A DNA stretch of 25,468 nucleotides. Origin: a virus. Both the position numbers and the translations under genes were made by a program. The stretch is from the UHGV virus genome UHGV-0122056. The stretch is one strand, 5' to 3'. The notes below the pieces were generated by a model. It searched no databases. It had not been told where the DNA came from and was given only the letters and a program-made list of their open reading frames with translations. Within the stretch, counting starts at the first letter, position 1. Each line of letters starts with the position of its first letter. Below, piece by piece: positions 1 to 25,468 of the stretch.

Positions 1-86
1 GCGGTAGACCTCTAAATCGTGCACAGGCTCTGGCGAAGATCGCAGAAATCAAAGCTAAGTTCGGACTAAAAGGAGCAAGTGTATGA
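1..86 (+). CDS. 3' end of upstream gene, partial (likely replication protein P C-terminus)
   Basis: Open frame entering from the window edge (codons from nt 3) ends at TGA 84-86 in an ATGA overlap with the next start. Its position upstream of ren/tR2/ninB matches lambda P; 28 codons are too few to confirm identity. Confidence 0.45.
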   Translation, partial: GRPLNRAQALAKIAEIKAKFGLKGASV

Positions 87-373
87 CGGGCAAAGAGGCA
101 ATTATTCATTACCTGGGGACGCATAATAGCTTCTGTGCGCCGGACGTTGCCGCGCTAACAGGCGCAACAGTAACCAGCATAAATCAGGCCGCGGCTAAAA
201 TGGCACGGGCAGGTCTTCTGGTTATCGAAGGTAAGGTCTGGCGAACGGTGTATTACCGGTTTGCTACCAGGGAAGAACGGGAAGGAAAGATGAGCACGAA
301 CCTGGTTTTTAAGGAGTGTCGCCAGAGTGCCGCGATGAAACGGGTATTGGCGGTATATGGAGTTAAAAGATGA
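83..373 (+). CDS. ren: Ren-like protein (lambda ren homolog)
   Basis: 96-aa ORF whose sequence matches lambda Ren as I recall it; sits between the P-like 3' end and a tR2-like terminator as in lambda. Confidence 0.7.
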   Translation: MTGKEAIIHYLGTHNSFCAPDVAALTGATVTSINQAAAKMARAGLLVIEGKVWRTVYYRFATREEREGKMSTNLVFKECRQSAAMKRVLAVYGVKR

Positions 374-398
374 CCATCTACATTACTGAGCTAATAAC

Positions 399-428
399 AG
401 GCCTGCTGGTAATCGCAGGCCTTTTTAT
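399..428 (+). terminator. Rho-independent terminator, lambda tR2-like
   Basis: Perfect 8-bp stem AGGCCTGC (399-406) / GCAGGCCT (415-422) with an 8-nt loop, followed by TTTTTATTT; sequence and position (after ren, before ninB) match lambda tR2. Confidence 0.8.
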
Positions 429-446
429 TTGGGGGAGAGGGAAGTC

Positions 447-887
447 ATGAAAAAACTAACCTTTGAAATTCGATCTCCAGCACATCAGCAAAACGCTATT
501 CACGCAGTACAGCAAATCCTTCCAGACCCAACCAAACCAATCGTAGTAACCATTCAGGAACGCAACCGCAGCTTAGACCAAAACAGGAAGCTATGGGCCT
601 GCTTAGGTGACGTCTCTCGTCAGGTTGAATGGCATGGTCGCTGGCTGGATGCAGAAAGCTGGAAGTGTGTGTTTACCGCAGCATTAAAGCAGCAGGATGT
701 TGTTCCTAACCTTGCCGGGAATGGCTTTGTGGTAATAGGCCAGTCAACCAGCAGGATGCGTGTAGGCGAATTTGCGGAGCTATTAGAGCTTATACAGGCA
801 TTCGGTACAGAGCGTGGCGTTAAGTGGTCAGACGAAGCGAGACTGGCTCTGGAGTGGAAAGCGAGATGGGGAGATCGGGCTGCATGA
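447..887 (+). CDS. ninB: NinB/Orf recombination mediator protein
   Basis: ATG at 447 (the track ORF starts at an in-frame upstream TTG); MKKLTFEIRSPAHQQNAIHAVQQ... matches lambda NinB as recalled; GGAGAGGGAAG purine-rich RBS upstream. Confidence 0.85.
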   Translation: MKKLTFEIRSPAHQQNAIHAVQQILPDPTKPIVVTIQERNRSLDQNRKLWACLGDVSRQVEWHGRWLDAESWKCVFTAALKQQDVVPNLAGNGFVVIGQSTSRMRVGEFAELLELIQAFGTERGVKWSDEARLALEWKARWGDRAA

Positions 888-1411
888 CTATCAAATCAAA
901 TACGCCAGCACACGACAAGGACTGCTGGCAAACGCCGCTTTGGCTTTTTGATGCACTGGATATTGAGTTTGGATTCTGGCTGGATTCGGCAGCGAGCGAC
1001 AAAAATGCTCTGTGTGCTCACTGGCTAACTGAGGCCGACGACGCGCTCAATTCTGAGTGGGTAAGCCACGGTGCAATCTGGAATAACCCACCGTACAGCA
1101 ATATCAGGCCGTGGGTGGAAAAAGCCGCTGAGCAGTGCATACAACAGCGACAGACGGTAGTTATGCTTGTGCCAGAGGATATGTCAGTCGGATGGTTCAG
1201 CAAGGCTCTGGAGAGTGTCGACGAAGTTCGCATTATCACTGATGGACGGATTAATTTTATCGAACCATCGACAGGGCTGGAGAAGAAGGGAAACAGCAAA
1301 GGCTCCATGCTGCTGATTTGGCGACCGTTCATCAGTCCTCGACGGATGTTTACTACCGTATCCAAAGCGGCATTGATGGCGATCGGGCAGGGCGTCAGGA
1401 GGGCGGCATGA
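884..1411 (+). CDS. Phage DNA N-6-adenine methyltransferase (Dam-like)
   Basis: ATG 884 overlaps the ninB stop (ATGA). Contains the NPPY-type catalytic motif (WNNPPYSNI) typical of the phage N6-adenine MTase family; the track ORF begins at an upstream GTG. Confidence 0.8.
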
Positions 1412-1584
1412 GGCGACAGCGACGAAGTTTCACCGACATAATCTGCGAAAACTGCAAATACCTTCCAACGAAACGCTCCAGAAATAAACGCAAGCCAATC
1501 CCAAAAGAATCTGACGTAAAAACCTTCAACTACACGGCTCACCTGTGGGATATCCGGTGGCTAAGACATCGTGCGAGGAAATGA
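1408..1584 (+). CDS. ninE: NinE protein
   Basis: ATG 1408 in an ATGA overlap with the methyltransferase stop; [23 protein letters not shown]... matches lambda NinE as recalled (58 aa). Confidence 0.75.
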
Positions 1585-1586
1585 CA

Positions 1587-1946
1587 ATGGATTATTCACA
1601 GTTAAGTGATTTTGAAATTAACAAGCGAGTGGCAATTTGCTGTGGATTTGCTCCCGAAGATTGCGAAATCGCAAAGTTGGGAACATCAATCGTTGGTGTT
1701 GAGTGGGATGACGAAACTGGTTATGCAATAAAAACGGTTGATTACTGTAAAAGCCCGTCAGACGCAGAGCCGATTATCGTAGAGAACAGAATTGGCATTA
1801 TTCCAGCGCCAGAAAATGGATTATGGAAGGCAGCGCATAGAAAAGTTGGCAGTGATAGTACCCCATATCATATGACTCAAGATGAAAACCCACTCCGCGC
1901 TGCCATGATTGTCTTTCTCATGATGCAGGTCGCTAATAATGCTTAG
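1587..1946 (+). CDS. Hypothetical nin-region protein (119 aa)
   Basis: ORF with GAGGAA RBS 6 nt upstream of ATG 1587 (alternative ATG 1581); tightly packed between ninE and ninF; no family recognised with confidence. Confidence 0.6.
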   Translation: MDYSQLSDFEINKRVAICCGFAPEDCEIAKLGTSIVGVEWDDETGYAIKTVDYCKSPSDAEPIIVENRIGIIPAPENGLWKAAHRKVGSDSTPYHMTQDENPLRAAMIVFLMMQVANNA

Positions 1947-2115
1947 CCAATCCCAATCCCTTCAATACCAGAAAGAAAGCGTCGAGCGAGCTTTAACGTG
2001 CGCTAACTGCGGTCAGAAGCTGCATGTGCTGGAAGTTCACGTGTGTGAGCACTGCTGTGCAGAACTGATGAGCGATCCGAATAGCTCAATGTACGAGGAA
2101 GAAGACGATGAGTGA
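1939..2115 (+). CDS. ninF: NinF protein (CxxC zinc-ribbon-like)
   Basis: 58-aa ORF absent from the supplied track (below its length cutoff): MLSQSQSLQYQKESVERALTCANCGQKLHVLEVHVCEHCCAELMSD..., matching lambda NinF as recalled; ATG overlaps the upstream stop. Confidence 0.75.
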   Translation: MLSQSQSLQYQKESVERALTCANCGQKLHVLEVHVCEHCCAELMSDPNSSMYEEEDDE

Positions 2116-2377
2116 TTTCTCTGAGCTTATTTCCTTCAAAAAAGACAGAGAAGAAATGCGGACTGAATCTGTCTATTACGTTCAACACCGGAATAAACGC
2201 TCTGTGCTTGATCAGGAGCTGGTTATTACCGGAGACCTGGCATTCAGAACATATAAGGCCAGCATGGAAATGAAGGATTTCCCTAAATGTGGTTCTGAAA
2301 GAGAAGCCGCGTTAAAGCTGGCAGAGTGGATGCAGAGAATGGCTGCTGCAATTGAGAATTACTGGAGCGAACCATAA
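2108..2377 (+). CDS. Hypothetical protein (89 aa) inserted between ninF and ninG
   Basis: ORF whose ATG 2108 lies inside the ninF 3' end and whose TAA stop overlaps the ninG ATG (TAATG); translationally coupled packing supports a real gene. Confidence 0.6.
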
Positions 2378-2988
2378 TGGCTAAACCAGCGCGAAGACGA
2401 TGTAAAAACGATGAATGCCGGGAATGGTTTCACCCTGCATTCGCTAGTCAGTGGTGGTGCTCTCCAGAGTGTGGAACCAAGATAGCACTCGAACGACGAA
2501 GCAAAGAACGCGAAAAAGCGGAAAAAGCAGCAGAGAAGAAACGACGACGAGAGGAGCAGAAACAGAAAGATAAACTTAAGATTCGAAAACTCGCCTTAAA
2601 GCCCCGCAGTTACTGGATTAAACAAGCCCAACAAGCCGTAAACGCCTTCATCAGAGAAAGAGACCGCGACTTACCATGTATCTCGTGCGGAACGCTCACG
2701 TCTGCTCAGTGGGATGCCGGACATTACCGGACAACTGCTGCGGCACCTCAACTCCGATTTGATGAACGCAATATTCACAAGCAATGCGTGGTGTGCAACC
2801 AGCATAAAAGCGGAAATCTCGTTCCGTATCGCGTCGAACTGATTAATCGCATCGGGCAGGAAGCAGTAGACGAAATCGAATCAAACCATAACCGCCATCG
2901 CTGGACTGTCGAAGAGTGCAAGGCGATCAAGGCAGAGTACCAACAGAAACTCAAAGACCTGCGAAATAGCAGAAGTGAGGCCGCATGA
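2377..2988 (+). CDS. ninG: NinG/Rap recombination-associated protein
   Basis: 203-aa ORF with a Cys-rich N-terminus, lysine/glutamate-rich linker and HNH-like C-terminus, matching lambda NinG as recalled. Confidence 0.85.
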
Positions 2989-3191
2989 CGTTCTCAGTAA
3001 AAACCATTCCAGACATGCTCGTTGAAGCATACGGAAACCAGACAGAAGTAGCACGCAGACTGAAATGTAGTCGCGGTACGGTCAGAAAATACGTTGATGA
3101 TAAAGACGGGAAAATGCACGCCATCGTCAACGACGTTCTCATGGTTCATCGCGGATGGAGTGAAAGAGATGCGCTATTACGAAAGAATTGA
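2985..3191 (+). CDS. ninH: NinH protein
   Basis: 68-aa ORF, ATGA overlap with the ninG stop; matches lambda NinH as recalled. Confidence 0.8.
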
Positions 3192-3840
3192 TGGCAGCAA
3201 ATACCGAAATATTTGGGTAGTTGGCGATCTGCACGGATGCTACACGAACCTGATGAAAAAACTGGAGACGATAGGATTCGACACCAAAAAAGACCTGCTT
3301 ATCTCGGTTGGCGATTTGGTCGATCGCGGTACAGAGAACGTCGAATGCCTGGAATTAATCACATTCCCCTGGTTCAGAGCTGTACGTGGAAACCATGAGC
3401 AAATGATGATTGATGGCTTATCAGAGCGTGGAAACGTCAATCACTGGCTGCTTAATGGCGGTGGCTGGTTCTTTAATCTCGATTACGACAAAGAAATTCT
3501 GGCTAAAGCTCTTGCCCATAAAGCAGAAGAACTTCCGTTAATCATCGAACTGGTGAGCAAAGATAAAAAATATGTCATCTGCCACGCCGATTATCCTTGT
3601 GACGAATACGAATTTGGAAAGCCAGTTGATCATCAGCAGGTAATCTGGAACCGCGAACGAATCAGCAACTCACAAAACGGGATCGTGAAAGAAATTAAAG
3701 GCGCGGACACGTTCATCTTTGGTCATACGCCAGCAGTGAAACCACTCAAATTTTCCAACCAGATGTATATCGATACCGGCGCAGTGTTCTGCGGAAATCT
3801 CACATTGATTCAGGTACAGGGAGAAGGCGCGTGGGCATAA
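3169..3840 (+). CDS. ninI: NinI serine/threonine protein phosphatase (metallophosphoesterase)
   Basis: Metallophosphatase motifs GDLHG, GDLVDRG and GNHE are present. Start set at ATG 3169 (MRYYERIDG...); the track ORF extends to an upstream in-frame ATG at 3094 that would overlap ninH. Confidence 0.85.
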
Positions 3841-4349
3841 GAGAACTAAACCTCACCAAAGAACAGCATGAGTGGCTGAATGGCTGGCTTGAACTGTGGG
3901 GCGCATGGGTTTATTCAGGTCGTCTGGAAAAGCGCATGAGCAGCGTAATAGCGAAGTTCATGGAGAGCGTAGAGCCGGGAAGAGTTATGACAAGGCCAAT
4001 GTGCAATGATGATGATGGAATGTTGATTTCTCAGGTCGTCGATTCCGTCATGTGCATTGACAAGAAAGCCTTTGGCATCCTCCTCAGCTACTACGCTCAT
4101 GGTTCATCTAAGCGAGCAATTGCATCCTACTATCACGCGACTGCAAAGCCACGCAAGATGTGTGGACGTGGTGGCGAGGGATGGAGAAAACCTTCACTGG
4201 CAACCTGTAGAAACGAAATTGACGACATCCTGAAAGCGTCGTTATTTGTTTTGTACCAGCCAATGCAAAATGCTTTCAAAATGCGTAAACGTGTTGAGAA
4301 AGTTAAGCATGTTGCTGTTAAAAGCCTTGACATGCAATTATCCATTTAG
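3831..4349 (+). CDS. Late-gene antiterminator Q (non-lambda Q type)
   Basis: 172-aa ORF directly after ninI and directly before a strong promoter plus terminator (pR'/tR'-like), the canonical Q position; GTG start at 3831 with GGAG upstream. Call rests on position and size, not verified homology. Confidence 0.6.
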
Positions 4350-4357
4350 CCATAATT
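4327..4357 (+). promoter_or_regulatory. Candidate late promoter pR' (sigma70-like)
   Basis: TTGACA (4327-4332), 18-nt spacer, CATAAT (4351-4356), overlapping the Q stop codon; a Q-utilisation site is expected to overlap. Confidence 0.5.
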
Positions 4358-4366
4358 AGAAGGTAA

Positions 4367-4408
4367 GCTGCCGTTAGTGACTCTTAAGTTGCAACGGTGG
4401 CTTTTTTT
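4367..4408 (+). terminator. Candidate tR'-like intrinsic terminator
   Basis: GCUGCCGUU (4367-4375) pairs with AACGGUGGC (4393-4401), including two G-U pairs, followed by a 7-T run (4402-4408), only a few nt downstream of the promoter -10. Confidence 0.5.
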
Positions 4409-4412
4409 ATTT

Positions 4413-4487
4413 GGGTCAGTCGTATAAAGGTCATTACGGAAGGCTGTTAACCTTCTTATCGTGGTTCGAGCCCACGCTGTCCCGCCA
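4413..4487 (+). tRNA. tRNA, anticodon GUU (Asn) by manual cloverleaf folding
   Basis: 75 nt ending in CCA; acceptor stem GGGTCAG/CTGTCCC (one T-T mismatch), anticodon stem GAAGG/CCTTC, loop CTGTTAA, T-arm CGTGG-TTCGAGC-CCACG; D-stem is weak (3 bp). Confidence 0.7.
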
Positions 4488-4492
4488 AACAT

Positions 4493-4568
4493 GCTGGTTT
4501 AGCTCCAATGGTAGAGCAGTCGCCTTGTAAGCGAATGGGTAGCGGTTCAAGTCCGTTAACCAGCACCA
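4493..4568 (+). tRNA. tRNA, anticodon UGU (Thr) by manual cloverleaf folding
   Basis: 76 nt ending in CCA; perfect 7-bp acceptor stem GCTGGTT/AACCAGC, D-arm GCTC-CAATGGTA-GAGC, anticodon loop CTTGTAA, T-arm AGCGG-TTCAAGT-CCGTT. Confidence 0.85.
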
Positions 4569-4790
4569 TAACTGAGCCGTAGCCACTGGCTATCCTGAAT
4601 TCATCAGTGATAGTTACGCTGCGGCCTTCTACACATGATCTTCGTGAAAGCGGGTGGCAAGAGGCTGCGCTAACAACCTCCTGCCGTTTTGCCCGTGCAT
4701 ATCGGTCACGAACAAATCTGATTACTAAACACAGTAGCCTGGATTTGTTCTATCAGTAATCGACCTTATTCCTAATTAAATAGAGCAAAT

Positions 4791-4810
4791 CCCCTTATTG
4801 GGGGTAAGAC
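4791..4810 (+). promoter_or_regulatory. sdi-like RNA stem-loop and SD controlling the dual start of holin S
   Basis: CCCC (4791-4794) TTATT GGGGG (4800-4804) hairpin immediately upstream of ATG-AAG-ATG (Met1-Lys2-Met3), as in the lambda S107/S105 dual-start arrangement. Confidence 0.5.
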
Positions 4811-5134
4811 ATGAAGATGCCAGAAAAACATGACCTGTTAGCCGCTATTCTCGCGGCAAAGGAACAAGGCATCGGGGCAATCCTTGCGTTTGCAATGGCG
4901 TACCTTCGCGGCAGATATAATGGCGGTGCGTTTACAAAAACAGTAATCGACGCAACGATGTGCGCCATTATCGCCTGGTTCATTCGTGACCTTCTCGACT
5001 TCGCCGGACTAAGTAGCAATCTCGCTTATATAACGAGCGTGTTCATCGGCTACATCGGTACTGACTCGATTGGTTCGCTTATCAAACGCTTTGCTGCTAA
5101 AAAAGCCGGAATAGAAGATGGTGGAAATCAATAA
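4811..5134 (+). CDS. S: Holin/antiholin S (class I holin, lambda S type)
   Basis: 107-aa ORF beginning [39 protein letters not shown]..., matching lambda S as recalled; three hydrophobic segments. Confidence 0.9.
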
Positions 5135-5594
5135 TCAACGTAAGGCGTTCCTCGATATGCTGGCGTGGTCAGAGGGAACTGATAACGGACGTCAGAAAAC
5201 CAGAAATCATGGTTATGACGTCATTGTTGGCGGAGAGCTATTCACTGATTACTCCGATCACCCTCGCAAACTTGTCACGCTAAACCCAAAACTCAAATCA
5301 ACAGCAGCCGGGCGCTATCAGCTTCTTTCCCGTTGGTGGGATGCCTATCGTAAGCAGCTTGGCCTGAAAGACTTCTCTCCGAAAAGCCAGGACGCTGTGG
5401 CACTGCAACAGATTAAAGAGCGTGGCGCTTTACCGATGATTGATCGCGGTGATATTCGTCAGGCTATCGACCGTTGCAGCAATATCTGGGCTTCACTGCC
5501 GGGCGCTGGTTATGGTCAGTTTGAGCATAAGGCTGACAGCCTGATTGCAAAATTCAAAGAGGCTGGCGGAACGGTCAGAGAGATTGAGGTATGA
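5118..5594 (+). CDS. R: Endolysin R (lytic transglycosylase, lambda R type)
   Basis: 158-aa [42 protein letters not shown]..., matching lambda R as recalled; overlaps the S 3' end. Confidence 0.9.
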
Positions 5595-6028
5595 GCAGAG
5601 TCACCGCGATTATCTCCGCTCTGATTATCTGCATCATCGTCTGCCTGTCATGGGCTGTTAATCATTACCGTGATAACGCCATCGCCTACAAAGAGCAGCG
5701 CGATAAAGCCATATCCATCATCGCTGATATGCAGAAGCGGCAACGTGATGTAGCAGAACTTGACGCCAGATACACAAAGGAGCTTGCTGATGCTAATGCG
5801 ACTATCGAAAGTCTCCGTGCTGATGTTTCTGCTGGGCGTAAGCGCCTGCAAGTCGCCGCCACCTGTGCAAAGTCAACGACCGGAGCCAGCAGCATGGGCG
5901 ATGGAGAAAGCCCAAGACTTACAGCAGATGCTGAACTCAATTATTACCGTCTCCGAAGTGGAATCGACAGGATAACCGCGCAGGTTAACTACTTGCAGGA
6001 GTACATTAGGACGCAGTGCTTAAAATAA
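5591..6028 (+). CDS. Rz: Spanin inner-membrane subunit Rz (i-spanin)
   Basis: 145-aa ORF with an N-terminal TM segment ([26 protein letters not shown]) and coiled-coil body; ATGA overlap with the R stop. Confidence 0.85.
5790..5975 (+). CDS. Rz1: Spanin outer-membrane lipoprotein Rz1 (o-spanin), embedded in Rz in the +1 frame
   Basis: AAGGAG RBS (5777-5782) 7 nt upstream of ATG 5790; signal peptide [20 protein letters not shown] with lipobox VSAC, followed by a Pro-rich mature peptide; lies entirely inside Rz. Confidence 0.75.
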
Positions 6029-6070
6029 TTTTAATTTCACTGAAATTTAACAAGTGACTTTCAGGAAAAT

Positions 6071-6096
6071 GCCTCGCAGATGCGGGGCGTTTTTGT
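6071..6096 (+). terminator. Rho-independent terminator after the lysis cassette
   Basis: GCCUCGC (6071-6077) / GCGGGGC (6083-6089) stem with one G-U pair, then GTTTTTGT. Confidence 0.6.
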
Positions 6097-6246
6097 ATAG
6101 GTATTTCACCGCGCACCGCAGCGCACAATAACCACCGAACCTGACCCTTTGGAATGGGCCTTTGAGGATACCAGTTAGTGCTGGCGAGCCTCGGTGGGCT
6201 GGTTTCCTGTGCGGCAAAGGTTCATTTCGAAGTAGCAGGTAACGCC

Positions 6247-6783
6247 ATGAATGAATTAATTGTGAATCATGACTTTGACTTTCGCCAGTTAGTTACCGCA
6301 GCAGAAGGTCAACCGGTAACTGACACCTTCCAGATCGCAAAGGCATTTGGTAAGCGTCATGCGGACGTATTGAGGGCGCTGAAAAATTGTCATTGCTCTG
6401 AAGATTTCCGGAGAGCGCATTTTTGCGTTGCCGAAAAAATCAATGACTTAGGGATTTTCGACAAGAAACAGATTTACTACCGCATGGACTTTAGTGGCTT
6501 CGTTATGCTGGTCATGGGATTTAATGGCGCAAAAGCCGACGCTGTTAAAGAGGCCTATATAAATGCCTTTAACTGGATGTCAGCAGAACTCCGTAAGTAC
6601 AGCGAAAGTTATGAAGCAGAACGCAACGCCATAATGCTGGAGTATATGAAAGAGAAGGATGTCGCCAGTATGTCTGGCCGCCTGCTCAATCGCTGGGGAA
6701 AAATTAAGAAGCCTCAGCTACTGGCGAGAATTGAACGCCTTGAACAGCACGGGCAAACCGTAATCCCCGGGCTCACTAATTAA
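6247..6783 (+). CDS. Rha-family phage regulatory protein
   Basis: N-terminal region with Rha-domain hallmarks (...GKRHADVLRALKN..., ...YYRMDFSGFVMLVMGFNGAKADAVKEAYINAFNWM...); start set at ATG 6247, while the track ORF extends to an upstream in-frame alternative start at 6178. Confidence 0.8.
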   Translation: MNELIVNHDFDFRQLVTAAEGQPVTDTFQIAKAFGKRHADVLRALKNCHCSEDFRRAHFCVAEKINDLGIFDKKQIYYRMDFSGFVMLVMGFNGAKADAVKEAYINAFNWMSAELRKYSESYEAERNAIMLEYMKEKDVASMSGRLLNRWGKIKKPQLLARIERLEQHGQTVIPGLTN

Positions 6784-6995
6784 CGGCAGTACCGCGAAGC
6801 AACCCAAGCCAGTAAGTGGGGAAATAACACTGGCAGCCACTGAAAGATGAACCTCCTGCCTTATGGCAAAAAAGATTCTTTGTGGTGGCGGACTGATGGA
6901 AAGACATCGGTTATTGCAGAGGCCATTCAATGAGTGGTCTCGACAATGAGTAAAAGCACAATATGTGAGGCAGAAACGAATTGGTTATATTGAGT

Positions 6996-7139
6996 TTAGG
7001 ATGGATTTGAGCCCATAGGGAGTGGGAACGTAACCCAGCCCCCGAGGTAGAAGAGAGCGACATCGACCATGGTGAGTTCTTCGGTATTCGAGGTTAAGCG
7101 TTTTACCGTATTCATGAATTTTTCTGAATATTTCCTCAT
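6996..7139 (-). CDS. Candidate small ORF (47 aa) with C-terminal hydrophobic segment
   Basis: ATG at 7139 (minus strand) preceded by AAGGGGG with 5-nt spacing; product MRKYSEKFMNTVKRLTSNTEELTMVDVALFYLGGWVTFPLPMGSNPS. Lies inside the inverted-repeat-bounded segment; AT-rich region, so a spurious ORF is possible. Confidence 0.25.
   Translation of the reverse strand: MRKYSEKFMNTVKRLTSNTEELTMVDVALFYLGGWVTFPLPMGSNPS
7009..7024. repeat. Left arm of a 16-bp perfect inverted repeat (GAGCCCATAGGGAGTG)
   Basis: Exact reverse complement of 7259-7274; the arms are separated by 234 bp. Confidence 0.9.
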
Positions 7140-7258
7140 GGCAACCCCCTTGCTTTTGGCTATATCGCTAACAACTTTTACTGCTTTTGGTATCAGTGGA
7201 TAAAACAAAAGTCCTACTGCTGTAATGTTTTTCACCACTTGAACGATATCGCTTCCGG

Positions 7259-7274
7259 CACTCCCTATGGGCTC
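7259..7274. repeat. Right arm of a 16-bp perfect inverted repeat (CACTCCCTATGGGCTC)
   Basis: Exact reverse complement of 7009-7024; ends 37 bp upstream of the small-terminase ATG. Confidence 0.9.
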
Positions 7275-7311
7275 GTAGGGAGATAGTTTAACTAAATAAA
7301 GAGAATAAGCA

Positions 7312-7839
7312 ATGGCACTCACCGACAAACAAGAGATGTTCTGTCGCGAGTACCTCATCGATTTAAATGCCACGCAAGCGGCTATTCGGGCGGGGTACAG
7401 CGCAAAGACAGCTAACCGTACCGCATCCGAAAACCTGTCAAAACCTGACATCAAGTTAAGAATCTCCGAACTGAAAGCGCAACGCAATGATCTTGTTGGT
7501 ATTAATGCAGAATATGTACTTAACCGCCTTATTGAAATCGACCAGATGGATGTGCTCGACATTCTCCTGCAAAACGGTGAGTTAAAGCCCATTAAAGACT
7601 GGCCTAAGGTATGGCGCACAACGCTATCAGGAATGGATGTCGTGGAGATGGTATCCGCAGATAGTGCCGCACTTCTGAAGAAAATCAAATGGCCTGATAA
7701 GGTCAAAAACCTCGAACTTCTTGGTAAGCATGTTTCCGTTCAGGCATTTAAAGAACAAGCTTCTCACGAGCTAACCGGCAAAGACGGCGGCGCAATCCAG
7801 ATTGAAACATCACCGATGAGCACTCTGTTCGGAAAATGA
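7312..7839 (+). CDS. Terminase small subunit (Terminase_2 family)
   Basis: N-terminus MALTDKQEMFCREYLIDLNATQAAIRAGYSAKTA... carries the characteristic small-terminase DNA-binding motif; ATGA overlap with the large subunit. Confidence 0.85.
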   Translation: MALTDKQEMFCREYLIDLNATQAAIRAGYSAKTANRTASENLSKPDIKLRISELKAQRNDLVGINAEYVLNRLIEIDQMDVLDILLQNGELKPIKDWPKVWRTTLSGMDVVEMVSADSAALLKKIKWPDKVKNLELLGKHVSVQAFKEQASHELTGKDGGAIQIETSPMSTLFGK

Positions 7840-9248
7840 CCTCGATTAATCCTATCTTTGAACCGTTCATTGAGGCGCATCGCTACAAAGTCGCCAAAGG
7901 CGGTCGAGGTAGCGGTAAATCATGGGCAATTGCGAGGCTGCTTGTTGAAGCGGCGCGTCGGCAGCCTGTGCGTATTCTCTGCGCTCGTGAACTGCAAAAC
8001 AGTATCAGCGATTCGGTAATCAGGTTGCTTGAAGACACCATAGAGCGGGAAGGGTATTCGGCCGAGTTTGAAATTCAGCGTTCCATGATTCGTCATCTCG
8101 GAACAAATGCTGAATTCATGTTCTATGGCATCAAAAACAACCCGACGAAGATTAAATCGCTCGAAGGCATTGATATCTGCTGGGTGGAAGAAGCGGAAGC
8201 GGTAACAAAGGAATCGTGGGATATCCTGATCCCAACCATCCGTAAGCCGTTCTCTGAAATATGGGTGAGCTTTAACCCGAAGAACATCCTCGACGATACC
8301 TATCAGCGATTCGTTGTAAATCCTCCCGATGATATTTGTCTGCTGACGGTGAACTACACCGACAACCCGCACTTTCCTGAAGTTCTCCGTCTGGAGATGG
8401 AAGAGTGCAAACGCAGAAATCCGACACTGTATCGTCACATCTGGCTGGGTGAGCCGGTAAGCGCAAGTGATATGGCAATCATCAAACGTGAATGGCTTGA
8501 AGCTGCAACCGATGCGCACAAGAAACTCGGATGGAAAGCGAAAGGCGCTGTTGTTTCTGCACATGACCCGTCAGATACAGGGCCAGATGCTAAAGGTTAC
8601 GCATCGCGCCACGGTTCGGTAGTTAAGCGCATTGCCGAAGGTCTGCTGATGGACATCAACGATGGTGCTGACTGGGCTACTTCGCTGGCGATTGAAGACG
8701 GCGCTGACCACTACCTGTGGGATGGTGATGGTGTTGGTGCCGGGCTACGCAGACAGACAACGGAAGCGTTCTCCGGCAAGAAAATCACCGCCACGATGTT
8801 CAAGGGCAGCGAATCGCCATTCGATGAAGATGCACCGTATCAGGCCGGAGCATGGGCCGATGAAGTCGTACAGGGCGACAACGTTCGCACTATTGGCGAT
8901 GTATTCCGCAATAAGCGAGCACAATTCTATTACGCGCTGGCTGACAGGCTGTATCAGACATATCGGGCGGTTGTCTACGGTGAGTATGCAGACCCCGACG
9001 ACATGCTGAGTTTCGACAAAGAAGCGATAGGCGAGAAGATGCTGGAGAAGCTGTTTGCAGAACTGACGCAGATTCAGCGCAAATTCAATAACAACGGGAA
9101 GCTGGAGCTAATGACTAAGGTCGAAATGAAGCAGAAGCTCGGTATCCCATCTCCTAACCTGGCTGATGCGCTGATGATGTGTATGCATTGCCCGGCATTG
9201 GTCCGAGAAGAAACAGAAATATACGTTCCCTCATCCTCCGGTTGGTAA
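7836..9248 (+). CDS. Terminase large subunit (PBSX/Terminase_3-like)
   Basis: 470 aa with Walker A KGGRGSGKS near the N-terminus and an acidic nuclease-type C-terminal half; sits between the small terminase and portal. Confidence 0.9.
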   Translation: MTSINPIFEPFIEAHRYKVAKGGRGSGKSWAIARLLVEAARRQPVRILCARELQNSISDSVIRLLEDTIEREGYSAEFEIQRSMIRHLGTNAEFMFYGIKNNPTKIKSLEGIDICWVEEAEAVTKESWDILIPTIRKPFSEIWVSFNPKNILDDTYQRFVVNPPDDICLLTVNYTDNPHFPEVLRLEMEECKRRNPTLYRHIWLGEPVSASDMAIIKREWLEAATDAHKKLGWKAKGAVVSAHDPSDTGPDAKGYASRHGSVVKRIAEGLLMDINDGADWATSLAIEDGADHYLWDGDGVGAGLRRQTTEAFSGKKITATMFKGSESPFDEDAPYQAGAWADEVVQGDNVRTIGDVFRNKRAQFYYALADRLYQTYRAVVYGEYADPDDMLSFDKEAIGEKMLEKLFAELTQIQRKFNNNGKLELMTKVEMKQKLGIPSPNLADALMMCMHCPALVREETEIYVPSSSGW

Positions 9249-9250
9249 AC

Positions 9251-11377
9251 ATGGCAGAGATATTAGAGAAAAAACATGAGCGGATCATGCTCAGGTTTGA
9301 CCGCGCCTATTCTCCACAGCAGGAAGTGCGCGAAAAGTGCATTGAAGCTACGAGGTTTGCTCGTGTCCCCGGAGGTCAATGGGAAGGAGCAACGGCGGCT
9401 GGAACTAAGCTTGATGAGCAGTTCGAGAAGTATCCTAAGTTTGAAATCAATAAGGTAGCAACTGAACTTAACCGCATCATTGCAGAATACCGCAATAACA
9501 GAATCACCGTTAAGTTTCGTCCTGGTGACAGAGAGGCAAGCGAAGAGTTAGCCAATAAATTAAATGGTCTGTTCCGTGCTGACTACGAAGAAACTGATGG
9601 CGGTGAGGCTTGCGATAATGCATTTGACGACGCTGCTACTGGTGGTTTCGGTTGCTTCCGTTTGACGTCGATGCTGGTCAATGAATACGACCCCATGGAC
9701 GATCGTCAGCGTATTGCTATTGAACCAATATACGACCCGTCGCGCTCTGTGTGGTTTGACCCTGACGCCAAGAAGTACGACAAATCTGACGCGTTGTGGG
9801 CGTTCTGCATGTATTCGTTGTCACCTGAAAAATATGAGGCTGAATACGGAAAGAAACCTCCTGCTTCTCTGGATGTAACGTCTATGACCAGTTGGGAATA
9901 TGACTGGTTTGATGCAGATGTTATTTACATAGCGAAGTATTACGAAGTTCGTAAAGAGTCTGTTGACGTCATCAGTTATCGACATCCAATCACTGGAGAG
10001 ATTGCAACATACGACAGTGATCAGGTTGAAGATATTGAAGATGAACTGGCAATAGCTGGATTTCAGGAAGTGGCAAGGCGCTCAGTGAAGCGCCGTCGTG
10101 TGTATGTATCCGTAGTGGATGGTGATGGTTTCCTTGAGAAACCTCGACGTATTCCTGGTGAGCATATCCCCCTCATCCCGGTTTATGGAAAACGCTGGTT
10201 CATTGATGACATTGAGCGTGTCGAAGGGCACATTGCAAAAGCAATGGATCCACAGCGTTTGTACAACCTTCAGGTTTCAATGCTGGCTGATACTGCAGCG
10301 CAAGACCCCGGTCAGATCCCTATAGTTGGCATGGAGCAAATTCGTGGACTTGAGAAGCACTGGGAGGCTCGCAACAAGAAACGCCCAGCGTTCTTGCCGT
10401 TGCGCGAAGTGAGAGATAAATCTGGCAACATTATCGCTGGAGCTACCCCGGCAGGATATACACAGCCTGCGGTTATGAATCAGGCATTGGCTGCATTACT
10501 ACAGCAAACCAGTGCAGATATTCAGGAGGTTACAGGCGGCAGTCAGGCCATGCAGCAGATGCCAAGTAATATTGCTCAGGAAACGGTTAACAACTTGATG
10601 AACAGAGCAGATATGGCTTCGTTTATCTATCTGGACAATATGGCGAAAAGTCTTAAACGCGCTGGTGAAGTATGGCTGTCAATGGCGCGTGAAGTGTACG
10701 GTTCAGAACGTGAAGTGCGCATCGTTAACGAAGATGGAAGTGATGATATCGCTGTCCTGAGCGCACAGGTTGTTGACAGGCAAACAGGGGCTGTTGTTGC
10801 GTTAAATGACCTTTCTGTCGGTCGATACGATGTGACGGTTGATGTTGGACCAAGCTACACAGCACGACGTGATGCAACGGTTTCTGTACTGACAAATGTC
10901 CTTAGCTCTATGCTTCCAACAGACCCAATGCGCCCGGCAATTCAGGGTATTATTCTGGACAATATCGATGGCGAAGGCCTTGATGACTTCAAAGAGTACA
11001 ACCGAAACCAACTGCTGATATCTGGTATTGCAAAACCACGCAATGAGAAAGAGCAGCAGATTGTTCAACAGGCGCAAATGGCAGCACAAAGCCAGCCAAA
11101 CCCTGAAATGGTTCTCGCTCAGGCGCAAATGGTAGCAGCGCAGGCAGAAGCGCAAAAAGCAACTAACGAAACTGCTCAAACTCAAATCAAAGCATTTACT
11201 GCCCAGCAGGATGCGATGGAGAGTCAGGCAAACACTGTCTATAAACTGGCTCAAGCCAGAAACATCGATGACAAAGCAGTGATGGAGGTAATACGCCTTC
11301 TGAAAGATGTAGCTGAGTCACAACAACAGCAATTCCAGTCACCACCACAGTCACCGGCAGACTTAATGCCGAGTTAA
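9251..11377 (+). CDS. Portal protein (P22 gp1-like)
   Basis: About 708 aa; segments such as GEHIPLIPVYGKRWFIDDIERVEGH resemble the P22 portal as recalled; Gln/Ala-rich C-terminal barrel region. Start at ATG 9251, just after the terminase stop; the track ORF extends upstream in-frame. Confidence 0.85.
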   Translation: MAEILEKKHERIMLRFDRAYSPQQEVREKCIEATRFARVPGGQWEGATAAGTKLDEQFEKYPKFEINKVATELNRIIAEYRNNRITVKFRPGDREASEELANKLNGLFRADYEETDGGEACDNAFDDAATGGFGCFRLTSMLVNEYDPMDDRQRIAIEPIYDPSRSVWFDPDAKKYDKSDALWAFCMYSLSPEKYEAEYGKKPPASLDVTSMTSWEYDWFDADVIYIAKYYEVRKESVDVISYRHPITGEIATYDSDQVEDIEDELAIAGFQEVARRSVKRRRVYVSVVDGDGFLEKPRRIPGEHIPLIPVYGKRWFIDDIERVEGHIAKAMDPQRLYNLQVSMLADTAAQDPGQIPIVGMEQIRGLEKHWEARNKKRPAFLPLREVRDKSGNIIAGATPAGYTQPAVMNQALAALLQQTSADIQEVTGGSQAMQQMPSNIAQETVNNLMNRADMASFIYLDNMAKSLKRAGEVWLSMAREVYGSEREVRIVNEDGSDDIAVLSAQVVDRQTGAVVALNDLSVGRYDVTVDVGPSYTARRDATVSVLTNVLSSMLPTDPMRPAIQGIILDNIDGEGLDDFKEYNRNQLLISGIAKPRNEKEQQIVQQAQMAAQSQPNPEMVLAQAQMVAAQAEAQKATNETAQTQIKAFTAQQDAMESQANTVYKLAQARNIDDKAVMEVIRLLKDVAESQQQQFQSPPQSPADLMPS

Positions 11378-11390
11378 CCAGGAATAATCA

Positions 11391-12275
11391 ATGGAAAACG
11401 AACTGATCATCGACGGTCAGGTTATTGACCTGTCTGAAACACAGGAAAATGCAGAAGAAACCATCATCCAAACAGAGTCACAGCCTGAGAATGAAATCCA
11501 GGATGACAACGGAAAAGAGATGGCAACTGATCCTGAAAAAACCGAAGAGACACCAGAAGATTACGCCTTGCGTATTGGTGATGAAGAAATTCAGCTTAAC
11601 GCTGACGATGATGATCACATTGACGGGCAACCTGCACCGCAATGGGTGAAGGATCTTCGCAAAGGCTTCAAAGAAACACAGAAAGAAAACCGTGAGTTGC
11701 GCCGCCAGCTTGAGGAAGCATTAGCCAAGCCTGCGGAACATCAGCAACCACAACCAGACGCTATTCCACCAAAACCGACTCTTGAGTCGTGTGATTATGA
11801 CGAACAGGCGTTTGAACAGGCATTGACTGATTGGCATGAGAAAAAAGGCCGTGTCGAACAGCAGCAGCAACAAAAACTACGTCAGCAACAGGAATACCAA
11901 CAGCGTTTCCAGCAAAGGGTAGAAGCGCATAAACAACGGGCAGCCAAACTTCCTGTGAAAGATTATCAGGAAATGGAGGCCATTGTTCTTAGTGAGCTAC
12001 CACCAATTCAGCAGGAAATCATCATTCACTGTGCAGACGAAGGCTCTGAACTACTCGCCTATGGCTTAGGTAAGAGCCAGCAATTACGCCAGCGTGTAGC
12101 CGCTGAGACAGATCCAATTCGCGCAGCATTCCTCTTGGGGCAGATTAGCAAACAGGTAAGCCTTGCTCCAAAACCAAAGAAAGCCATCAAGCCAGAGCCG
12201 GAAGTACGTGGTGGCGGTGCTGATGCGAAACAAGACGAATTCAACAAATTATGCCCCGGCGCAAAAATCGAATAA
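11391..12275 (+). CDS. Scaffolding protein
   Basis: 294 aa, acidic N-terminus and Gln/Glu/Arg-rich helical body; position between portal and coat. Confidence 0.7.
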   Translation: MENELIIDGQVIDLSETQENAEETIIQTESQPENEIQDDNGKEMATDPEKTEETPEDYALRIGDEEIQLNADDDDHIDGQPAPQWVKDLRKGFKETQKENRELRRQLEEALAKPAEHQQPQPDAIPPKPTLESCDYDEQAFEQALTDWHEKKGRVEQQQQQKLRQQQEYQQRFQQRVEAHKQRAAKLPVKDYQEMEAIVLSELPPIQQEIIIHCADEGSELLAYGLGKSQQLRQRVAAETDPIRAAFLLGQISKQVSLAPKPKKAIKPEPEVRGGGADAKQDEFNKLCPGAKIE

Positions 12276-12286
12276 GGAAAAGATAA

Positions 12287-13558
12287 ATGCCTAACAATCT
12301 CGACAGTAACGTCAGTCAAATCGTTCTGAAAAAATTCCTTCCGGGTTTTATGTCAGATTTAGTTCTGGCGAAAACCGTAGACCGTCAGTTGCTGGCAGGT
12401 GAAATCAACTCCAGCACTGGCGATAGCGTTAGCTTTAAACGTCCGCATCAATTCTCATCCCTCCGTACTCCCACTGGTGATATTTCAGGGCAAAATAAAA
12501 ACAACCTGATCTCAGGTAAAGCTACGGGGCGTGTAGGTAACTACATCACTGTTGCTGTTGAATATCAGCAACTGGAGGAAGCGATCAAGCTTAACCAACT
12601 GGAAGAAATTCTCGCGCCGGTTCGCCAGCGAATCGTTACCGACCTTGAAACAGAGCTTGCTCACTTCATGATGAATAACGGTGCGTTGTCACTTGGTAGC
12701 CCCAATACTCCAATCACCAAATGGTCTGATGTTGCGCAGACGGCATCTTTCCTGAAAGACCTCGGCGTTAATGAAGGTGAAAACTATGCTGTAATGGATC
12801 CATGGTCTGCACAGCGACTTGCTGATGCGCAGACTGGTTTGCACGCTTCAGATCAATTGGTTCGTACTGCATGGGAGAATGCACAGATCCCAACCAATTT
12901 TGGCGGCATTCGCGCACTGATGTCTAATGGGCTTGCCTCTCGTACGCAGGGGGCATTTGGCGGAACACTGACAGTCAAAACACAGCCAACTGTTACCTAT
13001 AACGCAGTTAAAGACTCATACCAGTTCACTGTAACATTGACCGGAGCGACAACCAGCGTTACAGGTTTCCTGAAAGCTGGTGATCAGGTTAAATTCACCA
13101 ATACCTACTGGCTGCAACAGCAGACCAAACAGGCGTTGTATAACGGAGCCACACCAATTAGCTTCACTGCAACGGTTACTGCTGATGCTGATTCAGACGG
13201 CAGTGGCGATGTGACGGTTACGCTTTCTGGTGTTCCGATTTATGACACTACAAACCCGCAGTACAACTCTGTAAGTCGTCAGGTAGCGGCAGGCGATGCC
13301 GTATCTGTAGTAGGCACTGCTAGCCAGACAATGAAGCCAAACCTGTTCTATAACAAGTTCTTCTGTGGACTTGGCTCTATCCCACTGCCGAAACTGCACA
13401 GTATTGATTCTGCTGTTGCAACATATGAAGGTTTCTCCATCCGCGTACATAAATACGCAGATGGCGATGCCAACGTGCAAAAAATGCGCTTCGACTTACT
13501 GCCTGCATATGTGTGCTTTAACCCTCACATGGGCGGTCAGTTCTTCGGTAATCCGTAA
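12287..13558 (+). CDS. Major capsid (coat) protein
   Basis: 423 aa ORF after the scaffold with AAGGA RBS, followed by a strong terminator/attenuator; called by synteny with the P22/Sf6 gene order. Confidence 0.75.
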   Translation: MPNNLDSNVSQIVLKKFLPGFMSDLVLAKTVDRQLLAGEINSSTGDSVSFKRPHQFSSLRTPTGDISGQNKNNLISGKATGRVGNYITVAVEYQQLEEAIKLNQLEEILAPVRQRIVTDLETELAHFMMNNGALSLGSPNTPITKWSDVAQTASFLKDLGVNEGENYAVMDPWSAQRLADAQTGLHASDQLVRTAWENAQIPTNFGGIRALMSNGLASRTQGAFGGTLTVKTQPTVTYNAVKDSYQFTVTLTGATTSVTGFLKAGDQVKFTNTYWLQQQTKQALYNGATPISFTATVTADADSDGSGDVTVTLSGVPIYDTTNPQYNSVSRQVAAGDAVSVVGTASQTMKPNLFYNKFFCGLGSIPLPKLHSIDSAVATYEGFSIRVHKYADGDANVQKMRFDLLPAYVCFNPHMGGQFFGNP

Positions 13559-13562
13559 TAAC

Positions 13563-13589
13563 AAGGGGCTTACGCCCCTTTTATGTTTT
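13563..13589 (+). terminator. Rho-independent terminator downstream of the coat gene
   Basis: Perfect stem AAGGGGC (13563-13569) / GCCCCTT (13574-13580), loop TTAC, then TTATGTTTT. Confidence 0.8.
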
Positions 13590-13600
13590 AAGGAAACAAT

Positions 13601-13786
13601 ATGGATCGCATGAGTGTATTCCTTGCCGCAGATAACGAATCCGGGCATGTACAGGCCGTTATCGCAGAAAAAGACTTCCAGTTTTTCGAAAAGTTGGGCT
13701 TTGTTGCCTCAGTTGATGAATTGAAACCGACCAGTAAGCGAGGTCGTAAGGCGGCAGACAATGGCAACAGTACTGACAAAGGGTGA
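13601..13786 (+). CDS. Small hypothetical protein (61 aa)
   Basis: AAGGA RBS 6 nt upstream of ATG 13601; 3' end overlaps the next gene start by 26 nt. Confidence 0.45.
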   Translation: MDRMSVFLAADNESGHVQAVIAEKDFQFFEKLGFVASVDELKPTSKRGRKAADNGNSTDKG

Positions 13787-14243
13787 GATCGTCCTTTTTG
13801 CGCTTCGTAAGTTTGCTATTGCTTCTAATGCATCGCTGACTGATGTTGAGCCGCAATCAATTGAAGATGGTGTAAATGATCTGGAAGATATGATGTCCGA
13901 GTGGATGATTAACCCCGGCGACATTGGTTACGCTTTCGCAACTGGAGATGAGCAGCCATTACCAGATGATGAGTCAGGTCTTCCAAGAAAATACAAACAC
14001 GCAGTAGGCTATCAGTTATTGCTGAGAATGCTATCTGATTACAGCCTTGAACCAACTCCGCAAGTTCTCAGTAACGCCCAACGCTCATATGATGCCTTGA
14101 TGACCGACACTCTGGTTGTTCCTTCAATACGACGACGTGGAGATTTTCCTGTAGGACAGGGTAATAAATATGACGTGTTCACATCTGACCGATATTATCC
14201 AGGCGATCTCCCTCTGATTGATGGCGATATCCCAAACGCATAG
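13761..14243 (+). CDS. Head-tail connector/tail accessory protein (P22 gp4-like)
   Basis: 160 aa; N-terminal ...LRKFAIASNASLTDVEPQSIEDGVNDLEDMMSEW resembles P22 gp4 as recalled. Confidence 0.8.
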   Translation: MATVLTKGEIVLFALRKFAIASNASLTDVEPQSIEDGVNDLEDMMSEWMINPGDIGYAFATGDEQPLPDDESGLPRKYKHAVGYQLLLRMLSDYSLEPTPQVLSNAQRSYDALMTDTLVVPSIRRRGDFPVGQGNKYDVFTSDRYYPGDLPLIDGDIPNA

Positions 14244-14251
14244 GTGAATAA

Positions 14252-15670
14252 ATGCCTATTCAGCAACTTCCGCTTATGAAAGGTGTCGGCAAAGACTTCC
14301 GAAACGCCGACTATATCGACTATCTGCCAGTGAATATGCTGGCTACACCCAAAGAAATCCTGAACAGCAGCGGATATCTTCGCTCATTCCCGGGCATTGC
14401 CAAACGTTCTGATGTGAACGGTCTATCTCGCGGCGTCGAGTACAACATGGCGCAGAATGCTGTTTATCGCGTGTGTGGCGGCAAGCTGTACAAAGGAGAA
14501 AGTGAAGTCGGTGATGTTGCCGGAAGTGGTCGTGTATCAATGGCGCATGGTCGGACATCACAGGCTGTAGGCGTTAATGGTCAACTGGTCGAGTATCGTT
14601 ATGATGGCACGGTTAAAACCGTCTCAAACTGGCCTACAGACAGCGGATTCACGCAGTATGAGTTAGGTTCTGTTCGTGACATTACGCGCTTACGCGGGCG
14701 TTATGCGTGGTCAAAAGACGGCACTGATTCATGGTTTATCACTGACCTTGAAGACGAATCGCATCCTGACCGCTACAGCGCACAATATCGTGCCGAGTCG
14801 CAGCCTGACGGCATCATCGGAATCGGAACATGGCGAGACTTCATCGTCTGCTTTGGTTCATCGACAATTGAATATTTCTCCCTGACTGGTGCAACCACCG
14901 TTGGTGCCGCTTTGTATGTCGCACAGCCATCACTGATGGTGCAGAAAGGTATTGCCGGAACCAACTGCAAAACGCCGTTTGCTGATTCGTATGCGTTCAT
15001 CAGCAATCCGGCAACGGGTGCGCCGTCTGTATACATCATCGGCTCCGGTCAGGTATCACCAATCGCCAGCGCGAGCATTGAGAAAATACTACGCTCCTAC
15101 ACTGCTGATGAACTGGCTGATGGCGTGATGGAGTCTCTGCGATTTGATGCGCATGAGTTGCTGATTATCCACCTTCCGCGCCATGTTCTTGTTTACGACG
15201 CATCTTCAAGCTCCAATGGCCCGCAATGGTGTGTACTGAAAACAGGCCTGTATGACGATGTGTACCGCGCTATCGACTTCATTTACGAAGACAATCAGAT
15301 AACGTGCGGCGATAAGCTGGAATCGGTTACCGGCAAATTGCAGTTCGATATCAGCAGCCAGTACGACAAGCAACAGGAACACCTGCTGTTTACTCCGTTG
15401 TTCAAAGCAGATAACGCCAGAGTTTTCGACCTTGAAGTTGAATCTTCAACTGGAGTTGCGCAGTATGCTGACCGCCTTTTTCTCTCTGCAACCACTGACG
15501 GCATCAATTACGGGCGTGAGCAGATGATTGAGCAGAATGAACCGTTCGTTTATGACAAACGTGTTTTGTGGAAGCGAGTCGGGCGCATCAGGAAAAATGT
15601 CGGCTTCAAATTGCGCGTTATCACGAAGTCACCTGTCACTCTGTCTGGCGCTCAGATAAGGATTGAGTAA
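14252..15670 (+). CDS. Tail accessory/hub protein (P22 gp10-like)
   Basis: 472 aa, the same length and position as P22 gp10; GGTGA RBS upstream. Confidence 0.7.
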
Positions 15671-16518
15671 TGGCGGATTCGAATCTCAATGTGCCGGTAA
15701 TCATTCAGGCTACACGGCTCGACACATCAGTCCTTCCACGCAATATCTTCTCGCAGTCGTATCTGCTTTACGTTATCGCACAGGGCACTGATGTTGGTAA
15801 CGTGGCTAACAAGGCCAACGAGGCCGGACAGGGCGCTTATGATGCACAGGTCAGGAACGATGAGCAGGATGTGATTCTCGCTGACCATGAGCAGCGAATT
15901 TCTGCTGCGGAAGCAACGCTTGTTAATCATGAGGAGCGAATCAGCCAGGCAGAATCAACTCTTCAGGAACATGAAACACGAATAGCTCAGAATGAAAGCG
16001 ATATTGCGTCGCTTGATACCAGAGTTCAGTCGCTGGAATCGCAGGTTTCAGACCATGAAACGCGCATCGATGCTCTGGAGTATGCCACTACTCGCAAGAA
16101 GTCAGAGGTTGTTTACTCTGGCGTATCTGTAACCATCCCGACAGCGCCGACCAACCTTGTTAGCCTGCTGAAAACGCTCACGCCGTCATCCGGCACGTTG
16201 GCACCATTCTTCGACACCGTTAACAACAAGATGGTTGTGTTCAACGAGAACAAAACCTTGTTCTTCAAGCTGTCGATCGTCGGGACGTGGCCCAGCGGAA
16301 CCGCCAACAGGTCAATGCAGCTAACCTTTTCCGGCTCTGTTCCTGACACACTGGTAAGCAGTCGCAACTCGGCGACAACAACCGATAACATCTTGTTAGC
16401 TACGTTCTTCAGCGTGGATAAAAACGGCTTTCTTGCCACAAATGGCAGCACGTTAACCATTCAGTCAAATGGTGCGGCGTTTACTGCCACAACCATCAAA
16501 ATCATTGCGGAGCAGTGA
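15670..16518 (+). CDS. Tail needle protein (P22 gp26-like N-terminus with a C-terminal knob domain)
   Basis: N-terminus [43 protein letters not shown]... resembles P22 gp26 as recalled; heptad-repeat coiled coil; the extra C-terminal ~90 aa are consistent with Sf6/HK620-type knob needles. Confidence 0.85.
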
Positions 16519-16985
16519 TGGAAATAAAGCTCATCGATAATCCGGTGAAGCTTGCAGAATTCCTCAACAACCCGGCAAACACGGGAAATATCGTAGACAT
16601 TGGAGATAAATACTACATCAAGACTGATGCGGTATACCTCGGCATCTACGAAGGATTAGTGCTGGCTGGCGTTCATGAAGTGCGTAACTTCTGGCATAGC
16701 GTTGTTGAATGCCATGCGGTGTACGACCCCGGATTCCGTGGTGAATATGCACTGCAAGGGCATCTATTATTCTGCAAATGGCTTCTCGAAAACTCACCAT
16801 TCCTTAACAGCATCACTATGGTTCCTGACACAACGAAATACGGACGGGCAATTATCCGTTTGCTTGGCGCTACCCGTGTTGGTCACCTTGATGATTCTTA
16901 CATGAGTAACGGAAAACCGGTTGGAATCACCCTCTATCAATTACCTCGTTCGAAATATGAGGAGCTATTAAATGTTAGTACTTAG
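16518..16985 (+). CDS. Head assembly/DNA stabilisation protein (P22 gp14-like, by synteny)
   Basis: 155 aa ORF; ATG 16518 overlaps the needle stop (TGATG); synteny only. Confidence 0.55.
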   Translation: MEIKLIDNPVKLAEFLNNPANTGNIVDIGDKYYIKTDAVYLGIYEGLVLAGVHEVRNFWHSVVECHAVYDPGFRGEYALQGHLLFCKWLLENSPFLNSITMVPDTTKYGRAIIRLLGATRVGHLDDSYMSNGKPVGITLYQLPRSKYEELLNVST

Positions 16986-17631
16986 CGAAAGCTTCAAGAA
17001 TAAATTGCTTCCCATGAATGGGTATATGAAAGGAGGCAGCGACTCCGGATCTAAAGCCCAGGCACGCGCAACTGAAAAGGGCATCGAACTGCAACGTGAA
17101 ATGTGGCAGACGAACATGCAGAACCTTGCACCGTTCACGCCACTCGCTCAGCAGTACGTATCACAGTTGCAAAATCTTTCCTCTCTTCAGGGGCAAGGTC
17201 AGGCGCTTAACCAGTATTACAACTCCCAGCAGTACAAAGACCTTGCAGGGCAGGCGCGTTACCAGAGTCTGGCAGCAGCAGAGGCAACGGGTGGATTAGG
17301 CTCTACAGCAACAGGAAACCAGTTAGCAGCAATCGCACCTACACTCGGTCAAAACTGGCTGTCAGGTCAGATGAACAACTACAACAATCTGGCAAATATC
17401 GGCCTTGGCGCTCTTACAGGTCAGGCAAACGCCGGGCAGAACTATGCCAACAACGTCAGCCAATTGTATCAACAGCAGGCGGCAGCATCTGCGGCTAATG
17501 CGAATAAACCATCAGGATTTCAGAGCGCCCTGGGTGGAGCGGCAGCAGGTGCAGCTGCAGGTACTGCAATCATGCCTGGTTGGGGTACAGCAATTGGTGC
17601 TGGCGTCGGTCTTCTTGGTTCACTTTTTTAA
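16972..17631 (+). CDS. Ejection (internal virion) protein, P22 gp7-like
   Basis: 219 aa, Gln/Asn/Ala/Gly-rich with a C-terminal Gly-rich hydrophobic segment; GGAG RBS; synteny. Confidence 0.6.
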   Translation: MLVLSESFKNKLLPMNGYMKGGSDSGSKAQARATEKGIELQREMWQTNMQNLAPFTPLAQQYVSQLQNLSSLQGQGQALNQYYNSQQYKDLAGQARYQSLAAAEATGGLGSTATGNQLAAIAPTLGQNWLSGQMNNYNNLANIGLGALTGQANAGQNYANNVSQLYQQQAAASAANANKPSGFQSALGGAAAGAAAGTAIMPGWGTAIGAGVGLLGSLF

Positions 17632-17643
17632 TGGAGGTGTCTC

Positions 17644-19038
17644 TTGGCTACATGGCAACAGGCTGGTAATTCAGGCGCGCTTCTTGCCGGGTTAGGCGGC
17701 ATGAACTCCAACGCTCCAAGAGCAAGTGATGCAGATGCCACGCTTGCATACATTCGACAGAATAACGAGATGGAGCGTTCAGGACGTAATAACGTTGGCT
17801 TGCAGGCTTTGCAGGGCATTTCATCTGTCATGGATATGTATAAGCAGATGGATCAGCAGAAGCGACAGCAAGAGTTTCAGCAGGCTTATGCTGATGCATA
17901 TACATCTGGTGACCGCGATGCAATGCGAAAACTGGCATCACAGTATCCTGAGCAGTTTGACGCTGTAAGAAACGGCATGAAATTTGTCGATGAAGACCAG
18001 CGTTCCACTGTCGGCACACTGGCAGCAAGTGCCAGACTGGCAGCTTCATCTCCAGAAGCCATGATGTCATGGTTGCAGAACAACTCATCTGAGCTTACTC
18101 GTGCCGGAGTAGACCCTCTGGATGTGGCGAAAATGTATCAGCAAAATCCACAAGGTTTCACAGAGTTTGTTGATCACCTTGGAATGGCTGCACTTGGTCC
18201 AGAACAATATTTTCAGGCGCAAGACAGAATCGTTGGGCGTGAGATTGATCGCGGAAAACTTGCAGAGACAATCCGCAGCAATCAGGCTGGCGAGGCGCTA
18301 ACAGCACGAGGTCAGAACATCACGATGCGCGGTCAGGATTTATCTGCTTCTACTGCGCGACGCGGGCAGGATTTGGCAATGCAGCGAGCGTCAACAAGAG
18401 GAACCGCTGGGAATGATGAGCGTACAGTTCAGTTATCAGATGGCAGAACTGTAACGGTTGGCGGGAAACTTCACGGCGCTGGGGCAAATGCGTTCTACGA
18501 AGGCATCGACAACGAGGGGAATATGGTTCGCGTTCCTGCCAGTTCAATCGCAGCGCCTGCAACATCGTCTGCATCAGCACAAAACTATGCCATGAAGAAG
18601 GATATCGACGCGATCGCAAATGCAGACGCTTCTGCTCTCGATTTCATGACAGGAATGACCGGCGGCGCAGGTAACCCGGCAATTGGTGCTGATGTTCGCA
18701 GCCGATTAACAGGAAAAGAGCAGCGCCAGTTATATAACTCAGCACAACGTATTCAGGGCAGAATGCAGAATCAGGGTGTGGCGGCAGCAAGGGACATGGG
18801 GGCCAGTGGTATTAACACCGTTGCAGAAGCGAAGATGTATTTTCAGGGGATGCCGCAGGTTGACTATTCAAGCCCGGAGGCTATGCAGCAGTCGATTCGT
18901 GAGATTCAGGAATACACCAACAATTACAACCAACAATATAACGTTAATGTTGGTAAATCTCAGCGGCAGCAATCTCAACCTGCACAGGTATCACAGCCAG
19001 CAGCCAGCAGTAACTTTTCTTCACTATGGGGTGATTAA
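17644..19038 (+). CDS. Ejection (internal virion) protein, P22 gp20-like
   Basis: 464 aa; probable TTG start at 17644 with GGAGG RBS 6 nt upstream; synteny and size. Confidence 0.6.

Positions 19039-25468: not shown

What the first reader, a model, noticed from the sequence alone, without database searches (positions are those of the whole stretch)
6996..7274. 16-bp perfect inverted repeat bounding a 234-bp segment with an SD-preceded small ORF at the lysis/packaging junction
GAGCCCATAGGGAGTG (7009-7024) and its exact reverse complement (7259-7274) flank an AT-rich segment immediately upstream of the small-terminase gene. On the minus strand inside it, an ATG at 7139 preceded by AAGGGGG opens a 47-codon ORF ending in a hydrophobic stretch (VALFYLGGWVTFPLPMG). 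This is the slot where lambda carries the moron bor. Arms this long and exact are unlikely by chance in 25 kb. They could be a long-range RNA/DNA structure, recombination or inversion sites, or a remnant miniature mobile element delivering a small membrane peptide.
Basis: seen in the sequence. Interest (0 to 1): 0.5.

Follow-up and report, generated by a model that had tools for sequence, protein, structure and literature searches.

The report
mRNA-clamping repeat in a prophage accessory gene
The 16-base inverted repeat is real, and it is best read as the outer stem of a conserved long-range RNA helix that folds the leftward transcript of a small orphan accessory gene sitting where phage P22 carries its pid gene; it is not a mobile element or an invertible switch.

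Summary
GAGCCCATAGGGAGTG (7009-7024) and its exact complement (7259-7274) form the only inverted repeat of 14 nt or more in the window. About 0.08 such pairs are expected by chance, and about 0.003 within 500 nt.

Comparison of eight sequence variants from E. coli, Citrobacter-type and metagenome prophages shows the repeat is the outer helix of a 38-bp, five-segment long-range helix. This helix pairs 7274-7232 with 7075-7056 and 7027-7009.

On the minus-strand RNA, 303 of 304 pair cells hold. Eleven variable pairs pass through G·U and none through A·C (P about 0.0005), and three pairs in the repeat show compensatory changes. On the plus strand the same cells give 22 mismatches.

The unit carries a conserved minus-strand ORF of 47 aa from AUG 7139, or 79 aa from GUG 7235. 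The ORF has an invariant Shine-Dalgarno sequence and shows purifying selection. Its product has no homologue outside its own family.

The unit replaces the pid cassette of P22 between identical flanks, so it is another accessory gene ("moron") in that slot.

It is single-copy, has one orientation in all loci and has no target duplication. The transposon and inversion readings are therefore rejected.

The helix works like the 5'-3' clamps of hok and aapA1 toxin mRNAs, but no antitoxin RNA was found and toxicity is untested.

The parts
7259..7274 (-). Right arm of the repeat. It is the 5' strand of the outer helix A and lies in the 5' untranslated leader of the minus-strand RNA.
   Evidence: In L004, L006 and L011 an in-frame stop lies 5 codons upstream with no start before GTG 7235, and L005 also has no earlier start, so the arm lies outside any conserved ORF.
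7009..7024 (-). Left arm of the repeat. It is the 3' strand of helix A and lies inside the ORF, at the codons for P-L-P-M-G-S.
   Evidence: Pairs 7:268, 8:267 and 9:266 show compensatory changes.
7232..7256 (-). 5' strands of inner helices B-E (7256-7254, 7253-7244, 7242-7240, 7237-7232). They include the conserved GUG at 7235-7233.
   Evidence: The RNAalifold consensus and pair counts are. The GUG has an unpaired probability of 0.00 in 7 of 8 full-length folds.
7056..7075 (-). 3' strands of helices C-E (7065-7056, 7069-7067, 7075-7070), lying within the ORF.
7025..7027 (-). 3' strand of helix B. The stretch 7028-7055 forms a small side hairpin.
6996..7139 (-). 47-aa ORF (MRKYSEKFMNTVKRLTSNTEELTMVDVALFYLGGWVTFPLPMGSNPS). 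It has the only canonical Shine-Dalgarno sequence, AAGGGGG at 7151-7145, which is invariant in all 8 variants.
   Evidence: pN/pS is 0.24 with no stop codon in any variant.
6996..7235 (-). Alternative 79-aa ORF from the first start codon shared by all variants (GUG). The upstream 32 codons show a coding-like substitution pattern.
   Evidence: One search lists the shared starts. pN/pS is 0.36 for the stretch 7140-7258, which contains these codons. Substitutions at codon positions 3/1/2 are 33/19/12, P=0.002.
7285..7312 (-). Proximal promoter-like site TTGCTT-16-TAAACT. The -35 hexamer overlaps the terS ATG, and the predicted transcription start lies 1-4 nt before the right arm.
   Evidence: The match is 7 of 12 here, below the scan threshold. 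It is 9 of 12 in six relatives, as TTGATA or TTGCTA, 16 nt, then TAAACT or TAAAAT.
7459..7487 (-). Site homologous to the mapped P22 pid promoter (TTGCGT-17-GATTCT). It lies inside the terS coding sequence, and the equivalent transcription start is about 7452.
   Evidence: Alignment A6. Ppid and its transcription start were mapped experimentally in P22/BTP1 (PMC8835761).
6949..7312 (.). Cassette that replaces the P22 pid ORF and terminator between shared flanks.
   Evidence: Window 6100-6948 is 96.5% identical to P22, and 7313-7562 is 74% identical to the P22 terS remnant. The sequence in between is not homologous.
7312..7839 (+). Small terminase gene (Pfam Terminase_2), transcribed divergently from the unit.

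Best explanation
The inverted repeat is the terminal 16 bp of a conserved 38-bp, five-segment long-range RNA helix. The helix forms in a leftward (minus-strand) transcript of a small orphan accessory gene (a 'moron'). The gene lies between the lysis and packaging genes, antisense to the late operon, in the slot where P22 carries pid.

The helix pairs the 5' leader (7274-7232) with the last ~22 codons of the ORF (7075-7056 and 7027-7009). This closes the message on itself.

The most likely role is post-transcriptional. The clamp would protect the mRNA, standing in for the Rho-independent terminator that stabilises pid mRNA and is absent here. It also buries the upstream GUG start, which leaves initiation to the internal AUG with its Shine-Dalgarno sequence. 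This is the principle used by hok (tac/fbi) and aapA1 toxin mRNAs.

Shown: the repeat is non-random, the helix is conserved with strand-specific G·U and compensatory changes, the ORF is conserved under purifying selection, the unit is allelic to pid, and it is single-copy with a fixed orientation. Inferred: transcription of the minus strand, the transcript ends, which start codon is used, and the stabilising or translation-gating role.
For: The repeat is non-random.

Eight distinct variants, 83-87% identical to the window and gap-free between the arms, were recovered from independent contigs.

The RNAalifold consensus contains the helix. On the minus strand 303 of 304 pair cells are standard pairs, 21 of them G·U. 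On the plus strand the same cells give 22 C·A or A·C mismatches and no wobble.

Eleven variable pairs have a G·U state and none has an A·C state. The expected share under a null based on non-helix transition rates is 0.50, giving P=0.0005. Pairs 7:268, 8:267 and 9:266 carry two Watson-Crick types.

Transversions are depleted in the helix, at 1 of 16 variable columns against 23 of 52 outside (P=0.006).

Sliding the 3' partner by 1-3 columns drops pairing from 99.7% to 33-47%. The fold z-score is -4.1, and the helix persists in a 606-nt context.

For coding, the ORF frame is the only one open in all variants. pN/pS is 0.24 and 0.36, and third-position substitutions are enriched (P=0.002).

For the slot, the flanks are shared with P22 while the cassettes differ. 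The P22 cassette is pid. pid is a proven moron transcribed against the late genes from a promoter in the terS remnant (PMC3573128; PMC8835761). That promoter region is conserved here.

The tool found a promoter-like site just before the arm in relatives.
Against: There are no expression data for this locus.

The window's own proximal promoter match is weak (7 of 12), and the scan reports no promoter at 6700-7500.

No intrinsic terminator follows the ORF. The nearest candidate is at 6873-6852, so the transcript ends are unknown.

The Shine-Dalgarno sequence and AUG of the 47-aa ORF are about 50-60% unpaired in full-length folds. The clamp is therefore not a simple Shine-Dalgarno sequestering switch.

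Only eight variants exist, effectively two or three clades. Covariation statistics are modest: 8-13 of 500 shuffles reach the observed scores.

G·T is also the most stable mismatch in single-stranded DNA, so a minus-strand ssDNA structure is not formally excluded.
Confidence: 0.6

Rival explanations
1. It is a genuine type I toxin-antitoxin module. The small hydrophobic peptide is a membrane toxin. The 5'-3' clamp keeps the full-length mRNA inert until it is processed. An antisense RNA, either a dedicated one or the late-operon read-through transcript, neutralises it.
For: A 5'-3' long-distance interaction is a hallmark of hok and aapA1 mRNAs (PMC9841398; PMC5416894; PMC8594479). The unit is 266 nt and AapA1-FL is 253 nt. 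The product is small, basic and partly hydrophobic. The GUG start is buried in the helix.
Against: No conserved plus-strand promoter lies within the unit. There is no Rfam match. The Shine-Dalgarno sequence of the AUG is not sequestered. Hydrophobicity is borderline, 1.6 against 2.5 for Hok. There is no Pfam, NCBIfam or PADLOC toxin match. The 3' strand of the clamp lies in the coding region, not in a 3' UTR.
Confidence: 0.15
2. It is a structured non-coding or processing element. The helix would be an RNase III stalk in a minus-strand antisense RNA that regulates the late transcript upstream of terS, and the ORF would be incidental.
For: There is a long, near-continuous duplex of 19 bp followed by 19 bp. 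The RNA is fully complementary to the late-mRNA leader of terS. Gene callers disagree on the ORF, giving 62 to 160 aa.
Against: The ORF frame has no stop in any of the 8 variants, the lowest pN/pS and third-position enrichment. The Shine-Dalgarno sequence is invariant while the neighbouring codons vary. The unit persists where no intact terS is adjacent (L004, L005, L006 and L015).
Confidence: 0.12
3. It is a DNA-level site: terminase recognition (pac) boxes, or crossover sites for recombination or inversion.
For: The repeat lies immediately upstream of terS. The homology boundary of several relatives falls within 2 nt of the left arm.
Against: The strand asymmetry of variation, 11 to 0, is not expected for duplex DNA sites. 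Complementarity extends into imperfect inner helices that pair fully only with G·U. The orientation is the same in all 20 loci. The unit is retained next to decayed or truncated terS genes and next to unrelated terminases. No recombinase gene is adjacent.
Confidence: 0.05
4. It is a remnant miniature inverted-repeat transposable element carrying a passenger ORF.
For: The unit has terminal inverted repeats, is compact at 266 bp, and is conserved as a discrete block.
Against: There is one place per genome, in 2 of 5426 E. coli genomes. The arm-gap-arm pattern finds only the same 6 viral contigs and nothing in 185,579 species-representative genomes. There is no target-site duplication. The unit always sits in the same slot, and the alternative allele is pid rather than a clean empty site.
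Confidence: 0.03
5. It is a structure in the plus-strand late mRNA that controls terS translation or processing.
For: The plus strand is certainly transcribed in lytic growth. In the E. coli lineage the outer helix is also perfect on that strand.
Against: There are 22 C·A or A·C mismatches and no wobble on the plus strand across the variants. The terS ribosome-binding region lies outside the helix. The unit persists without a functional downstream terS.
Confidence: 0.05

Closest known systems
P22 / BTP1 pid moron locus (Cenens et al. 2013, PMC3573128; Wolput et al. 2022, PMC8835761)
   Same: The chromosomal slot is the same, with shared flanks: window 6100-6948 at 96.5% identity and 7313-7562 at 74%. 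The orientation is the same, against the late operon. Both encode a small ORFan protein (86 aa against 47-79 aa). Both ORFs have a canonical Shine-Dalgarno sequence. The region homologous to the mapped pid promoter, in the 5' part of a Terminase_2 terS gene, is present here. The papers note that related phages carry other inserts, or none, at this site. PS34 is the empty allele.
   Different: There is no sequence similarity between the cassettes or the proteins. pid ends in a Rho-independent terminator that stabilises its mRNA, whereas this unit has none and instead has the 38-bp 5'-3' helix. Here terS is intact rather than a decayed remnant. The function is unknown, and no link to dgo is implied.
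hok/sok and aapA1/IsoA1 type I toxin mRNAs (tac/fbi stem and 5'-3' long-distance interaction)
   Same: The message is small (about 270 nt) and its 5' leader pairs with its 3' part in a long, conserved, wobble-tolerant helix. The product is a short basic and hydrophobic protein. A start codon is buried in the clamp (PMC9841398, PMC5416894).
   Different: The 3' strand lies in the coding sequence rather than a 3' UTR. The Shine-Dalgarno sequence of the best start is not sequestered. No antisense antitoxin was found. There is no homology to any toxin family. Toxicity is untested.
Lambda bor and other late-region morons (established knowledge of lambdoid genomes)
   Same: It is an accessory gene between the lysis and packaging genes, on the strand opposite to late transcription.
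   Different: The product is unrelated. bor encodes a lipoprotein and has conventional transcription signals.

Membership tests
Phage moron (Hendrix/Juhala sense) | Extra DNA between genes or flanks that are adjacent or differently filled in related phages | tested here: met
   The flanks are shared with P22 and PS34. P22 carries pid here, PS34 carries nothing, and the window carries the repeat-bounded unit.
Phage moron (Hendrix/Juhala sense) | Own promoter, independent of the surrounding operon | tested here: inconclusive
   The proximal site scores 9 of 12 in six relatives but 7 of 12 in the window, where the scan finds none. The region homologous to the mapped Ppid promoter is present. There are no expression data.
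Phage moron (Hendrix/Juhala sense) | Own terminator | tested here: not met
   No intrinsic terminator lies at the end of the ORF. The nearest terminator-like site is at 6873-6852, in shared flank DNA.
pid family | Protein homologous to Pid | tested here: not met
   BLASTP gives no alignment at E<=100.
Type I toxin-antitoxin | 5'-3' long-distance interaction in the toxin mRNA | tested here: met
   A 38-bp helix is conserved with G·U and compensatory changes on the ORF strand.
Type I toxin-antitoxin | Shine-Dalgarno sequence or start codon sequestered in the full-length mRNA | tested here: inconclusive
   The GUG at 7235 is fully paired, but the Shine-Dalgarno sequence and AUG at 7139 are about 50-60% unpaired.
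Type I toxin-antitoxin | Antisense RNA antitoxin with its own promoter | tested here: not met
   There is no conserved plus-strand promoter-like site in the unit and no Rfam hit. The promoter scan has limited sensitivity.
Type I toxin-antitoxin | Small hydrophobic membrane toxin that kills or arrests cells when expressed | not testable with these tools
   Hydrophobicity is borderline at 1.59-1.66. The AlphaFold2 model is low-confidence and helical, with pLDDT 56.
Miniature inverted-repeat transposable element | Multiple dispersed copies | tested here: not met
   There is one place per genome. The arm pattern finds no other units.
Miniature inverted-repeat transposable element | Target-site duplication flanking the terminal repeats | tested here: not met
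   The flanks are ...GGATGGATTT and GTAGGGAGAT..., with no direct repeat in any variant.
Invertible DNA switch | Both orientations found among related genomes | tested here: not met
   All 20 loci are collinear with the terS start.
Invertible DNA switch | Adjacent site-specific recombinase | tested here: not met
   The neighbours are Rha and the small terminase.
Terminase pac recognition site | Co-inheritance with a functional cognate terS | tested here: not met
   The unit is retained beside decayed or truncated terS fragments and beside unrelated terminases.

The most novel reading that the evidence does not exclude
The unit is a new kind of self-gated prophage toxin or exclusion gene. A small protein mRNA would be held closed by a 5'-3' clamp whose 3' strand lies in its own coding region. 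There would be no dedicated antitoxin. The phage late transcript would act as the antisense silencer, so the protein is made only in lysogens or carrier cells. Cleavage of the clamp could yield a non-stop message; the fast-evolving tail beyond the left arm is consistent with this.
Probability: 0.1. Interest if true: 0.65.

Novelty: new member of a known kind. Interest (0 to 1): 0.42.

Why it matters
The pid slot of P22-like phages is one of the few moron sites where an ORFan has been tied to a host phenotype. This work shows that a rare E. coli and Citrobacter-type prophage lineage fills the same slot with an unrelated ORFan. Its message carries strand-specific evolutionary evidence for a 5'-3' clamp, an architecture so far associated mainly with type I toxins. 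That gives a concrete, testable candidate for a new post-transcriptionally gated accessory gene. It also shows that PGAP's 108-aa CDS call for this locus (WP_024244326.1) starts too far upstream. The work also clarifies that the recurrent terS 5' fragment next to such morons is the promoter-bearing part of the module.

Tried and rejected
- A search of the INPHARED phage collection with 6940-7320 found no match, even in distant mode. Only the left flank, 6780-6948, is widespread.
- The protein-pattern scan of GTDB species representatives found none, and the arm-gap-arm scan found none.
- The JGI metagenome scan added one identical copy.
- An exhaustive profile search of 1.8 billion representative proteins found only the family itself, plus two long repetitive proteins. 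Those two matched the untranslated N-terminal extension and were ignored.
- The AlphaFold2 model had pLDDT 56, too poor for a fold search.
- PDB, Pfam, NCBIfam and PADLOC gave nothing meaningful. PHROGs gave only phrog_36259, of unknown function.
- Rfam gave nothing for the unit.
- The plus-strand 44-aa ORF (7069-7203) was rejected. It has extra stops in some variants and pN/pS of 0.50.
- The PGAP 108-aa start at 7322 was rejected because it is not conserved.
- The local hairpin at 7261-7282 was rejected as a general feature because relatives have a 3-4 nt deletion there.

Full report
**Observation**

The window is a P22-like prophage late region. It is 100% identical to E. coli A11 (NZ_CP028763) and 97.6% identical to strain MMC-J-0105 from position 6769 onwards.

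GAGCCCATAGGGAGTG at 7009-7024 and its exact reverse complement at 7259-7274 are confirmed. This is the only inverted repeat of 14 nt or more in the window. Shuffles give 0.075 perfect 16-mers per window at any distance and none within 500 nt; the analytic values are 0.076 and 0.003.

The minus-strand ATG at 7139, with AAGGGGG 5 nt upstream, opens a 47-aa ORF. The segment is only mildly AT-rich.

**Distribution**

The left flank, 6780-6948, is common in lambdoid and P22-like phages, but 6940-7320 has no match in 50,697 phage records. The unit occurs in 2 of 5426 complete E. coli genomes, once in each. It also occurs in six IMG/VR contigs and one JGI metagenome contig. It occurs in no GTDB species representative.

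Protein-cluster look-ups show about 150 E. coli contigs with an essentially invariant unit. A diverged form is found in Citrobacter freundii.

Contig look-ups gave five diverged copies, L003-L007. Together with L011 and L012 this makes eight distinct variants. They are 83-87% identical to the window and gap-free between the arms.

Every locus has one copy, in one orientation relative to a Terminase_2 terS start codon or its decayed remnant. No target-site duplication is present. These facts argue against a multi-copy mobile element and against an invertible segment.

**What the repeat is**

Folding the minus-strand RNA places the arms in a closing stem that continues inward. The consensus fold of the eight variants gives five helices:

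- 7274-7259 with 7024-7009, which is the repeat itself
- 7256-7254 with 7027-7025
- 7253-7244 with 7065-7056
- 7242-7240 with 7069-7067
- 7237-7232 with 7075-7070

Together these make 38 pairs.

On the minus strand 303 of 304 pair cells are standard pairs, 21 of them G·U. Read on the plus strand, the same cells give 22 C·A or A·C mismatches and no wobble.

Eleven different pairs have a G·U state and none has an A·C state. With transition rates taken from the non-helix columns, the null share is 0.50, so P is 0.0005.

Three pairs in the outer part of the repeat carry two Watson-Crick types:

- Pair 7:268 is G-C in most variants, A-U in L005 and G·U in L006.
- Pair 8:267 is C-G in the window, U·G in six variants and U-A in L003.
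- Pair 9:266 is C-G in most variants and U-A in L005.

Transversions are depleted in the helix, at 1 of 16 variable columns against 23 of 52 outside (P=0.006). Sliding the partners by 1-3 columns drops pairing from 99.7% to 33-47%. The helix persists in a 606-nt context.

The shuffle control is only moderately significant, with 8-13 of 500 shuffles reaching the observed scores, because there are few variants. The strand asymmetry is the strongest argument that selection acts on a minus-strand RNA.

**The gene**

The minus-strand frame is the only one open in all eight variants. Its pN/pS is 0.24 for 7025-7139 and 0.36 for 7140-7258, the lowest of the six frames.

Substitutions fall 33, 19 and 12 at codon positions 3, 1 and 2 (P=0.002). 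The position labels printed are shifted by one.

In L004, L006 and L011 a 4-nt indel puts a stop five codons upstream of the right arm, and L005 has no earlier start. The first start shared by all variants is therefore GUG 7235 (79 aa), followed by UUG 7208 and AUG 7139 (47 aa). PGAP's 108-aa call from 7322 is therefore too long.

The Shine-Dalgarno sequence AAGGGGG is invariant while the adjacent codons vary. In full-length folds the GUG is fully paired, and the Shine-Dalgarno sequence and AUG are about half unpaired.

Beyond the left arm the predicted C-terminal tails differ in length and sequence between lineages. Conservation therefore ends with the helix.

The protein is an orphan:

- It matches only phrog_36259, of unknown function.
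- Pfam, NCBIfam, PADLOC and PDB gave nothing meaningful.
- The exhaustive profile search found no relative outside its own family.
- The AlphaFold2 model is helical but has pLDDT 56.
- Hydrophobicity is borderline for a membrane span.

**The slot**

P22 shares window 6100-6948 at 96.5% identity. It also shares 7313-7562 at 74%, as an unannotated, decayed 5' fragment of this type of terS gene.

Between these flanks P22 has 397 nt and the window has 364 nt, and the two stretches are not homologous. The P22 stretch encodes an 86-aa minus-strand protein followed by a terminator. This protein is annotated as the Pid regulatory protein in BTP1.

pid is an experimentally characterised moron. It is transcribed opposite to the late genes, and other phages have another insert or none at its site (PMC3573128). 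PS34 is the empty allele and lacks both the cassette and the terS fragment.

The pid promoter and transcription start were mapped 174 nt upstream of the pid ATG (PMC8835761). By my coordinate mapping this lies inside the antisense of the terS fragment. The same paper shows that the pid terminator is needed for mRNA stability.

The homologous promoter region is present in the window inside the intact terS gene, as TTGCGT-17-GATTCT at 7487-7459. The equivalent transcription start is about 7452.

A second promoter-like site lies just before the right arm. It is TTGATA or TTGCTA, 16 nt, then TAAACT or TAAAAT, scoring 9 of 12 in six relatives and 7 of 12 in the window. It is the only candidate in the Citrobacter-type loci, where the terS fragment is cut to about 44 nt.

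In five contigs (L009, L013, L015, L016 and L020) the unit is followed, as in P22, by a decayed terS fragment, a homologue of P22 ORF80, other small ORFs and then an intact terS.

**Mechanism**

The best-supported reading is that the repeat clamps the 5' leader of this moron's mRNA to the end of its own coding region.

By analogy with the hok tac/fbi stem and the aapA1 long-distance interaction, such a clamp gives a compact, nuclease-resistant and translationally restrained message (PMC9841398; PMC5416894; PMC8594479). Here it could replace the missing terminator as the stabilising element, and it hides the upstream GUG. This step is inferred, not shown.

Membership in the type I toxin-antitoxin class is not established. 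No antisense promoter or RNA family was found. The main Shine-Dalgarno sequence is accessible. Toxicity is untested.

**Rivals**

- A non-coding RNase III stalk or antisense regulator is disfavoured by the coding signal.
- A DNA-level pac, recombination or inversion site is disfavoured by the strand asymmetry, the fixed orientation and persistence without an intact terS.
- A remnant transposable element is disfavoured by the copy number and the absence of a target-site duplication.
- A plus-strand late-mRNA structure is disfavoured by 22 mismatches across the variants.

**Verdict**

The feature is real and non-random. It is explained as an RNA helix within a new, rare member of the pid-slot moron class. 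Interest is moderate.

Noticed in passing
window 7313-7562; L022 1501-1746 (P22); L015 2584-2830; L003 3872-4120: A 5' fragment of about 250 nt from this Terminase_2 terS gene recurs as a decayed remnant with the same right breakpoint (~7562-7565) in P22 and many relatives. By my coordinate mapping it contains the experimentally mapped pid promoter. The remnant therefore appears to be the promoter-bearing part of the moron module rather than junk.
   Followed up: partly
window 6863-6949: A 28-codon stub (MAKKILCGGG...) is the N-terminus of ST64T orf118 (DUF2560). It is cut off at the junction where homology to other phages ends.
   Followed up: partly
window 6852-6873 (minus strand): A terminator-like hairpin followed by a U-rich tail lies here. 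The equivalent site is annotated as a minus-strand terminator in phage L (MW013502). It could end the leftward transcript about 135 nt beyond the left arm.
   Followed up: partly
window 7261-7282: A local hairpin (CTCCCTAT GGGCTC GTAGGGAG) overlaps the right arm and creates a third TAGGGAG copy. It is present only in the E. coli lineage, because relatives have a 3-4 nt deletion there. It could compete with the long-range helix if transcription starts upstream.
   Followed up: no
window 4413-4568: Two phage-borne tRNA genes, Asn-GTT and Thr-TGT, lie between the antiterminator and the lysis genes.
   Followed up: no
window 6765-6838: There is a sub-threshold Rfam match to Proteo-phage-1 RNA (17.6 bits against a gathering score of 42; E=1.8), in DNA shared with many lambdoid phages.
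   Followed up: no
L004 3586-3762 and L005 956-1132: A conserved 58-aa ORF (MGFFDALKDMVTSKEP...GGHDHRYNTG...) lies just upstream of the unit on the same strand in two unrelated contexts. In L005 it sits next to an Ivy lysozyme-inhibitor gene.
   Followed up: no
L005 2864-3067: A further, different small ORF (MSFTVMNPFTNRPLEECPDG...) sits in the same position next to a second decayed terS fragment, antisense to it. This suggests the slot hosts several alternative cassettes.
   Followed up: no
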